The translations under genes and the position numbers were made by a program. From positions 2,816,001-2,880,000 of the forward strand of contig OY761614.1 in NCBI GenBank assembly GCA_963664825.1: a stretch of 64,000 nt of DNA, in the 5' to 3' direction. The notes beneath the pieces were generated by a model. It searched no databases and was not told where the DNA came from. It saw nothing but the letters and a program-made list of their open reading frames with translations. This stretch comes from an uncultured Holophaga sp. Lineage in GTDB: Bacteria > Acidobacteriota > Holophagae > Holophagales > Holophagaceae. Shown here piece by piece: positions 1 through 64,000 of this stretch; within the stretch, counting starts at the first letter, position 1, and every line of letters begins with the position of its first letter.

Positions 1-585
1 CCAGGCCTCCCGCACCATCCAGCGCAGGAACATCCGCCAGCGCTTGCAGGCCGCCCCTTCCAGAGGGTCGGGCAGGGAAAACCTGAGCCCATGAGTGGCC
101 GGGAGTTCGAGCCGGAGCCGCTGGACAAGGGCCGAGAGCGCTTCGTCGGCCGAGCGCCCGGCACCCGGCAGGAGATCGTTTTCCATACCCTGGTGGCCAT
201 TGCCCTCGTCGAGACGCTTCCAGGCCAGGATCCAGGCGATCATGTCCTCCAGGGTGTGGAAGCGCCAGACCCAGTTCGGCAGGGCGGCCTGCATGGCCCT
301 CCGGATTTCCGCAGCATCCTTGGCGCGGAGCCAGGTGCTGGGCGAGGGCCCCAGGGGCCCCAGGAGGCTCCGGATGGCTCTCTGCATGGGGGCGACCCGG
401 CCATAGGCCAGATGGGCCGCGATCCAGGCGGCCACCTCCCGGTCCATGGGGTCGACGAAGGCGAGGGGGATGGCCAACGGATCGGCATCCAGGGCCCGGG
501 CCTCCTGGTATTTGACGGTCAGTGCTTCCAGGGAGGCTTGCAGGGCCTTGTGTCGGCGAGGGTCAGGAACGCTGGGTTTGCTCAT
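1..585 (-). CDS. TIGR02757/DUF2400 family protein (3' end runs off the window)
   Basis: Own translation from ATG at 585: MSKPSVPDPRRHKALQ...DPLAIP...DREVAAWIAAHLAYGRV...AACKRWRMFLRWMVR, matching the family's DP / LAYG / CKRxxMFLRWMVR motifs. Confidence 0.8.
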   Translation of the reverse strand, partial: MSKPSVPDPRRHKALQASLEALTVKYQEARALDADPLAIPLAFVDPMDREVAAWIAAHLAYGRVAPMQRAIRSLLGPLGPSPSTWLRAKDAAEIRRAMQAALPNWVWRFHTLEDMIAWILAWKRLDEGNGHQGMENDLLPGAGRSADEALSALVQRLRLELPATHGLRFSLPDPLEGAACKRWRMFLRWMVREAW

Positions 586-638
586 GTAAGGGGCCGTCCA
601 TCTTTGACGGAAGCCCCGGGGCTGGCCCTCCGATGCAC

Positions 639-1241
639 TCAGAATCGGGGAATTTTTACCCGCAGTCCATCCTCATCTACGCAAAGGGTGGCGTGGAGGG
701 CATTGCCTGCGTACAGGCTCCAGCGCGCGCTGATATCCCGGGGGCGCGTTTCCATTTCTGGCCGGAGGCTTTCGGGGATCACGGTCGTGTGGGGCCAAGT
801 CAATTGCCACTCCCTGGAATCGGCGCTGCTGAGGATCTCCAGGGATTCGCACTGGACGTAGGGAAGGACCTGCCGTGTGAGGGCCAGGGCATAGCTGCGG
901 AGGAGTTCCCCTGGCCAACGATCATCGGCGGATTCCCCCGCAAAGTGGACGTGGAAGTGGCGGCGGAAGAGGATGCCCAGGGGATTCAGCTGCTCCTCGA
1001 ACTGGTGCCGCCAGTCCTGCCCGGATTCCACCATGGATTCGGGCAGCGTGCCCATGGCCAGATGGCGGGAGCGATCCAAGGCCACCATGCCATCGGCGAT
1101 GACCGCGTCGAGGCGGGACTGGTCCCGGGGTGTCAGGGGCTGTTGGGGGTCGCTCAGCTCCAGGATGCCCCGGATGCCGCACAGCACATTGGCCAGGTCG
1201 TGGAGGGCCGATCTCATCAGGGCTTCTGAGGCGGGGTCCAT
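639..1241 (-). CDS. Hypothetical protein with HisKA-type H-box; putative histidine phosphotransferase
   Basis: 200 aa from ATG 1241; SALHDLANVLCGIRGILEL resembles an H-box; no N/G1/G2 ATP-binding boxes seen. Confidence 0.6.
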   Translation of the reverse strand: MDPASEALMRSALHDLANVLCGIRGILELSDPQQPLTPRDQSRLDAVIADGMVALDRSRHLAMGTLPESMVESGQDWRHQFEEQLNPLGILFRRHFHVHFAGESADDRWPGELLRSYALALTRQVLPYVQCESLEILSSADSREWQLTWPHTTVIPESLRPEMETRPRDISARWSLYAGNALHATLCVDEDGLRVKIPRF

Positions 1242-1320
1242 GGGAATCCTTAGCGTCTGGCGTCTAGCCGAGGTTAAATGTAGACTTCTTCCAATCGTAA
1301 TGCAGAAAGGTTCTTGCCCA

Positions 1321-2193
1321 ATGGCCTCGGAGACCAAGAAACTTGGAGAAATGCTGCTCGACGCGGGGCTGCTCGACGCCGCCCAGCTGTCGGAGGCCCT
1401 TCGCCACCAACGGATCGCCGGTGGGCGCATGGGCAGTAACCTCGTGGCCCTGGGCTTCGTGAGCGAGGAAGTCCTGATGGAATTCCTTGCCCACCAGACC
1501 GGCGTGCCCCGGCTGGATGTCCGGAATCTGGATGTGCCCGTCGAGGTGCTCAAGCGGATTCCCCGGCGCCTAGCGGACCAGTTAAACATCCTTCCCGTCA
1601 GCCTCCAGGAACCCAAGTCCTTGATGCTGGCCATGGCCGATCCCTCGGATCTGAATGCGATCGATAGCGCTCGTTTCGCTTCGGGGCTCAATATCGAACC
1701 GATGGTGGTGTCCTACTCCTCCCTCAAACTCGCCATCTCTGAGCAGTACCGGAAGTTGGAGACGCCAAGCGGCAGCGGCCCCATCGAGGTCGGCATGGGC
1801 CTGCCGCCCGAAAGCCTGGCCGTGCCCTTCGAAGTGCCCCCCCAGGCCGATCCCCGGGCGACCCACCCTCCGGTGGCGAAGTACGCGAGAGACCCCTTCT
1901 TCGACGATATGTCAGCCTCAGGGGAACCCAATCCCTTCGGGTTTTTCGCCTCCGATGCCGCGGAGACCCTGGATTCCCCCCTCCCGCCGGCGCGGATGAT
2001 GCCGGATTCACCCATGGTCATCCACGCCCGTTCCGCCGGTGCCCAGCAATCCCGGCGCCTGGAAACCTTCCAGACCCGGACGCTGGTGTTCGGGGTCATC
2101 AAGATGCTTCAGCGCCGGGGCATCCTCGGAGATGATGAGCTCCAGCGCTTCATCACGAACCTGTTGGAAGCCGGTGAACTCAAGGACGAGTGA
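1321..2193 (+). CDS. Stand-alone GspE/PilB N-terminal (MshEN/T2SSE_N) domain protein
   Basis: KLGEMLLDAGLLDAAQLSEALRHQ...RMGSNLVALG and LAMADP motifs; no Walker A. Confidence 0.8.
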   Translation: MASETKKLGEMLLDAGLLDAAQLSEALRHQRIAGGRMGSNLVALGFVSEEVLMEFLAHQTGVPRLDVRNLDVPVEVLKRIPRRLADQLNILPVSLQEPKSLMLAMADPSDLNAIDSARFASGLNIEPMVVSYSSLKLAISEQYRKLETPSGSGPIEVGMGLPPESLAVPFEVPPQADPRATHPPVAKYARDPFFDDMSASGEPNPFGFFASDAAETLDSPLPPARMMPDSPMVIHARSAGAQQSRRLETFQTRTLVFGVIKMLQRRGILGDDELQRFITNLLEAGELKDE

Positions 2194-2368
2194 TGATGCC
2201 TTTGGCCAGCCGTTGATCCCGTTGCTTGGCCGGGCAGGTCTTGGACGAGCAGTTCCCGCAGCCTGAGGCGCATTTGCCCTTTCCCCGAAGCTCGGCGGCA
2301 GTGGAACGGACGAAATAGATCAATGCGGCGCCGACGGCGATCAGGGCGATCCAGGTCTGAAGGGTCAT
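2180..2368 (-). CDS. FeoB-associated Cys-rich membrane protein
   Basis: 62 aa, N-terminal TM helix, CASGCGNC..C motif, directly after feoB. Confidence 0.8.
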   Translation of the reverse strand: MTLQTWIALIAVGAALIYFVRSTAAELRGKGKCASGCGNCSSKTCPAKQRDQRLAKGIITRP

Positions 2369-2371
2369 GGC

Positions 2372-4597
2372 TCACGCATAGCCGAGGATTCGGCCCACAT
2401 GGAGGGTGGCCCAGGCCAGGAGCCAGCCTAGCCCCAGTCCGTAGGCGATCGAGAAGGAGGTCCAGGCCCAGCTTCGGGTCTCCTTGAGGATCATGCCCAC
2501 CGTGCCCAGGCAGGGGGTGTAGATCAGCGTGAAGACCATGAAGGCCAGGGCCGTGAGGGGAGTCATCCCGGAACGGTGGCGCAGGGTCTCCTGGAGGGGA
2601 CTCAGGGTGGCGCCCTCCCCGGGTTTCTCGGCCTGGGCCTGGTGCACGACGGCCATGGTGCCCACCACGATTTCCTTGGCGACGAAACCGGCTGTGAGGG
2701 CCACGCCATCCTTCCAGGCCTCCGGGCGGGTGTGGTCGGGGTCGAGAATGGGCGCCAGGGTGGGCTGGAGGAGCTTCCCGAAGCGGGCCGCCAGGCTGGA
2801 ATTCATGACACGGCTCTCATGCTGGAGTTCGATGGCTTCGAGTCGGGTGGCCTCTTCCCCGGGGCTGAGCTTCTGCGCCCGGACAGCGAGCTCCTGCTGC
2901 AGCCGTTCCGCGGTCCACTGCCGGTTGGCGATGCCAGGGTAGTGGGACAGGAACCAGACCAGCGTGGCCCCCGCCAGGATCACGGTGCCGGCCCGGGACA
3001 GGAAGATGCGTCCCCTCTCCCACATGTGGATGAGGGTGCTCTTGAAGACGGGCAGGCGATAGGGGGGCAGCTCCATCACGAAGGGGGCGTTCTCTCCCCT
3101 GAAGAGGGTGAGCCGGAGCAGCTTGCCCATGAGCATGGCCAGTCCGAAGCCCAGGAAGTGCATGGCCAGGATGGCGAAGGCCGCCTGGATGGGAGGGAAG
3201 AAGGTGCCCGCGATGAGGATGTAGACCTGGAGCCGGGCCGAACACGAGATCAGGGGGCTCACCAGGATGGTAATGAAGCGATCCGTGTGGCTTTCGATGG
3301 TGCGTGTGGCCTGCACCGCCGGCACATTGCAGCCCGTGCCCATGATGAGAGGAATGAAGCTCTTCCCATGGAGGCCCATGAGGTGCATCAGGCGATCCAT
3401 GATGAAGGCGGCTCGGGCCATGTAGCCGGAGTCTTCCAGGAAGGCGATGCAGCCCATGAGTAGCATGATGACGGGCACGAAGACCACCACGGCGCCCACG
3501 CCGGGAATGATGCCATCCACCAGCAAGCTGGCCAGTTCCCCCGGGGGGCAGTGGGAGGAGGCCCATTGATGAAGATGGCTGAAGCCCGCCGCGATCCAGT
3601 CCTGGGGATACTTGCCCAGGAGGAAGGTGAGCGCGTAGACCCCCACCATGATGGCCAGGAAGATGGGGATGCCCAGCCAGCGGTTCGTCAGCAGCTTGTC
3701 GAGGCGATCGGTCGTGGTGCGATGACCATTTCCCGTCTCCCGCAGGGCCTCCTTCACGAGCCCATGGGCGAATCCATAGCGCCGCTCCGCCAGCAGGGTG
3801 GCGCCGTCGGCTCCCAGGTGCTTTTCCAGGAAGGCGAGGCTCTGCTCGAGCTGAACGCGGATGGCGGCCTGGGCGTGGCTCTGGGCCACGAGGGATTCGG
3901 CCTCGGGGGCGTGTTCGAGGAGCTCCAGGGCCAGTCGACGGGGGGCGTATTCCCGGGCGAGGCACTCGTCCCGGGCGACTTCGCGCTCCAGTTTGGCGAG
4001 TTCCCGGTCAATGTCCTCGCCGTAGGCCACCGCGATGGGGCGCCGGGTGGGCTCCTGGGCCGAGGCCACCCGGAGGATGGCCTCCTTGAGCTCCTGCATG
4101 CCATCCTCGCGGTTGCCCACCGTGGGGATGACGGGCCCTCCTAGTAGGGCGGAGAGGGCCTTCAGATCGATCTTGGTGCCGCGGCGCTCGGCGTCGTCCA
4201 TCATGTTCAGGGCGAACACGATGGGGCGCTGAAGTTCGAGGAGCTGGGTGGTGAGGTAGAGATTGCGCTCCAGGTTCGAGGCGTCCAGCACGTTCACGAT
4301 GACATCGACCTCGGGGGCGGCGAGATAGCGCGCCGCGATCCGCTCGTCTTCGCTCTGGGCCGACAGGGAATAGGTGCCCGGTAGATCCACCACCTCCACA
4401 ACGAGGGCGCCCATCTGGCTCAGGCCGCTGCGGCGTTCCACGGTCACCCCAGGCCAGTTGCCGACGTGGTGCCGGGATCCGGTCAGGGCGTTGAAGATGG
4501 AGGTCTTGCCGCAGTTGGGATTGCCCGCCAGGGCGATGACGAGGGGGCCCTGGGAAAGGTCTCCCTCGGTTTCGGGCGTTGCGGGATGGCTCGCCAT
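2372..4597 (-). CDS. feoB: Ferrous iron transporter B
   Basis: GNPNCGKT, VGNWPGVTVE, DLPGTYSL GTPase motifs; LEDSGYMAR and GCNVPA membrane motifs; start overlaps feoA stop. Confidence 0.97.
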   Translation of the reverse strand: MASHPATPETEGDLSQGPLVIALAGNPNCGKTSIFNALTGSRHHVGNWPGVTVERRSGLSQMGALVVEVVDLPGTYSLSAQSEDERIAARYLAAPEVDVIVNVLDASNLERNLYLTTQLLELQRPIVFALNMMDDAERRGTKIDLKALSALLGGPVIPTVGNREDGMQELKEAILRVASAQEPTRRPIAVAYGEDIDRELAKLEREVARDECLAREYAPRRLALELLEHAPEAESLVAQSHAQAAIRVQLEQSLAFLEKHLGADGATLLAERRYGFAHGLVKEALRETGNGHRTTTDRLDKLLTNRWLGIPIFLAIMVGVYALTFLLGKYPQDWIAAGFSHLHQWASSHCPPGELASLLVDGIIPGVGAVVVFVPVIMLLMGCIAFLEDSGYMARAAFIMDRLMHLMGLHGKSFIPLIMGTGCNVPAVQATRTIESHTDRFITILVSPLISCSARLQVYILIAGTFFPPIQAAFAILAMHFLGFGLAMLMGKLLRLTLFRGENAPFVMELPPYRLPVFKSTLIHMWERGRIFLSRAGTVILAGATLVWFLSHYPGIANRQWTAERLQQELAVRAQKLSPGEEATRLEAIELQHESRVMNSSLAARFGKLLQPTLAPILDPDHTRPEAWKDGVALTAGFVAKEIVVGTMAVVHQAQAEKPGEGATLSPLQETLRHRSGMTPLTALAFMVFTLIYTPCLGTVGMILKETRSWAWTSFSIAYGLGLGWLLAWATLHVGRILGYA

Positions 4598-4842
4598 CAG
4601 TCCTTCTCCACCAGGATGCACTCGCCTTCCTCCCGCCTGAGCGAGAGGTGGTAGCCCTTGATGACCAGTTCCATGGGATCCCCGAGGGGGGCGAGTTTTT
4701 CGATTTTCAGAAGCGCGCCCCGGATGAATCCCATTTCCAGGAGCCGTTGCCGGACCGGGCCCAGGGCCAGGACCCGCAGGACTGTGGCCTCCTCTCCTGG
4801 ATGCAGGTCACTCAATCGTATGGGGTTATCTTGAGACGCCAT
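4597..4842 (-). CDS. feoA: Ferrous iron transport protein A
   Basis: RQRLLEMGFIRG...APLGDP...LSLRREE. Confidence 0.95.
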   Translation of the reverse strand: MASQDNPIRLSDLHPGEEATVLRVLALGPVRQRLLEMGFIRGALLKIEKLAPLGDPMELVIKGYHLSLRREEGECILVEKD

Positions 4843-4847
4843 CTCAA
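4831..4847. promoter_or_regulatory. Candidate Fur-type operator over the feoA start
   Basis: Palindrome TTGAGA-N5-TCTCAA with Fur-box spacing at the start of an iron-uptake operon. Confidence 0.45.
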
Positions 4848-4947
4848 CTCCATTTTGAGTCTAACGTCCAACCCGAGAATGGCAAGGCATGGTCCTGAGA
4901 CCTGTGTCACATTTGGTCCAGCTACAATGCAATCATCGCTGGATCCA

Positions 4948-5523
4948 ATGCTTATAACTCTGCCCAATATCCTGACGCTCCTGCGCATCCTTGCGGTGCC
5001 CTTCTTCGCCATCGCCCTCTGGTATGGGCATGCGATGGAGGCTTGTCTCATCTTCGTCGGGGCCGGGTTCACGGATCTGCTGGACGGGTTCATCGCCCGG
5101 CGCTTCAACCAGAGTTCCGAGCTGGGGGCGATCCTGGACCCGGCTGCCGACAAGCTGCTGATGACTACCGCCTTCGTTCTCATGGCGCTGCCGGGAACGC
5201 GCCTGGTGGCCCGCATTCCGGCCTGGGTCTCCATCCTGGCCATCTCCCGGGATGCCATCCTGTCGCTGGTGGCCGTCCTAGCCTTCGATCGCCTGGGGAG
5301 GGAACGCCTGAAGCCGACCCTGCTGGGGAAAGTCACGACGGCCACGGAGCTGGGAGCCATCTCCCTCGGGCTCCTGATCAACGCCATCGGCCTGCGTGGC
5401 TGGACGGCCTGGGTGATCCCTTGGGTCTACTACCTGGTGGCCGGGCTCGTGCTCGCCTCGGGGTTGCACTACTTCTTCCGTGCCACACAACCCAGGTCCG
5501 GATGCCCTAAGCCCAGGGCATGA
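4948..5523 (+). CDS. CDP-alcohol phosphatidyltransferase (PgsA/cardiolipin synthase-like)
   Basis: PNILTLLRI; TDLLDGFIARRFNQSSELGAILDPAADK signature. Confidence 0.9.
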   Translation: MLITLPNILTLLRILAVPFFAIALWYGHAMEACLIFVGAGFTDLLDGFIARRFNQSSELGAILDPAADKLLMTTAFVLMALPGTRLVARIPAWVSILAISRDAILSLVAVLAFDRLGRERLKPTLLGKVTTATELGAISLGLLINAIGLRGWTAWVIPWVYYLVAGLVLASGLHYFFRATQPRSGCPKPRA

Positions 5524-5565
5524 TGGAAGAGGGGCTTGGCCTGGCCTGGAAGGAGCTTGTGAATC

Positions 5566-6123
5566 GTGACGAAAAGAGCAGCGCTGTTCATCGATCGGGA
5601 CGGGACCCTCGTGGAGGAGGTGGACTATCTCCATCGTCCCGAAGAGACCGTGCTGACGCGGAAGGCCGGTCCAGCCATTGCGGCGCTGAATGGGCGAGGC
5701 ATTCCCGTTCTCGTCATCACCAACCAAGCGGGCATCGGGAAGGGGATGTTCGGCTGGAAGGACTACGAGGCCGTGATGCAGCGTCTGGGTGAACTCCTGT
5801 CGGTCTGGGACGCGCATATCGATGAGGCCTACGTCTGTCCCTTCCACCCCGAAGCCCTGGACGACTATCGCTACGAGAACCACCCTGAGCGCAAACCCAA
5901 TCCCGGCATGCTCCTGAAGGCCGCCGAAGAACACGGCATTGATCTGGCGCGGTCCTGGATGATCGGGGACAAAGCCATCGACCTGGAAGCGGGGCGGAAC
6001 GCCGGATGTCGGGTGGCCCTGGTGCGCACGGGCTATGGCAGCAAGGTCGATCCGGCCCTCGCCGATCTCGTGGCGGAGGATCTCGCGGAGGCCATCGAGG
6101 GGATCCTGGCCACATGGTCCTGA
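5566..6123 (+). CDS. gmhB: HAD-IIIA phosphatase, heptose-1,7-bisphosphate phosphatase-like
   Basis: FIDRDGTL, ITNQAGI, CPFHP, RKPNPGM, MIGDK. Confidence 0.8.
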   Translation: MTKRAALFIDRDGTLVEEVDYLHRPEETVLTRKAGPAIAALNGRGIPVLVITNQAGIGKGMFGWKDYEAVMQRLGELLSVWDAHIDEAYVCPFHPEALDDYRYENHPERKPNPGMLLKAAEEHGIDLARSWMIGDKAIDLEAGRNAGCRVALVRTGYGSKVDPALADLVAEDLAEAIEGILATWS

Positions 6124-6860
6124 TCGAGAAACGGAATCTTGTACCCGGGCGGATTGTGAAGCGCTACAAGCGCTTCCTGGCAGATGTGGAGCTGGAGGAT
6201 GGCCGCCTCGTAGTGGCCCATTGCACCAACACGGGCGCCATGAGCACCTGCTGGGAACCCGGGGATTTTGTGCTCCTGGAACCCGCCGCCAACCCGGATC
6301 GCAAGCTCAAATACACCTGGATCGCCTGCCGCCGGGAGGGCACCTGGATCGGCGTGGAGACCGGGCTTCCCAACAAAGTGGTGGCCGAGGCCGCGCGCCG
6401 GGATGCTCTGCCGGGATTGCCCGGACTGCGGGAGGTCCGCACGGAAGTGAAATACGGCGCCGAAAACAGCCGGGTCGATGTCTGGGCCCTGGATGCCGAG
6501 GGCCGCCAGGCCTACATCGAGGTGAAGAATACGACCCTGAAGATCCTGGACCTGGCCTGCTTTCCGGATGCCGTCACCCAGCGAGGCCTCAAACATCTTC
6601 GGGAGCTGCAGGGGATGGTGCGCGCCGGGCACCGCGCCGCCATTGCCTTCTTCGTGCACCGGCAGGACGTGTCGGCCTTCGACGCGGCCTGGGAGATCGA
6701 TCCCGCATACGCCCAGGAGCTGGATGCCGCCATCCAGGGCGGTGTCGAACTGCTCGCCCTCCAGGCGCGGATGGAAGCCGGGGAGGGAAAGTCCGGGGAA
6801 TGGAGCCTCTCGTGGAGTTTGGATGGGCTGCTGCCCTGGGTCCAGCGGGCCAGGTTGTGA
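6114..6860 (+). CDS. sfsA: DNA/RNA nuclease SfsA
   Basis: RYKRFLADV, HCTNTGAM, IEVKNTTL, FPDAVTQRGLKHLREL. Confidence 0.95.
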   Translation: MVLIEKRNLVPGRIVKRYKRFLADVELEDGRLVVAHCTNTGAMSTCWEPGDFVLLEPAANPDRKLKYTWIACRREGTWIGVETGLPNKVVAEAARRDALPGLPGLREVRTEVKYGAENSRVDVWALDAEGRQAYIEVKNTTLKILDLACFPDAVTQRGLKHLRELQGMVRAGHRAAIAFFVHRQDVSAFDAAWEIDPAYAQELDAAIQGGVELLALQARMEAGEGKSGEWSLSWSLDGLLPWVQRARL

Positions 6861-6939
6861 CCAATCTCAAGAGGGGGTTTGCCATGGGTGTGAACTAGAA
6901 TCAAAGCATTTCGTAATCCAATCCTCTTGGGAGAACGCC

Positions 6940-8205
6940 ATGGCCAGCGCAAAGAAGCAGACACCTCTGTTCGATTGGCATAAGGCGCACGGAGCCAATA
7001 TCGTCGAATTTGGCGACTACCTCATGCCCGTTTGGTACGCCAGTGCCCGCGCCGAACACCTGGCGGTCGTTTCCCAGGCTGGGCTCTTCGATACGAGTCA
7101 CATGGCGGCTCTGCGGGTGTTCGGGGCGGACGCCTTCGAGGTGCTGCAGTGGTGCTTCACACGCAACCTGAACGCCTGCGTGGGCAAGGACAACGCGCCC
7201 CTGGTCGACGGCAAGTGCGTGTATGGCCTGTTCCTCGACGAGCACGGCCACGCCATCGACGATAGCCTCGTCTACAAGCTCCAGGACGGGGAATACATGG
7301 TCGTGGTCAATGCGGGCATGGGCGGCGCCATCGCTGCGCACCTAGTCCAGCAGGCCAAGGGTCGGGATCTTAAGGTGATCGACCTCACCGATAAGCTTGG
7401 CAAGATCGATATCCAGGGGCCGGCCTCCATCAAGATCATGGCCAAGCTCCTGAAGAACCCCGAGGTCGTCTTCGATAAGCTCCCCTACTTCTCGGCCAAG
7501 GGCCACTTCGATCCCGCCTCCAAGCTGGCCGGGCAGGTGCAGTTGTTGGACGGCACGCCGGTGCTGCTATCCCGTTCGGGCTACACCGGCGAGGTGGGCT
7601 TCGAACTCTTCGTGGAGCGGACTCATACCGTGAAGCTGTGGGAAGCGATCCTGGAAGCGGGAGAAGCCTTCGGCCTGACGGCCTGCGGCCTGGCGGCTCG
7701 CGATTCCCTGCGGGCGGGAGCCGTGTTGCCGCTCTCCCATCAGGACATCGGACACTGGCCCTGCATCCGCAACCCCTGGCCCTTCGCCCTGCCCATGGCC
7801 TCCGATAGCGTCAGCTTTACGAAGAAGTTCCTCGGTTCCGAGGCTCTGGAGAAGGCGACGGACGCGGCCTATACCCTGACTTTCGTCGGGCACGATCTCC
7901 GGAAGGTGGATGCCCACGAGGCCCGGGTTTATCTGGATGGCCAGGAGATCGGGACCGTCCTGACCTGCGTCACCGATATGGCCATCGGGCGCTTCGAAGG
8001 CAAGATCTATAGCCTTGCCTCCCAGGACAAGCCCGAGGGGCTGGCCATCAAGGGCCTCTGCTGCGGCTTCATCAAGGTCGGATCCCAGTTGGCCCCCGGC
8101 ACCGCCGTGGAGATCAGGGATGGCAAGCGCGCCATCCAGGTGCTCATCGAGACCGATGTCCGGCCTGCCCGCACGGCCCGCAAGGCGCTGAAGACCTTCC
8201 TGTGA
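6940..8205 (+). CDS. gcvT: Glycine cleavage T-protein family aminomethyltransferase
   Basis: EHLAV...GLFDTSHM, VVNAG, SRSGYTGEVGFEL, GLAARDSLR; next to gcvH. Confidence 0.85.
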   Translation: MASAKKQTPLFDWHKAHGANIVEFGDYLMPVWYASARAEHLAVVSQAGLFDTSHMAALRVFGADAFEVLQWCFTRNLNACVGKDNAPLVDGKCVYGLFLDEHGHAIDDSLVYKLQDGEYMVVVNAGMGGAIAAHLVQQAKGRDLKVIDLTDKLGKIDIQGPASIKIMAKLLKNPEVVFDKLPYFSAKGHFDPASKLAGQVQLLDGTPVLLSRSGYTGEVGFELFVERTHTVKLWEAILEAGEAFGLTACGLAARDSLRAGAVLPLSHQDIGHWPCIRNPWPFALPMASDSVSFTKKFLGSEALEKATDAAYTLTFVGHDLRKVDAHEARVYLDGQEIGTVLTCVTDMAIGRFEGKIYSLASQDKPEGLAIKGLCCGFIKVGSQLAPGTAVEIRDGKRAIQVLIETDVRPARTARKALKTFL

Positions 8206-8324
8206 TTTCCCAAAACCCCTCTCGGTAGCTCCTCTACCGAGCGCTGAACCGGCGGGCGTCTGCTCCCTTTGACCCCGTCTCGCCCAAGTCCTACTACACT
8301 GATCCCATCCCCTGTGGAGGCTCC

Positions 8325-8711
8325 ATGTATCCTGCCGACTGCAAGTACACCAAGAACCACGAATATCTGAAGCCCCTGGGGGATGGAACGGCCCTCATCG
8401 GCATCACTCATTACGCCCAGGAAGCCCTGGGCGATGTGGTGTTCGTCCAGCTCCCGGAAGTCGGGACGGCCCTGGCCACAGGCGACGAGTTCGGCACGGT
8501 GGAATCCGTGAAGACGGTTTCCGAATGCTACCTGCCCTCCGGCGGCGAGGTGGTGGCCGTCAATGACGAACTGGAGGCCCATCCCGAGTTCGTGAACGAG
8601 GATGCCTATGGCAAGGGCTGGATGCTGAAGATCAAACTGGTTGGCGATATCAATCCCGAACTCCTGGATGCCAAGGCCTACGAGGCCCATGTGGCCAGCG
8701 AGGCGCACTGA
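8325..8711 (+). CDS. gcvH: Glycine cleavage H protein
   Basis: YTKNHEY, GITHYAQEALGDVVFV, VESVK lipoyl-lysine motif. Confidence 0.97.
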   Translation: MYPADCKYTKNHEYLKPLGDGTALIGITHYAQEALGDVVFVQLPEVGTALATGDEFGTVESVKTVSECYLPSGGEVVAVNDELEAHPEFVNEDAYGKGWMLKIKLVGDINPELLDAKAYEAHVASEAH

Positions 8712-10460
8712 GTGACTTTTTCACCACTCCGTCTGGGTCGGATGGCGCTGATCCTCGCCGCCCTTGGGGGGGTGGGGGTAGGTGCCGTGCCGCCTCCGGC
8801 AGAGGTTCCACCCGTCGAGAAGTCCCTCCAAGCTCCCCATGAGAGCGCGATCCTGCGTTTGAAATCCCTGGTGGAGGCCGCCGAAAAGGCTCTGGAGGCC
8901 GAGGACTCGGATACGGCCTCCAATTGCGCCGAGGAGGCCGAGGTCCTGATCGCCGATTGGTCCCCGGAAGTCCTCCGCCGGGCCGATATCTCAAAGCTCA
9001 TCGAGCGGCTGCGGGATGTCCTGAAGCAGACCGAAGCTGATTCCGAAGAGGCCGACGAAGGCCTCCAGATCACCGAGGAGGAGGTCTCTCTTTCCGAGGG
9101 GGAACTCAAGGCCGAGCGGGATCAGGTGCTGGCCGCAGAGCAGGGGGCGGTCTTCGATTTCCCCATCGACCTCAATGACAAGGTGCTCACCTGGGTCAAT
9201 ATCTTCACCGGGCGCATCAAGAACAAGATCGAGGCCAGCCTTTCCCGGGGCTCCCGCTACCTCCCCTTGATCCGGCAGATATTCGCCGAGGAAGGCATCC
9301 CTCAGGACCTGGCCTTCCTACCCATCGTGGAATCCGGCTATATCAACTACGCCCGCAGCCCCGCCAAGGCCGTGGGCATGTGGCAGTTCATGCCTGCCAC
9401 CGGCCGCATCTTCGGACTCACCGGCAACGCCTGGATGGAGGAGCGCCGGGATCCCGCCAAGGCGACCCGGGCCGCGGCCCGCTATCTGCGGAACCTCTAC
9501 AGGGATTCCGGGGATTGGTATCTGGCCTTGGCCGGGTACAACAACGGCCCCGGCCGCGTGGAGTCCGCGGCGCAGGCCCTCCAGTCCCGCAATTTCTGGG
9601 ACATGGCCCGCTCCCGCTGGATGCGGGACGCCACCAAGAGCTACGTGCCCCAGATGTGCGCCGCTGTACTCGTGGGGCGCTTCCCCGAGCGCTACGGCCT
9701 GCACGTGGCCCAGGAGGCCCCCTTCGTCTTCGAGACCGTCGAGGTAGACCGGATGACGAGCCTCGCGGTGCTGGCTAGGCATGCGGGCACGGGCATCGAT
9801 GCGCTGAAGGACCTCAATCCCGAACTCCTGCGCGCGACAACCCCGCCGGGGCACTACACGTTGCGCGTTCCCCCCGGCACAGCCAGCACGGTAGCCCACG
9901 CCCTGGCGAAGATCCCGGCCGCCGAGCGGGTGGATTTCAAGGCCTATGTCATCCGGAAGGGTGACACCCTGGCCAAGGTGGCGGCGCGCTTCGAAATGAG
10001 CCCCGGGGATCTGCTGGCGGCCAATGGCATCACCAAGGCCAAGTTCAGGCCGGGCCGGAAAATCCAGGTGCCCCCCCCCTCGGTCCTGCCCCCCGTGGAG
10101 GCCAAGTTCAAGGCCGAGGAGGAAAAGCCCAAGGTGCTCTCCGATCAACCCCTGGAACCCCTGCCTGTCATTCCGGGCTCCACGACTGAAACCAATGGGG
10201 CCATCAAGGCCCCCCAGACGCCTCCGGTGGAGGCGCCCGAAAAAGCGGCTCCCGCACCGGTTCCTCACCCGAAGGACGTCCCTGTGGCGGTTGCCAAATC
10301 CGAAGCGATCCGGCCCAAGGTCCATCTGGTGAAGCGGGGTGAGACCCTCTTCTCCATCGGTGAGCGGTACGGCCTCGAACTCAAGGATCTGCGGAAGTGG
10401 AATAGGATCAAGGGCAACAAGCTCCAGGCCGGACAGCGATTGCGACTTCAGAAACCTTGA
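8712..10460 (+). CDS. MltD-like lytic murein transglycosylase with LysM domains
   Basis: LPIVESG, AVGMWQFMPATG, ERRDP, LAGYN; two LysM repeats. Confidence 0.9.
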   Translation: MTFSPLRLGRMALILAALGGVGVGAVPPPAEVPPVEKSLQAPHESAILRLKSLVEAAEKALEAEDSDTASNCAEEAEVLIADWSPEVLRRADISKLIERLRDVLKQTEADSEEADEGLQITEEEVSLSEGELKAERDQVLAAEQGAVFDFPIDLNDKVLTWVNIFTGRIKNKIEASLSRGSRYLPLIRQIFAEEGIPQDLAFLPIVESGYINYARSPAKAVGMWQFMPATGRIFGLTGNAWMEERRDPAKATRAAARYLRNLYRDSGDWYLALAGYNNGPGRVESAAQALQSRNFWDMARSRWMRDATKSYVPQMCAAVLVGRFPERYGLHVAQEAPFVFETVEVDRMTSLAVLARHAGTGIDALKDLNPELLRATTPPGHYTLRVPPGTASTVAHALAKIPAAERVDFKAYVIRKGDTLAKVAARFEMSPGDLLAANGITKAKFRPGRKIQVPPPSVLPPVEAKFKAEEEKPKVLSDQPLEPLPVIPGSTTETNGAIKAPQTPPVEAPEKAAPAPVPHPKDVPVAVAKSEAIRPKVHLVKRGETLFSIGERYGLELKDLRKWNRIKGNKLQAGQRLRLQKP

Positions 10461-10481
10461 GAGGCGGCCCTGTTTTTTTGC

Positions 10482-10510
10482 TTGATCGCCGTCCCGACCC
10501 GTGGTTAACT
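10482..10510 (+). promoter_or_regulatory. Sigma70-like promoter for tRNA-Ala
   Basis: TTGATC-17 nt-TTAACT with extended TG, 10 nt before the tRNA. Confidence 0.6.
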
Positions 10511-10520
10511 AGTGTTTCCC

Positions 10521-10596
10521 GGGGCTATAGCTCAGCTGGGAGAGCGCCTGCATGGCATGCAGGAGGTCAGCGGTTCGATCCCGCTTAGCTCCACCA
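10521..10596 (+). tRNA. tRNA-Ala (GGC)
   Basis: 76 nt GGGGCTATAGCTCAGCTGGGAGAGC...GGTTCGATCCC...CCA; anticodon arm CCTGC-ATGGCAT-GCAGG. Confidence 0.98.
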
Positions 10597-10620
10597 AAAC
10601 GCCGCCGCGAGGCGGCGTTT
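10597..10620 (+). terminator. Intrinsic terminator after tRNA-Ala
   Basis: AAACGCCGCC-GCGA-GGCGGCGTTT hairpin. Confidence 0.75.
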
Positions 10621-10947
10621 CTGCGTACCCATGGACGGGATCGGACCGCTGAGAAAGCGCGGCGGCCCGGCTGACTCGGGCTTCCAGCCCTCGCCCCTTC
10701 GGGGCCGCCATCGGCTTCGCCGCTGCGGTCCTATCCGCTTGCGCGTATGGTGGCCGCAACGAGCAATGCCCCGGTGGGGCCTGCGCAGTGGCCGCCCGCG
10801 CGCGTTCGATGCCGCGCCAGGGCTCCGTCAGATTCCGCTTCGGTACCTCCGTTCTTGGGGCTCCTCCAGACTCCTGTGCATGGGATGAGGCCGCCCCGCG
10901 GTAATCTAAAAGATCCGCGCTTGCGGTTTTCCCGGATGTCTTCCACG

Positions 10948-12963
10948 ATGCTTGCTTCTTTGAACCATGCCCACCTCTGCTTTGGTCCCCAGGAAGTCCT
11001 GAAGGACGTCACCTGGGCGTTGCAGGAAGACGAATGCTGGGGGGTCATCGGGCGCAACGGTGCGGGGAAGAGCACCCTCTTCAAAGTGCTGCTGGGCCAG
11101 CTGGAACTCGATGACGGCGTGGCCGTGCGCCCCTCCAGGGAACGCGGCATCCGCATGGGGCACTATGCCCAGGATCTCGAACCCGAGACGAACGGCGGCG
11201 TCATGGAGGAGACCCTCGCGGCCTTCGGCGAAATCGAAGCGCTCCAGCGCTCCATGCGCGAATTGGAACATCAGATGTCGGATACCGGTGCGGATCTGGA
11301 ATCCGTCATGGAGCAGTACCAGGTGGCCACCGAGGCCTTCGAGCGCCTGGACGGGTTCACCATCCGCGCCCGGGCCGAGGGGATTCTCTTCGCCCTGGGT
11401 TTCGCGCCGGACATGCTCGAGAAAAATATCCACGAGCTGAGCGGTGGCCAGAAGAGCCGCGTGATGCTGGCCAAGGCCATCCTGCAGGGCCAGGATCTGT
11501 TGCTGCTGGACGAGCCCACGAACCATCTGGACCTGCCCAGCCTGCGCTGGCTGGAGAGTTTCCTGAGCGATACCACAGCCACGGTGGCCGTCATCAGCCA
11601 TGACCGCTACTTCCTCGACGGCGTGGCCACCAGCATCCTGGAGATCGAAGCCGGTCGCAGCCGGGCCTACGAGGGGGGCTACACCGATTTCATCGAGAAG
11701 AAGGAACAGGAACTGGAGATCGCCGAGAAGCATTTCGAACAGCAGCAGGGCTACATCAAGCGCCAGGAGGAATACATCCGGCGCAATATCGCCGGCCAGA
11801 ACACCAAGATGGCCCAGGGGCGCCGCACGCATCTCAGCAAGCTCCAGCGCCTCGATAGGCCCCTGCGGGATCGCCGCAAGGTGAAATTCAGCTTCCCCGA
11901 GACTCAGCGCAGCGGAGATACGGCGCTGGTCCTGGAGAAGGTAAGTGTGGGCTGGGAGGGCGTGCCGCTCTTCGCGCCCCTGGACCATCTCCAGGTGAAG
12001 CGCGGGCAGAAGCTGGCCATCGTGGGCTTCAACGGCACCGGCAAGTCCACGCTGCTGAAGGCCATCGCCGAGGAAATCCCCTTCCTCGCTGGCACCTGCC
12101 GCCTGGGCAGCCAGGTGAAGCTGGGCTACTTCGATCAGCATCACCGGAACCTGGATTCCCGCAACACGGTCTTCCAGCAGATCCAGGGCGTGATCCCCAT
12201 GGCGCCCAAGCAGGATGTGCTGGGCTTCTTGGCCAAGTTCCAGTTCCGGGGCGACGACGTGGATAAGCCCGTGACCGTCCTCAGCGGCGGGGAACGCGCG
12301 CGGCTCTCCATCGCCACCTTGATCCGGGAAGGCGTCAATCTGCTCATGCTCGACGAGCCCACCAACCACATGGATATCCACTCCATGGAGGCCATGGAGG
12401 ACACGATCCTCAGCTTTACGGGAGCCGTGGTGCTCGTGACCCACGACCGCTACCTGCTGGGTCGCGTGGCCGATTCCCTGCTGCGCATCCACGATGGCAA
12501 GGCCGAATTCCGGGAGGGTGGCTACGAGGAACACCAGGCCTGGGTGGATCTGGATCTGGGCCAAGACACCGGCGAAGCCGAAGCCAAGGCCAAGGTGGAG
12601 GTCCCCAGTCTCGGGAAGGTGCATAAGACCGGGAAGGTCCCCAAGGTGGAAAACGCTCCCAAGGCCGAGAAACCCAAGGTCCTGCCGAAGCCCAAGGCTC
12701 TGGCGAAGCCCAAGCCTGTCGCCATCGACAAGGAACGCCAGAAGAGCCAGAAACGCCTCGAGCGCCTGATCGGTGAATCCGAGACCAAGGTCGCGGCCCT
12801 GGAGGCCCAGGCCGCAGTCCTGAACGGGGAACTGGTCACCGTGGACCCCTCCGACTGGAAGAGCTTCCAGGAAAAGACCGATGCCTTGAAGGCCATCGAG
12901 ATGGATCTGGCCTACGCTATGGCCGAATGGGAGGAGCGCCAGCGTTCGCTGGAGGAACTCTAG
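10948..12963 (+). CDS. ABC-F family ATPase
   Basis: Two ABC domains (GRNGAGKST, LSGGQ, LDEPTNHLD; GFNGTGKST, LSGGE), no TM domain, C-terminal coiled coil; ATG 10936 is an alternative start. Confidence 0.93.
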   Translation: MLASLNHAHLCFGPQEVLKDVTWALQEDECWGVIGRNGAGKSTLFKVLLGQLELDDGVAVRPSRERGIRMGHYAQDLEPETNGGVMEETLAAFGEIEALQRSMRELEHQMSDTGADLESVMEQYQVATEAFERLDGFTIRARAEGILFALGFAPDMLEKNIHELSGGQKSRVMLAKAILQGQDLLLLDEPTNHLDLPSLRWLESFLSDTTATVAVISHDRYFLDGVATSILEIEAGRSRAYEGGYTDFIEKKEQELEIAEKHFEQQQGYIKRQEEYIRRNIAGQNTKMAQGRRTHLSKLQRLDRPLRDRRKVKFSFPETQRSGDTALVLEKVSVGWEGVPLFAPLDHLQVKRGQKLAIVGFNGTGKSTLLKAIAEEIPFLAGTCRLGSQVKLGYFDQHHRNLDSRNTVFQQIQGVIPMAPKQDVLGFLAKFQFRGDDVDKPVTVLSGGERARLSIATLIREGVNLLMLDEPTNHMDIHSMEAMEDTILSFTGAVVLVTHDRYLLGRVADSLLRIHDGKAEFREGGYEEHQAWVDLDLGQDTGEAEAKAKVEVPSLGKVHKTGKVPKVENAPKAEKPKVLPKPKALAKPKPVAIDKERQKSQKRLERLIGESETKVAALEAQAAVLNGELVTVDPSDWKSFQEKTDALKAIEMDLAYAMAEWEERQRSLEEL

Positions 12964-13041
12964 GCAAGCGTGTGCAGCTTCAAATTGTCCACGACTCGAA
13001 ATGCCTCACGAAACCCGCGTTTGAGCTGAAGGCCCACGGCC

Positions 13042-13770
13042 CTAGAAGACAGCCGTGGCCCCGCCGTCGATGGGAATGAGGGTGCCTGTGGTCCACCGGC
13101 TCTCGCTGGAAAGCAGATGGGTGGCCAGGGCCGCCACCTCTGCCTCTAGCCCCAGGCGATGGAGGGGGTTGACGCTGGCGAGGCGCTGGAGAGCGCGCGG
13201 GGGATCGGCGCTCTCCTGCAACCGCGCTTCCACCATGGCCGTGTGGACGGGGCCGGGGGCGATGGCGTTGCAGCGGATCTCCCTGGGCCCCCATTCCAGG
13301 GCCAGCACCTGGGCCAGCATGTGCAGGCCGGCCTTGGATACGGAGTAGGCGGCGGAATCGGGAATGGCCCGGATGCCGATATTGGAGCCCACGAGCACCA
13401 CGCTGGCTCCCCTTTTCAGCCTGGGCCCCAGGTGGTGGCAGAGCAGCCAGGGGCCCCGCAGATTGGCCCTGATCATCCGATCGAAATCCTCGACAGGGGT
13501 GGATTGGACACTGCCTGTCCGCAGTTGTCCGGCGGCCAGGAACATGCCGTCCAGGGCCGGGCATTGGGCTGCGAAGGCCGCCACAGCCCCGTCATCGGAA
13601 TGGTCGAGAGCCGCATGCTGGACAGCGGGAAGGGTTTCTTGGAGCGCCTCGAGGCCCCTGCCCAGGAGAATCAGTTCGGCGCCTGCGGCTTCGAAATACC
13701 GTGCCGCGCAGCGCCCGATGCCGCTGCCGGCGCCACTCACCAGGATCCGCTGGCCCTTCAGCTCTCGCAC
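13042..13770 (-). CDS. SDR family oxidoreductase
   Basis: SGAGSGIG, YSVSK catalytic motif, NAIAPG, IDGG. Confidence 0.93.
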   Translation of the reverse strand: MRELKGQRILVSGAGSGIGRCAARYFEAAGAELILLGRGLEALQETLPAVQHAALDHSDDGAVAAFAAQCPALDGMFLAAGQLRTGSVQSTPVEDFDRMIRANLRGPWLLCHHLGPRLKRGASVVLVGSNIGIRAIPDSAAYSVSKAGLHMLAQVLALEWGPREIRCNAIAPGPVHTAMVEARLQESADPPRALQRLASVNPLHRLGLEAEVAALATHLLSSESRWTTGTLIPIDGGATAVF

Positions 13771-14390
13771 GGTTTTTCAGTGTGGTGTTTGATCGGCGCC
13801 ACCACGCCACCGCTGACGGCCCAGGTAAAGGCCTGTTCGGGACCGATATCGACGGGGCGGACCTTGCTCTCCTCCAGCATCACGACGTAGCCGGAGGTGG
13901 GATTGGGGGAGGTGGGGACATAGACCGCGATCATATTTTCGCCCCCCTCCACCGCCCAGCTGCAATCCCGGCGGGCCACGAAGGCCAGGGTATAGCAGCC
14001 GGGATGGGGCCACTCCACCAGCACCACTTCCTTGAAACTGCCGCCCTGGCCGTTCTGGATGGCGCCGATGACCTGCTTGGTGGCGCCGTAGATGCCCTTG
14101 ACGCCGGGAATGTGCAGCATGATCTCGTCCAGCCAGGCCAGGAGTTGGCGGCCCAGGAGGTTACCCACCAGCAGCCCCACGACCAAGAGCAGCAGCAGCG
14201 TGGCCGCCGCCGAAAGCAGGGCCAGCATCCAGGTGGGAGGCAGGGGCAGGCCCGTGAGATGCGCGATCCCGCTGAGGGGACCCCGGGAGATATCGATCAG
14301 GCCGAACAGGATGGCCTTCAGCAGCCAGAGCGTCACCACCAGGGGCAGGAGGGTAAACAGGCCCGCGAGGAGGTACTTCCGTATCATCAC
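13758..14390 (-). CDS. DUF502 membrane protein
   Basis: LLAGLFTLLPL; IPGVKGIYGATKQV; VYVPTSPNPTSG. Confidence 0.9.
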   Translation of the reverse strand: MMIRKYLLAGLFTLLPLVVTLWLLKAILFGLIDISRGPLSGIAHLTGLPLPPTWMLALLSAAATLLLLLVVGLLVGNLLGRQLLAWLDEIMLHIPGVKGIYGATKQVIGAIQNGQGGSFKEVVLVEWPHPGCYTLAFVARRDCSWAVEGGENMIAVYVPTSPNPTSGYVVMLEESKVRPVDIGPEQAFTWAVSGGVVAPIKHHTEKPCES

Positions 14391-14439
14391 AGCCCCCCGA
14401 TTCGGCAGTCGGACTTCGAGGAGGACGGGGCCTCGGGCA

Positions 14440-15126
14440 TCACCGGAGTGGCTCCTCGGGTTTCTCGTCCCCCGTGAGGCGGCTGGTGCCGCTCAGAATG
14501 CGGTCCCCGATCTTCAGCCAGAAGGCATGGAAGTAGCGTATGGCGCTCCAGATGGCCAGGATGAGGGCGATCCACATGAGGATCTGCCCCAGGCCCACGA
14601 AGAGGCCCCAGGGTTCGGTCGTGTGGAGGGCGCCACGGAAGAACGTGGCCACACTCCACTGGCGAAAGACTTCCAGGCCGGTCCAGAAGTGGAGCCAACC
14701 ATCCAGCACGGGGCCGAAGATGAGACATGAAATGGCCGCGATCTGGGCGCCCAGCTTCCACTTGCCCATGCGGTCGGCGGCGATGGTGATGCCTTCCTCG
14801 CTGGCGATGCCCCGCAGGCCCGTGATGGCCATCTCCCGGGCCAGGATGATGAAGGCCATCCAGGCCGGGGTCTTATCGAGTTCGATGAGCGAAATCAGGG
14901 CCGCCGAGATCAGCAGCTTGTCGGCCAGAGGGTCCAGCAGCTTGCCCAGCACGGTCACCTGGCGGTACTTCCGGGCGAAGTAGCCGTCGTAGAAGTCCGT
15001 GATGGAGGCGATCCAGAACACCACCGCGCCGATGATCTGGTGGTGCTGGACACGGGTCATCAGCACCACCACAAGGATGGGCACCATCAGGATCCGGGCG
15101 AAGGTGAGGTAATTCGGGAGGTTCAT
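14440..15126 (-). CDS. pgsA: CDP-diacylglycerol--glycerol-3-phosphate 3-phosphatidyltransferase
   Basis: MNLPNYLTFARI; TDFYDGYFARK...GKLLDPLADK; REMAITGLR. Confidence 0.9.
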   Translation of the reverse strand: MNLPNYLTFARILMVPILVVVLMTRVQHHQIIGAVVFWIASITDFYDGYFARKYRQVTVLGKLLDPLADKLLISAALISLIELDKTPAWMAFIILAREMAITGLRGIASEEGITIAADRMGKWKLGAQIAAISCLIFGPVLDGWLHFWTGLEVFRQWSVATFFRGALHTTEPWGLFVGLGQILMWIALILAIWSAIRYFHAFWLKIGDRILSGTSRLTGDEKPEEPLR

Positions 15127-15172
15127 GGAGGGTTGACCTTGCAAGGGGATTACGATCCCTCCAGCCTAGCAT

Positions 15173-15775
15173 CTAGAGCACCGTGAACCCCCCCTTGCCG
15201 AGGATGATCTGCCACTGGGCATCCTCCATCGGCTCGAAAGGCGTCTCGGAACGCCCCAGGTAGTCCAGGCTCCCCCGGGAAAGGCGCACGGAGATGCCTC
15301 GCGCCTGGAGGCCTCGGAGCAGCTCCAGGGCGCGGGGATCCTCCAGCAACTCCAGCGCATCGTGGGCGAGGAGCACCCAGGGTGTGCCTGCCTCCAGGTG
15401 CTCCAGGACGCCCAGGAGCAATTGGCGCCCCAGGGCGCGATCCCCGGGGGCGAAGGCGCTGCGGAGGAGGAGTAGGGGCCTGGGCCCCGATGGGGCAGGG
15501 GCCGGAGCCTCAAGGGCGGGAAGCGCCTGGGGCTGGAGGGCAGGGATCGGGCTGGGATCTCCGGGCACATCCAGCTGCCAATGGGAGCCCAGGGAGCGGA
15601 GGGAGGCAGGGCGGCCCTGGCGCTCCAGAAAGCTCGCCAGATTGACGCGCAGCATCTCGTCGGAATCCACCAGAATCCGCATGGCGATGCCTGGATGCCG
15701 CTCCATGGCGTTCTTCACGTCCAGGAGGGCGCGGGAGACGGTGACATCGAAGAGCTCAAGGGTCAGGATGTCCAT
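15173..15775 (-). CDS. YedF-like protein (TusA-like plus DsrE-like domains) lacking cysteines
   Basis: GDRALGRQLL...LRGLQARGISVRLSRGSLDYLG resembles the YedF C-terminal domain as I recall it. Confidence 0.6.
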   Translation of the reverse strand: MDILTLELFDVTVSRALLDVKNAMERHPGIAMRILVDSDEMLRVNLASFLERQGRPASLRSLGSHWQLDVPGDPSPIPALQPQALPALEAPAPAPSGPRPLLLLRSAFAPGDRALGRQLLLGVLEHLEAGTPWVLLAHDALELLEDPRALELLRGLQARGISVRLSRGSLDYLGRSETPFEPMEDAQWQIILGKGGFTVL

Positions 15776-15791
15776 GGAAGGAGTCTATTCC

Positions 15792-16760
15792 TTGAACGGC
15801 GAGGATCCACAAAACTTCCGGGAATGGCTGAGGGACCAGGCCTTGGCTGAGGGTTTCGCCCGGGTGGGCTTCGCGGCCTGCGGGGGCTTTTCAGAGGAGC
15901 GGGAGCGCCTTGAGGCCTGGCTGACGGATGGGGGCCGGGAGCTCTTCCCCTATCTGGATCATCCGGACCGCCTGGAACCGGCGCGCCTCCTGGAAGGGGC
16001 TCGCACGGCGCTGGTGGGATTTTTCCCCTACGCCCGGGCCCAGGCCGTGCCTGGGTCCAGCACCGGGAGCCTGAAACTGAGCCGCTACCTCTGGGGGCCG
16101 GACTATCACGGTGTGCTCAAAGGGCGGCTCAAGAGGCTTCTGGAGCGGGCCCAGGAACGGATGCCGGACCTTCAGGGGCGGGCCTGCGTGGACACGGCCC
16201 CCCTCCTGGAACGCCAGCTGGCGGTGCGGGCGGGATTGGGGTGGCAGGGGCGGAATACGCTGCTGATCGCGGGCAAGGCCGGGAGCTGGGGCTTCCTGGG
16301 CGTCCTGCTGCTGGACGTGGAACTGCCTCCGGACAGGTCCTTCGAGGGTCACCGCTGCGGCACCTGCCATGCCTGCCTGGACGCCTGCCCCACCCAGGCC
16401 CTCTCCCCCTTCCGCCTGGATCCCCGGCGCTGCCTGACCACCTACACCGTGGAGACAGAGCAGGAGCCGCCTCTCGATATCGCGAGGACTATTGCGCGCA
16501 TGGCCTGGGCCGCGGGTTGCGATATCTGCCAGGAGGCCTGTCCCTGGAACCGATCACCTGTCTGGGGCGACCCCCAGCTCTGGGGGGGGCCGAGCCCACT
16601 GCACACGCGGTCCGGGGCGGAACTGCCTCGGGGGACGGCCCAGTGGCAGAAACTCACTCAGGGGACGGCCCTGCGACGCGTGCGCCATCGGCATTGGGTG
16701 GCCACGCTGAACCGAATTCTGGGGCCTGAACCGGAGCCTCCTCACATTTCATTGGATTAA
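15792..16760 (+). CDS. queG: Epoxyqueuosine reductase
   Basis: SRYLWGPDYH, CVDTAPLLER, GLGWQGRNTL, CGTCHACLDACPT, GCDICQEACPWN; GAAGGAG SD before TTG. Confidence 0.93.
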   Translation: MNGEDPQNFREWLRDQALAEGFARVGFAACGGFSEERERLEAWLTDGGRELFPYLDHPDRLEPARLLEGARTALVGFFPYARAQAVPGSSTGSLKLSRYLWGPDYHGVLKGRLKRLLERAQERMPDLQGRACVDTAPLLERQLAVRAGLGWQGRNTLLIAGKAGSWGFLGVLLLDVELPPDRSFEGHRCGTCHACLDACPTQALSPFRLDPRRCLTTYTVETEQEPPLDIARTIARMAWAAGCDICQEACPWNRSPVWGDPQLWGGPSPLHTRSGAELPRGTAQWQKLTQGTALRRVRHRHWVATLNRILGPEPEPPHISLD

Positions 16761-16818
16761 CCCTCCCGTTTTCCCTTTAATTGGGCTTCAGCCCTTGTTG
16801 CTCCCGGAGAACCCCTCG

Positions 16819-18711
16819 ATGGCCATGAAACCCTTCACGATCCAGGATGCGACCGAACTCTACGGCGTCAAAGAGTGGGGTGACGGCTACTTCGGGATCA
16901 ATAGCAAGGGGCATCTGGAGGTCTATCCCACCCAGGATGAAAACCTCTGCGCCGATCTCTACGAGATCGTCCAGCACCTGCGGCAGAAGGGCGTCCACAC
17001 CCCGACGATCCTGCGCTTCCCCCAGATATTGGCCAACCGGGTGCAGGAGATCAATGAGGCCTTCCGCAAGGCCATCAAGGAATCCGAATACGAGGGCGAT
17101 TACCAGGGCGTCTTCCCGGTGAAGACCAACCAGATGAAGGAAGTCGTCGAGCAGGTCGTGAAGGCGGGCTTCAAGTACCGCTATGGCCTGGAAGCGGGCT
17201 CCAAGCCCGAACTGATGATCGCGCTGTCCATGAACCTGCACGCCGAGGCCCTGATTCTCTGCAACGGCTACAAGGACGAGAACTTCATCCGCATGGCGCT
17301 GCTGGCCAAGAAGGCCGGGCGCAACGTGCTCATCACCGTGGAAAAGATGACGGAATTGCCCCTGATCCTGAAGGTGGCCAAGGAACTGAAGGTGGAGCCC
17401 CTCATCGGCCTGCGGGCCAAGCTCAACGCCCTGGGGGCGGGCAAGTGGGAATCCAGCGCCGGGGATCACGCCAAGTTCGGCCTCACCACCCGGGAGATCC
17501 TGGATGCCATCGAGGTCTTGGAGAAGCGCGGCATGCTCGAGAGCATCATCGAGCTGCACTTCCACATCGGCAGCCAGGTTACCGATATCCGCCGGGTGAA
17601 GGCGGCCCTGAAGGAGGCCACGCGCCTCTACGCCAAGCTGCGCAAGATGGGCCTGCCCCTGCAGTACCTGAACGTGGGCGGGGGCCTTGGCGTGGACTAC
17701 GATGGCAGCAAGACCACCTTCAGCAGCTCCATGAACTACACCGTGCAGGAATACGCCTCGGACGTGATGTGGACCACCAAGGATATCTGCGCCCAGGAGC
17801 AGGTGCCCATGCCCAATATCCTCAGCGAATCGGGCCGTGCCATCGTGGCCTTCCACCAGGTGGTGGTGGCCGATATCATCGGCCTCATCGATACGACCTA
17901 TTCCAAGTACAGCGTCGTGCTCACCGGCCAGGAACCCCAGATCCTCAAGGATCTCGCCTACACCCGGGATGCCATTTCCGTGAAGAACTTCTCGGAGATG
18001 TACCACGACGCCATCACCCAGAAGGACGAGCTGCTGACCTTGTTCAACCTGGGCTACCTGAGCCTAGAGGACCGTTCCAAGGGGGAGACGATCTTCTGGG
18101 AGGTCTGCCGCAAGCTCAATCGCATCCTCAGCTACAAGTCGTTGAAATACATCCCCGAGGAGTTCCAGGATCTCAACAAGAGCCTGGCCGATAAGCTCAT
18201 CGCCAACTTCAGCGTGTTCCAGTCCCTGCCCGATCACTGGGCCATCGATCAGCTCTTCCCCGCCATGCCCCTGCATCGGCTGAAGGAAAAGCCCACCCTT
18301 TCGGCCACCCTCTGCGATATCACCTGCGATAGCGATGGCAAGGTGGACAAGTTCATCGATCTCAAGGATGTGCGGGACGAGCTCCCCCTCCACGAGCCCA
18401 AGCCCGGGGAGCCTTACTACATCGCCTTCTTCCTCACGGGCGCCTACCAGGACACCCTCGGCATGCGGCACAACCTCTTCGGCACACCCAACGAGGCCCA
18501 TATCATCGTCAACGAGGACGAGGATTTCCGCATCCAGCAGATCGTGCCCGCCCAGACCATCGACGATGTGCTGCGCAGCGTCCACTACAACCCCGATGAG
18601 CTCATCCAGGGGCCCAGCCGCAAGGTCAAGCGCACCGAGACCGATGCCACCGAGGCCCTGCGGGCCCTCCTCTCCGAACAGCGGAAGCTGCACACCTACC
18701 TGGAGATGTAG
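16819..18711 (+). CDS. speA: Biosynthetic arginine decarboxylase
   Basis: FPVKTNQ, GLEAGSKPEL, HFHIGSQ, NVGGGLGVDYDG, DITCDSDG. Confidence 0.97.
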   Translation: MAMKPFTIQDATELYGVKEWGDGYFGINSKGHLEVYPTQDENLCADLYEIVQHLRQKGVHTPTILRFPQILANRVQEINEAFRKAIKESEYEGDYQGVFPVKTNQMKEVVEQVVKAGFKYRYGLEAGSKPELMIALSMNLHAEALILCNGYKDENFIRMALLAKKAGRNVLITVEKMTELPLILKVAKELKVEPLIGLRAKLNALGAGKWESSAGDHAKFGLTTREILDAIEVLEKRGMLESIIELHFHIGSQVTDIRRVKAALKEATRLYAKLRKMGLPLQYLNVGGGLGVDYDGSKTTFSSSMNYTVQEYASDVMWTTKDICAQEQVPMPNILSESGRAIVAFHQVVVADIIGLIDTTYSKYSVVLTGQEPQILKDLAYTRDAISVKNFSEMYHDAITQKDELLTLFNLGYLSLEDRSKGETIFWEVCRKLNRILSYKSLKYIPEEFQDLNKSLADKLIANFSVFQSLPDHWAIDQLFPAMPLHRLKEKPTLSATLCDITCDSDGKVDKFIDLKDVRDELPLHEPKPGEPYYIAFFLTGAYQDTLGMRHNLFGTPNEAHIIVNEDEDFRIQQIVPAQTIDDVLRSVHYNPDELIQGPSRKVKRTETDATEALRALLSEQRKLHTYLEM

Positions 18712-18810
18712 GCCAGAGACGGTTCTCTCGTCGATCCCTTCACTGTTCTCCCCGTTCTCACTGGTTCGAATGCTTTTCAACCGGTGGAAACAGTGAAGAA
18801 GGCGATGGCC

Positions 18811-19239
18811 CTAGTCGAAGTCCTTGCCGCCCCTGGAGCGCTTCTTCTCACTGGTGATGCGCTTGCCATCCAGCCGCCGGGTCTTGGAGCCCTTGGTGGG
18901 GCGCGTGGGGCGGCGGGGGATGGGCGGCACAATGGCTTCGGCGATGAGCTGGAGGGCCTTGGCGCGGGCATCCTCCAGGTTCTTAGCCTGGTCCCGGGTC
19001 TTCTCGCTGATGACCATCCAGCGGCCATCCCCGTCCAGCCGGTTGCGGACGGCATGGCGCAGGCGCTCCAGGGCATCCGGGGGGAGGCCCTCGATGGCTT
19101 CCATCCGGATCCGCAGCTCGATCTTGGAGGAGACCTTGTTCACGTTCTGCCCGCCCGGGCCGCCCGAACGCGAGGCCTTCACGGCGATGGCCTCCGCGGG
19201 AACCCTTACCGAAGTGCCGACCAGGATGGGCTCGGCCAT
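18811..19239 (-). CDS. arfB: Alternative ribosome rescue peptidyl-tRNA hydrolase
   Basis: RSGGPGGQNVNKVSSK; RDQAKN; basic tail RRPTRPTKGS. Confidence 0.95.
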   Translation of the reverse strand: MAEPILVGTSVRVPAEAIAVKASRSGGPGGQNVNKVSSKIELRIRMEAIEGLPPDALERLRHAVRNRLDGDGRWMVISEKTRDQAKNLEDARAKALQLIAEAIVPPIPRRPTRPTKGSKTRRLDGKRITSEKKRSRGGKDFD

Positions 19240-19547
19240 CAGGGGCGGATCTCGAAGAGCTGGCCGAAGTTGACGGCATCGAAAATCGCTCCCAGGGCCG
19301 GACTGGGGCCCTTCACTACGATGCGGCTGCCGTTAAGCTCGGCCTCCTCCCGCAGCAGGAGGAGCACGCCCAGGGCGCTGGGTTCCAGGAGGGTGACGGC
19401 GCTAAAATCCAGGAGCAGTTCCGATACGCTCCCCGCGTCCAGGAGGGCCTCGGCCTGGGCCTTGAAGCCTGCGCTCGCCTCGAAGGTGAAGCGCCCTTCG
19501 AGCCTCAGGGTGCCCCTGGCGCCTTCGATCTGGGTGGTGCAGTTCAC
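19239..19547 (-). CDS. STAS domain protein
   Basis: LEGRFTF...LLLDFSAVTLLEPSALGVLLLLRE...NFGQLFEI. Confidence 0.85.
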   Translation of the reverse strand: MNCTTQIEGARGTLRLEGRFTFEASAGFKAQAEALLDAGSVSELLLDFSAVTLLEPSALGVLLLLREEAELNGSRIVVKGPSPALGAIFDAVNFGQLFEIRP

Positions 19548-19649
19548 GGATGCCTCCCGCCTATGCGACTGCCCATCTTACGATGGGAGGCGCTCCGAGG
19601 CGCCACGAATCGGAAAGGGGACGATAATGGAGGCCCCTTCGGAGTCCCC

Positions 19650-19991
19650 ATGGCGATCACCCTTCCTTTCAGGCAAGGCCAACTGGTGGTGGTGGTCCTG
19701 CGGGAGCCCCGGGAGCGCCTCTGGGGCCGCCTCCTGGGGCTGGAGGCCGCGGGCGTCGCCCTGCGTGGCCTCGATGTGAGTCCCTGGGACGAGGTGCTGA
19801 GCATGGTGCGCCGGGGGGAGGCCGAGCAGGTTTCCCTCTCCAGCCGCTTCTATCCCATGCACCGGGTGGAGTCCCTGTACCTGGATGAGCCCAGTTCCGG
19901 TGTGCCGAGCCTCGGCGAGGTGTTCGAGGCGCGCACGGGCGTGGATCCTCTGGATTTTATGGCCGACCGGGAGGCCCAGCCTTCAGAATGA
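19650..19991 (+). CDS. Conserved hypothetical protein
   Basis: GGAG SD, GC3-rich codons; VVVLREPRERLWGRL...FYPMHRVESLYLDE. Confidence 0.7.
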   Translation: MAITLPFRQGQLVVVVLREPRERLWGRLLGLEAAGVALRGLDVSPWDEVLSMVRRGEAEQVSLSSRFYPMHRVESLYLDEPSSGVPSLGEVFEARTGVDPLDFMADREAQPSE

Positions 19992-19995
19992 AGGC

Positions 19996-20586
19996 ATGGA
20001 TAAGATCGCGCTCTTCATCTCCGGCACCGGCGGCAACGCCCTGAATATCCTCCGAGCCTGCCGGGAGGGGCGGGTGCCAGCCGAAGTCGTGCTGGGGATC
20101 AGCAGCCATCCCAAGGCCCTCGGGATCCAGCGGCTCCAGGCCGAGGGCCTGCCCGTGCGCGTCTTTACGCGAAAGGAATTCAAGGATGACGCGGCCTATT
20201 CCGAGGCCTGCCTGGGTGCGGCGGAGGCCAGCGGGGCCACGGTGGTATGCCTCTGTGGCTGGCTGAAGAAACTCCGGGTGCCTAAGGCCTGGGAGGGGCG
20301 CATCCTCAATATCCATCCGGGCCTGTTGCCTGCATTCGGAGGACCGGGGATGTACGGCCACCATGTCCACGAGGCGGTGATTGCCTCCGGGGCGCGAGAA
20401 TCGGGCTGCACGATCCACCTGGTGGATAACGAATTCGATCATGGTGAGCATCTCGCCGAGGCCCGGGTCAGCGTCTTACCGGGCGATACGCCTGACGCGT
20501 TGCAGGAGCGGGTCTACGAGCAGGAGATGCGGCTCTACCCCATCGCCCTGGCGCAATACCTGGAAAGGAACGCCTCGAGGGGCTAG
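19996..20586 (+). CDS. purN: Phosphoribosylglycinamide formyltransferase
   Basis: ISGTGGN, ILNIHPGLLPAFGG, SGCTIHLVD..DHG. Confidence 0.95.
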   Translation: MDKIALFISGTGGNALNILRACREGRVPAEVVLGISSHPKALGIQRLQAEGLPVRVFTRKEFKDDAAYSEACLGAAEASGATVVCLCGWLKKLRVPKAWEGRILNIHPGLLPAFGGPGMYGHHVHEAVIASGARESGCTIHLVDNEFDHGEHLAEARVSVLPGDTPDALQERVYEQEMRLYPIALAQYLERNASRG

Positions 20587-20649
20587 CCTAGTTGGCGGCG
20601 CGGTGCTGACCGGCGCCCACTGGATACGATTCCATCGCGGGGAGTTGCC

Positions 20650-21609
20650 ATGACTAAGTTGCGCGTTGCTGTCTCGGGAGTCGGAAGCCTGGGCCAGCAC
20701 CATGCCCGGATCGCTGCGGCCTCGGAGCGCACGGAGCTGGTGGCCGTGGTCGATCCCAGCGAGGCCCGGGGCAGGGAGATCGCTGCGAAGTTCGGCACCT
20801 CCTGGGTGGCTTCCCTGGCGGAAGTCCTGCCGAGGGTCGACGCCGTGCAGATCGCCGCCCCCACGGGCTTCCATCATGCCCTCGGGCTTCAGGTCCTGGA
20901 GGCTGGCAAGCACCTGCTCATGGAGAAGCCCCTGGCGGCCTCCCTTTCTGAGGGCGAGGCCATGCTGAAGGCCCTGGCCCAGGCCCGGGTGGCTCATCCC
21001 GGGCTGGTGAGCGCCGTGGGGCATCTGGAGCGTTTCAATCCGGCGGTGCAGGCCCTGCGGAAGCTGGCCTTCAAGCCTCGCTTTGCGGAAGCCACCCGCG
21101 TTTCGCCCTTCCCCATGCGCAGCATGGAAGTGGACGTGATCATGGATGTGATGATCCACGATCTGGATCTGCTGCTGGCCCTGTGGGGCAAACCCGTGGT
21201 CAGCGTGGAAGCCGTGGGCGTGCCAGTGCTCACCAAATACGCCGACGTGGTCAACGCCCGTCTGAAGTTCGAGGGGGGCGGCTTCGCCACGGTGACGGCC
21301 AGCCGGGTGGCTCGCAAGAAGGAGCGCACCCTGCGCGTCTTCGGCGAGAACGCGTACGCCAGTCTCGATTTCGCGGCCCAGAAGTTGGAGGTCCTGCGCC
21401 TCGTGGCGGGGTCCGGGGGGCCGCAGGTGGTGCCCGAAGTGGTCGATATCGTCGAAGGGGAACCGCTGAAGCTGGAACTGGAATCCTTCTATGCGGCCTG
21501 TCAGGGCGAAGGGGGGCGCACGGTGCCCTGGGCCGATGCCTTCGAGGCCATGCGCGTGGCCGATCAGATTCAGAAGGCCGTGGCCAAGAGTCTCGAGGAA
21601 CTACTCTAG
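20650..21609 (+). CDS. Gfo/Idh/MocA oxidoreductase (possibly GnnA-like)
   Basis: GVGSLG, MEKP, GHLERFNPA, DVMIHDLD. Confidence 0.9.
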   Translation: MTKLRVAVSGVGSLGQHHARIAAASERTELVAVVDPSEARGREIAAKFGTSWVASLAEVLPRVDAVQIAAPTGFHHALGLQVLEAGKHLLMEKPLAASLSEGEAMLKALAQARVAHPGLVSAVGHLERFNPAVQALRKLAFKPRFAEATRVSPFPMRSMEVDVIMDVMIHDLDLLLALWGKPVVSVEAVGVPVLTKYADVVNARLKFEGGGFATVTASRVARKKERTLRVFGENAYASLDFAAQKLEVLRLVAGSGGPQVVPEVVDIVEGEPLKLELESFYAACQGEGGRTVPWADAFEAMRVADQIQKAVAKSLEELL

Positions 21610-21617
21610 GCCTGAAG

Positions 21618-22577
21618 ATGCCCTTCTTCGATCTGGCTTCCCTCACCAAGCCCCTGGTGACCGCGCCCCTGGTGCTCCAGCACCTGGACCTGGATGCCGA
21701 TAGGCGGCATCAGCTCGGTTTCGAGGAACGCACCGATCCCCTGACTGTCCGACAGCTGCTGTCCCATTCCTCGGGGCTTCCCGCCTGGCTGCCCTATACG
21801 GGTGAACCCCTGGCCGAACAGCTGCGCCGGGGAATGCCCGAGGGCCATCCCCTCTTCCGGGAGGGGCGGCAGGGCCTGGCCGTCTACTCGGACCTGGGCT
21901 ACCGGCTCCTGGCCGAACTCCTCGAACGCGAAACCGGGCGGGCCTTCCCGGAACTGGGCCTGGAGGCTACGGGTCTTGTGCCCGCGCCCTGGGAAGATTC
22001 GGTCGAGGCCATTCCCGATGGCCCGGACGCCGCGGCCTGGACCCTGGCCGAACCCCAGTGCCCCCTTCCTTCCCGGGCGGCCAATCTCCCCCACGACGCC
22101 AATGCCCGTGCGGGCATGAGGGGACATGCGGGGTTCGGCTGCACGCCCGTCCAGATGAAGACCTGGCTGCGGGCCTGGGCGGGTTCCCGCACCCCGGCCC
22201 GCATGGCCGTGGAGACGGCGCGCGCCGCGGATGGAACGGTCTGGGGCCTCGGATTGCAGCGGGTCTTCGACGGGGCCTGGCACTTCGGACAGTTGCTTTC
22301 CAGGATCCCCCTGGGGATCCAGGGCGTCCACGTGTTGAGCTCCACGGCAACCGATCTGCCTCTTCCGCTGCCGGTGCCCAAGCCCGGAGCGGGCAAGCCC
22401 ACGGCCTTCTGGATGCACTTCGGCTACACGGGACCGGCCCTCTTCATCCGTCCGGAGGATGGCCTCTGCCTCTGCCTGCTCCTGCATCGCCGCGGCCCCG
22501 AGGGTGAAATCCTCGATCTAGATACCCTGCGCGCCCGTCGCTGGCGGATGCTGGAGGCCTTCCTGGCGCAGTTCTGA
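21618..22577 (+). CDS. Serine hydrolase, beta-lactamase/esterase family
   Basis: DLASLTK (SxxK), LLSHSSGLP, YSDLGY, GHAG, HFGYTG. Confidence 0.85.
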   Translation: MPFFDLASLTKPLVTAPLVLQHLDLDADRRHQLGFEERTDPLTVRQLLSHSSGLPAWLPYTGEPLAEQLRRGMPEGHPLFREGRQGLAVYSDLGYRLLAELLERETGRAFPELGLEATGLVPAPWEDSVEAIPDGPDAAAWTLAEPQCPLPSRAANLPHDANARAGMRGHAGFGCTPVQMKTWLRAWAGSRTPARMAVETARAADGTVWGLGLQRVFDGAWHFGQLLSRIPLGIQGVHVLSSTATDLPLPLPVPKPGAGKPTAFWMHFGYTGPALFIRPEDGLCLCLLLHRRGPEGEILDLDTLRARRWRMLEAFLAQF

Positions 22578-23294
22578 AACAGCTTCCCCCTCTGGATGGG
22601 CCCAGGCCCGGGTCATGCGCCGCAGGGGAGGATGGGCCATCCGCGCAGCGGCCAGGAGCCGTTCCTCGGGTGAGAGGGCCTTGATCCAGGGCGCTGCGTG
22701 GCCCAGCACCAGCGGGCAATCCGGGCCACGGAAGGTCTGGTCCATGGCCCACAGCACCTGATGGGCGACGGGGATGACCTCCCGCCAGCGGGATTGCACC
22801 AGGGCCTCCACATGCTCGGGCAGGAGGGGCGGTTGGATGAAGGCCACCAGGGCCTCCATCCCCAGCTTGGGATGCTGCAGGAAACTTTCGATCACGCGCC
22901 TATCCCGCAGGCGCCAGATGTGCGACCAGAATTGCGGAGGGGCGTGGAGCGCGAAGGAGCGCCGCTCACCGGTGGTGATGGCGCTCCAGAGTGATTGGAG
23001 GCGCTCGATGGCCATGGCGCGGGCCTGGGGGTGGGCGGCGGCGTCTCCGGCGATCTCGCTCAGGGCCCTCCAGGGCAGGCGGGGCAGGAGGCTCATTCGG
23101 AGAGAGGCGGGCGTCTTGCGATGTTGGGCGATCCAGCGCAGGAGGGGAGGGCGCCTCTGCACCTCCGGGAGTTCGGCGGCGGCCTCGAGCCAGCCCCTGG
23201 GAGGGGAGGGATGCCTCAGCAGCCTCAGGAACTGAGGCCAGGGCAGCTGGGGGGGGAGGGGCCATTCCACAGGCCCATTGTGGCCCAGGGCCAT
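22518..23294 (-). CDS. Hypothetical helical-repeat protein
   Basis: Open 258-aa frame with host-like codon bias; repeats like AQHRKTP and LQHPKL; start uncertain. Confidence 0.6.
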   Translation of the reverse strand: MALGHNGPVEWPLPPQLPWPQFLRLLRHPSPPRGWLEAAAELPEVQRRPPLLRWIAQHRKTPASLRMSLLPRLPWRALSEIAGDAAAHPQARAMAIERLQSLWSAITTGERRSFALHAPPQFWSHIWRLRDRRVIESFLQHPKLGMEALVAFIQPPLLPEHVEALVQSRWREVIPVAHQVLWAMDQTFRGPDCPLVLGHAAPWIKALSPEERLLAAARMAHPPLRRMTRAWAHPEGEAVSELRQEGLQHPPATGAQGI

Positions 23295-23355
23295 GGGCCC
23301 TTCCTCCTTTTGTTTGAGGACCGGTGAGAACCCGCACTGGTGTCACACTCGTTCC

Positions 23356-23988
23356 ATGGCCATTGAATTCACCATCCTGGGGCGGGGCCGCGCGGGGCGC
23401 GCCCTGGCGGCGGCCTGGGGCGACCGTGTGGCGCTGACATCCCACGAGGGCTCTCCAGGAGGCTGGGTGCTGCTGGCCGTGCCCGACGCCGCCGTGGAAG
23501 ACCTCGCCTCGAAATTCCAGGGCCGCTGCGTTCACCTGAGCGGCAGCCTTCATCTGGAGGGGGTGCCCTGCGCCCACCCTCTCACTAGCTTCGATGGGGA
23601 GGCCCGGGATTGGCGGGGCACACCCCTGGCCGTGACAGGGGAACTGCCCCTGGGGATCCGCACGGCCTTCGAGGCCCTCGGTTTTATGCCCTTCGTCTTG
23701 CCGGCGCACCTGAAGCCTCTCTACCACGCATGCGCCGTGCTCAGTTCGGGCCATGCCGCCAGTCTCTGGGTCGGCGCCGCCAGGCTTTTGGAGGAGGCGG
23801 GTGTGGCCTTGCCGGGCCGGGGGTTTCTGCCCCTGGCGGAAGCGACCCTCCGCAATGTGGCCGAGAAGGGCGCCGAGGGACGCACAGGCCCCTTCGGGAG
23901 GAAGGACGAGGCCACCATCGGGCGGGACGCGGAGGCTCTGCCTGCCGAATGGCGGGAGATTTTCCTGCGCCTGGGGAGAATGATTTGA
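23356..23988 (+). CDS. Rossmann-like / DUF2520 domain protein
   Basis: GRGRAG, LAVPD, HLSGS, HPL, YHACAV, TGP. Confidence 0.85.
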   Translation: MAIEFTILGRGRAGRALAAAWGDRVALTSHEGSPGGWVLLAVPDAAVEDLASKFQGRCVHLSGSLHLEGVPCAHPLTSFDGEARDWRGTPLAVTGELPLGIRTAFEALGFMPFVLPAHLKPLYHACAVLSSGHAASLWVGAARLLEEAGVALPGRGFLPLAEATLRNVAEKGAEGRTGPFGRKDEATIGRDAEALPAEWREIFLRLGRMI

Positions 23989-24170
23989 ATCCACTGGATT
24001 GGGATTTGGGGAATATCCCTCCGGGCATCGCCTGGGGCGGCGTCGATGGGGGGTCCCGCTCCGCGATCCAGGGCCGAAGGGCCTGGGAGTGGGAGGACGG
24101 CCCGGTGGGCCGTCCGTTCGCGGGCCGCCCAGTGCTTCATCCCGCCGCCCCTGCCTGGAGGCTGAATTGA
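23985..24170 (+). CDS. Possible 61-aa leader ORF starting with the duplicated RnhB N-terminus
   Basis: GGGGAG SD; TTG overlaps the upstream stop (TTGA); its stop overlaps the rnhB TTG. Confidence 0.35.
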   Translation: MNPLDWDLGNIPPGIAWGGVDGGSRSAIQGRRAWEWEDGPVGRPFAGRPVLHPAAPAWRLN

Positions 24171-24230
24171 ATCCATTGGATTGGGATTTAGGAAATATCC
24201 CACCGGGCATCGCCTGGGGCGGCGTCGATG
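23985..24230 (+). repeat. Direct repeat of the rnhB first 64 nt (23985-24048 and 24167-24230) flanking a structured insert
   Basis: 60/64 identical; all four differences synonymous. Confidence 0.95.
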
Positions 24231-24973
24231 AAGCCGGCCGGGGCGCCTGGGCGGGGCCGGTGGTGGCCGCCTGTGCGGTGCTGGATCCGGCTTCGGTCCA
24301 GCGCTGGAGTCACGTGCTGCGCGGCGCCAGGGATAGCAAGAAGCTCAGCCCCGAGCGCCGGGAGGCTCTCGCCTCCGAACTCAGGGTCGTGCTCCCGGCC
24401 TGGTCCGTGGCCGTCATCGATAACCTCGCCATCGACCGGGAAAATATCCTCCAGGCCACTCTCCAGGCCATGCGACAGGCTGTGTCCAGTCTGGAGGTCC
24501 GGCCCAGGATCCTCTTCGTGGACGGGGATCGCGCCCCCCGCACGGGGCTGCCGGAGCGATTGTTGGTGGAGGGCGATGCCCTCAGCTGCGCGGTGGCCTG
24601 TGCCTCTATTTTGGCCAAGACCCACCGGGACGCGCTCATGCGGGAGCTCGATGCCCAGTATCCCGACTATGGCTTCGCCAAGCACAAGGGATACGGTACG
24701 CCGGAGCACAGCCGGGCCCTGAAGGCCCTGGGAGCCTGTGCCGTGCATCGCATCACCTACGGGCCCGTGGCCGCCCTCCTGCGCCCGGATCCCGCCCTGA
24801 GGGAGGCCCTGATGGCCTCCCTGGAGGCCTGCTCGGATATCCCCGGGATGCAATCCTGGGTGGAGACGGCGCTGAAGCCTGCCTATGGGCGCCTTTCGGC
24901 GGCCTGGGTGGAGGCCCTGCGGGATCGTTACGCCGAAAGGCTCGCCGGATTTGCCGTCGCGGGAAACGCATGA
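24167..24973 (+). CDS. rnhB: Ribonuclease HII with C-terminal extension
   Basis: GVDEAGRGAWAGPV, RDSKKL, VDG, ASILAK, YGFAKHKGYGT; GGAGG SD before TTG. Confidence 0.95.
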   Translation: MNPLDWDLGNIPPGIAWGGVDEAGRGAWAGPVVAACAVLDPASVQRWSHVLRGARDSKKLSPERREALASELRVVLPAWSVAVIDNLAIDRENILQATLQAMRQAVSSLEVRPRILFVDGDRAPRTGLPERLLVEGDALSCAVACASILAKTHRDALMRELDAQYPDYGFAKHKGYGTPEHSRALKALGACAVHRITYGPVAALLRPDPALREALMASLEACSDIPGMQSWVETALKPAYGRLSAAWVEALRDRYAERLAGFAVAGNA

Positions 24974-25386
24974 TCCGCATCGAGGCCTCGATCGCGCTGA
25001 TTGGTAGGGAGGGGCGCTGGTTCCTGCAGCGCCGGGATTCGGCTTCCAAGGTGTTGCCCGGGCTCTGGGAATTCCCGGGGGGCAAGCTCGAGTTGGACGA
25101 GGATCCCCCCTCGGCCCTGAGGCGGGAACTCCGGGAAGAGCTGGGCTGGGAGCCCTCTCGAATCCAACCCCTTCCGGTATTCTCGGATGTGAACCTGGAG
25201 CGGGAACTGCGGCTCCATCCCTTCGTCTGCGAGGGGCCGGGCAGGCTCGGCACAGATCTCGCCTGGGGCTGGTTCACCCTTCCCGAGGCGAGGCGACTGC
25301 CCCTTCCCCCGGCCAGCAGGGCCCTGCTGGATATCTCAAGCCTCCCCGTCCCCCAGGGCCGAATGGATCTGCTTGGCAAGTTCTGA
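24970..25386 (+). CDS. NUDIX hydrolase, MutT-like
   Basis: WEFPGGKLELDEDPPSALRRELREELG. Confidence 0.9.
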   Translation: MIRIEASIALIGREGRWFLQRRDSASKVLPGLWEFPGGKLELDEDPPSALRRELREELGWEPSRIQPLPVFSDVNLERELRLHPFVCEGPGRLGTDLAWGWFTLPEARRLPLPPASRALLDISSLPVPQGRMDLLGKF

Positions 25387-27816
25387 AACTTTGAAGGGCT
25401 TCTGCAGGAAGCCCTGGGCCCCCTGGTCCAGGACGTACTGGGCCTCTCCCTCGAGGGCGAAGCCTGTGGCGACCAGGACCTTCACGGCCGGGTTGATCCC
25501 CTTCATGGCCAGGAAGGTGTCCTTCCCGGAGAGCTTCGGCATGATCATGTCGAGAATGACCAGATCCAATTCCCACCAGTGCTCCCGGTAGAAGGCCAGG
25601 GCCTCCTCTCCGTCGGGGCAGTGATGGGCTGAAAAACCCATCCTCCGGAGCATTTCCAGGAGCACTTCGGCGACCATCGGTTCGTCCTCCGCCACCAACA
25701 GGCGGGCGCTGGGGATGGCGGGAAGGAGGAGGTCGTTATCCTCGACGGGCTCCTTGCTTCGGGAGCTCAGGGGCAGGTAGATCTCGAAGCGGGTCCCCCG
25801 ACCAAGTTCGCTGGTCACCTGGATGGCCCCCCTGTGCTGCTTGATGGTCCCGTACACCGAGGCGAGTCCGAGTCCCGTGCCCTGGCCCAAGGCCTTGGTG
25901 GTGAAGAAGGGCTCGAAGATGTGCTGGCGGGTCTCCTCGTCCATGCCAGAACCGTTGTCCTGGATGCTCAGGAAAAGGAAGGTGCCGGGTGCCAAATCGA
26001 GGAGCGCGTGGGCCTCCAGGACCCGGAGCTCCGTGCAAAAACTGAGAATTCCCCCCTGGGGCATGGCGTCCCGGGCATTGAGGGCCAAATTCATCAGGGC
26101 GTTCTCCAGCATGGCGGGATCCCCCAGCAGGGTGGAGGAGGCCGCGTTCAGCTGAAGGCGGATCTCGATGCGCTTATCGAAGCTGTGGCCCACCAGGTCG
26201 GCCACTTCCCCCAGGAGTTCGTGGAGGTCCACGGGGACCGAGAGGTACTTGCCCTTCCGGGCGAAGGCTAGGAGCTGCCGAGTCAGATCCGCAGACCGGG
26301 AACAGGCCTTGGAAATCGTGTCTGCATAGTCCCGGAGGCGGGGGTCCTCGAGCTGGAGGCTGAGGAGTTCCGCGCAACCCAGGATGGCGGCGAGCTGGTT
26401 ATTGAAGTCATGGGCCACCCCGCCCGCAAGCTGTCCGATGGCCTCCAGTTTCTCCCCTTGGCGGAGGCGCTCCTGGAGCTCCTCCCGCTCGGCTTCAGCC
26501 TTTCGCAGTTCGGCGATATTTCGAACCGAAGAAACCACCCGTTGATGGCCCCCGATCATGCAAGCCCGGAGCGTCACCTCCCCGAGGAACATTGCTCCGT
26601 CGCTGCGGCGGCACTGCCATTCGAAGATTTGCGGTCCCTCCTCGAGAGCCCGACGCACGTGGGCCATGGCTTCAACCTGAGAATAGGGAGCCGTCGCCGA
26701 ACTCAGGTCCCCCAGGGAGAGCTTCAATGCGGTGTCGCGCTGGTAGTCGTACATGGCGCACATGGTCTGGTTCACATCCAGGATCTGCCCGCCCGGGTCC
26801 AGGATGAAAAGAGCGTCGCTGGTGGTATTGAAAATATCGCGGTAGTCCTGCTCCCGCTCCGCCAGGGAGGCCTCAGCCTTCTTTCGTTCCGCCAGTTCCC
26901 GGAGGAGAGCCAGGGTCCGCTTGCGCACCTGGCCCCGGAGGGACCAGGACCAGGCGATCACTCCGAGGAGTAGCGTGCCGATGGGCACCAGGATCACCAG
27001 GGCGCGCCTCATTACCTGGCGGAACGTGAGTTCCTGCGCCTCGATCACCGCGAAGTGCCGGTCATAGATCTCGCGGAACCGGCCGGATTCCTTGAATACG
27101 AAGATGGCCTCGTTGAGCTTGCCCAGGGTCTCTTCCTCTCCCTTGTGCAGAGCGAAACAGTATTTCAGCGTCGGGAAGTTCACATCGAGGCGTTGGAGGT
27201 TCTGGATCCTGTCCCGGTGGAGGATGTAGAGGGCGACGCCCTTATTGAGGAGCGCGCAATCGCCCTTGCCGGAGGCCAGCTCCCGGAGGGCATCCTCCGG
27301 CGTGGGGAGGCCCACCACGGGGTATTGCATGGAAACGAGGTGATCGAAGTAGGTATCGCCCTTCTGGGCCAGGATGATCCGGTGGGCCAGATCGGCTTCC
27401 GAATGGAGGCTGGGCCCACCCTTGCGGATGAAGAGGCTCCAGCTGATCTGGGTGAGAGGTACCGAAAAGAGGTAGCGCCCGGCGCGTTCCTCGGTGAAGG
27501 CCCATCCGGAGAGCATATCGATGCGCCCGGATTCGAAGTCCTCGCGGACCTTCTTGAAGGGGCCCGTGCGTATTTCGATGGGCAGCCCAACTTCCTGGGC
27601 GAGCGCCTGGATCAGCTCGACGTTGAAACCGGCGGGGCGCCCCTGGATGTCCTGGTACTCGTACGGGGGATAGTCGGCATCACAGCCCACGATCAGGGGC
27701 CGGGGTGGCTCTGCCTGCAAGGGCAACAGGCCGATCAGGGCACAGAACACGGCCTCCAGCAGGCGGGCGAAGGCGCTTTTCCCCTCTGCGCGTGCCGGGT
27801 GATGGATGAGGCTCAT
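25336..27816 (-). CDS. Hybrid sensor kinase (amino-acid-binding SBP, PAS, HisKA, HATPase, REC)
   Basis: DYPPYE SBP motif; GGVAHDFNN; NARDAMP; FFTTK..GTGLGL; DMIMPK receiver. Confidence 0.93.
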   Translation of the reverse strand: MSLIHHPARAEGKSAFARLLEAVFCALIGLLPLQAEPPRPLIVGCDADYPPYEYQDIQGRPAGFNVELIQALAQEVGLPIEIRTGPFKKVREDFESGRIDMLSGWAFTEERAGRYLFSVPLTQISWSLFIRKGGPSLHSEADLAHRIILAQKGDTYFDHLVSMQYPVVGLPTPEDALRELASGKGDCALLNKGVALYILHRDRIQNLQRLDVNFPTLKYCFALHKGEEETLGKLNEAIFVFKESGRFREIYDRHFAVIEAQELTFRQVMRRALVILVPIGTLLLGVIAWSWSLRGQVRKRTLALLRELAERKKAEASLAEREQDYRDIFNTTSDALFILDPGGQILDVNQTMCAMYDYQRDTALKLSLGDLSSATAPYSQVEAMAHVRRALEEGPQIFEWQCRRSDGAMFLGEVTLRACMIGGHQRVVSSVRNIAELRKAEAEREELQERLRQGEKLEAIGQLAGGVAHDFNNQLAAILGCAELLSLQLEDPRLRDYADTISKACSRSADLTRQLLAFARKGKYLSVPVDLHELLGEVADLVGHSFDKRIEIRLQLNAASSTLLGDPAMLENALMNLALNARDAMPQGGILSFCTELRVLEAHALLDLAPGTFLFLSIQDNGSGMDEETRQHIFEPFFTTKALGQGTGLGLASVYGTIKQHRGAIQVTSELGRGTRFEIYLPLSSRSKEPVEDNDLLLPAIPSARLLVAEDEPMVAEVLLEMLRRMGFSAHHCPDGEEALAFYREHWWELDLVILDMIMPKLSGKDTFLAMKGINPAVKVLVATGFALEGEAQYVLDQGAQGFLQKPFKVSELAKQIHSALGDGEA

Positions 27817-27924
27817 GCTCCCTCGGGAGTGGGATGACTTCGTTGCAGGGGTGCTGGCGCGGATTGGAGATGGATATAGGCAACCATCCTAATGCACCCG
27901 GCTGGGAAATGAGCATGCCCTGTG

Positions 27925-28488
27925 TCAGACCCCAGCGGCGTAGGCGTCGATGCGCCGACTGTAGCTCCCGATGGTGTCTTCGAAGCGCTGCACAACGCGG
28001 ATCGTTTCATCCAGGACGAAGAGGGCCTGGGTGGCCTGGGCCCGGCTTTGGGGGTTGGGGAAGGCCCCATCCTCGGCCAGGTTCTGGACGAGATGCTCCC
28101 GGCGCTCCGCCATCTTGATGCGCATGAGCTCCCACCACTGGCCGAAACGGCGGACCCGGCGCCCAGCCTTGAGGAAGAAGTCGCGGTCTCTGGGTTCGTG
28201 ATCGATTTGGCTCTCGAGATTCTCCATCATCTCCCGCAGGCTGGCCTCGAAGGCGAAGCCCATGGGGGTGCCGCTATCCAGCACCTCGGCGCCGAAGCAG
28301 GCTCGCAGTTCCTCGAAATCCGGGCGCCGGGTGAAGGCTTCGGCCGCCTCACGGTGCGCCTCCAGCACCTCTGCATCCATTCGTCGCACCAGGGCCCGCA
28401 CCTCTTCGATGGCGGCGGGATTCCTCCTATCGCACGCCGATCCTGCTCCCAGCAGGATTCCCGCCACCATCAGAGTCAGGGTCTTCAT
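27925..28488 (-). CDS. Hypothetical lipoprotein
   Basis: MKTLTLMVAGILLGAGSA-C lipobox-like signal. Confidence 0.65.
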   Translation of the reverse strand: MKTLTLMVAGILLGAGSACDRRNPAAIEEVRALVRRMDAEVLEAHREAAEAFTRRPDFEELRACFGAEVLDSGTPMGFAFEASLREMMENLESQIDHEPRDRDFFLKAGRRVRRFGQWWELMRIKMAERREHLVQNLAEDGAFPNPQSRAQATQALFVLDETIRVVQRFEDTIGSYSRRIDAYAAGV

Positions 28489-28684
28489 CGATTCACCTGC
28501 CGTGATCATAGGGCCTTCCGGGTGCGGGCCGGGGGAACAGATCGGGTCTCAAGAAAGGCTTTCCCCCGCGCGTCCCGCACCTGGCGCTCCAGGCGGACTC
28601 GCACGAGCCGGCCACGGCGCCCTGTGTGCGACCAGGGTGGGCGCCTGATAGGATGGGAATACGGAAATCCCCGCGGGAGTGTCC

Positions 28685-29971
28685 ATGAATCGATGGCTGC
28701 TAGGTCTGCTGCTCGCTTTCTCCCAGCTGCTTTGGGCCCAGGCGCCCCCGCAGGAGGTGGTGTTGAGCGCTTCCGGGGGCTCGAAACTGGGCATTGCGGT
28801 GCCCTCTCCCTCGCTTTCGGGGATTAGCGTGGACCGGGCCAATCGGGATTTCCACGAAGTGTTGGTGCGGGATCTCGAAGAGGCCGGGCCCTTTGCCGTG
28901 GTCAAGGATCGGCATCCCAAGGCTGGTGATGCCACCGGCCTGAAGGCCTGGATGGAAGCTGGCACCGATTGGCTGGTGAGCCTCAGGATCAGTCGCTCCC
29001 AGGCGGAGGATCTGGAAGTGGTGGCCCAGGTCACCGATATCAAGTCCTCCAAGGCCATTTTCACGAAAAATTATCGAGGGAAGGATGCCGCCCTGCGCCG
29101 CATCGCCCATTCCATCTCCGATGATCTCGTCGCCAGGCTCACCGGCGAGAAGGGCGTGGCCGGAACGCGGATCGTCTTCATCCGCCAGCTCTCGCCCCTG
29201 GTCAAGGAGGTCTTCCAGGTCGATCGCGATGGTTCCAATGTCGCGCAACTCACTCACCACCGGAGCCTGACGCTTTCTCCCACCGTGGCTGCCGATGGGC
29301 GTGTGGCCTACATGACCTACAAGAGCGGGCCGCCTGAACTGTGGGGACAGCGGCGACCGGGAGGGCCCTTCGAGCGGCTATTCCCCGCCAAGACCGGTCC
29401 CCAGGGCCCCTGCATGGCACCGGGGTGGTCGCCGGACGGCAAGCGCATCGTTTTCGTTCAGGGGGATAAGCGCGGCAACACCGATATCATGGTGCTCGAT
29501 GTGGCCTCGGGCCGTGCCCGGCGCATCACCGACAGCAACTGCATCAACACCGAGCCCAGCTGGAATCCCGCGGGAACGCAGATCGCCTTCACCTCGGATC
29601 GGGATGGGACTCCCCAGGTCTATCTCATGCAGGATGATGGCTCCAATGTGCGCCGCCTGACCGGGGAGGGCTCCTACAACGCCAGTCCTGCCTGGAGTCC
29701 TTCGGGGGCGATGATCGCCTACATCTCCCGCTTCGAGGGCAAGTTCGATCTCTTCGTCTACAAGCTGGGGGAAGGCAAGTCCTACCAGATCACCACGGGA
29801 GTGGCCAGCAGCGAATCCCCCGACTGGTCCCCGGATGAGCGCCGCTTGGTCTTTTCCAGCGGGAGTCGAGGGGGAATGCAGCTCTATACCACTGATCTTT
29901 CGGGCAACACGCTCCGCCGCCTGACGAATTTCGCAGGCTGCCAGAGCCCGAAATGGACCCGAGCGCGGTAA
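28685..29971 (+). CDS. tolB: Tol-Pal beta-propeller protein TolB
   Basis: Signal peptide; PD40 repeats (PGWSPDG, PSWNPAG, PAWSPSG, PDWSPDE); upstream of pal. Confidence 0.92.
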   Translation: MNRWLLGLLLAFSQLLWAQAPPQEVVLSASGGSKLGIAVPSPSLSGISVDRANRDFHEVLVRDLEEAGPFAVVKDRHPKAGDATGLKAWMEAGTDWLVSLRISRSQAEDLEVVAQVTDIKSSKAIFTKNYRGKDAALRRIAHSISDDLVARLTGEKGVAGTRIVFIRQLSPLVKEVFQVDRDGSNVAQLTHHRSLTLSPTVAADGRVAYMTYKSGPPELWGQRRPGGPFERLFPAKTGPQGPCMAPGWSPDGKRIVFVQGDKRGNTDIMVLDVASGRARRITDSNCINTEPSWNPAGTQIAFTSDRDGTPQVYLMQDDGSNVRRLTGEGSYNASPAWSPSGAMIAYISRFEGKFDLFVYKLGEGKSYQITTGVASSESPDWSPDERRLVFSSGSRGGMQLYTTDLSGNTLRRLTNFAGCQSPKWTRAR

Positions 29972-30032
29972 AAAAATGCCTCTCCCTGCATCAGGGAGCG
30001 TTAAACTGATCTCATCCACGGAGGAATAACCC

Positions 30033-30758
30033 ATGCGATACGCTTCCTATCTCGTTCCTGCAACGGCACTGGTTGTCATTGGGACTGGTCTGGGCTGCAA
30101 GCCCCCCAAAACCCAGGAACAGATCCAGCAGGAAACCCAGGCTGCCTTCAACGAGGGCATGCAGGCGTTCAAGGATGGGAAGGCGCGCGACACCAATCCC
30201 TATGTGAACGACAAGGCCAATGCCCACAAGGCCCAGGGTTGGTTCAACGGCTGGGACAAGGCCAAGGCTGACAAGGCTGAAGCCGATCGCAAGGCTGCCG
30301 AGGACAAGGCCGCTGCCGATCGCAAGGCCGCTGAGGATGCCGCCCGTGAGAAGGCTGCGGCTGAAGCTGCCGACGCGGCTCGCAAGGCTGAGTCCGAGAA
30401 GATGGCTGCCTACAAGCACGCCGCCGAAGCCGCCCTCAAGGACATCAACTTCGCCCTGGACAAGTCCGCCATCCGCGAAACCGATAAGCCCAAGCTCCAG
30501 GCCATTGCTGATTTCCTCAAGGCCTTCCCCCAGGGCAAGCTGCAGGTCGAAGGCCACTGCGATGAGCGTGGCACCACCGAGTACAACCTAGCCCTGGGCG
30601 AGCGTCGCGCTCATGCCGCGAAGAGCTACCTCACGGGTCTGGGCGTGGCCGAGGATCGTCTCTCCACCATCAGCTACGGCAAGGAGCGTCCCAAGGTCGA
30701 GGGCAAGGACGAGGCGTCCTGGCTCATCAATCGCCGCTGCGAGTTCAAGATCCAGTAA
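30033..30758 (+). CDS. pal: Peptidoglycan-associated lipoprotein with N-terminal insertion
   Basis: Lipobox GLGC; VEGHCDERGTTEYNLALGERRA; ISYGKERP; NRR. Confidence 0.93.
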   Translation: MRYASYLVPATALVVIGTGLGCKPPKTQEQIQQETQAAFNEGMQAFKDGKARDTNPYVNDKANAHKAQGWFNGWDKAKADKAEADRKAAEDKAAADRKAAEDAAREKAAAEAADAARKAESEKMAAYKHAAEAALKDINFALDKSAIRETDKPKLQAIADFLKAFPQGKLQVEGHCDERGTTEYNLALGERRAHAAKSYLTGLGVAEDRLSTISYGKERPKVEGKDEASWLINRRCEFKIQ

Positions 30759-30776
30759 GGTGTCAGTGGGATCATG

Positions 30777-30809
30777 AAAAAGAAGCGGAGGCCTGCCTCC
30801 GCTTTTTTT
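30777..30809 (+). terminator. Intrinsic terminator after pal
   Basis: AAGCGGAGGC-CT-GCCTCCGCTTTTTTT. Confidence 0.85.
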
Positions 30810-30838
30810 ATGAATTCGGATTCCTGTCAGGAGGTGTC

Positions 30839-31567
30839 ATGCGCGTTCAATCCGTTCTAAGGGCAGCGGCCCTTTCGGGCCTTGTCGTCACCGTGGGATG
30901 CAATACCGGCGAACAGATCCGGAAGGTCGAACTGGAAGTGGGAGACCTGAAGCTCGAAGTCTTCAAGCTGCGTCAGCAGATGGAAGATGCCAATAAGCGC
31001 GCCGAGGCCGACCACGTGACCTCCACCGAATCCCGCAACCTGGATCGCCGCTTCCAGGCCGATCTCCAGGAGACGCTGCGCCAGCTCCAGGACAGCACCC
31101 GCATCCTGAATAACCGCTTGAGCGATCCCGTGCGCGCCAGCCGCGCCTCCGGACGGGCAGCTGCGGAGCCCGTCGCCCAGGCGGCTCCCAGCGAGGACGA
31201 GAGGGCCTTTTCCGCCGCGCTTCTGGATTACAACCGGGGCAACTACCAGCTTGCCGGCGATAGCCTCGAACTCTTCCTCAAGAGCAGCCCCTCGAGCCCC
31301 AAGCGTCCGGAGGCCCTCTTCCTCCTGGGCCTCTCCTACTACAGTCAGAAGATCTACGACAAGGCTCAGAGCGCCTTCGACCACATTCTGAAGGAACATG
31401 CGAGTTCGACGCAGTTCCTTCCCGCCAAGCTCAAGCGCGCCCAGTCCCTCCTGAAGCTGGGCCTCAAACCTGCCGCCGTGAAGGGTTTCAAGGAAATCTC
31501 CGAGGGTTTCCCGGGCACGCCCGAAGCCCGCACCGCTCAGCAGGAACTGGCTGACCTGGGCTTCTAG
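30839..31567 (+). CDS. cpoB: Tol-Pal TPR protein CpoB/YbgF
   Basis: Lipoprotein signal, coiled coil, TPR repeats, FPGTPEA tail; follows pal. Confidence 0.85.
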   Translation: MRVQSVLRAAALSGLVVTVGCNTGEQIRKVELEVGDLKLEVFKLRQQMEDANKRAEADHVTSTESRNLDRRFQADLQETLRQLQDSTRILNNRLSDPVRASRASGRAAAEPVAQAAPSEDERAFSAALLDYNRGNYQLAGDSLELFLKSSPSSPKRPEALFLLGLSYYSQKIYDKAQSAFDHILKEHASSTQFLPAKLKRAQSLLKLGLKPAAVKGFKEISEGFPGTPEARTAQQELADLGF

Positions 31568-32673
31568 GAACCGGAGCGCAGCCGTTTGAGGAGCCCCGCC
31601 AGCGGCGGGGCTTCGTCGTAGAGGGCCGGAGGGGTGCGGAGGAGCTCCTGGAGGCGCTGATCCCGGCGCCCCATGGGAAGGGTAGGGAGCACGCTCGCCT
31701 CGACCCAAAGCAGGCCCTTGGGCGCGGGGAAGGGGGCTTCCAATTCCAGGGCCAGGGGGTGGACATGCTCCCGGCGATGGGAATACACCTGGGTCCAGCC
31801 CGGCCAAGTGCGTGCCTCGGCGAGTCCGTAGGGGAAGGGCTCCTCCGCGGCCCCTTCCAAGGCGCGCTCCCAGGGCAGGGTGGGCCAGCGCCAGAGCCCG
31901 GCCAGCAGGCCGCGGGCGGCTGGGGGATGGAGGAGCCAGCTCCCCTGGGAGGCCGTGGCCAGCAGCCAGAGCTCCACATCCAAAGGGATGGCGCGGGGCT
32001 GGCGGGCGGGAATGCGATCCGTGGCGTCTTGGAGATGGGCCTGGCAGCTGGAGGCCAGGGGGCAGGCCGCGCAGCGCGGCGCAGGCGTGCAGAGGGTGGC
32101 TCCCAGTTCCATGATGGCCTGGGTCAGGCGGGAGGGGCCCAGGGCCCGGAGCGCAGGCTCGAGCCACTCCCGGAGGGGGGCCGCCCCTTTCCGGGGATCG
32201 TCCTCCAGGCCCAGGAGCCGGGCCAACACCCGGAAGGCGTTGCCGTCGAGAGCCGCCGCGGGCCACTGGAAGGCGATGGAGGCCACGGCCGCGGCGGTGT
32301 AGGGCCCCAGGCCCGGCAGCTCCTGGAGACCCTCCAGGCTCTTCGGCCAGCCCGTTTCCTGGACCTTCCGGGCGGCGGCCTGGAGCAGGCGGGCCCGCCG
32401 ATAGTATCCAAGGCCCTCCCACAGCTTGTGGATCTCGTCGTCGCTGGCGCTCGCCAGAGCGGCCGCATCGGGGAAGCGCGCCATCCAGCGCAGGAAAAAG
32501 GGGATCACGGTGGCCACTTGAGTCTGCTGGAGCATGAGCTCCGAGACGAGCACGGCGTAGGGATCGGCGTGGGGCCCATTCAGGTCCTGGGCGCGCCAGG
32601 GCAGCTCGCGCCTCGTCGCCTCGAACCAGGGGGCCAAGGGGGCCAGCAGAGCCTCGGAACCTGGCCAGGGCAT
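31564..32673 (-). CDS. mutY: A/G-specific adenine glycosylase
   Basis: LVSELMLQQTQV, WEGLGYYRRAR, LPGLGPYTA, DGN, C-x6-C-x2-C-x5-C. Confidence 0.93.
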   Translation of the reverse strand: MPWPGSEALLAPLAPWFEATRRELPWRAQDLNGPHADPYAVLVSELMLQQTQVATVIPFFLRWMARFPDAAALASASDDEIHKLWEGLGYYRRARLLQAAARKVQETGWPKSLEGLQELPGLGPYTAAAVASIAFQWPAAALDGNAFRVLARLLGLEDDPRKGAAPLREWLEPALRALGPSRLTQAIMELGATLCTPAPRCAACPLASSCQAHLQDATDRIPARQPRAIPLDVELWLLATASQGSWLLHPPAARGLLAGLWRWPTLPWERALEGAAEEPFPYGLAEARTWPGWTQVYSHRREHVHPLALELEAPFPAPKGLLWVEASVLPTLPMGRRDQRLQELLRTPPALYDEAPPLAGLLKRLRSGS

Positions 32674-32687
32674 AGACCTCCCCATAC

Positions 32688-32715
32688 AAAAAACGAGGAG
32701 CGCGTGCGCTCCTCG
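32688..32715 (-). terminator. Intrinsic terminator after tRNA-Leu
   Basis: Minus strand CGAGGAGCGC-AC-GCGCTCCTCG-TTTTTT. Confidence 0.85.
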
Positions 32716-32722
32716 ATCAACT

Positions 32723-32808
32723 TGGTGCCCGCGAGCGGACTCGAACCGCTACGGCTTGTGGCCACCACCCCCTCAAGATGGCGTGTCTACCAATTTCACC
32801 ACGCGGGC
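32723..32808 (-). tRNA. tRNA-Leu (GAG)
   Basis: 86 nt GCCCGCGTGGTGAAATTGGTAGACACG...TTGAGGG...GGTTCGAGTCC...ACCA; long variable arm; follows secG. Confidence 0.97.
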
Positions 32809-32865
32809 CAGGTCGAAAAGAAAGAATGCCATGGCAGGAAGCTGCCGTCAATCCTCAGTTTGCTC

Positions 32866-33198
32866 TCATTTTGCCGGAAGAACCGGAACAGGAGCAGGCG
32901 CTGGGGGAACGGTGCCGGTGGGAACCGTCTTCACAATGATCTTCTTGTCCAGCACGGAGCGGCTGTCCTTGGAGATCTTCACCTCGATGACCAGGCTGGT
33001 GAGCATGAAGCCCGCCGCCAGCCAGTAGGTGAGCTTGGCCAGGAAGGGCGCCGCGCCCTGGGCGCCGAAGGCTGAATTGGCGCCTCCGCCCCCGAAGGTG
33101 GCTCCCAGGCCGCCGCCCTTGGCGCCGGGCTGGAGAAGGATCCCGCCGACCAGGAGGACGGCGACGATGACATGAAGCGTGACGAGGAAAGGGCTCAT
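32866..33198 (-). CDS. secG: Preprotein translocase subunit SecG
   Basis: ILLQPGAKGGGLGATFGGG...FG...FLAKLT. Confidence 0.93.
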   Translation of the reverse strand: MSPFLVTLHVIVAVLLVGGILLQPGAKGGGLGATFGGGGANSAFGAQGAAPFLAKLTYWLAAGFMLTSLVIEVKISKDSRSVLDKKIIVKTVPTGTVPPAPAPVPVLPAK

Positions 33199-33265
33199 GC
33201 GAACTCCGAACCTGCCATTGTAGCAGGGCTGACGCCGATTCCCAGGCTCCAATGGCGGAGGAGGG

Positions 33266-34804
33266 CTAGGAGGGACATTCGGGGCTTTGTTCGTGGTTGA
33301 GCCAGGCGCGGATCTGGTCCTCGGTGAGTTCGAGCTTCAGCAGATGCTCCGTGGCCATCTTGACGCTCTGGCCCTCGTCTCGGCAGATCAGGAGTCGGCG
33401 CTTCCAGGCCGCGACGGCGGCTCCCTTCAGGCCCGCTTCTCCGGCCTCGATGCGCTTCTCGAGGACGAACCCGAGATTATTGGCGGCCTTGCGGTGCATA
33501 GGGGCCAGCGCCAGCGCCTTCTCGTAGGCTTCCGTGGCTTCCCTGAGGCGGCTGTTGACTTCGAGAGCCACCCCTTGAGCGTTCCAGACATCGGGATCCT
33601 CCGGGGCCAGCGTCATGGCCTCGCGCACCATGCGCAGTTCGTCCTCGGGGCGGTTCATCACCCGGTAGCATTCGGAAATGCCCAGGTAGGCGCTGTATTC
33701 GCCGGGGTCGGTCTGGAGGGCCGAGAGGAAACTCTTCTCGCTCTCCTCGTGCCGGCCCAGCTTGAGGAGGACGTAGCCGAGCTGAACCTGGATATCGGCG
33801 GCCTGAGGATTGCGGGTGAGGGCCTCTCCGTAGCAGTGGAGGGCGTCTTCCCAGCGCTGGTCTTCCCGGGCGAGGTCCCCCAGGGCCGACCAGGGATTGG
33901 GGCTCTCGGGGTCCGTTTCCGTGGCCAGCGAGAAATAGGACGTGGCCCCTTCGGGATCCCCGAGGTCGTTCCGGATCTCGCCGAGCATCGCGTAGGCTTC
34001 GGCCAGGGCGGGGATCTGGGGGGCGAGCAGGATGAGCTTGTGGAGTTCGGCCTGGGCCAGTTCCAGGTGCCCCTGCTCGGAGAAGAGCTCCGCCAGCATG
34101 AAATAGCTGGCCGATTCCCGGGCGTGGATGCTGCGAGCCCGGTTGATGCAGCGCATGCCATCCTCGATATCGCCCTTTTTCAGGAGCAGCTCGCCGAGGC
34201 TGTGCCAGCCCCAGAAGTAATGGGGTTCGGCGGTGAGCGCGGCGGTGAATTGGATCTCGGCGGCCTTGATATCCCCCAGTTGTTCGCAGGCCAGGCCCAG
34301 CAGGCGCAGGCTGCGGGGGCTTTGGGGTTTCAGGCTGAGGGCCTTGAGGAACCAGTGTTTCGCTTCGGCCGCGCTTTCGCATTGGAGGCCCAGGAGCCCC
34401 ATGAGTTCCAGGGTGCGGGCGTCCAGGCCATTGAGCTCCAAAGCCTTGTCCAGGGCCTTTTTCGCATCCTCCGGTCGCTGCTGCAGGATCCGCAGATAGC
34501 CCAGGTTCCGGTAGGGCACGGCGGCCTCAGGGCTCTCGTCCTGCAGGGCCTCCAGATCCCGGCTCAGGGTCTCGAGATCGTCCTTGGAGCCGCCATCGCC
34601 TTCGGCGACGATGCGCTCGAACCAGACTTCGCCGTTAGAGCGATCCTCGGCCAGGAGGGTGTCCAGGAGTCCCTGGGCCTCGGCGTGGTGGCAGCGGACA
34701 TTGAGGGCATGGGCCAACTGGAGCCGGGCCTCGCAGGAGGAACCCGAAGCCTGTCGGAGTCCGTGGAGTTCTGGGTCGAGCAGTTGAAGCCAGGGACGCA
34801 ACAT
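33266..34804 (-). CDS. Tetratricopeptide repeat protein
   Basis: Many TPR repeats; AGAGG SD before ATG 34804. Confidence 0.85.
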   Translation of the reverse strand: MLRPWLQLLDPELHGLRQASGSSCEARLQLAHALNVRCHHAEAQGLLDTLLAEDRSNGEVWFERIVAEGDGGSKDDLETLSRDLEALQDESPEAAVPYRNLGYLRILQQRPEDAKKALDKALELNGLDARTLELMGLLGLQCESAAEAKHWFLKALSLKPQSPRSLRLLGLACEQLGDIKAAEIQFTAALTAEPHYFWGWHSLGELLLKKGDIEDGMRCINRARSIHARESASYFMLAELFSEQGHLELAQAELHKLILLAPQIPALAEAYAMLGEIRNDLGDPEGATSYFSLATETDPESPNPWSALGDLAREDQRWEDALHCYGEALTRNPQAADIQVQLGYVLLKLGRHEESEKSFLSALQTDPGEYSAYLGISECYRVMNRPEDELRMVREAMTLAPEDPDVWNAQGVALEVNSRLREATEAYEKALALAPMHRKAANNLGFVLEKRIEAGEAGLKGAAVAAWKRRLLICRDEGQSVKMATEHLLKLELTEDQIRAWLNHEQSPECPS

Positions 34805-34830
34805 GGGGTACCTCTTGATATGTTCCAAGT

Positions 34831-35769
34831 CTAGCAGGGAGCGGAATCCAGGGCTTCGGACACGCCCTGGCAGAGGATGTGAGCCATGGCATCCCGGGTT
34901 TCGAGGGTGGCCGAACCCAGATGGGGCAGGAGCACGGCCCTGGGGGCGCTGAACCAGGCCGGATTGATGCGAGGCTCACCCTCATAGACATCCAGGCCGA
35001 TGCCTCCCAGGCGGCCCGATTGGAGCCCTGCCAGGACGGCCGTTTCGTCCAGGATGCCGCCTCGGGCCGTGTTGATGATCACCGCACCCTCCGGGAGCAG
35101 CCTGAGGCGCGCTCGGTCCAGGAGGCCGCCGGTGGCCTCCGTCAGGGGGCAGTGCAGCGATAGGACGGAACTCTGGGGGAGCAGTTCGGGCAGGGGCAGG
35201 CGGCGGGCGATGCCAGCGCCGAAGTCCACGGGGTGGTGCGTGCCCTCCCGGTCCCAGAAGATGGGCTTCATGCCCAGGGCCCACACGCGGCGCGCGAAGG
35301 CCTTTCCGATGGGCCCGGAACCCAGGATGCCGCAGGTCTTGCCCGTCAGGCCAAAGCCCAGGAGCTGGTCCGGAGCCCAGCCCTTCCAGGTGCCTGAGCG
35401 CACCAGCGCCTCCCCTTCGGCGATTCTCCGGGTGACGGCCAGCAGGAGCGCCAGGGCCAGGTCCGCCGTGGCATCCGTGAGGACGCCCGGCGTATTGAGG
35501 ATCCGGATGCCCCGGGCCCGGCAGGCCTCCAGGGGCAGATGGTTGACGCCCACGGAATAGGTGCCGATCACCTTGAGCCGGGGCGCGAGTTCCAGATCGG
35601 CCTCGGTGATGGGTTCGGAGAGCATCACCAGCATGGCCTCGGCGCTGGGAAGGGCCATCTTCCATGCGATGGAACGGTAGGGTGCAATGAGCATTGCGGG
35701 AAAGCGTTCGCCCAGGGCGAGCAGATGCTTTCCCACGAGGGGCGTGGTGGAGAGGATGCGCGTATTCAT
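34831..35769 (-). CDS. D-2-hydroxyacid dehydrogenase (glyoxylate/hydroxypyruvate reductase-like)
   Basis: NTPGVLTDATADL, GSGPIG, INTARG, LDVYEGEP, PHLGSAT. Confidence 0.92.
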   Translation of the reverse strand: MNTRILSTTPLVGKHLLALGERFPAMLIAPYRSIAWKMALPSAEAMLVMLSEPITEADLELAPRLKVIGTYSVGVNHLPLEACRARGIRILNTPGVLTDATADLALALLLAVTRRIAEGEALVRSGTWKGWAPDQLLGFGLTGKTCGILGSGPIGKAFARRVWALGMKPIFWDREGTHHPVDFGAGIARRLPLPELLPQSSVLSLHCPLTEATGGLLDRARLRLLPEGAVIINTARGGILDETAVLAGLQSGRLGGIGLDVYEGEPRINPAWFSAPRAVLLPHLGSATLETRDAMAHILCQGVSEALDSAPC

Positions 35770-36356
35770 CGTTGGAGGGCCCTCAGGGCGATTCGGATGG
35801 CTTCGGGGAGGGGGGGCTTCTCGAGCTTGAGCTCGGCGACCACCGGCAGCACGGCGTCTTCCCGGAAGCCCAGATTGACGAGCGCGGAACGGAGATCGGA
35901 TTCCCAGCGATCCAGTGGCCGCACCGCCGTGCCGAGCCCCTCCAGGCCCCCGGCTCCCCCGAGCTTTTCCGAGAGCTCGAAGCAGATCTTCTCGGCGCTC
36001 TTCCTGCCGACGCCCGGGATGCGCGTGAGGGCCTTCACGTCCCGATCCCGAATGGCCCGGAAGAGATCGTCCATGGATAGGGCGCCCAGGGCGGCCAGGG
36101 CCAGCTTGGGGCCGATGCCATCGACCTTCACCAGCATCCGGTAGAGTTCCCGCTCCTGGGGGGTGGCAAAGCCCAGGAGGCTGATCTCGTTCTCCCTCAG
36201 GAGCGTCTCCACCTGGAGGACGACCTCCGCGCCGGGTTCCGGGAGCATCCCGTAGGTGCCCAAGGAGATGGCGCAGACGTAGCCGACGCCTCCGCATTCC
36301 ACCAGGGCTTGGCTCGGGGATTTCTGGATGAGGAGACCTCTGAGTCGACCGATCAT
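35766..36356 (-). CDS. ruvA: Holliday junction branch migration protein RuvA
   Basis: MIGRLRG, GGVGY, VDGIGPKLAL, IPGVGRKSAEKI, ALVNLGF. Confidence 0.96.
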   Translation of the reverse strand: MIGRLRGLLIQKSPSQALVECGGVGYVCAISLGTYGMLPEPGAEVVLQVETLLRENEISLLGFATPQERELYRMLVKVDGIGPKLALAALGALSMDDLFRAIRDRDVKALTRIPGVGRKSAEKICFELSEKLGGAGGLEGLGTAVRPLDRWESDLRSALVNLGFREDAVLPVVAELKLEKPPLPEAIRIALRALQR

Positions 36357-36478
36357 CCTCCCAGGATAGGTGATCTCCGGCCTCTCCGAGGGTCGGCTGA
36401 AGCATCAAACCAATGTTTCGATAAATTCCGATATGTATTACCATGTGTCCTGGCCTCGGCTCTGGAAGGACGCAACAG

Positions 36479-36862
36479 ATGGCGGATGATTTGCGGGAGA
36501 TAGTGGAAAGCCTGAAGGCCGTCTCGCACCCCTTGCGGCTGCGGGTGCTGGCCCTGGTGGGCTCCGGGGAACTCTGCGTGTGCCAGGTGGCCGAGGTGCT
36601 CCAGGTGCCCCAGTCCTCGGCTTCGGAAGCCCTGCGGGAATTGCGCCGGGCCGGCTTCGTCAATGAGCGCAAGGAGGGTCGCTGGGTCTTCGTGTCCATC
36701 CTGTCGGCTGCGGAGGCCTCGCCTCTGCTGAAGGGGATCCTGGCGGCTGCCAGGGGCCTCCCGGAGGTCCAGAAGGATCGGGCCCGGGCGCTGGAGGTGA
36801 AGGCCCTCGGCGTTCCGGCCGTGTGCTGCAAGGTCCAGAAGGCGGAGGCCTCCCATGTCTGA
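36479..36862 (+). CDS. arsR: ArsR/SmtB family regulator (CVC type)
   Basis: LKAVSHPLRLRVL, ELCVC, RKEGRWV, C-terminal CC. Confidence 0.88.
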   Translation: MADDLREIVESLKAVSHPLRLRVLALVGSGELCVCQVAEVLQVPQSSASEALRELRRAGFVNERKEGRWVFVSILSAAEASPLLKGILAAARGLPEVQKDRARALEVKALGVPAVCCKVQKAEASHV

Positions 36863-37931
36863 ATCCTCCTGCGGTTGCGGGTCGCCGGAACCCGCGGGGC
36901 GTCGAGCCTCCTATCTCCGCCGGGGCGGTTGGATCCTGCTGGCTCTGCCCCTCTGGGTCCTGCTCTACGCCGTGATCCAAAGGGCTTCCCAATGGATCGC
37001 CTTCGGGTTCTTCCGGCTCAAGCCCATGTCCCACCTGGGTGAAGCGGTGGCCTTCTTCTGCTATGACGTGCCCAAGGTCCTGCTGCTGCTCACGCTGGTG
37101 GTCTTTATCGTCACCTTCCTTCAGACCTTCGTGAGCCCAACAGGCGTGCGGAATGCCTTGGCGAAGCGCCGCGCGGGCATCGACAACGCGCTGGCCTCGC
37201 TCTTCGGCGTCATCACGCCCTTCTGCTCCTGCTCGGCCATCCCGCTCTTCATTGGATTCCTGAAGGCGGGGGTTCCCCTGGGTGTCACCTTCAGCTTCCT
37301 GGTGGCCGCCCCCATGGTCAACGAGGTGGCGCTGGGCCTGCTATTGGCCATGTTCGGGTGGAGGATCGCCCTGCTCTATGCGGGAACGGGTCTGGCCATC
37401 GCCTTCAGCGCGGGCCTGATCCTGGGGCGTCTCAACATGGAGCGGCATCTGGAGGACTGGGTGCGGGACGCGGTGAAGGCTCCTGTCCTGGGCGAAGGGG
37501 AGGAGTTGCGCGTCACCCTTGCCCTGCGCTTCGACCAGGCTGTCCAGGGTGTGATCGACATCGTGGGCAAGGTGTGGCCTTACATCTTGGCGGGCATTCT
37601 GGTGGGGGCCTTCATTCACGGATACGTGCCGGCCGCCTTCATGGCCTCCCTGCTGGGCAGCCACGCCTGGTACAGCGTGCCCCTGGCGGTGCTGATCGGT
37701 GTGCCCCTCTATTCCAACGCCGCTGGGGTGATGCCCATTGTGGAGGCCCTGCTGGGCAAGGGGGCGGCCCTGGGTTCGACCCTGGCCTTCATGATGGCCG
37801 TCATCGGCTTATCCCTGCCCGAGACCATCATCCTGCGCCGCGTCATGCGCCCGCGCCTCATCGCCGCCTTCGTAGGCGTGGTGGCCATCGGCATCCTGCT
37901 GGTGGGTTATCTCTTCAACGCGATCCTATAG
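36855..37931 (+). CDS. arsP: ArsP-family (DUF318) permease
   Basis: TPFCSCSAIP, APMVNE, GVPLYSN, GLSLPE; in ars operon. Confidence 0.85.
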   Translation: MSESSCGCGSPEPAGRRASYLRRGGWILLALPLWVLLYAVIQRASQWIAFGFFRLKPMSHLGEAVAFFCYDVPKVLLLLTLVVFIVTFLQTFVSPTGVRNALAKRRAGIDNALASLFGVITPFCSCSAIPLFIGFLKAGVPLGVTFSFLVAAPMVNEVALGLLLAMFGWRIALLYAGTGLAIAFSAGLILGRLNMERHLEDWVRDAVKAPVLGEGEELRVTLALRFDQAVQGVIDIVGKVWPYILAGILVGAFIHGYVPAAFMASLLGSHAWYSVPLAVLIGVPLYSNAAGVMPIVEALLGKGAALGSTLAFMMAVIGLSLPETIILRRVMRPRLIAAFVGVVAIGILLVGYLFNAIL

Positions 37932-37939
37932 GAGTCCCC

Positions 37940-38173
37940 ATGTTGATCGAAGTCTTCGGTCCGGGCTGCGCCAAGTGCGAAACCCTCCTCAAGCACACGC
38001 AGCACGCCGTCGAACAGCTCGGCGGCGAGCACCAGGTGGTGAAGGTCTCCGACTACGCAGCCATGGCGCAACGGGGCATCCTCAGCACCCCCGCCCTCAC
38101 CATCGACGGCCAGCTCAAGTTTCAGGGCAAGGTGGCCTCTTCCGAGGAGATCTTGGCCCTCCTGAAGGCCTGA
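37940..38173 (+). CDS. Small redox-active disulfide protein (Thioredoxin_3 type)
   Basis: IEVFGPGCAKC...GILSTPALTIDG; GGAG SD. Confidence 0.9.
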   Translation: MLIEVFGPGCAKCETLLKHTQHAVEQLGGEHQVVKVSDYAAMAQRGILSTPALTIDGQLKFQGKVASSEEILALLKA

Positions 38174-38238
38174 GAGGTTTGGCCTAGACCTTTATCGGGC
38201 GCAGCTAAAGCGAAAAAAACACCACCACAGGAGTTCCC

Positions 38239-38619
38239 ATGTCCCTTCCGCGCCTCTGCGCTTTCGTCCTGGCGGCCTCGGCCCTCCTCTCCGCCCAGGT
38301 GCCCGCCCTGGATCCCGGGGGCCTCACGCAGATCCTGAAATCCGGCAAGTGGACCGTGATCGAATTCGGCGGGCCCACCTGCGTGCCCTGCCGGAAGATG
38401 CAGCCCATCCTGGGCGATCTCCAGAAGCAGTTCGGGGAGCGCGCCCAGTTCCGCAATTTCTATGTCACTGAGCACCCCAAGGAGGCTCGCGCCCACAAGG
38501 TCATGGCCATGCCCACCCAGGTGGTCTTCGATCCCGGCGGCAAGGAGGTGACCCGTCACATCGGTCTCTGGGAGAAGGCTGATTTCCTGGCCGCCCTGGC
38601 CAAGGTCGGCCTGAAATGA
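38239..38619 (+). CDS. Exported thioredoxin-family protein
   Basis: Signal peptide; CVPC; MPTQVVFD..GKEVTRHIG. Confidence 0.88.
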   Translation: MSLPRLCAFVLAASALLSAQVPALDPGGLTQILKSGKWTVIEFGGPTCVPCRKMQPILGDLQKQFGERAQFRNFYVTEHPKEARAHKVMAMPTQVVFDPGGKEVTRHIGLWEKADFLAALAKVGLK

Positions 38620-39329
38620 TGACCGGCCTCATCGAGCGCCTGGCCGACACCGTGGCCCAGGCCCCGGCCTACCAGCAGCTCGGGCTCGTATTTTTGGGAG
38701 GGCTATTGACCTCGGCCAATCCCTGCGTCCTGGTGGCCGCGCCACTGGTGGTGGGCTTCGCGGGGGGGACCGAGGAGGGGCGCCATCACCCCATGGTGCT
38801 CTCCGCGATCTTCGTATTGGGCCTCGCCGCCGCCTTCACCCTCCTGGGACTCATCGCGGCCATGACGGGTTCCCTTCTGGGGGATATCGGATGGGGCTGG
38901 AAGGCCCTCCTGGGCCTCATCCTCCTGATCGTGGGCTTGCATCTGCTGGGCCTCTATTCCCTGCCGACGCCCTCTCCTGAACACATGAAACGCTTCCAGG
39001 GTGCCGGGCTCTTCGGCGCCTTCGCCCTGGGAGCCCTCACGGGCACCCTCTCCGCCCCCTGTGCCACCCCGGCGTTGGCCGCCGTGCTCACCGTCGTCGC
39101 CCTCCAGAAGAAGATCCTCTGGGGAGGGGTGCTGCTCTTCGTCTATGCCCTGGGACACGTGCTGCTGCTCTTCCTGGCGGGGGCGTCCTCGGGCTGGGCC
39201 AGCAGGTACGCGCAAAGCCACTTTTCGCAGGTCCTGGGCCGGTGGCTGCCCAGGGCCATGGGCGTGCTGCTCACCGGCTGCGCGCTTTGGGTCTTCTGGC
39301 TGGCCTGGGAGGCCCGGGCCGTCGCCTGA
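38616..39329 (+). CDS. CcdA/DsbD transmembrane electron carrier
   Basis: LTSANPC and APCATP with about 6 TM helices. Confidence 0.88.
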
Positions 39330-39364
39330 AAACAGGCTGTAGGCCCCTTGGAATGGAGGTTCCC

Positions 39365-40429
<1,065 letters not shown>

Positions 40430-40533
40430 TCCAGAGTCCCAGCACTTGCATCCCTGGGTCATGGAGGTCCTGGCCAAGCTTCGGGCACCTGGAGAGGTCC
40501 GGCAGGGAACAGGGATGTCTGACCTGAGGCTAT

Positions 40534-40584
40534 TTCTATAATTTTCGAATTAATCAGTTGCGGACTAATTCGAAAATACTAGAA
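40534..40584. promoter_or_regulatory. AT-rich inverted repeat, probable ArsR operator
   Basis: TTCTATAATTTTCGAATTA-N13-TAATTCGAAAATACTAGAA (17/19 symmetric) just before the second arsR. Confidence 0.7.
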
Positions 40585-40602
40585 TTATCTCTGGAGGGAT
40601 CG

Positions 40603-40983
40603 ATGGCGAAGATCCAGGCATCGCAGCTGGTCCAGCGGAACGCAGAGCGGTTCAAGGCCCTGGGGCATCCCATCAGGCTCTCCATCCTCCGTCTCATCGT
40701 ACAGGGGCCCGAATCCGGAACTCCGGCCGGGGAGATCCAAAATCAGGTGGGCATCCCCGCCTCCACCCTCAGTCATCATCTGGCCTGCCTGTTTGAAACG
40801 GGACTGGTCCAGGTGGATCGGGAGGGCACCTTCCTGCGCTACCGGGCGGATTTCAAGACCCTTCACGCTTTGACGGAGTACCTGTGGAAGGGCTGCTGCT
40901 CCGGTGCTTCCAAGGCGCTTTCCGACCGGCCTGAAGCCTGTTGCGGCGCGAAGGTCAGAAAAGGAGAGCCCCCTCGCATCTGA
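40603..40983 (+). CDS. arsR: ArsR family regulator (C-terminal vicinal Cys type)
   Basis: FKALGHPIRLSILRL, PASTLSHHL, EYLWKGCC, ACC. Confidence 0.88.
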   Translation: MAKIQASQLVQRNAERFKALGHPIRLSILRLIVQGPESGTPAGEIQNQVGIPASTLSHHLACLFETGLVQVDREGTFLRYRADFKTLHALTEYLWKGCCSGASKALSDRPEACCGAKVRKGEPPRI

Positions 40984-41389
40984 TTGCCTCCCATCAATTC
41001 AACAGACTAGGAGAAGCCATGGACAACGACACCCTCAAGGCCGCCGTGCGGGAACGCTACGCAGGCTTCGTAACGCGGAATACGAGTTGCTGCGCTTCCG
41101 CCTCCAGGGGATGTGGCTGTTCGGGATCCCTGGAAGACCCGAGCCTGAAGATAGGCTACGTCGTCCAGGATGTGGAGGCCGTGCCTGCGGGAGCCAATCT
41201 GGGCCTCGGATGCGGGAATCCAGTGGCCCTGGCCTCCCTCAAACCCGGCGAGGTCTTATTGGATCTCGGTTCCGGCGCGGGCTTCGACGCCTTCCTGGCC
41301 TCCCAGCGCGTGGGTCCCGAGGGGCGGGTCATTGGCGTGGACATGACTCCGGAGATGATCGCCCGTGCCCGCGCCTTGGCCGAAAAAAA

Positions 41390-42719
41390 GGTTCTTCGCG
41401 GATTTGCGTGAAGTAGGTCGGCAGTGGCGGATTTCAGGCATCTTGGGTTTGTCGAGAACTCGAGATGAAGGAGGCCGCCACTGCCTACCAAAGAGCTTAT
41501 GTCCCGCTTGGGCGGGTGGAAAGGGCAACGCGTCGGAATCGTGGAGCGCTTCGAAGCCGGGGTGAAGGGGCCGCGGGCCGAGGTGTGGATCGAGTTGCTT
41601 GGGTTCGGCGATCATCCCCGGAAGTGCAGCGGTTGTGGGCATTTCGTGCGGAGCGTCCACGACTGGTCAGAGCGGGAGATCCGCGACCTTCCGCTGTTCG
41701 ACGCCGACACAGTCCTAGTGGTGTGGCGGGCTCGAGTAGCCTGCCCCCGGTGCGGCCCGAAGCTGGAAGCCCTGGACTGGTTGGAGCCCCATGCCCGGAT
41801 CACGAACCGGCTTGCCGCGAGCGTGGCGCGGCTTTGCAAGGTCATGCCCATCAAACAGGTCGCGGAGCACTATGACCTGCACTGGGGCACGGTGAAGGCG
41901 ATCGACAAGGCTTACCTGGACCGAGAACTTGGGCCCGTGAAGCTGAGCAAGGCGAGGCTTCTTCTGATGGACGAATTCGCCATCCACAAGGGACAGAGCT
42001 ATGCCACGGTCATCACGGATGCGGAAACGCGTCGCGTGCTCTGGGTCGGGAAAGGGCGTGGCCGCGAGGACATCCGCCCGTTCTTCGATCTGATCGGGAA
42101 GAAGGGCTGCAAACGGATCCAGGCCGTGGGCATAGACATGTCGGCGGCCTTCGAAGGCGAAGTCCGGGCGCGCTGTCCCAACGCCGAGATCGTCTACGAC
42201 CAGTTTCATGTCGTGGCAAAGTACGGCCATGACGTCATCGACCGGATCCGGGTGGATGAGGCCAATCGATACCGGCACGACAAGGCCTCGCGGGAGCTCG
42301 TCAAGGGCGCGAAGTGGCTCCTGCTGGGCAATTGGGAGAACCTGCCGAATCGGGATGCCAAAGTCCGCCTCAACGAGTTATTGGACGCGAACCAGCCTCT
42401 GATGACCGCCTACGTGCTGAAAGACGCCCTGAAGGCACTGTGGCGCTACACGCGGGAGGGCTGGGCTCTGAAGGCCTGGGAGAACTGGATGGAACTCGCC
42501 ACCTCAAGTGGACTCCAGCCCCTCGTGAAGTTCGCCAAGAATCTCGCCCAGCGGATCGACGGAATCCTCTCCCATTGCCGCTGGCCGCTCAATACCAGCG
42601 TCCAGGAAGGGATCAACAACAAGATCAAAGTCCTCAAGCGCATCGCCTACGGCTACCGGGATGAGGGCTACTTCTTCCTTAAGATCCGTGCGGCCTTCCC
42701 CGGAAAAACGTGAAGAACC
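41390..42719 (+). mobile_element. ISL3-family insertion sequence, 1330 bp
   Basis: Ends GGTTCTTCGCG... and ...CGTGAAGAACC; 8-bp target duplication GAAAAAAA at 41382-41389 and 42720-42727. Confidence 0.96.
41499..42713 (+). CDS. ISL3 family transposase
   Basis: Zn finger CSGC/CPRC, MDEFA, IDMS, YDQFHV, EGINNKIKVLKRIAYGYRD. Confidence 0.96.
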   Translation: MSRLGGWKGQRVGIVERFEAGVKGPRAEVWIELLGFGDHPRKCSGCGHFVRSVHDWSEREIRDLPLFDADTVLVVWRARVACPRCGPKLEALDWLEPHARITNRLAASVARLCKVMPIKQVAEHYDLHWGTVKAIDKAYLDRELGPVKLSKARLLLMDEFAIHKGQSYATVITDAETRRVLWVGKGRGREDIRPFFDLIGKKGCKRIQAVGIDMSAAFEGEVRARCPNAEIVYDQFHVVAKYGHDVIDRIRVDEANRYRHDKASRELVKGAKWLLLGNWENLPNRDAKVRLNELLDANQPLMTAYVLKDALKALWRYTREGWALKAWENWMELATSSGLQPLVKFAKNLAQRIDGILSHCRWPLNTSVQEGINNKIKVLKRIAYGYRDEGYFFLKIRAAFPGKT

Positions 42720-43621
42720 GAAAAAAACGGTTACTGCAACGTGGAATTCCGCCAGGGGGATATCGAGCAGATTCCCCTGGAGGATGCCTCGGTGGATGTG
42801 ATCATCTCCAATTGCGTCATCAACCTCACCACGGATAAGGCCAGGGCCTTCCGGGAAGCCTTCCGGGAAGCCTTCCGGGTGCTCAGGCCCGGTGGTCGCC
42901 TCCTGGTATCGGACATCGTGCTGCTGAAGGCCCTGCCGGAGGTGATCCGACACGATCTGGATGCCTACGCGGCCTGTGTGGCCGGGGCCTTGCCCAAGGG
43001 TGACTACCTGGCAGCCCTCCGCGCCGCGGGGTTCTCGGCCATCGAAGGGGTGGGCGAAACCCATTTTGATCTCGGAGAACCCACTGCAAAGAACGTGGAA
43101 GGGGCCCAAAAGATCACGGCAGCCGATCTGAAGGAGGCCGCCGAGGCTGTGGCGAGCGTCCAGATTCAGGCATTCAAGGCCGCTCCTGGATCCGTTTTCG
43201 CCGGTTGAAATTCAATTCCCGCCGGTTGAAAAGACGAGGGCCGCCAGGGCACCCAGGAGGATCAGCAAGATATCGCTACCGCTCAAGGTGCCGTAGCGGG
43301 TCGTGGTGAAGAACGTATGGAGAACCATCCGGTGGGCCATGGGAATCTCCCTTCCGCAAGGAATCCTGTCCTACTCCTAAGGATGGGCTCCGGTGCGATA
43401 GGGGCTGTGACAGTTCCGTGAATTCGAGGGGACAACGCTTCACCCACTGTCCTTTCGATCTCCTGGGCGGCGATGGGATGCTGAAAAATTACAATCAGGC
43501 TTGATATGCGGTCTTCCGGGATCCGTGGGATCATGGGAGGAACCCATTCCGCAGGGCCGCTCTTGTAGGGGCGATTGGCCTGGGTGGACCGTTCGCATCG
43601 AAATGTCATCGGAGGAGGAGC

Positions 43622-43840
43622 ATGAGCCAGGCTCACGTCAAAGGTCATCTGGGTGGACTGCCCTCGCCGGTGGAAGGTATGAACCTGGGGCATTGGCTTG
43701 GTCGTGCGCGGGTCACGGAGGATCAGCTGACGGCTCTTCTCGCCAGGCCAGACCTCAACCCCCTTCAGCAGGCCAAGGTCCAGGGCCTACTGGGGCGCCT
43801 TCGTCTCGATATTTCGGAGCAGTTGAAGAAACAGCCTTAG
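43622..43840 (+). CDS. Small hypothetical protein
   Basis: Strong GGAGGAGGAG SD; 72 aa, predicted helical. Confidence 0.55.
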   Translation: MSQAHVKGHLGGLPSPVEGMNLGHWLGRARVTEDQLTALLARPDLNPLQQAKVQGLLGRLRLDISEQLKKQP

Positions 43841-43926
43841 GGGCCGTTACCAAATAATCCGGCTTTTCTGGCTCTTTCGATACGGCCCCTCATGTCGTGG
43901 TGGCATGGCGATTCCGCGACAACGAC

Positions 43927-44328
43927 TCAGCCCTGAACGGGGCCAGGGTCACCGGCCTGCCGCACGAAACCTTCGAATTCCCGCTGGGCCTGTTCGGGAT
44001 CGGGGCTTCTGAAGAGCACTAGGTCCCTCAGCCGCTCCAGACCCTCCTTTCCCAGGATTTGGGAAAATCGGATCGCCAAGCCATCGGCGTTGTCCCTGAC
44101 AACGGTGCCCCAGGCCAGGATCTTGGTCTCTACGCCCTCTTCCAGCACGAAGATGATGATGTAGCACCTCGTCCCCAGGGGCACCCGCTCGGTGCTGCGC
44201 ACCAGGATGCCGTTCATGCTGATATTGATGGCCGAAGGGCAGGTGAGGGTCCTCTCTTCGGCCATCACCTTGAGGCGGTAGCCGATGGGAACGCGTATGA
44301 ATTTTCGCGGGAGAGTCCGCCTGTCCAT
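43927..44328 (-). CDS. PilZ domain protein
   Basis: RKFIR (RxxxR) and NISMNG (D/NxSxxG) motifs. Confidence 0.88.
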   Translation of the reverse strand: MDRRTLPRKFIRVPIGYRLKVMAEERTLTCPSAINISMNGILVRSTERVPLGTRCYIIIFVLEEGVETKILAWGTVVRDNADGLAIRFSQILGKEGLERLRDLVLFRSPDPEQAQREFEGFVRQAGDPGPVQG

Positions 44329-44532
44329 TAGATGTTCCTGGGTCCTGGGGTGGGACTCTGAACCATACCCTCACAGAAGGGGAGGTCCGGGACTGATGCC
44401 ACTATCGCTACCTTCGATGATTGGGGGAAGATGGGTCCTTCAGCGCTTGGAGATGGCCTTCCTGGATGCGGTTTTCCTCGTCAGGTTTCTCGCTTTTCCC
44501 CGAGGGCGAAGCCAATCCTGGAGGTGATTCTC

Positions 44533-44760
44533 ATGGCAGAAACTCATCCCAACGAACTCCCGCCCATCGGAGAGGCGGAGTACCTGCTGGAGACGCCCCT
44601 GAAGTGCCACTGCTGCCAGCAGATGATTGCCTCGGTGCTGATCGTGCGACTCCTGCGGGTGCGGGTGAATTTCGTGTCCTCCCTGCCCCGGAGAGGCCAT
44701 GTGGTGGTCTGTCCCTCCTGCCATGGCATCCTTTCCGCCGAACTGGGCGGGATGGCCTGA
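44533..44760 (+). CDS. Small zinc-ribbon-like protein
   Basis: GGAGGT SD; CHCC and CPSC pairs. Confidence 0.7.
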   Translation: MAETHPNELPPIGEAEYLLETPLKCHCCQQMIASVLIVRLLRVRVNFVSSLPRRGHVVVCPSCHGILSAELGGMA

Positions 44761-44770
44761 GGCATTCCGA

Positions 44771-45034
44771 TCAGGCCTTCGTGAGGGCGTCGCGGATGGC
44801 TTCGAGGCGGTCCAGGATGGCTCCCAGGCTGGCGAACAAGAGGCCCGCAGCGATTCCCCCCAGTCCTGTCCTCCAGGCTTGCAACATGGCGGAACTCCGC
44901 TCCACGGCATTGGAGATGAAGACATAGCCCTCCAGGTGTTCCTCGGCCGGCGGAGCCTTGATGGCGATGGTGATGGCGATGGCGATGCCGAGGGCGGCCA
45001 CGACGATCGCGAAGATGTTGAGGGCCTTTTTCAT
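44771..45034 (-). CDS. Small membrane protein
   Basis: MKKALNIFAIVVAALGIAIAI; second TM followed by ILDRLEAIRD. Confidence 0.65.
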   Translation of the reverse strand: MKKALNIFAIVVAALGIAIAITIAIKAPPAEEHLEGYVFISNAVERSSAMLQAWRTGLGGIAAGLLFASLGAILDRLEAIRDALTKA

Positions 45035-45154
45035 TGGAGTCTCCGGGTCTTCAGATTCCTGGCTGGGATTATGGCTCAAGCTCAGGTCCAGGCCTTCACC
45101 TTTTTGGGGCTGAGCCTTTGGAAAATCGTCTCCAGGCAAAGACACCAAGAGGCC

Positions 45155-46732
45155 TTACGGTAGCGGTTCTGCTCGGGTTCGGGCCGCGGTGACGCGGTTT
45201 CTCCCGGCCTTCTTGGACTGGTACAGGGCCTCGTCAGCCTGGGCGATGAACCATGCTTCATCCCGGTCCTGCGCGACCGGGGCTGAAGCCAGGCCGATGC
45301 TGAGAGAGAGGTGGGGCGCTGCCTCTGAATATGCGTGAGGAATGGCTCGCTGGGCCAGGCTCTTCAGGAGTTTCGAAGCCACCTTCAACGCGTTCTCCTC
45401 GCTGACGCCTGGGAGGATGACGGCGAACTCTTCGCCCCCGTACCGGGCCGGCAGCTCTCCGGCGCGTTGGAACACCTCGCGCATTACTTCCCCCACCGCC
45501 CGGAGGGCATCGTCTCCGCCCTGGTGGCCGTAGTGGTCGTTGTAGCGCTTGAAAAAATCCACATCGCACATCAGGAGGGATAATCGCCCCCCTCCGCGCC
45601 TGGCTCGACGGATCTCTTCCTCCATCACGTCGTTGAAGCGTCGCCGGTTGGCCAGGCCCGTGAGGGCATCCTCGATGGCCATCTGCTGCAAGCGCAGATT
45701 GAGCTCCTCCAACTCCATCGTGCGGGCCGCCACCCGGGCCTCGAGTTCCACGTTGGCCCGGCGGAGTTGTTCGGCCTGCTGCATGTTCTCACTGAAGAGC
45801 TTCGCGTTGGTGAGGGCCAGGCTCGCTCGATCCGCTAGGTTCTGGAGCATGGTCTGGTCTTCTTCGGAGTAGGGCCGGCTGGCCGATCCCTTGGCGAGGG
45901 TGAGCGTGCCCAGGGTCACGCCCTGGGTGCGAAGGGGCACGGAGAGGAGACTGTGGGCGTTGTAGCGCCTGAGGAAGGGATGGAATTCCGGGCGAAGGGC
46001 CTCTCGGATGCGCTGCCCCTTGGGGTCCTCCAGGCGGAGGCCCAGGCCCGAAGCGGCCACCCGGCCAGGGACTGAATCCGGAGCCGTGGCCTGGGAAAGT
46101 GTCCGGATATCGGGCAGGACATCCTTTCCATCCAGGTAGGGCTGGTCTACGGCCCGAGGCACTAGGCCTCCCTGGCCGTCCAGCATTTCCACGACGGCGA
46201 GATCTCCGATATCGGCCGCCAGATAGCGGGCGATGAGATCCAGGGCTCGCTGGTAATCCGATCCCGCCTCCGCCAGGGCCAAGAAGACGCTGTTCTGGGC
46301 CTCCGCGCGCCTCAGCCGCGTTTTGTGATCCGATTCGAGGCGCTTTCGGTCCCCGATATCCCGGATGGTGGAGAGGATCCGCGCTTCGCCGTCGAGGCTC
46401 GCCAGGTGAAGGCTCATCTCCACCCAGAAGATTCGCCCCCGGCGATCATGGGCGAGCCATTCGAAGGTCTGAGGATCCCCCTCCGCGGCCTTGTGTACCC
46501 AGGCCAGGGCGTCCTTCTGGGTATAGGGGGCAAGACCCACGCTGAGAGCCCCCATGGGAAGGGTCAGCAGATCCTCTCGAACCTGTCCGAAGAGCGAACA
46601 GGCACGAACATTGGCGTCCAGGATGGCCCCGGACTCCGGATCGTGGATGAGGATGGCCTCCTGGAATGCGTTGAACAGCGCACGGGCGCGGTCCTCGTCC
46701 TTGCTGGAGCGGGCAGTTCTCCTCACAGGCAT
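45155..46732 (-). CDS. Diguanylate cyclase (PAS-GAF-GGDEF)
   Basis: DALTGLANRR, DVDFFKRYNDHYGH, RYGGEEF, ADEALYQSK. Confidence 0.93.
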   Translation of the reverse strand: MPVRRTARSSKDEDRARALFNAFQEAILIHDPESGAILDANVRACSLFGQVREDLLTLPMGALSVGLAPYTQKDALAWVHKAAEGDPQTFEWLAHDRRGRIFWVEMSLHLASLDGEARILSTIRDIGDRKRLESDHKTRLRRAEAQNSVFLALAEAGSDYQRALDLIARYLAADIGDLAVVEMLDGQGGLVPRAVDQPYLDGKDVLPDIRTLSQATAPDSVPGRVAASGLGLRLEDPKGQRIREALRPEFHPFLRRYNAHSLLSVPLRTQGVTLGTLTLAKGSASRPYSEEDQTMLQNLADRASLALTNAKLFSENMQQAEQLRRANVELEARVAARTMELEELNLRLQQMAIEDALTGLANRRRFNDVMEEEIRRARRGGGRLSLLMCDVDFFKRYNDHYGHQGGDDALRAVGEVMREVFQRAGELPARYGGEEFAVILPGVSEENALKVASKLLKSLAQRAIPHAYSEAAPHLSLSIGLASAPVAQDRDEAWFIAQADEALYQSKKAGRNRVTAARTRAEPLP

Positions 46733-46878
46733 GGAGGCACGCTAGCACATTTGCAGGAATAGAGGAGCCAAAGGGTAAGAAAAAAGGATCCAAAACCAAA
46801 AGTGACAAGCAATTATTTTGCTAAAACTTTCGCTTTTGTTTTGGCTTGTGGCCGAATGTTCCATTCCTAGACTGATAG

Positions 46879-46922
46879 GTGGACTTCAGTGGCACAAAGT
46901 GGATCGTTTTGGATCAAAGTGG
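46879..46922 (+). promoter_or_regulatory. MraZ-binding repeats in the dcw promoter
   Basis: GTGG at 46879, 46889, 46899, TTGG at 46909, GTGG at 46919 (10-bp period), downstream of a TAGACT -10-like hexamer at 46868. Confidence 0.8.
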
Positions 46923-46967
46923 TCCAAGGCGCCCTCCTCGATCCTCTGGAGCTTTCTCTCGAAAGGC

Positions 46968-47438
46968 ATGCGGTTGTTACGTCTTCGCGGCAATTCCCCG
47001 GCGACGGTGGATGAAAAGGGGCGCCTCAAGCTCCCCACCACCTTCAAGGCCGATCTCGACACCCTCGCCACCGGCGAAGGGCAGGGGAATGTCCGCCATT
47101 ACCTGACATCCCTGGATGGGAAGAGCGCGCGGCTCTACCCCATGCCCGTCTGGGAGGCCTTCGAGGCCCGGCTGGCCCAGTTGCCCAGCACCAATCCAGC
47201 CCGGCGCAAGCTGCTGGAATTCACCGCCTACTACGGCAGCGAGGTCTCCCCCGATGCCCAGGGGCGCTTCGTCATCCCTCCCATCCTGCGGGAGGCCGCC
47301 CAGCTCATGGGCGAAGTGGCCATCCTGGGGCAGCTGGATCATCTGGCCCTCTGGAATCGCGGGCACTTCGAACGCCGTCTGGCGGCCGAACCGCTCACCA
47401 CCGACGATCTGGCCCAGTTGGCGGAATTGGGGATCTGA
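46968..47438 (+). CDS. mraZ: Division/cell wall cluster repressor MraZ
   Basis: VDEKGRLKLP and DAQGRFVIP AbrB-like repeats. Confidence 0.93.
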   Translation: MRLLRLRGNSPATVDEKGRLKLPTTFKADLDTLATGEGQGNVRHYLTSLDGKSARLYPMPVWEAFEARLAQLPSTNPARRKLLEFTAYYGSEVSPDAQGRFVIPPILREAAQLMGEVAILGQLDHLALWNRGHFERRLAAEPLTTDDLAQLAELGI

Positions 47439-48418
47439 TGACCACGCCCATCGTCCATGTCCCCGTCCTGCTCCACGAAGTCCTGGAGCACCTGCCCGTT
47501 CCTCCGGGAGGGCGGGTGCTCGATCTGACCCTGGGGCTGGGGGGCCATGCCCAGGCGATCCTGGCCCAGGCCGGACCCGAGGTGCGTTATCTCGGCGTGG
47601 ACCGGGACCCCCAGGCCCGGGCCCTCGCCCAGGGGCGCCTGGGCCAGGACGCTCGGATCACGATCATGGCCGGGAGCTACGAGGAGGTGTGGAGTGACCC
47701 CGCCTTCCAGGCCTGGTGCCACCTCCAGGCCCCCGATGGCTTCGACGTCATCCTCATGGATCTGGGCATCTCCACGCTCCATCTGAAGGATGCCTCCCGG
47801 GGCTTCAGCTTCATGGAAGCAGGGCCCCTGGATATGCGGATGGATACTGAGCACGGCCTCACGGCTCTCGAGTGGATCCAGGAACAGAGCGAAGAGAGCC
47901 TGGCCGACGCGATCTACCGCTTCGGGGAAGAGCGCGCCTCCCGGCCCATCGCCCGGGCCATCCTCAAGGCCCTGGAAGCCGGACAGCTCAATACGACGCG
48001 CGATCTGGCCGCTGCGGTCTACAAGGTCATTCCCCGGGAACCCGCCAAACGCAAGGGGCTTTCCGATCCCGCCACCCGCACCTTCCAGGGCATCCGCATC
48101 GCCGTCAATGGCGAATTGGAGGGCCTGGCCCAGACCCTCGAAAGGACGGTGGCCGCCCTCAAGGTCGGCGGGCGCCTGGGCGTCATCAGTTTCCACAGCC
48201 TGGAGGACCGCATCGTCAAGCAGACCCTGCGGCGCCTGGCGGGCATCTACGACGGGTCGGGGCGCATCGCGCCCAGCCCCCTTCCCAAACTGCTCCGGCT
48301 CATCTACGGCGGGGGCCTCGTCCCCACCGAGGAAGAGACCCGGGCCAATCCTCCCTCTCGTTCCGCCCGCCTCCGCCTTGGTGAGCGCCTGCCGTTTGAA
48401 GCTCCGAGGGTCCCATGA
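47438..48418 (+). CDS. rsmH: 16S rRNA m4C1402 methyltransferase
   Basis: HVPVLLHE, DLTLGLGGH, RGFSF..GPLDMRM, FHSLEDRIVK, SRSARLR. Confidence 0.96.
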   Translation: MTTPIVHVPVLLHEVLEHLPVPPGGRVLDLTLGLGGHAQAILAQAGPEVRYLGVDRDPQARALAQGRLGQDARITIMAGSYEEVWSDPAFQAWCHLQAPDGFDVILMDLGISTLHLKDASRGFSFMEAGPLDMRMDTEHGLTALEWIQEQSEESLADAIYRFGEERASRPIARAILKALEAGQLNTTRDLAAAVYKVIPREPAKRKGLSDPATRTFQGIRIAVNGELEGLAQTLERTVAALKVGGRLGVISFHSLEDRIVKQTLRRLAGIYDGSGRIAPSPLPKLLRLIYGGGLVPTEEETRANPPSRSARLRLGERLPFEAPRVP

Positions 48419-48792
48419 ACCTCACCCAGACACCTGCTCGTCGAGATCCCATGCTGCCCGCCCGCCAGGTGGAGGGCGAGGGCGTGCTTCGCATGATCCT
48501 GCTGGCCCTGGCCCTGACCATGCCCCTGGCCTCCCTGGCCTATCTCAAGATCCAGCAGACGCGCCTGAGCTACGAGATGAGCGATATCCGCGACCGCATC
48601 AAGCAGGAGGAAGAACTGAACCGCAAGCTTCTGCTGGAGCGCTCCCGCTACCAGCGGGATGAGGAGGTCCAGTCCTTCGCCGTGGAGACGGGCATGCAGC
48701 CCCGCTGCCAGAGCCACCTCATCCACCGTTCCTTCACCGCCGACGATCAGCGCTTGGCCAAGCTGAGGCCCGTCTCCTCTCTGGAGAACTGA
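48415..48792 (+). CDS. ftsL: Cell division protein FtsL-like
   Basis: Single TM plus coiled coil, between rsmH and ftsI. Confidence 0.75.
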   Translation: MNLTQTPARRDPMLPARQVEGEGVLRMILLALALTMPLASLAYLKIQQTRLSYEMSDIRDRIKQEEELNRKLLLERSRYQRDEEVQSFAVETGMQPRCQSHLIHRSFTADDQRLAKLRPVSSLEN

Positions 48793-48911
48793 TGAAGGTG
48801 CAGCTCCGGGCAGCCGCCGAGGCACGAGGCGGCGTAAAGCAGCGCGAGTCAGGCTCGGCCGAAGGCCGAACTGGATCGTGCTGCGCCCCGGAGTGCCCGA
48901 TTGCGCCTTCA
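48793..48911 (-). repeat. Structured palindromic element, copy A
   Basis: Nested inverted repeats; reverse complement aligns with 52752-52850. Confidence 0.75.
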
Positions 48912-49010
48912 CATCACGTGTGCCCCATGGGGGCATGATGTCTGACAAGCTAGGATGAAGGGGGGCTGTTCGGTCCCTGGAGTGGAAGATACGTGGGATT
49001 TTCGGGGTTG

Positions 49011-51143
49011 ATGAGCGGCAAGGCGCCGCCTCGGCGGTTGCTGGGGAGGCCGGAGGCCCAGGACCTAGCCGCGCCTCGGCTTTCCTGGGTGATCAGCCTG
49101 ATGCTGCTCTGGGCCCTGACGATCCTCCTGCGCCTGTTGTGGCTCCAGGTCATCGCCCACGAACGCTACCATCTGCGGGCCGAACACCAGCATTTCACGC
49201 GCCTGCCCAGGCCCTCCATTCGGGGGGAACTGCGGGATCGCCGGGGCGCCTCTCTGGCGATCTCCACCCGGGCCGAGAGCCTCTTCTGCACGCCCACCAG
49301 CTTCTATCCGGATTTCAGGGGGGGCAGGGGCGAACAGGACAGCACCTGGGGCGAGCCCGATCGCGCCAGCGCCCAGAAGGTGGCTGCCGCCCTGGCGCCC
49401 CTGCTGGAGACCAGCGCCCGGAATATCCAGGAGAAGCTGCTCCGCAAGAAGACCTTCGTCTATGTCGAGCGCCAGCTCCCGCCGGAGAAGGCTGCGGCCA
49501 TCAAGGCCCTGAAGCTCGATGGGGTGGATTTCCTGCCGGAGAGCCGTCGCCAGTATCCGCGCAATAGCCTGGCCTGTCAGATACTAGGCTTCACCAATAT
49601 TGATGGACTCGGGCAGCTGGGCATCGAGCACACCTTCAACGAACAGCTGGCGGGCAAGGACGGCGAACTCATCGCCCCCAAAGACGCCAAGGGGCATCTG
49701 CTCATCCTGCAGGAGAACTTCTCCAAGGTGCCGGTGAATGGTTCGACCCTCCAGCTCACCCTGGACGCCACCATCCAGCACATCGTGGAAGAGGCCCTGG
49801 AGGAGGGCGTGCAGCTCTACCACCCCCTCACGGCCTACGCCGTGGTGGTGGACCCCAGCACCGGCGAGATCCTGGCCATGGCCGGCACCCCCACCTTCGA
49901 TCCCAATTTTCCCGTATCCAAGAAGTTCAGGAACCGGCCCGAATCCGAATTCAGTGCTGCGGAAAAAGAGGAATACCACCACGAGCTGGAGCGCCAGAAG
50001 GCCGCGCGCAAGGTGCATCCCGTGGAGGATGCCTACGAACCGGGTTCCACCATGAAGATCTTCACGGCCGCCATCGCCCTGGAGGAGCGCAAGGTGCACC
50101 TGGGGGAGAAGATCAACTGCGAGGGAGGGCATTGGAAATACCTCGACAAGGTCATCACGGACACCCACCATACGGGCGTTTTGACCTTCGAGGAGGTGCT
50201 CTGGCAGAGCTCCAACGTGGGGGCCGCCAAAATCGGCCTTCGCCTGGATCCCACCGTGCACTACCAGTACCTGCGCAAGTTCGGCTTCGGAGACCGCACG
50301 GGCCTCAACTTCCCCGGGGAGACCCTGGGCCGCCTGCCAAGCCCGGATCAGTGGAGCGGCACCACCCAGCCCACCCTCTGCTACGGCTACGGTCTTTCGG
50401 TCTCCCCGCTCCAGATCCTCATGGCTGGGTGCGCCTTGGCCAATGGCGGCAAGCTCATGCAGCCCTACCTGGTGCAGCGGGTCTACAACGACCAGGGCGC
50501 CCTGCTCCAGGAGAATAAGCCCAAGGTCCGTTGCCAGGTCATCAGCGAGGAGACGAGCGCTCTCATGCGGGAGGTCCTGAAGGGCGTCATCACCAATGGC
50601 ACAGGCAAGAAGGCCCAGCTCGATGGGGGCGTGGAGGCCTTCGGCAAGACGGGCACGGCCCGGAAGATCGGGCCGGGCGGGAAGTACGACGCCAAGCGCC
50701 ACTACTCCTCCTTCATGGGTTTCTTCCCCGCCGACAAGCCCCAGTACGGCATGCTCTTCATGCTTGATGAGCCCTCCGGAGGGCTTGCGGGCGGTGACGT
50801 GGCGGCGCCCCTCTTCAAGAAGATCGGCGATGGCATCATGCGCTATCGCACCCTGGGGCGCGGAGCGGACCAGGAGCCGGATCTGAAGCTCTCCCTGCGG
50901 GACTGGGCCGCCAGCGAAACCGATGAGGCCACGGTGCATGTGGAGACCGGGAAGGTGCCCGATCTCAAGGGCCTGTCCCTGAAGGCGGCCATCCACCGGG
51001 TGGTGATGGCCGGGGGTGTGCCCCGGATCGAGGGCATCGCTGAAGGCCCCGAAGGCCCCTACGCCGTGAAAGGCCAGAGCCCCGCGGCCGGCAGCCCTTT
51101 GACCTTCGGCGAGGCGGTGAAGATCAAGCTGAGGGAACCATGA
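49011..51143 (+). CDS. ftsI: Class B PBP (FtsI/PBP3) with PASTA domain
   Basis: EPGSTMK, SSNVG, KTGTA; start uncertain (GTG 48993 possible). Confidence 0.93.
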   Translation: MSGKAPPRRLLGRPEAQDLAAPRLSWVISLMLLWALTILLRLLWLQVIAHERYHLRAEHQHFTRLPRPSIRGELRDRRGASLAISTRAESLFCTPTSFYPDFRGGRGEQDSTWGEPDRASAQKVAAALAPLLETSARNIQEKLLRKKTFVYVERQLPPEKAAAIKALKLDGVDFLPESRRQYPRNSLACQILGFTNIDGLGQLGIEHTFNEQLAGKDGELIAPKDAKGHLLILQENFSKVPVNGSTLQLTLDATIQHIVEEALEEGVQLYHPLTAYAVVVDPSTGEILAMAGTPTFDPNFPVSKKFRNRPESEFSAAEKEEYHHELERQKAARKVHPVEDAYEPGSTMKIFTAAIALEERKVHLGEKINCEGGHWKYLDKVITDTHHTGVLTFEEVLWQSSNVGAAKIGLRLDPTVHYQYLRKFGFGDRTGLNFPGETLGRLPSPDQWSGTTQPTLCYGYGLSVSPLQILMAGCALANGGKLMQPYLVQRVYNDQGALLQENKPKVRCQVISEETSALMREVLKGVITNGTGKKAQLDGGVEAFGKTGTARKIGPGGKYDAKRHYSSFMGFFPADKPQYGMLFMLDEPSGGLAGGDVAAPLFKKIGDGIMRYRTLGRGADQEPDLKLSLRDWAASETDEATVHVETGKVPDLKGLSLKAAIHRVVMAGGVPRIEGIAEGPEGPYAVKGQSPAAGSPLTFGEAVKIKLREP

Positions 51144-52660
51144 GATTCGGTGAACTGATCGAAGGCCTGCCTGGATTGGGGGAAGCCCGGGGGCCCCTGG
51201 ATCGAGAGATCCACGACCTGGGTTGCGATAGCCGGGAGATTCAGTCCGGATGGGCCTTCCTGGCCCTCCGGGGAGAGCATGCCGATGGGAGCGCTTTCGT
51301 TCCCGCGGCCCTGGAACGGGGGGCGGCGGCCATCTTCCACCAATCGCCGCTGAGCCTTCCGGGGGAGGTGCCTTCGGCCTGGTTCAGCCCTTCAGACCAG
51401 GGCGGCACTCCCGATGACGGCCTGGCCCGAGAACACATGGCGAGCCTCTCCCGGAAGCTGTACCGCGCCCCCGACGAGGCGCTCGCGCTCATGGGCGTCA
51501 CAGGCACCAATGGCAAGACCACCACCACCATGCTCATTCGGCAGCTGCTCTTGGGCGCGGGGCTGGGCTGCGGCCTGGTGGGCACCGTGTCCATCGCGGC
51601 GGGCACCGAGGAGCTTGAGGCCGTGCGCACCTCTCCGGAGAGCCCGGTCTTCTACCGGTGGATGCGGAAGGCCGCAGACGCCGGGGACGTGGCCATGGCC
51701 GTGGAGGTTTCCAGCCACGCCCTCTGCATGGCGAGGGTCCATGGAGCGCGCTTCCGGGTGGGCCTTTTCACCAACCTGACCCAGGATCATCTGGACTATC
51801 ACGGCACCATGGAGGCCTATTTTCAGGCCAAGTGCCGCCTCTTCGCCCAGTGCGAGCGGGTGCTGATCAATGGGGACGATCCCTACGGGCGACGCCTGCT
51901 GGAAGCCCATTCCGGTTATGCCAGCTACGGCATCGAGGGCCCGGCGGATTACCGTGCCCTGGATCTGAGGCTCTCCCCCACAGGGACTGGGTTTCAGCTC
52001 CAGACGCCCTCCGGGGTCTGGAGGGTGGAGAGTCCGCTGCTGGGCCGCTTCAATGCCTACAATCTGCTGGCGGCCTTGGCGGCCTGCGGGGAGGCGGGCT
52101 TCGACCTCGGGAAGCTCCTCCGGGCCGTGCCTGGGCTGAAGGGGGCGCCGGGGCGCCTGGATCGCGTGGATGTGGGCCAACCCTTCGGCGTGATGGTGGA
52201 CTATGCCCACACCCCCGATGCCCTGGAAAAGCTGCTGATCGCAGGCAAGGATCTCCTGCCTCCGGGAGGGCGCCTGCACGTGCTCTTCGGATGTGGGGGT
52301 GATCGCGATCGCACCAAGCGCCCCCTCATGGCTGGCGCTGTGGCCGCCGGGGCCGATGTCATCTGGCACACCAGCGATAACACACGCACAGAAAATCCCC
52401 AGCGCATGCTCGATGACGCCGCGGCGGGCATTCCAGCCGGTATTTTGGCTGACGCCGCCCGCTATCATCGCATCGCCGATCGCGCCCTGGCCGTAGAGGC
52501 CGCGCTGGCCGATTGTCGCCCCGGGGATCTGCTGCTCCTGGCCGGCAAGGGACACGAACCCTACCAGGACATCCTGGGCGTGAAACACCCCTACAGCGAC
52601 CGCGGGGCCGTGGAGGCCGTGCTGCGGGGAGAACGCATACCCAGACCCTGGGCGGGATGA
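51140..52660 (+). CDS. murE: UDP-MurNAc-dipeptide--DAP ligase
   Basis: GVTGTNGKTT, EVSSHAL, NLTQDHLDYH, DYAHTPD, GCGGDRD, SDNTR, AGKGHE. Confidence 0.96.
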   Translation: MRFGELIEGLPGLGEARGPLDREIHDLGCDSREIQSGWAFLALRGEHADGSAFVPAALERGAAAIFHQSPLSLPGEVPSAWFSPSDQGGTPDDGLAREHMASLSRKLYRAPDEALALMGVTGTNGKTTTTMLIRQLLLGAGLGCGLVGTVSIAAGTEELEAVRTSPESPVFYRWMRKAADAGDVAMAVEVSSHALCMARVHGARFRVGLFTNLTQDHLDYHGTMEAYFQAKCRLFAQCERVLINGDDPYGRRLLEAHSGYASYGIEGPADYRALDLRLSPTGTGFQLQTPSGVWRVESPLLGRFNAYNLLAALAACGEAGFDLGKLLRAVPGLKGAPGRLDRVDVGQPFGVMVDYAHTPDALEKLLIAGKDLLPPGGRLHVLFGCGGDRDRTKRPLMAGAVAAGADVIWHTSDNTRTENPQRMLDDAAAGIPAGILADAARYHRIADRALAVEAALADCRPGDLLLLAGKGHEPYQDILGVKHPYSDRGAVEAVLRGERIPRPWAG

Positions 52661-52751
52661 GCGCATGAACATGGCTAGAAGCACCACCAGTCATGAACTA
52701 GGATTTTGCATTCGGGTTGTTCACTTCGCCTTCGGTGGGCGACACATTACG

Positions 52752-52850
52752 GTATTTCGAGCCGCAGCACTGCACAGTTTGAGCTTCGCTCAAGCCTGTG
52801 CCGCGCCGTTCTACGCCGCCAGCCTACCGGCTGTCGGCTACTCGAAATGC
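52752..52850 (+). repeat. Structured palindromic element, copy B
   Basis: Outer stem GTATTTCGAG/CTCGAAATGC with two inner hairpins; homologous to copy A. Confidence 0.75.
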
Positions 52851-52876
52851 ACGATCTATCCTGCACGGGAGGTCCT

Positions 52877-54247
52877 GTGAGCCTCTGGTCTTTGGCGGAG
52901 GTGGCTCCGCACCTGGGGGCGCGCCTCGAGGGGGATGCCTCCATCGTCCCGACTTCGCTCTCCATGGATACGCGCACGATCCAGCGGGGGGCCTGTTTCG
53001 TGGCGATCCGGGCCGAGCGGGACGGGCATGGCTTCGCCTCCCAGGCCTTGGAAAAGGGGGCCTCCTGCCTGCTGGTGGATCACGAATTGGACTTCCGCTG
53101 TCCCCAAATGGTGGTGGGGGATACGCTAGTGGCCTTGCAGCGCTGGGGGCAGGAGCGCCTCGCGGCGGTGGCCCCGTCCAGGGTGCTGGGCGTCACGGGT
53201 TCCGTGGGCAAGACCAGCACCAAGGAGCTGTTGGCCGCGGCCACTGGCGCCTGGAAGACTCCCGGCAACCGCAACAATACCCTTGGCGTGCCGGAGGCCC
53301 TGGCCATGCTGCCCATGGGCACGGCCACGGTGGTGCTGGAGATGGGCATGAGCACGCCGGGGGAGATCAAGCGCCTCACGGAGATCGCGCCCTTGGATTT
53401 CGGCCTGATCACCATGGTGGGTGGATCCCATATCGAGAACTTCCAGGATGGTCAGCGCGGCATCGCCCAGGCCAAGGGGGAGCTGGTGGCCGGTCTCCGG
53501 CCCGGGGGCGTCTGGACCCATCTTGCTTCCGATGACTGGTGCCGCTGGATCAGCCTCCAGCCCTGGGCGGCCCATGCCAAGGCCATCGCGGTGGGGGAAG
53601 GCTGCGCCTATGGCTGGGAGGCCAGCCAGTCCCTGGGCGCCCGGGGTGAGCGCTTTCAGCTGCGCACGCCCAAGGGGCGCTTCCAGGTGGAACTCAAACT
53701 CCGGGGGCTGCACCAGGTGAGGAATGCCTCCCTGGCGGGAGCCCTGGCGGAGATCGCGGGCTTCGATCCCGGGGCCATCGTCCCAGGACTGGCCTCGGTG
53801 GAACCCGAGCCGGGGCGGGGGCGCCTGCATGAACTGACCGAGGGCGGCTGGCTCCTGGACGAGACCTACAATGCCAGTCCCGATTCCATTCGGGCCTGCG
53901 CGGCCACCCTGCTGGACCTGCCCGGCGGCCAACCCGTGGCCGTGCTCGGATGCATGCGGGAACTGGGTCGGGATTCCCAACGGCTCCACCAGGAGACGGG
54001 CGAAGCGCTGCGGGCCCTGGGCGTGCAGCGCCTGTGGGTCTTCGGGGACCAGGCTATCCCACTGGTTAAGGGCTTCGGCTCAGGGGCCAGAGCCTTCCCG
54101 GATTTCGAATCCCTGCGGGATGACCCCATGGGGCTCGGCGCGGTCCCGGAAGGGGCGCGCATCCTTGCCAAGGGGAGCCGATACTGGCGCGCGGAACGTG
54201 TGGTGGAATGGTTCCTGGCTTCTCGCGGCATGCCGGGGAAAGCCTGA
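52877..54247 (+). CDS. murF: UDP-MurNAc-tripeptide--D-Ala-D-Ala ligase
   Basis: GVTGSVGKTSTKE, GNRNNTLG, EMGMS, DETYNASP, KGSR; GGAGG SD before GTG. Confidence 0.95.
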   Translation: MSLWSLAEVAPHLGARLEGDASIVPTSLSMDTRTIQRGACFVAIRAERDGHGFASQALEKGASCLLVDHELDFRCPQMVVGDTLVALQRWGQERLAAVAPSRVLGVTGSVGKTSTKELLAAATGAWKTPGNRNNTLGVPEALAMLPMGTATVVLEMGMSTPGEIKRLTEIAPLDFGLITMVGGSHIENFQDGQRGIAQAKGELVAGLRPGGVWTHLASDDWCRWISLQPWAAHAKAIAVGEGCAYGWEASQSLGARGERFQLRTPKGRFQVELKLRGLHQVRNASLAGALAEIAGFDPGAIVPGLASVEPEPGRGRLHELTEGGWLLDETYNASPDSIRACAATLLDLPGGQPVAVLGCMRELGRDSQRLHQETGEALRALGVQRLWVFGDQAIPLVKGFGSGARAFPDFESLRDDPMGLGAVPEGARILAKGSRYWRAERVVEWFLASRGMPGKA

Positions 54248-54294
54248 TCCATCCGAAGAACGAAAAAAGAAAAGCGAAGAAAGGCACAACACCG

Positions 54295-55383
54295 ATGATC
54301 CCCTGGCTCTTCCATCCCTTCCGCGATTCCTTTCACGGCCTCTCCGTCTTCCGCTATGTGACCTTCCGCACGGGGCTGGCGGCGGCGACGGCCTTCATCC
54401 TTTCCCTGCTCTTGGGCCCGCTGGTGATCCGCACCCTCACGCGCCTGAAGATGGGCCAGCACATCCGGGAGGAAGGGCCCGAGCACCACCAGGCCAAGGA
54501 GGGGACGCCCACCATGGGGGGCATCCTCATCCTGGGGGTGATCCTGCTCTCGACCCTGCTGTGGTGCGAGCTGAGGAGCGTTCCCATCTGGGTGGCGCTC
54601 CTGTCGCTCCTAGGCTTTGGCCTAGTGGGAGCCTTCGACGATGCCCAGAAGCTCTTCAAGCGGCAGAACCTGGGCTTGAAAAGCTGGCAGAAGATGGTGC
54701 TCCTCACGGGGATTTCCCTGTTGGTGGCCTTTTTCGTCCTGCACTTCGGCCTGCGTGGCACCCACACGAGCCAACTCTCGGTGCCCTTCTTTAAAAATTT
54801 CCGGCCCGATGTGGGCATCTGCCTGGTGCCCTGGATCTGGCTGGTGATGGTGGGCACGAGCAACGCCGTCAATCTCTCGGATGGCCTGGACGGGCTGGCC
54901 ATCGGGGGGATCCTCATCGTGTCGGTCACCTTTGCGATCCTGGCCTATGTGGCGGGGCACGTGAAGATGGCTTCCTACCTCTTCGTGCCCTATGTGGCTG
55001 GCGGCGCCGAACTGAGCGTGTTCCTGGGAGCCATGGCCGGGGCCTCCCTGGGCTTCCTCTGGTTCAACGCCCATCCGGCCGAAATCTTCATGGGCGATAC
55101 GGGCAGCCTGGGGCTGGGCGGCGCCTTGGGCACCGTGGCCCTGATGATCAAGCAGGAGCTGCTGCTGGTGATCGCCGGGGGCCTCTTCGTGATGGAGGCC
55201 GTGAGCGTCATCCTGCAGGTGGGCAGCTTCAAACTGCGGGGAGGGAAGCGCATCTTCCGCATGGCCCCCTTCCACCATCACCTGGAACTGGGGGGGCTGA
55301 AGGAAACCAAGGTGGTGATCCGGCTGTGGATCACGGCCATCGTCTGCTCCATCCTGGCGCTATCCTCCCTGAAACTGCGGTAG
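54295..55383 (+). CDS. mraY: Phospho-N-acetylmuramoyl-pentapeptide transferase
   Basis: GTPTMGG, SNAVNLSDGLDGL, IFMGDTGS, MAPFHHH. Confidence 0.97.
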   Translation: MIPWLFHPFRDSFHGLSVFRYVTFRTGLAAATAFILSLLLGPLVIRTLTRLKMGQHIREEGPEHHQAKEGTPTMGGILILGVILLSTLLWCELRSVPIWVALLSLLGFGLVGAFDDAQKLFKRQNLGLKSWQKMVLLTGISLLVAFFVLHFGLRGTHTSQLSVPFFKNFRPDVGICLVPWIWLVMVGTSNAVNLSDGLDGLAIGGILIVSVTFAILAYVAGHVKMASYLFVPYVAGGAELSVFLGAMAGASLGFLWFNAHPAEIFMGDTGSLGLGGALGTVALMIKQELLLVIAGGLFVMEAVSVILQVGSFKLRGGKRIFRMAPFHHHLELGGLKETKVVIRLWITAIVCSILALSSLKLR

Positions 55384-55385
55384 GG

Positions 55386-56132
55386 TCAGGCCTTCAACTT
55401 CAGTGGCACGGGTTCGCCGAAGATGAAACCCTGGCCCCAGGGCACATCGGCGTCGATGACGGCCTGGAGTTCCTCGGCGGTCTCGATGCCTTCGGCGATG
55501 TAGCCCACGTTCATCCGTGCGGCGAAGACCGATAGCGCGTTCAGCAGCGCGGCCTGGTAGGGGCGGCGATGGGCCTGGTGCACGAGGGAACGGTCCACCT
55601 TGATGAAGTCCGGCGCCAGCCTGGCCATGTGCGTGAGGCTGGCCACGCCGCTGCCCAGATCATCGACGGCGATGCGCAGCTCCAGATCCCTCAGCCGCCG
55701 GGCAAAGGCCTCCAGCTTTTCCAGGTCGTATCCCGCGAAGGACTCGGTGATCTCGATGACGATGCGATGGGGTGGGATGGCCAGATTCCAGAGCCAGGGC
55801 TGGAGCTGCTTCCAGAATTCCGGAGTATCCAGGGTCATGGGATGGAGGTTGATGAAGAGCAGGTGGTCTGTGACGGGTGTTTCAGCCAAGGCCTTGAAGA
55901 CCGCGCCCAGGCAGAGCAGATCCAGCTGTACCCGCATGGTGGAGGCCAGAGAGACATCCTCCAGCAGACTACCCACCGTGCGCATCTGGCCATCGATATC
56001 CTCGAAGCGGGTGAGCAGTTCGGTGGCCATGAGATGGCCGGAGCGCAGGTCGATGATGGAATGGGTATAGGTCGCCGCTGGGCGCTCGCCACTGAGGATG
56101 TCGTGGAGGGTCGATTCCTTCATCCAGGCCAT
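55386..56132 (-). CDS. Stand-alone EAL domain protein
   Basis: ELLTR, FINL, EITE, AVDDLGSG, IKVDR, AEGIET, QGF. Confidence 0.9.
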   Translation of the reverse strand: MAWMKESTLHDILSGERPAATYTHSIIDLRSGHLMATELLTRFEDIDGQMRTVGSLLEDVSLASTMRVQLDLLCLGAVFKALAETPVTDHLLFINLHPMTLDTPEFWKQLQPWLWNLAIPPHRIVIEITESFAGYDLEKLEAFARRLRDLELRIAVDDLGSGVASLTHMARLAPDFIKVDRSLVHQAHRRPYQAALLNALSVFAARMNVGYIAEGIETAEELQAVIDADVPWGQGFIFGEPVPLKLKA

Positions 56133-56238
56133 CGTAGATCAGTTCTGTCCATTCTGCGGGATTGGGTTTCTCGATTTGGATGGGAAGGGATGCACCCTGG
56201 ACGCCTTCCTGGAAGACTAGGAGTGCAAGGGAGATGGC

Positions 56239-57591
56239 ATGGGACGGATCGTGATCATCGGGGCGGGGCGTTCAGGACTCTCGGCGGCGGCCTTTCTCCG
56301 GAAATCCGGCCGGGATGTCGTATTGAATGAGCGCCGCGCCGAACCCGATGCGGCCACCGTCGCGCGCCTGGCGGAAATGGATGTGCCGGGTGTGTGGGGC
56401 GATCACCCGCTCGTGCTCCTGGATGCCTGTGACGAGGTCCTCCTGAGTCCTGGCGTGCCCCCCAGTCTGCCCTTCGTGCAGGAGGCTCTGGCCCGGGGCA
56501 TTCCTGTCATCGGCGAGCTGGAACTGGCGCATCGGGTCCTGCGTTCGCGTCAGGACCATTCCATGCTGCTGGCCATCACGGGCACCAACGGGAAGAGCAC
56601 CACCACCGATTTGACGGCCCACCTCTTGAAGACCTCCGGGCTGCCCACGGTGGCCTGCGGGAACCTGGGGGTGCCGCTCATCGAGGCTCTGGAGGGCGCC
56701 GCGAAGGGCACGCGCTTTGCCCTGGAGTGCTCCAGCTACCAGCTGGAGACCGTGCGCACCTTCCACGCGGAGGCGGCGGCCCTGCTCAACCTCACCCCCG
56801 ATCACCTGGCCCGCCACGGGAGCATGGATCGCTATCTTGAGGCCAAGCTCCGCATCTTCGAAGGGCAGGGGCCCGAGGATCTTCGACTGATGCCGATGAC
56901 CGAGGACATGCCCCCCCAGGTGCCCGGTCGGGGCACCCAGGCCCGCTTCGGATGGCGGGATCCCGGGACGCTGGGCGCCTGGTGCGATGAGGCCGGGCGT
57001 CTGCATCTGCGGGACAGGGAGCAAGTCTTCGAGCTGATCCACCGTTCAGAATTGCGCATACCCGGCGATCACAACGTGGAGAATGCCCTGGCGGCGGCCC
57101 TCCTGGCCCATCACGGAGGCGCAGGCCCCGAGGCCCTGCGCGCTGGGCTCCGCAGCTACCCGGGCCTGGCGCACCGCATCGCCTTCTGCGGCGAGCGAAG
57201 CGGCGTGAAGGCCTACAACGATTCCAAGGGCACCAATGTGGACGCGACCCTCACGGCTATTCGCGCCCTACAGGGTCCTCTTGTGCTCCTGTTGGGGGGC
57301 GAGGACAAGGGCAGCAGCTATGAGCCCCTGAGGGAGGCGCTGAAGGGTAAGCTGCGCGGCCTCGTTTTCCTGGGGGACGCCATCCCGCAATTGGAGCGGG
57401 ATCTGGGGGATTTGCCGCACGTCTCCATCTGGTCCTTCGATGAGGCCGTGGCCAGGGCCTTCTCCATCGCGGAACCCGGTGACCAGGTGCTCCTCAGCCC
57501 CGCCTGCGCCAGCTTCGATCAGTTCAAGAATTTCGAGGTGCGCGGCGAGCACTTCGAGGCGCTGGCGAAGGCCTGGGCGGAAGGAGCCTGA
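56239..57591 (+). CDS. murD: UDP-MurNAc-L-Ala--D-Glu ligase
   Basis: SPGVP, ITGTNGKSTT, ECSSYQL, NDSKGTN, SPACASFDQF. Confidence 0.96.
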   Translation: MGRIVIIGAGRSGLSAAAFLRKSGRDVVLNERRAEPDAATVARLAEMDVPGVWGDHPLVLLDACDEVLLSPGVPPSLPFVQEALARGIPVIGELELAHRVLRSRQDHSMLLAITGTNGKSTTTDLTAHLLKTSGLPTVACGNLGVPLIEALEGAAKGTRFALECSSYQLETVRTFHAEAAALLNLTPDHLARHGSMDRYLEAKLRIFEGQGPEDLRLMPMTEDMPPQVPGRGTQARFGWRDPGTLGAWCDEAGRLHLRDREQVFELIHRSELRIPGDHNVENALAAALLAHHGGAGPEALRAGLRSYPGLAHRIAFCGERSGVKAYNDSKGTNVDATLTAIRALQGPLVLLLGGEDKGSSYEPLREALKGKLRGLVFLGDAIPQLERDLGDLPHVSIWSFDEAVARAFSIAEPGDQVLLSPACASFDQFKNFEVRGEHFEALAKAWAEGA

Positions 57592-58412
57592 AGGCGTGAG
57601 ACCTTTTCCAGGGCGAAGGTCAGGGCGATGCAATCGGCCACGCCGCCCATGGTCAGGTTTATCTGGCGGTATTCCTCGTTGAGGTGGGAGAGCAGGAGGG
57701 TGGCGCTCTGCCCCTGTTCCAGGAGGCCCTGAAGGTAGGCGCCGTCCTTTTTCAGGCGCGCTAGGCCTTCCAGGCCGCAGCGGCGGATGGAGGTGGTGTC
57801 TTCCACCTGCTGCATGAGGAGCGCCATGAGGTAGTGCCCGGCGCGCTCAGGCTCCCAGCCCCAGCCCAGGGCCTTTCGGTAGGCTGGCCATCCGTATTCG
57901 AAGACGGCGGGAAGGCCCGCCTCGGCTTCCAGCCGGATGCCGCCCAGGGCGTGGCGGTGCCGGATCTCCGCGCCGTGGGAATCCAGGGCCTCGAAGTGGG
58001 CGAAAAATCTCGTGGCGGTATCCGCGATCCCCTTGCGCAGGGCCGGGATTCGGCCATCCCATTCCCAGGCGGCCATGAGCACCAGTCCCGATAGGAAGAT
58101 GTAGCCCTTGTGGGCGTTGGAATGGATCTCCCGGGTCATCCGGCCTTCGGCTTCGATGCCAGCCTGCACAAAATCCTCCAGGGGGCTCCCCTGGTGGCAA
58201 CACCGCAGGATCTCGTCGTAGTAGAGAGGCAGAAGTCCCGCCGAAGTCCGCATGCCTTCAAAGGTGAGATCCCTGTGGGAGCCGCTATCGTGGCGATCCA
58301 CGAGGCCAGGCTTGGGCGTGAGCTCCACTTCCCTCAGGGCGCCTTCGGCAAGGCTCTTGGCGAGGAGGGCAGGGAAGAGGTGATCCGGCGCGGAGGATTC
58401 CTTGGCAATCAT
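57519..58412 (-). CDS. citG: Triphosphoribosyl-dephospho-CoA synthase (CitG/MdcB family)
   Basis: EVELTPKPGLVD...GSHRDL, NAHKGYIFL, GIRLEA, DT, GGVAD; start uncertain (58436 possible). Confidence 0.85.
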   Translation of the reverse strand: MIAKESSAPDHLFPALLAKSLAEGALREVELTPKPGLVDRHDSGSHRDLTFEGMRTSAGLLPLYYDEILRCCHQGSPLEDFVQAGIEAEGRMTREIHSNAHKGYIFLSGLVLMAAWEWDGRIPALRKGIADTATRFFAHFEALDSHGAEIRHRHALGGIRLEAEAGLPAVFEYGWPAYRKALGWGWEPERAGHYLMALLMQQVEDTTSIRRCGLEGLARLKKDGAYLQGLLEQGQSATLLLSHLNEEYRQINLTMGGVADCIALTFALEKVSRLQAPSAQAFASASKCSPRTSKFLN

Positions 58413-58420
58413 GGATGCCC

Positions 58421-59203
58421 TCAGGCCAGGTGCCATGTCTTCAGGAGGCGTTCCACCCCAGGGATATCGGCCGGGGTATCGACCCCCAGGCTCAGGTGGG
58501 GGGTCTCAGCCACGCCGATGGCGAGGCCCGCCGCCAAGGCGCGGAGCTGTTCGAGCATCTCGGCCTGTTCCAGAGGATGGGGGGGGAGCTGGGTGAAGGC
58601 CCGCAGGGCCTCGGGGCGGTAGGCGTAGATGCCCAGGTGCCGCTTGAAGAGCTTCAGGTGTTCGGGGCGCGCCCAGGGCCTGAAATCGGGTTCGAACACC
58701 GAACTATTGCGCAGGTAGGGAATGGGGCTGCGGCTGAAGTAGAGGGCCCGGCCCCGATCATCGGTCACGACCTTCACGGCATTGGGATTGAAGACCTCCT
58801 CGATCGTGGCGAAGGGACAGGCCGCCGTGCCCATGGGGAGTTCGGGGGCTTCGGCCATGAGCCTCACGAGGGCCGCGATGGTGTCGGGGTGCATGGCAGG
58901 TTCGTCGCCCTGGATATTCAGGACCACCTCGAAGGGCTCATCCAGCTGGCCCAGGGCCGCCGCCACGCGGTCCGTGCCGGAGGGGAGGGCGGGATCCGTG
59001 AGGATCACCTGGCCGTCGAAGGCCCGGACGGCGCGCTCGATGCGTGCGTCATCGGTGGCCACCACCACCCTGTCCACTCCTGTGGCGCGGGAGGCCGCTT
59101 CCCATACCCACTGGATCATGGGCTTTCCCGCGATGAGGGCGAGGGGCTTGCCCGGGAAGCGGGTCGAGGCATAACGGCTGGGGAGGACGGCCAGGGTGCG
59201 CAT
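58421..59203 (-). CDS. kdsB: 3-deoxy-manno-octulosonate cytidylyltransferase
   Basis: PSRYASTRFPGKPL, SGTDR, NIQGDEP, ALYFSRSPIP, EMLEQLR. Confidence 0.96.
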   Translation of the reverse strand: MRTLAVLPSRYASTRFPGKPLALIAGKPMIQWVWEAASRATGVDRVVVATDDARIERAVRAFDGQVILTDPALPSGTDRVAAALGQLDEPFEVVLNIQGDEPAMHPDTIAALVRLMAEAPELPMGTAACPFATIEEVFNPNAVKVVTDDRGRALYFSRSPIPYLRNSSVFEPDFRPWARPEHLKLFKRHLGIYAYRPEALRAFTQLPPHPLEQAEMLEQLRALAAGLAIGVAETPHLSLGVDTPADIPGVERLLKTWHLA

Positions 59204-59369
59204 GGGGGAGCTTTCCTTCGGCTGGGGTGCCGGTTTGATCATAGCAAGGCCAAGCCTGGCGGCCCCCGTGGCTGAAGACCACGCTAGGCGGGGCCTCCCG
59301 TGTGGACCTGGGGGACGGGTGCAGGCATAATCAACCGTTTGACCCTCTGCAGGTATGAAGGAGGTTTCC

Positions 59370-60371
59370 TTGACCCGACGTCTCGCCAAGTCCGTGGGCA
59401 TCACCGCTACCGGTCAGTTCTATCCTGAGCGCATCGTCACCAACCATGACTTGGCCAAGCTGGTGGATACCAACGACGAGTGGATCACCTCGCGCACGGG
59501 CATCAAGGAACGGCGATGGGTGGAACCCGGCGTGGCCTCCTCGGATCTCGGGGCCGAGGCCCTCAAGATGGCCCTGAAGAATCGTGGCATCGTGGCCGAT
59601 GATCTGGACGTCATCATCGCCTGCACGGTGACGCCCGACATGTTCTTCCCCTGCACGGCGGCCCTGATCCAGAACAAGGTAGGGGCTTCCAAGGCCTTCG
59701 GCTTCGATCTGAACGCCGGGTGCTCGGGCTTCCTCTTCGGCCTCACCACGGGCGCCAGCATGGTGGCCGGTGGCGGCTTCAAGCGCGTGGCCGTCGTGGG
59801 CTGCGAGGTGATGACCTCCATCATGGACAAGACGGACCGCAACACGGCCGTGCTCTTCGGCGATGGCGCGGGCGCCGTGATCCTCGAGGAGGTGGAGGAG
59901 GGCTACGGGATCCTCGATTTCGAGCACCGCATCGACGGTTCCGGCGGCCCCTTCCTCTGCATGCCCGCCGGCGGTTCCCTGCGCCCCTCCACCCACGAGA
60001 CGGTAGACGCCCGCCAGCACTACATCCACCAGGAGGGCAAGGAGGTTTACAAGAACGCCGTGCGCGACATGGCCGAGGTGAGCCGCCTCATGCTGGACCG
60101 GAACGCCCTCGATCCGAAAGACTTGGCCCTCTTCGTGCCCCACCAGGCCAATATCCGGATCATGGAGGCCGCCGCCAAGCGTCTGGAATTGCCCCGCGAG
60201 CGGATGGCCAACAACATCGTCCATTACGCCAACACCACAGCCGCCACGCTTCCCACGGCCATGCACCAGTCGCTGGAGGCCGGGAGGCTGAAGAAGGGCG
60301 ATATCGTGGTGCTCGCCGCCTTCGGCGCGGGCTTCACCTGGGGTGGCACGCTGCTGAAGTGGGCCTACTGA
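59370..60371 (+). CDS. fabH: 3-oxoacyl-ACP synthase III
   Basis: DEWITSRTGIKERR, AGCSGF, LFGDGAGA, HQANIRI, FGAGFTWG; AAGGAGG SD before TTG. Confidence 0.95.
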   Translation: MTRRLAKSVGITATGQFYPERIVTNHDLAKLVDTNDEWITSRTGIKERRWVEPGVASSDLGAEALKMALKNRGIVADDLDVIIACTVTPDMFFPCTAALIQNKVGASKAFGFDLNAGCSGFLFGLTTGASMVAGGGFKRVAVVGCEVMTSIMDKTDRNTAVLFGDGAGAVILEEVEEGYGILDFEHRIDGSGGPFLCMPAGGSLRPSTHETVDARQHYIHQEGKEVYKNAVRDMAEVSRLMLDRNALDPKDLALFVPHQANIRIMEAAAKRLELPRERMANNIVHYANTTAATLPTAMHQSLEAGRLKKGDIVVLAAFGAGFTWGGTLLKWAY

Positions 60372-60384
60372 TCCGGTAGTCTCC

Positions 60385-60915
60385 ATGCGCATCATCGCCG
60401 GATCCCTCAAGGGGCGTCGCCTGCAATCGCCCCCGGCGGGTGAGCAGGGCCTTCGTCCCACCTCGGATCGGGCCCGGGAGGCCCTCTTCTCCATTCTCCA
60501 GGCCTGGCCTCAGGGGGCCTTCCTGGATCTCTTCGCGGGGACGGGAGCCGTTGGGCTGGAGGCATGGTCCCGGGGCTTTTCTCCGGTCACCTGCGTGGAA
60601 AAGGCGGGCGCAGCCTGCGCCCTGGCCCAGGCCAACGCGCGCGGCACCGGGCTCCGGGTGCTCCAGAAGGATGCCCAGCGCCTCGAGGCGGAGGCCTTCC
60701 GGGATCTGGCGCTGGTCTTCGGAGACCCCCCCTATGCGCATTCCCGGGATCTGTTCCAGAGCCTGGCGCCCCGCATCCGATCATGGATGGCGCCGGGAGG
60801 CATTCTGGTCTGGGAGACCGAGCAGCGGGAGGAACTCTTCCCGCCCGAAGGCTGGTCGTCCCTGGATTCACGGCGCTATGGGGCTGCCTGCTTCCATTTC
60901 TTCCAGGCGGGATAG
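60385..60915 (+). CDS. rsmD: 16S rRNA m2G966 methyltransferase
   Basis: MRIIAGSLKGRRL, RPTSDRAREALF, LDLFAGTG, DPPY. Confidence 0.92.
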   Translation: MRIIAGSLKGRRLQSPPAGEQGLRPTSDRAREALFSILQAWPQGAFLDLFAGTGAVGLEAWSRGFSPVTCVEKAGAACALAQANARGTGLRVLQKDAQRLEAEAFRDLALVFGDPPYAHSRDLFQSLAPRIRSWMAPGGILVWETEQREELFPPEGWSSLDSRRYGAACFHFFQAG

Positions 60916-60924
60916 ACTCTTCCC

Positions 60925-62574
60925 ATGCCTCATCTCTCCATCAAGACGAAATTCATGGCCGTCATCGGCCTGTTGGTGGCCTGCTTCGTCTTTTTCAATA
61001 CGCTGGTCTATCCCCGGAGAGTCGAGCGCCAGATCCGCGAGCGATCCCTGAACAGCGCCCAGCAGGTGGCCGAGACCGCGAGCTATGCCCTGGCCACGGG
61101 GAACCCGGAGGCCATCACAAGAGTCTTGGAGGGTGTGAAGCATATCCCCGGCTTCCACTTCAGCGCCGTCTTCGACGAGCACGGGAAACCCCTGAACGTC
61201 ACGGCTTCCGCGCCGGCCTGGGTGAAGGCCTACAGCCGCAGCCAGGGCAGCCGTGAGGCCTTCACGCGGAAAGAGGATGGCATCCTGGTGGCCACGGCGC
61301 CCATCTTCTTCCTGGCGCCCCCCACGGGTAGGGTTGGCACGCTGGTGTTGGGCTTCACCACCGATGATATTCAGAAGACGCTGAACGACAATATCTGGAT
61401 GGGCATCGCCGCGGGTCTGCTGCTGCTGGGGATAGGCGGGGCGGTTTCGGCCTTCATGGGGCGGCGCTACATCCGGCCCATCGAACAACTCACGGCCGGT
61501 GCCCAGCAGGTGGCCCAGGGGAATCTCGACGTGGCCCCCGTGCGGGTCTATAGCGGCGATGAACTGGAGGACCTGAGCCGGAGTTTCGATCTGATGACCA
61601 ACAAGCTCCGGGTTTCCCGGGATGAGATCGAGCGCCAGAACAGGCTCCTGGAATTCCGGGTGCAGGAGCGAACCCGTCAATTGATGGAGACCATCTGGGA
61701 GCTGGAGGAGATCCGGGCCAACCTCGAACAGCTCGTGCGGGAGCGCACCAAGGGGCTGGAGGAGAGTCGCGCCGAACTGCGCGCCTGGGCCGAGACCCTC
61801 GAGGAGAAGGTGCGCGAGAAGACCCAGGAACTCATGGAACTCAACGAGAGCCTCCTTGCCAGCTTCCAGAAACTCCAGCAGGTGGATCGTCTCAAGGACG
61901 AGTTCCTGGCCAACATGAGCCACGAACTGCGGACGCCCCTCAATGCGGTGATCGGGTTTTCCGGCCTCCTGCTGCAGGAGAGCGCCGATCGTATTCCCGA
62001 CGATGTGAAGGAGGACTTGGCGATCATCCTTCAAAATGGCCGCAGCCTTCTGACGATGATCGACTCCATCCTGGATCTTTCCAAGATCGAGACCGGCAAT
62101 TTCGAACTCGAGCTGAGGCCCTTTGACCCGCTCCCGGTGCTCGAAGACGTCAAGGTGCTGGCCGCGGGCCTGATCCTGGGCCGTTCCGTCCAATTCCATT
62201 GCGAGGTCCCGGCCTGGGATGTGCGTGTGCTGGGCGATCCCGTGCGGTTGAAACAGGTCTTCATCAACCTAGTGGGAAATGCCATCAAGTTCACCGAACA
62301 TGGCGAGGTGTGCATCCGGGTGGAGCGTGACCAGGCGCACCTGCGGGTGGCCATCCAGGACACGGGCATCGGCATGAACCCAGAAGAGATCCAACGCCTC
62401 TTCCGCCCCTTCCAACAGGTGGACGGGAGCATCACCCGGCGCTTTGGCGGCACGGGTCTGGGCCTGGCCTTGTCCCAGCGGGTGATGGGCCTCATGGATG
62501 GCACCATTCGGGTCGAAAGCGAGAAGGGAAGAGGTAGCACCTTCACTGTCGAGATGCCTTTGGAGCACTCATGA
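60925..62574 (+). CDS. Membrane sensor histidine kinase (HAMP, coiled coil, HisKA, HATPase)
   Basis: FLANMSHELRTPLN, NLVGNAIKFT, DTGIG, GGTGLGL. Confidence 0.94.
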   Translation: MPHLSIKTKFMAVIGLLVACFVFFNTLVYPRRVERQIRERSLNSAQQVAETASYALATGNPEAITRVLEGVKHIPGFHFSAVFDEHGKPLNVTASAPAWVKAYSRSQGSREAFTRKEDGILVATAPIFFLAPPTGRVGTLVLGFTTDDIQKTLNDNIWMGIAAGLLLLGIGGAVSAFMGRRYIRPIEQLTAGAQQVAQGNLDVAPVRVYSGDELEDLSRSFDLMTNKLRVSRDEIERQNRLLEFRVQERTRQLMETIWELEEIRANLEQLVRERTKGLEESRAELRAWAETLEEKVREKTQELMELNESLLASFQKLQQVDRLKDEFLANMSHELRTPLNAVIGFSGLLLQESADRIPDDVKEDLAIILQNGRSLLTMIDSILDLSKIETGNFELELRPFDPLPVLEDVKVLAAGLILGRSVQFHCEVPAWDVRVLGDPVRLKQVFINLVGNAIKFTEHGEVCIRVERDQAHLRVAIQDTGIGMNPEEIQRLFRPFQQVDGSITRRFGGTGLGLALSQRVMGLMDGTIRVESEKGRGSTFTVEMPLEHS

Positions 62575-64000
62575 CCGCGCGCATCCTGTGTATTGAGGAC
62601 AACCCGGTCAACTATCGGCTGGTGCAGCGCCTGTTGACCCAGGCGGGCTACGAGATGCACTGGGCCGAGGAGGGCCTCCGGGGCTTCGAGATGGCCATGG
62701 AACTCAAACCCGATCTGGTGCTCCTGGATATCAACCTGCCGGGCCTCTCGGGTTTCGAGGTGGCCACCAAGTTCAGGCAGCAGGCCGAACTCAAGCACAC
62801 GCCCATCATCGCCCTCACCGCCAAGACCCTGAAGGGTGATCGCGAGACGGCCTTGGTGGCCGGTTGCGACGGATTCATTCCCAAGCCCATCGATCCCTTT
62901 GCCTTCGTCGGCCAGGTGGAGGCCTATCTCGGCGGCCACCGGGAGCACCTCGAAAAATCTAGGGAAGGGGCTGTGCTCAGGAATTTCAATGTTCAGATGC
63001 TGGAGCATCTCGAGGCCCAACTCAAGGAGGCCCAGGAAGCCAACCGGAAGCTGACCGCCACCCAGGAGGAGCTGGAGACTCGCAACCGGAGCCTCCAGCG
63101 GCTGCTGAGCCTGGGCCAGTCTCTCCTGCTGGAACACGATTCGACCGCCCTCGTGCTCCGGGTTCTGGAACAGGTCCAGGCCATCGTGGGGGCCACGAGC
63201 CTGGCGGCCTATCGCCTCCATCCCAGTGGGGGCTACTGGGAAGGGTTCCAATGGCAGGGGGAGCGCTTCGAGGTGGCCCTGACCCTGCCCCGGGACCATG
63301 TGTTCTGTGAACGCTTGCGCACGCTGAGTGAGGGCGGGCTTCTCCATGGGGCGCAGCTTCGGAGCCACCGGATCTGGGAGGAAGGGCTCCAATTGGGGTT
63401 CTGGGGGCCCAGCTCCGAAATGAGCCTCCAGGTGCTGAAGGACCGCCAGGTGGAAGACGAGATCTGGGGATTCTGGACCTTCGCCCGGGATGCCGCCCAG
63501 CCCTTCCTGCCCCTGGACCTGGAGCTGATCGCGCTCCATGCGGGACTGGCGATGGTGAGCATCGAGAACGCCGAACTCATCCACAGCCTCCATGAGAGCA
63601 GCCGGGCCCTGGCTTCCAGCTACGAGCACATGGAACTCTCCTACCAGGACCTTCAGCACGCCAAGGCCGAGCTGAGCCGTCAGGACCGCCAAGTGATCAT
63701 GGAGGAGCTCTTCGCCAAGATCACGCACCGTCTCGTGGCCCCCGTGCAGATCCTCAATCGCCAGAGCCATGAACTCGACCGCCTGCTGGGTTCCCGGGAC
63801 GCATTGGGCGAGTCGGCCCCGAGGGCGATCGCGGAGATCCTAAGTGCGGTCTCCAAGATCAATGGGCTCCTGAAGGCCCTGATGCGAAGGGTCGACAAGG
63901 AAAGTCCCTCCACGCCCGAATGGCTGGACCTCCACGATCTCCTGCTTCAGGAGCTGGAGCTGCTGGGGGCGGAAGGCGTGATCCCAACCAAGGCCGAGGT
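62571..64000 (+). CDS. Response regulator with DivK-like REC, coiled coil, GAF-like and degenerate HisKA-like regions (runs off the window)
   Basis: Own translation: MTARILCIEDNPVN...DLVLLDINLPGLSG...IALTA...AGCDGFIPKPID; later SIENAELI and KITHRLVAP. Confidence 0.88.
   Translation, partial: MTARILCIEDNPVNYRLVQRLLTQAGYEMHWAEEGLRGFEMAMELKPDLVLLDINLPGLSGFEVATKFRQQAELKHTPIIALTAKTLKGDRETALVAGCDGFIPKPIDPFAFVGQVEAYLGGHREHLEKSREGAVLRNFNVQMLEHLEAQLKEAQEANRKLTATQEELETRNRSLQRLLSLGQSLLLEHDSTALVLRVLEQVQAIVGATSLAAYRLHPSGGYWEGFQWQGERFEVALTLPRDHVFCERLRTLSEGGLLHGAQLRSHRIWEEGLQLGFWGPSSEMSLQVLKDRQVEDEIWGFWTFARDAAQPFLPLDLELIALHAGLAMVSIENAELIHSLHESSRALASSYEHMELSYQDLQHAKAELSRQDRQVIMEELFAKITHRLVAPVQILNRQSHELDRLLGSRDALGESAPRAIAEILSAVSKINGLLKALMRRVDKESPSTPEWLDLHDLLLQELELLGAEGVIPTKAE

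What the first reader, a model, noticed from the sequence alone, without database searches (positions are those of the whole stretch)
23985..24230. Mini-cassette at the rnhB catalytic D|E that supplies a synonymous second N-terminus and keeps translational coupling
Seen in sequence: the first 64 nt of rnhB occur twice (23985-24048, 24167-24230). All four differences are synonymous (CTG/TTG, TTG/TTA, GGG/GGA, CCT/CCA), with the downstream functional copy using the more AT-rich codons. The first copy breaks between the D and E codons of the DEAGRG motif. Its TTG overlaps the upstream gene's stop, and its frame runs 61 codons to a TGA overlapping the real rnhB TTG, which has its own GGAGG. The 118-nt spacer folds: TCCCGCTCC/GGAGTGGGA around a GAA hairpin, plus a perfect 9-bp stem at 24095-24115. 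Established: integrative elements often restore their target with a variant fragment, and homing elements favour catalytic motifs. Inference: this is a remnant or non-autonomous element targeting rnhB, or a domesticated leader-peptide cassette. A neutral duplication would not be expected to collect only synonymous changes, although n is just 4.
Basis: partly seen in the sequence, partly recalled or inferred. Interest (0 to 1): 0.85.

Follow-up and report, generated by a model that had tools for sequence, protein, structure and literature searches.

The report
Self-guided mini-insert that repairs gene ends
This is one copy of a tiny mobile DNA piece that inserts near the ends of many different bacterial genes, carries a short built-in sequence matching each landing site plus a spare copy of the gene end it breaks, and may point to an undescribed programmable DNA-insertion enzyme.

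Summary
The repeat is real but not rnhB-specific. 24049-24230 is a 182-bp insert: a three-way-junction scaffold, a short antisense 'guide' to the intact rnhB junction (GATG|AAGC), a ribosome site and a replacement N-terminus; removing it gives the same protein. The genome holds 15 strong copies, 13 beside their own duplicated target end; 82 of 101 family genomes (Holophagaceae, inferred) carry it, at 37 different genes. In 103 of 104 units with a gene call the carried piece is the working gene end. A guide of 7+ nt spans the junction at 24 of 56 target sequences versus 3.6% shuffled, and follows host base changes outside the unit at five targets. Insertion ignores codon phase, so 'targets the catalytic motif' and 'leader peptide' fall; coupling is kept at rnhB and miaB only. 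Best reading: non-autonomous elements moved as folded single-stranded DNA, guide-directed, IS608-like in logic but failing IS200/IS605, REP, IS110 and attC tests. No enzyme was found; excision is not shown. No earlier scan note describes it.

The parts
23356..23988 (+). Upstream DUF2520 gene; its TGA overlaps the TTG of the stranded copy
   Evidence: Pfam PF10728 E 2.6e-19; sequence
23985..24048 (+). Stranded host copy of the rnhB 5' end (copy 1); left flank of the insertion
   Evidence: family-wide the identity of the two copies drops from 0.98 to 0.26 across this junction (131 units)
24049..24230 (+). The inserted unit, 182 bp = scaffold + guide + ribosome site + replacement N-terminus
   Evidence: removing it gives the same 268-aa protein; same unit in G004, G006 (182 bp) and G021 (188 bp)
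24049..24129 (+). Structured scaffold: P0 (24049-24050 with 24128-24129), GGGN bulge, P1 (24055-24059 with 24120-24124), variable arm P2 (24060-24093, C-GAA-G loop), P3
   Evidence: covariance model hit 75.8 bits; 91.3% of cells paired, 16 of 24 pairs with changes on both sides in 17 sequences; P0 paired in 114 of 131 units
24095..24115 (+). P3: 9-bp stem with 3-nt loop closed by C-G; length fixed, sequence covaries; inferred protein-binding hairpin
   Evidence: 97.4% paired; in pattern-scan loci the four unconstrained pairs are all Watson-Crick in 61 of 74 distinct sequences
24134..24141 (+). Core guide GCTT|CATC, antisense to the intact target junction GATG|AAGC (24227-24234)
   Evidence: sequence; unchanged in all four rnhB units
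24143..24161 (+). Guide extension: CGCCGCCCC antisense to 24034-24042 / 24216-24224, then TGCCTGGAGG, an inverted copy (one G-T) of 24018-24027 that also supplies the GGAGG ribosome site
   Evidence: sequence; folds; origin by inverted copying is inference
24167..24230 (+). Replacement rnhB 5' end carried by the unit (copy 2, the working start)
24167..24973 (+). rnhB, ribonuclease HII, 268 aa from TTG
   Evidence: Pfam PF01351 E 1.2e-34; NCBIfam NF000595 over cut-off
23985..24170 (+). 61-codon frame from copy 1 through the scaffold, stop overlapping the copy 2 start; by-product that preserves coupling
   Evidence: no Pfam family; frame open to the same overlap in 4 of 4 units, tail residues not conserved

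Best explanation
The 182-bp unit is one member of a family of non-autonomous, self-guided miniature insertion elements. SHOWN: each unit is a conserved fold, then a short sequence antisense to the intact target across the insertion point, then (where needed) a copy of the gene end that it displaces, so the host gene survives. INFERRED: the top strand folds while single-stranded; an enzyme supplied in trans binds P3/P1; the guide splints the two host flanks, so that strand transfer at the foot of P0 and at the end of the carried piece seals the empty gene and frees a small circle; in reverse the guide picks the same junction in an empty allele. New targets would arise when a scaffold lying just outside a gene gains a guide to a site inside it and excises with the DNA between, which explains why only N-termini in sense and C-termini in antisense are captured. 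The chemistry is most likely that of an HUH (IS608-like) or tyrosine-recombinase strand transfer. My odds: mobile family 0.93; guide sets the site 0.7; DNA rather than RNA substrate 0.6; HUH-type enzyme 0.4.
For: 15 strong copies in this genome, 13 beside a duplicated target end; 82 of 101 family genomes, 987 matches; 143 of 193 scaffolds have the duplicate within 620 nt. Sharp common junction. Polarity rule 103 of 104. Guide: 35 of 56 distinct target 8-mers have 6+ nt and 24 of 56 have 7+ nt perfect antisense spanning the junction, against 10.3% and 3.6% shuffled and 10 and 4 of 56 on the sense strand; the signal peaks at the inferred cut. The guide changes with host bases that lie outside the unit at mutL, queE, recR, prfA and yebC. 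Filled and empty rnhB sites, patchy across genera (4 of 133 genomes). Tandem whole units and tandem scaffolds. Copy differences 204 synonymous, 84 non-synonymous, 1 stop in 2049 codons: two working alleles, recent stranding. C-GNA-G triloops in 100 of 140 P2 arms; that such loops are especially stable in DNA is recalled, not tested. IS608 uses DNA guides on single-stranded targets, and an engineered 8-nt extension 3' of its hairpin adds target pairing (PMC5934647, passages).
Against: No enzyme: no Y1, Y2 or integron-integrase ORF in 272 scaffold loci (1.22 Mb) or in 62 more; the three recombinase hits are a truncated fused fragment, a gene 6 kb away, and a Xer-like gene that is itself a target. 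This genome has no Y1 transposase, TnpB or reverse transcriptase match. No replication-strand bias, 7 versus 7 loci, although IS608-type elements use the lagging-strand template (PMC6006769, abstract start). 21 of 56 targets lack a 6-nt guide, and the guide does not follow the host at the thioesterase, one clpB unit or the ABC permease. The 56 sequences include alleles of the same targets, so they are not independent. The triloop count had no shuffled control and 49 of 140 arms can also be read with a GNRA tetraloop. The scaffold also sits inside a group II intron RNA. No excision joint or circle was seen (contigs only).
Confidence: 0.6

Rival explanations
1. Same mobile family, but moved by a tyrosine recombinase such as the resident integron integrase acting on the folded strand (attC-like), the guide forming the bottom strand of a 6-8 bp exchange region.
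For: Integron integrase over cut-off in 64 of 101 family genomes, including this one, and in none of the 8 genomes of two element-free genera. Typical guide length 6-9 nt. The base before P0 equals the target base in 86% of units.
Against: The integron here has ordinary attC sites unlike the scaffold; no model hit near 30 intI loci; junctions have no GTT core; several element-free genomes have intI and several element-rich ones lack it.
Confidence: 0.17
2. An RNA-level retroelement: the transcript folds, pairs with the target and is inserted by reverse splicing or by a reverse transcriptase borrowed from group II introns.
For: Scaffold inside domain I of group II introns in 3 genomes of another family; G-U-type pairs and GA tandems suit RNA too; 35 of 57 C-terminal units have a convergent neighbour against 31% background.
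Against: Relative to the Rfam consensus the scaffold is an insertion in those introns, as it is in IS91-type transposase remnants and repeat elements; no RVT_1 match in this genome; no Rfam ribozyme match; 22 of 57 C-terminal units have no upstream gene transcribed toward them.
Confidence: 0.1
3. Eroded ends of ordinary integrative elements (attL/attR remnants) whose integrase genes were deleted; the antisense piece only closes the fold.
For: Targets such as ychF, icd, dusB and tRNA 3' ends are known integrase sites (recalled); carrying a replacement gene end is standard for such elements (recalled).
Against: One scaffold at 37 genes with unit sizes clustered at 120-320 bp and no long version among 193 scaffolds; no match in viral contigs, phages or plasmids; guide pairs with host bases outside the unit.
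Confidence: 0.08
4. A domesticated regulatory leader for rnhB: the 61-codon frame and the switchable pairing of the guide with copy 1 or copy 2 tune RNase HII expression.
For: Coupling kept in 4 of 4 rnhB units and 8 of 11 miaB units across four unit lengths; the guide can pair with either copy.
Against: Only 4 of 133 genomes have it; most family members are antisense at C-termini; the peptide tail is not conserved.
Confidence: 0.05

Closest known systems
IS200/IS605 family (IS608, ISDra2; HUH Y1 TnpA)
   Same: Target chosen by base pairing with a guide in the element's own DNA; hairpin-bearing ends; precise sealing of the donor; engineered IS608 gains specificity from extra pairing 3' of the hairpin (PMC5934647, passages).
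   Different: One three-way scaffold instead of two end hairpins; guide 3' of the fold, 6-14 nt, spanning the cut, different for each target; no fixed target tetranucleotide; carries a replacement gene end; no tnpA; no lagging-strand bias seen.
REP / BIME elements and TnpA-REP (RAYT)
   Same: Short multicopy structured elements without their own enzyme; tandem arrays.
   Different: REPs are mostly extragenic with a fixed GT[AG]G at the 5' foot of one hairpin (PMC6006769, passages); these enter genes at guide-matched sites and restore them; no Y1 gene is flanked by the scaffold.
IS110 / IS1111 bridge-RNA elements
   Same: Programmable target recognition by a 150-250 nt structured nucleic acid with three helices; scarless excision.
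   Different: Bridge RNA guides sit in internal loops and pair with opposite strands of the target (PMC11208160, passages); here one contiguous guide pairs with one strand, there is no donor loop and no recombinase.
Integrative elements and prophages that restore their target gene (recalled)
   Same: Replacement N- or C-terminus with synonymous differences; conserved housekeeping targets.
   Different: 120-320 bp, no integrase, one scaffold for dozens of targets.
Multicopy sequences of Geobacter metallireducens (PMC2700814)
   Same: A described family has a central palindrome of similar size with a 3-nt loop; found between and within genes.
   Different: Described as possible regulatory RNAs; in the passages, section 14 and legends that I read no guide or gene-end replacement is mentioned; its alignments were not seen, so kinship is untested.

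Membership tests
IS200/IS605 | Y1 HUH transposase encoded or at hand | tested here: not met
   No PF01797 match in this genome or with my own profile; 19 of 101 family genomes have one, no scaffold in their 30 loci
IS200/IS605 | Fixed tetranucleotide target paired to a guide 5' of an end hairpin | tested here: not met
   Only a weak R-S-S bias before the cut; guide lies 3' of the fold and differs by target
IS200/IS605 | Target chosen by pairing with element DNA | tested here: inconclusive
   Statistical and compensatory support; no biochemical test
IS200/IS605 | Lagging-strand-template bias | tested here: not met
   7 versus 7 loci in one complete genome; small sample
IS200/IS605 | Single-stranded circular intermediate | not testable with these tools
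   Only assembled contigs were available
REP/RAYT | GT[AG]G at the 5' foot of a single hairpin, extragenic | tested here: not met
   GTAG occurs only in one subclass and 3' of P1; 104 of 121 duplicated units interrupt a called gene
REP/RAYT | tnpA-REP gene flanked by the repeats | tested here: not met
   0 of 30 Y1 loci hold the scaffold; very divergent RAYTs could be missed
IS110/IS1111 | Guides in internal loops pairing with opposite target strands; donor-binding loop | tested here: not met
   Contiguous antisense guide outside the loops; sense-strand control 4 of 56 at 7+ nt
IS110/IS1111 | DEDD recombinase in the element | tested here: not met
   One IS110 gene in the genome, far from any scaffold; no hit in 262 loci
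Integron cassette (attC) | RYYYAAC...GTTRRRY ends, crossover at G|TT | tested here: not met
   Junction bases vary freely; ordinary attC sites exist separately at the integron
Group I/II intron or known ribozyme | Rfam catalytic domains; splicing makes the upstream copy the working one | tested here: not met
   No Rfam match to the unit; the carried downstream copy is the working one and 70 of 104 are antisense
Target-restoring integrative element | Carries a replacement gene end | tested here: met
Target-restoring integrative element | Integrase gene and cargo between attL and attR | tested here: not met

The most novel reading that the evidence does not exclude
These units are the substrates of an undescribed natural DNA-guided insertion system: one scaffold recruits one enzyme, and a short in-cis DNA guide that pairs across the cut has been reprogrammed by evolution to dozens of gene ends, with the element capturing whichever gene end it needs. 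The related long-hairpin and tRNA-linked mirror forms that share the P3 hairpin would belong to the same system.
Probability: 0.45. Interest if true: 0.95.

Novelty: categorically new. Interest (0 to 1): 0.85.

Why it matters
If the guide sets the site, this is a naturally reprogrammed insertion system with a much longer and freer target code than IS608's four bases, using DNA rather than an RNA guide; the enzyme would be a candidate for site-specific integration without double-strand breaks. Even without the enzyme, it describes an overlooked class of about 10 tiny inserts per genome that sit in the ends of core genes (mutL, ruvB, ruvC, recR, prfA, metK, rnhB), swap alleles of those ends and confuse start-codon calls. 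I class it as categorically new because it failed a defining test of every family tried; if a divergent HUH transposase proves to be the mover it would drop to a new variant of the IS200/IS605-REP kind.

Tried and rejected
Enzyme hunts that led nowhere: Y1, reverse transcriptase, TnpB, IS110, tyrosine recombinases, integron integrase, IS91-type Y2 (the weak extra hit is an amidohydrolase); genes near scaffolds that this genome lacks showed no recurrent enzyme. L387, a recombinase fragment beside a clpB unit, is truncated, fused to the repeat and on a 1.4-kb contig: not counted. Viral contigs (two patterns, 0 hits), phages (0) and plasmids (7 weak partial hits, E 0.05-0.7, rejected). Replichore bias: none. 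Transcription dependence: convergent neighbours are enriched but operon-end tolerance explains it. The first genome-wide repeat census was swamped by CRISPR and protein repeats and its output was cut. No RNA holder listed; contig depths were not used. Rfam: no family. Earlier-findings look-ups returned one unrelated note. Ten paper searches found no description of this family; the library lacks most subscription papers. The type B pattern was not scanned in viral contigs. No structure or complex prediction was run, as there is no candidate protein.

Full report
Observation. The 64-nt repeat, its four synonymous differences, the 118-nt spacer, the overlaps with the DUF2520 stop and with the rnhB start, and the 9-bp stem are all as described. 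The shared sequence ends one base into the Glu codon. Removing 24049-24230 leaves a gene that encodes the same 268-aa protein. A second sample's contig covers 23988-24287 without a difference and a contig from another study covers 24036-24186 with 7 differences, so misassembly is excluded; the contig that spans the whole stretch may be this DNA's source and is not counted.

Relatives at rnhB. Of 25 genomes of the family (this one included), 4 have the unit at the same base, 20 have an empty site and 1 is cut by a contig end. A DNA search of 133 family genomes found the rnhB unit in the same 4 only; the other 26 genomes with a match hold the scaffold part alone. Three carriers are close (39-51 differences in 300 downstream bases), the fourth, of another genus, is far (92-102), so the unit has probably crossed genera once (inference). 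Copy 1 differs from its own copy 2 at 0-5 of 61 bases and from other genomes' copies at 5-14; all 12 within-genome differences are synonymous.

It is a family. BLAST of the spacer against the genome gave weak hits that each proved to lie between two copies of another gene end. Profile searches and a covariance model built from 17 sequences found 15 strong copies here; 13 lie beside a duplicated target end (thioesterase, ABC ATPase, rnhB, ychF, an acetyltransferase, rimO, a MacB-type permease, ruvB, a CobC-like phosphatase, metK, ruvC, and a tandem pair at the start of tRNA-Arg) and 2 do not. The model hits 82 of 101 family genomes with 987 matches, 3 of 141 other genomes of the phylum, and 7 of 81 genomes around a MAG labelled Anaeromyxobacter, itself included. 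The 41 target proteins that I scanned are 37 different genes; 38 of 41 had an NCBIfam match.

Anatomy. In element orientation: stranded host piece | P0 (2 bp) - GGGN - P1 - P2 (variable arm) - P3 (9 bp, 3-nt loop) - P1' - P0' - linker, in one subclass with an extra hairpin module - guide - carried piece | rest of target. On the 17-sequence alignment 91.3% of cells pair and 16 of 24 pairs change on both sides; slid controls give 33-49% (the structure came from these sequences). An independent check: in loci found by patterns that left four P3 pairs free, 61 of 74 distinct sequences pair at all four and 10 at three. Of 193 distinct scaffolds, 143 have the duplicate within 620 nt, mostly 140-200 nt on; none has a long cargo; many of the other 50 are tandem copies, contig ends or mis-anchored. 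In 131 units the two copies are 98% identical up to 8 bases before P1, 86% at 7 and 26% at 6, which fixes the junction; P0 pairs in 114.

Polarity and selection. Of 121 distinct duplicated units, my gene caller covered the junction in 104 (17 dropped, among them the four rnhB units): 33 are N-termini in sense and 70 C-termini in antisense with the gene end inside the unit; 1 had a start call outside (a dusB unit). So the piece 3' of the scaffold is always the working one. Junction phases are 49, 31 and 24. Between copies there are 204 synonymous and 84 non-synonymous codon differences and 1 stop in 2049 codons. The frame from copy 1 ends on the start of copy 2 in 4 of 4 rnhB units, 8 of 11 miaB units (all 11 have lengths of 2 modulo 3) and 1 of 5 queE units, and ends earlier in mutL, the thioesterase and two others.

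The guide. At rnhB, GCTTCATC (24134-24141) is the reverse complement of GATG|AAGC, half of which lies outside the unit; pairing continues after a bulge and runs into the ribosome site. Over 56 distinct target 8-mers, 35 have 6+ and 24 have 7+ contiguous Watson-Crick pairs across the junction, against 10.3% and 3.6% for shuffled pairings and 10 and 4 of 56 for the sense strand; moving the assumed cut by 1, 2 or 3 bases lowers the fraction from 0.52 to about 0.44, 0.34 and 0.21. These sequences include alleles of the same targets. In 13 target groups examined, host bases 3' of the cut vary in step with the guide at mutL, queE, recR, prfA and yebC (one variant genome each), do not at the thioesterase, one clpB unit and the ABC permease, and are invariant or uninformative in the rest.

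Mechanism. The geometry puts the left junction at the foot of P0, next to a guide that can hold the left and right host flanks as one duplex: a splint for sealing the empty gene, and in reverse a reader of the target strand (inference). A scaffold outside a gene that gains a guide to an inner site would capture the gene end on excision, which predicts the polarity rule (inference). A DNA substrate is suggested by C-GNA-G triloops in 100 of 140 P2 arms (no control; their stability in DNA is recalled) and by antisense units that no mRNA of the target contains; it is weakened by the lack of replichore bias (7 versus 7) and by the scaffold's presence in a group II intron. The mover was not found: see Tried and rejected. 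Bare scaffolds also interrupt IS91-type transposase remnants and repeat elements, so not every insertion is repaired.

What is known. IS608: DNA guides 5' of end hairpins pair with a fixed tetranucleotide; an engineered 8-nt extension at the 3' base of the hairpin adds specificity (PMC5934647, passages). REPs: fixed tetranucleotide at a hairpin foot, mostly between genes (PMC6006769, passages and abstract start). IS110 bridge RNA: loop guides on opposite strands (PMC11208160, passages). Geobacter multicopy sequences (PMC2700814, passages, section 14, one unrelated supplement; a search of its supplements found nothing and left 6 of 19 files out): the unseen alignments may bear on kinship. Structured-RNA survey (PMC2864571, passages): lists Acidobacteria motifs that are in Rfam, which gave no match here. 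Ten searches found no account of this family; other listed papers were seen as search listings only.

Verdict. Observation confirmed; interpretation partly supported. A real, widespread, apparently undescribed family of guide-bearing miniature inserts; targeting by the guide is well supported by comparison but not shown by experiment, and the enzyme is unknown. Interest 0.85.

Noticed in passing
G000:C1 833012(+), 976984(+), 2735879(+), 2810979(+), 688260(-), 2712447(+) (L263-L268): A second architecture: one long irregular hairpin tipped by the same P3, again between two copies of a gene end (mutL start, an ABC permease end, tRNA-Leu 3' end and others).
   Followed up: partly
G000:C1 tRNAs at 321186, 1859025, 2149013, 2678076, 2942444, 3266316, 3438939: Terminator, then an 11-18 nt or longer antisense copy of the T-arm, a structured segment, several with a P3-like hairpin, and in some a stranded tRNA 3' piece: mirror order to the main family. 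No Rfam match in the two of these loci scanned.
   Followed up: partly
L031:4954-8090: Two such tRNA-Met hairpins bracket 2.9 kb of cargo (a transposase-like ORF, IS256-type by recalled motif, and a membrane-like ORF), like a cassette array at a tRNA.
   Followed up: no
L238:1434-1789, L241:1318-1673, L245:1434-1671: Group II introns without a visible ORF (L245 looks truncated) that carry the scaffold as an insertion in domain I.
   Followed up: partly
L451:1502-1580, L459, L456:175-258: Bare scaffold without duplication inside IS91-type transposase remnants; Pfam confirms the zinc domain in L451 only.
   Followed up: partly
G000:C1:829800-833000 (L263): Broken IS91-like element (tyrosine recombinase plus Y2 transposase) and a PD-(D/E)XK (GxxExxY) gene between two copies of a 130-nt palindromic repeat, directly upstream of mutL.
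   Followed up: no
G000:C1:2534000-2539880 (L270): Chromosomal integron with ordinary attC sites; intI over cut-off in 64 of 101 family genomes.
   Followed up: partly
L002 (G006), upstream of copy 1: Copy 1 is preceded by a second scaffold tail with guide and ribosome site, a remnant of a tandem unit or of gene conversion.
   Followed up: no
L415, L425, L427: Units whose P1 3' strand itself supplies the ribosome site or start codon of the next gene.
   Followed up: no
G000:C1 from 469681; from 3050900: A CRISPR array (61-nt period) and a long pentapeptide-repeat gene.
   Followed up: no
target list: Many targets are DNA repair or recombination genes (ruvB, ruvC, recR, mutL at both ends, rnhB, YoaA-like and XPB helicases, a Xer-like recombinase, ftsK); no enrichment test was run.
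   Followed up: no

What the first reader, a model, noticed from the sequence alone, without database searches (positions are those of the whole stretch)
24134..24234. The rnhB insert carries an antisense copy of the intact junction: possible RNA switch or targeting guide
Seen in sequence: 24134-24151 reverse-complements to GGGGCGGCG-G-GATGAAGC, versus GGGGCGGCG-TC-GATGAAGC in rnhB at 24216-24234 (9+8 matched bases spanning the D|E junction). It can also pair, more weakly, with the upstream copy at 24034-24048. Inference: the two helices are mutually exclusive. Pairing downstream loops out the rnhB SD and start and covers codons ~17-23, whereas pairing upstream frees them, so ribosome traffic on the leader ORF could toggle RNase HII translation. 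Alternatives are a target-recognition sequence of a mobile element or a template-switch (direct-inverted-direct) scar.
Basis: partly seen in the sequence, partly recalled or inferred. Interest (0 to 1): 0.75.

Follow-up and report, generated by a model that had tools for sequence, protein, structure and literature searches.

The report
Tiny mobile element with target guide
The insert in the RNase HII gene is not a gene switch but one copy of a widespread, protein-less mobile DNA element in a family of soil and freshwater bacteria; it brings a spare copy of the gene end it lands in, and many copies also carry a short antisense match to their own insertion site, which looks like natural, reprogrammable targeting by an enzyme not yet identified.

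Summary
The antisense stretch is real (9+8 bp across the junction; 3 of 1000 shuffles as strong). The rnhB-switch reading is not supported. The 118-nt insert holds an ~83-nt three-way-junction core that occurs at about 920 places in 112 of 133 genomes of the family (Holophagaceae). Many copies read: gene end, core, antisense stretch, second copy of the gene end, rest of gene. Targets differ (over 50 classes, including tRNA and SRP RNA genes), and the antisense stretch changes with the target: 23 of 53 classes have a perfect complement of 7 nt or more across their own junction, against 4-5% in controls. Most copies sit antisense behind stop codons. The two gene-end copies differ mainly at silent sites (175:53), so the element carries a working replacement end. 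Loops are mostly cGNAg triloops, pointing to single-stranded DNA. Best reading: a non-autonomous element cut out and inserted as ssDNA under its own guide. No partner enzyme was found. The scan noted other hairpin repeats before (one in this family), none with a junction guide.

The parts
23356..23988 (+). Upstream gene (DUF2520); its stop overlaps the TTG of the first rnhB copy
   Evidence: Pfam PF10728; ORF list
23985..24048 (+). T1: resident 5' end of rnhB (start codon to junction), now head of a leader ORF
   Evidence: direct repeat D1; 4 differences from T2, all silent
23985..24170 (+). 61-codon leader ORF made by the insertion; stop overlaps the rnhB start
   Evidence: translation; same frame in five carriers
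24049..24131 (+). Conserved core: G-rich leader, three-way junction (P1 24055-24059/24120-24124, P2 arm with tandem GA and GAA triloop at 24076-24078, P3)
   Evidence: 13 of 23 pairs with changes on both sides, 98% of cells paired, 0 of 500 shuffles as high; CM hits
24089..24118 (+). REP-like unit inside the core: GTGG tag, GAG, palindrome P3, CG(A/T)T tail
   Evidence: same flanks as Pseudomonas REPs in Table 1 of PMC3686654
24134..24151 (+). Antisense guide: 5' half matches the 4 nt after the junction, 3' half matches the gene end before it
   Evidence: first 8 nt invariant in five carriers, distal part follows a silent change of the target in G118; target-specific in other loci
24157..24161 (+). 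Shine-Dalgarno-like GGAGG supplied by the element
   Evidence: sequence; present in the other carriers
24167..24230 (+). T2: replacement 5' end of rnhB carried with the element; junction at 24230|24231 inside the GVD|EAGRG motif
24167..24973 (+). rnhB, intact RNase HII reading frame (268 aa)
   Evidence: Pfam PF01351; NCBIfam NF000595 above cut-off

Best explanation
A non-autonomous mobile element, unit = core + guide + replacement gene end (182 nt here; 126-309 nt in most single copies read). Shown: layout, fold, spread, target-specific antisense stretch, silent-only divergence of the two gene ends, filled and empty alleles. Inferred: it acts as folded single-stranded DNA. The core binds an unidentified cut-and-join enzyme next to the junction; the guide works as a splint, its 3' half holding the gene end and its 5' half the bases after the junction. 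In the chromosome this aligns T1 with the rest of the gene and releases a core-guide-T2 circle; at an empty allele the same pairing selects the site and inserts the circle, and T2 with its own SD/start or stop rebuilds the gene. Repeated insertion gives tandem arrays. Bare cores without guide or gene end also spread, like REPs.
For: Core in 112 of 133 family genomes, about 920 matches; 17 matches at E<1e-5 in the own genome. 93 of 97 readable cores of the main subfamily have an upstream repeat ending at the core start; 38 of 80 loci of a broader set passed a strict repeat filter. Junction-spanning perfect complement of 7 nt or more in 23 of 53 target classes against 104 of 2756 cross pairs and 72 of 1378 shifted windows; 8 nt or more 17 of 53 against 37 of 2756 and 26 of 1378; pairing centred on -3..+3. 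Compensatory guide change in G118. T1/T2 single-base codon differences 175 silent, 53 replacement in 79 elements; 140:36 in the 63 antisense elements, where T1 is not translated. T2 has an in-frame stop in 82 of 83 antisense junctions. rnhB carriers fall in two genera, one clade rejected (p-AU 3e-5). cGNAg triloops 50 against 2 on the other strand and no GNRA tetraloop in 88 elements; such loops are very stable in DNA (abstract of PMC3201870). DNA guides next to hairpins select cleavage sites in IS200/IS605 (passage of PMC3333891).
Against: No partner enzyme: no Y1 transposase, RAYT or RT in the own genome; RAYT over cut-off in 0 of 133; no core beside Y1, RT, IS110, IS91, GIY-YIG or GxxExxY genes in the loci tested. 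No ORF-bearing long version among about 180 cores read. No lagging-template bias, 9 of 18. No circle or excision joint seen (contigs only). 30 of 53 first members have under 7 nt of perfect match, and only 28 of 53 classes have any member reaching 7; some classes are split or merged by the clustering and kin are not independent. A second loop census was less clean: 38 cGNAg, 6 reverse, 12 GNRA in 79 cores. No G.T over A.C excess in guide mismatches (2 against 6). Within one genome T1 and T2 are closer to each other than to other genomes, which needs re-insertion within species or gene conversion.
Confidence: 0.55

Rival explanations
1. The core is a REP-like unit that inserts near hairpins; the antisense stretch and duplicated gene end are template-switch scars of a founding insertion. 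The composite then moves by ordinary homologous recombination through the repeat, and the antisense stretch does no targeting.
For: Bare and nested cores exist, in other cores' loops, in a four-helix-bundle gene, in a MITE with terminal repeats and in ORF-less group II introns. One subfamily has a sense copy of the post-junction bases right after the core. Many guides are short or decayed. T1 and T2 are homogenised within genomes. Earlier scan notes read such duplications as passive (e1-1324565; unchecked).
Against: The repeat ends at the core start at a fixed register, with mismatches lowest next to the junction (2% in the first 10 nt, 4-9% further out). The first 8 guide bases are invariant over two genera while spacers beside them vary, and the distal part tracks a silent target change. 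A passive copy would not show silent-site bias (140:36).
Confidence: 0.22
2. The element works as RNA: a self-splicing or circularising RNA, perhaps derived from group II intron domain I, with the antisense stretch as an internal guide or exon-binding site, written into DNA by a reverse transcriptase in trans.
For: The only cores outside the family in a 151-genome phylum sample lie in the exon-binding region of ORF-less group II introns (3 genomes). Stems carry G.U-type pairs on one strand. Tandem and 5'-truncated copies occur. rnhB carriers have low GC3 in the repeat (0.39-0.56 against 0.77-0.93 in the gene body, 4 genomes).
Against: A related intron lacks the core (L235). Group II introns in 5 of 133 genomes; RT in 34 of 133, 9 of 12 in the genus where cores are scarce and 0 of 27 in three core-rich genera. 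No Rfam match. Loops are DNA-type. Most copies are antisense to their gene.
Confidence: 0.12
3. One reading: two alternative RNA helices, toggled by ribosomes on the leader ORF, regulate RNase HII translation.
For: Both helices can form and exclude each other; the leader ORF is open and coupled to rnhB in five carriers.
Against: 5 of 123 genomes; same layout at unrelated genes, mostly behind stop codons on the other strand; SD less accessible in the supposedly permissive fold.
Confidence: 0.05

Closest known systems
REP / REPIN / BIME with RAYT (TnpA-REP), group 3 type
   Same: P3 with its flanks has the GT(G/A)GGAG-palindrome-CGAT form of Pseudomonas REPs (PMC3686654 Table 1); many copies, tandem arrays, strand-specific fold, no coding capacity.
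   Different: Embedded in a three-way junction, single rather than inverted doublet; carries a target-specific antisense stretch and a 20-220-nt gene-end copy; inserts inside genes; no RAYT found.
IS200/IS605 peel-and-paste elements (IS608, ISDra2)
   Same: Folded ssDNA with a short DNA guide beside a hairpin that pairs with the cleavage site (PMC3333891, PMC8266576 introduction).
   Different: Guide is 7-17 nt, spans both sides of the junction and differs per target; replacement gene end; no TnpA link; no lagging-template bias.
Integrase islands that rebuild the gene they split (tRNA and housekeeping-gene attachment sites; recalled)
   Same: Crossover inside a conserved gene, element-borne replacement end under purifying selection, tRNA 3' ends among targets.
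   Different: About 0.2 kb, no integrase, no common core sequence, dozens of different targets matched by an antisense stretch.
IS110 bridge RNA and group I/II intron internal guides (recalled)
   Same: Reprogrammable base pairing to both sides of an insertion junction.
   Different: One contiguous cis guide to one strand, DNA-type loops, no recombinase or ribozyme core, long duplication of the gene end.

Membership tests
REP/REPIN-RAYT | Palindrome preceded by a GTAG-type tetranucleotide | tested here: met
   GTGG, GCGG or GCAG before P3; degenerate tags are described in PMC3733652 (passage)
REP/REPIN-RAYT | Cognate RAYT gene flanked by the repeats | tested here: not met
   0 of 133 over cut-off; no core in Y1 loci
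REP/REPIN-RAYT | Extragenic, inverted doublets | tested here: not met
   single units, junction inside genes, head-to-tail arrays
IS200/IS605 | TnpA (Y1) recognising the end hairpins | tested here: not met
   none in own genome; 22 of 133 genomes, no core near those fetched
IS200/IS605 | DNA guide pairing with the target site | tested here: inconclusive
   complementarity shown, use as a guide not shown
IS200/IS605 | Lagging-strand-template bias | tested here: not met
   9 of 18 in one genome, ori/ter from GC skew
Integrase islands | Replacement fragment restores the target gene | tested here: met
Integrase islands | Integrase encoded next to the attachment site | tested here: not met
   no ORF between the repeats; 115 neighbouring ORFs scanned were housekeeping genes, the one integrase-family hit being itself a target
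Group II intron | Domains I-VI with catalytic domain V | tested here: not met
   no Rfam hit at the locus; none in own genome
IS110 family | DEDD recombinase gene with bridge RNA | tested here: not met
   45 of 133 genomes, no core in 15 loci tested
Ssn nuclease repeats | Small GIY-YIG gene flanked by the hairpin | tested here: not met
   13 GIY-YIG loci from six core-rich genomes, no core at E<0.5
Any ssDNA element | Single-stranded circular intermediate | not testable with these tools
   only assembled contigs were available

The most novel reading that the evidence does not exclude
A new class of protein-less homing elements in which a short cis DNA guide programs scar-free insertion into any chosen gene end, served by one so far unknown (possibly host-encoded, or even DNA-catalysed) single-strand cut-and-join activity, with more than 50 naturally evolved guide-target pairs in one bacterial family.
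Probability: 0.4. Interest if true: 0.95.

Novelty: categorically new. Interest (0 to 1): 0.82.

Why it matters
How REP-like repeats move and choose sites is a long-open question. Here the target appears to be written in the element itself, and dozens of natural guide-target pairs make the rules testable in cultured, harmless Geothrix strains. If the guide directs insertion, there is an unknown DNA-guided recombination activity to find. The elements also swap gene ends between strains of housekeeping genes, tRNAs and SRP RNA. The bare core is of a known kind (REP-like); the new part is the composite of core, per-target guide and replacement gene end.

Tried and rejected
Rfam on the locus: nothing. 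Metagenome pattern scans: 0 hits twice. Viral contigs: pattern hits were not cores by CM; one search had none. Plasmid and phage collections: only short chance matches. Partner searches listed in the Against line; DUF559 not found in 5 core-rich genomes. A 122-nt repeat flanking an integrase/IS91-type pair in the own genome belongs to another hairpin family. GxxExxY cassettes have their own inverted repeats and no core. My first palindrome scan was mis-specified and is not used. First guide test (11 of 27) lost guides of tandem copies and was replaced. First tree included two rows with little upstream DNA; repeated without them and without the long-branch row. No RNA holder listed; contig depths give no usable allele ratio. 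No strand-specific C-to-T excess in T2 (58 against 47). Triplex idea: the leader is the base-by-base complement of the first P1 bases in the informative subfamilies (10 of 10 with CTCC), but the 0-1-nt linker does not fit an intrastrand triplex as I understand it; left unexplained. Literature searches that found no description; the library lacks most subscription journals.

Full report
Observation. The window lies in a one-contig 3.47-Mb genome. rnhB starts at 24167. Its first 64 nt are repeated 182 nt upstream. Between the copies lie 118 nt whose positions 24134-24151 complement the intact junction, 9+8 bp with a 2x1 loop, better than 997 of 1000 shuffles. One public contig carries the whole stretch unchanged.

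The same insert in relatives. Of 123 family genomes with an rnhB 5' match, five carry the second copy and the insert at the same base (G000, G004, G006, G021, G118); G008 is undecided because its gene lies at a contig end. Carriers form one clade in genus g1 and a separate group in g14; holding them together is rejected (p-AU 3e-5 on 32 rows after dropping two rows with under 260 nt upstream and the long-branch row; 2e-60 on all 35 rows). This means transfer or many losses. The eight guide bases across the junction are invariant, and in G118 the distal part changes together with a silent change of the target.

The core is a family. The 5' 83 nt fold into a three-way junction with strong covariation (13 of 23 pairs changed on both sides; the structure was derived from the same alignment). 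A covariance model finds about 920 matches in 112 of 133 genomes, 17 at E<1e-5 in the own genome with an improved model and 18-44 in five other genomes. An exact pattern over the species collection gave 65 loci, titled Geothrix, Holophagaceae, Holophagales or Acidobacteria, plus one Solibacteraceae bin. In a 151-genome phylum sample it occurred outside the family in three genomes only, inside ORF-less group II introns; a related intron lacks it.

Layout. For the main subfamily 93 of 97 readable cores have a direct repeat that ends where the core begins (4 more were at contig edges); in a broader set of 80 loci, 38 passed a strict filter, the rest being bare, nested, tandem or more diverged copies. 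Of 120 distinct junctions 83 are antisense at 3' ends, 28 sense at 5' ends, 9 non-coding or unclear; the repeat runs to the stop codon in both copies in 79 of 83. Targets include tRNA and SRP RNA genes and genes whose Pfam families were read; names such as dusB, prfA, yebC, clpB, metK, ruvB and ychF are my reading of the sequence and come from no call.

The antisense stretch follows the target. In 126 elements grouped into 53 target classes, the first member has a perfect complement of at least 7 nt across its own junction in 23 classes, against 3.8% of cross pairs and 5.2% of shifted windows; at 8 nt, 17 of 53 against 1.3% and 1.9%. Pairing peaks at -3..+3. In short variants the stretch begins 0-3 nt after the core. 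25 classes have no member reaching 7 nt.

The second gene end is carried, not copied on the spot. Differences between the copies fall on third codon positions 195 times, first 57, second 27; 175 silent against 53 replacement (79 elements), and 140 against 36 where the first copy lies behind the stop and is untranslated. Both copies therefore come from working alleles. Related elements are counted separately, so the ratio is not an independent-sample statistic. At 5' targets the element supplies an SD, and in one class the start codon lies inside the guide.

DNA or RNA. Hairpin loops are mostly cGNAg triloops, 50 against 2 on the other strand, with no GNRA tetraloop in 88 elements, whereas seven group II intron controls show GNRA loops (12 of 21 tetraloops listed). 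A second set gave 38, 6 and 12. P3 and its flanks match Pseudomonas REPs. RT distribution runs against the core. I take ssDNA as more likely, not as shown.

Mechanism. In the integrated strand the 3' half of the guide can hold the end of T1 while its 5' half holds the bases after T2, a splint for joining T1 to the rest of the gene and releasing core-guide-T2; run backwards it inserts the circle at an empty allele. This is inference from geometry and from the IS200/IS605 precedent. The enzyme is unknown: searches for Y1, RAYT, RT, IS110, IS91, GIY-YIG, GxxExxY and DUF559 partners gave no link, 115 of 206 neighbouring ORFs scanned were ordinary genes, and there is no replichore bias.

The switch model. 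The two helices exist, but the upstream fold dominates and buries the SD more than the downstream one, the insert is rare at rnhB, and most family members cannot affect translation starts.

Papers seen. PMC8266576: abstract and introduction. PMC6006769 and PMC3201870: abstract and outline. PMC3733652, PMC3686654, PMC3333891, PMC11893778: passages. PMC4666352: first tenth. No supplements were read; REP catalogues in the supplements of PMC3733652 and PMC6006769 could list the bare core. Integrase islands, bridge RNA and intron guides are recalled. No description of this element turned up.

Verdict. Real feature, wrong main reading. That it is a mobile element with a target-matching stretch and a replacement gene end is well supported (about 0.85); that the stretch directs ssDNA excision and insertion is my best inference (0.55).

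Noticed in passing
G000:C1:2532000-2539900: Array of attC-like ~125-nt repeats with cassette-like ORFs, next to an integrase-family gene and an IS110-type gene: a chromosomal integron by appearance.
   Followed up: no
G000:C1:829810, 832846, 947393, 2111581 and about 12 more places: A second ~95-nt hairpin repeat family resembling the flanks of GxxExxY genes; some copies also sit between duplicated gene ends. May be the family of earlier finding e1-5232282; not checked.
   Followed up: partly
L457-L468: GxxExxY (PDDEXK_3) genes lie between genes, each bracketed by its own imperfect inverted repeats, like small mobile cassettes.
   Followed up: partly
L213:1329-2060, L216, L217: ORF-less group II introns in another Acidobacteriota family carry the core as an extra subdomain in domain I.
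   Followed up: partly
G000:C1:832986, 1858267, 2267246, 2712437, 2810956: A shorter relative of the core lacking the P2 arm, five copies, at least two between duplicated ends.
   Followed up: partly
L292, L293, L295, L299: About 430-nt repeats with terminal inverted repeats (MITE-like) that carry a core inside.
   Followed up: no
L349, L351, L353, L358, L359 (G024): Tandem 65-nt bare cores ending just before start codons.
   Followed up: no
window 24167-24230 and L002, L004, L018: The duplicated rnhB segment is unusually AT-rich at silent sites in carriers compared with the gene body and most empty alleles; cause unknown.
   Followed up: partly
core 5' leader, all subfamilies: The 4-nt leader changes together with the first bases of P1 as a base-by-base complement; unexplained.
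   Followed up: partly
window 22521-23294 (-): 258-aa ORF divergent from the DUF2520 gene with no Pfam or NCBIfam match.
   Followed up: no
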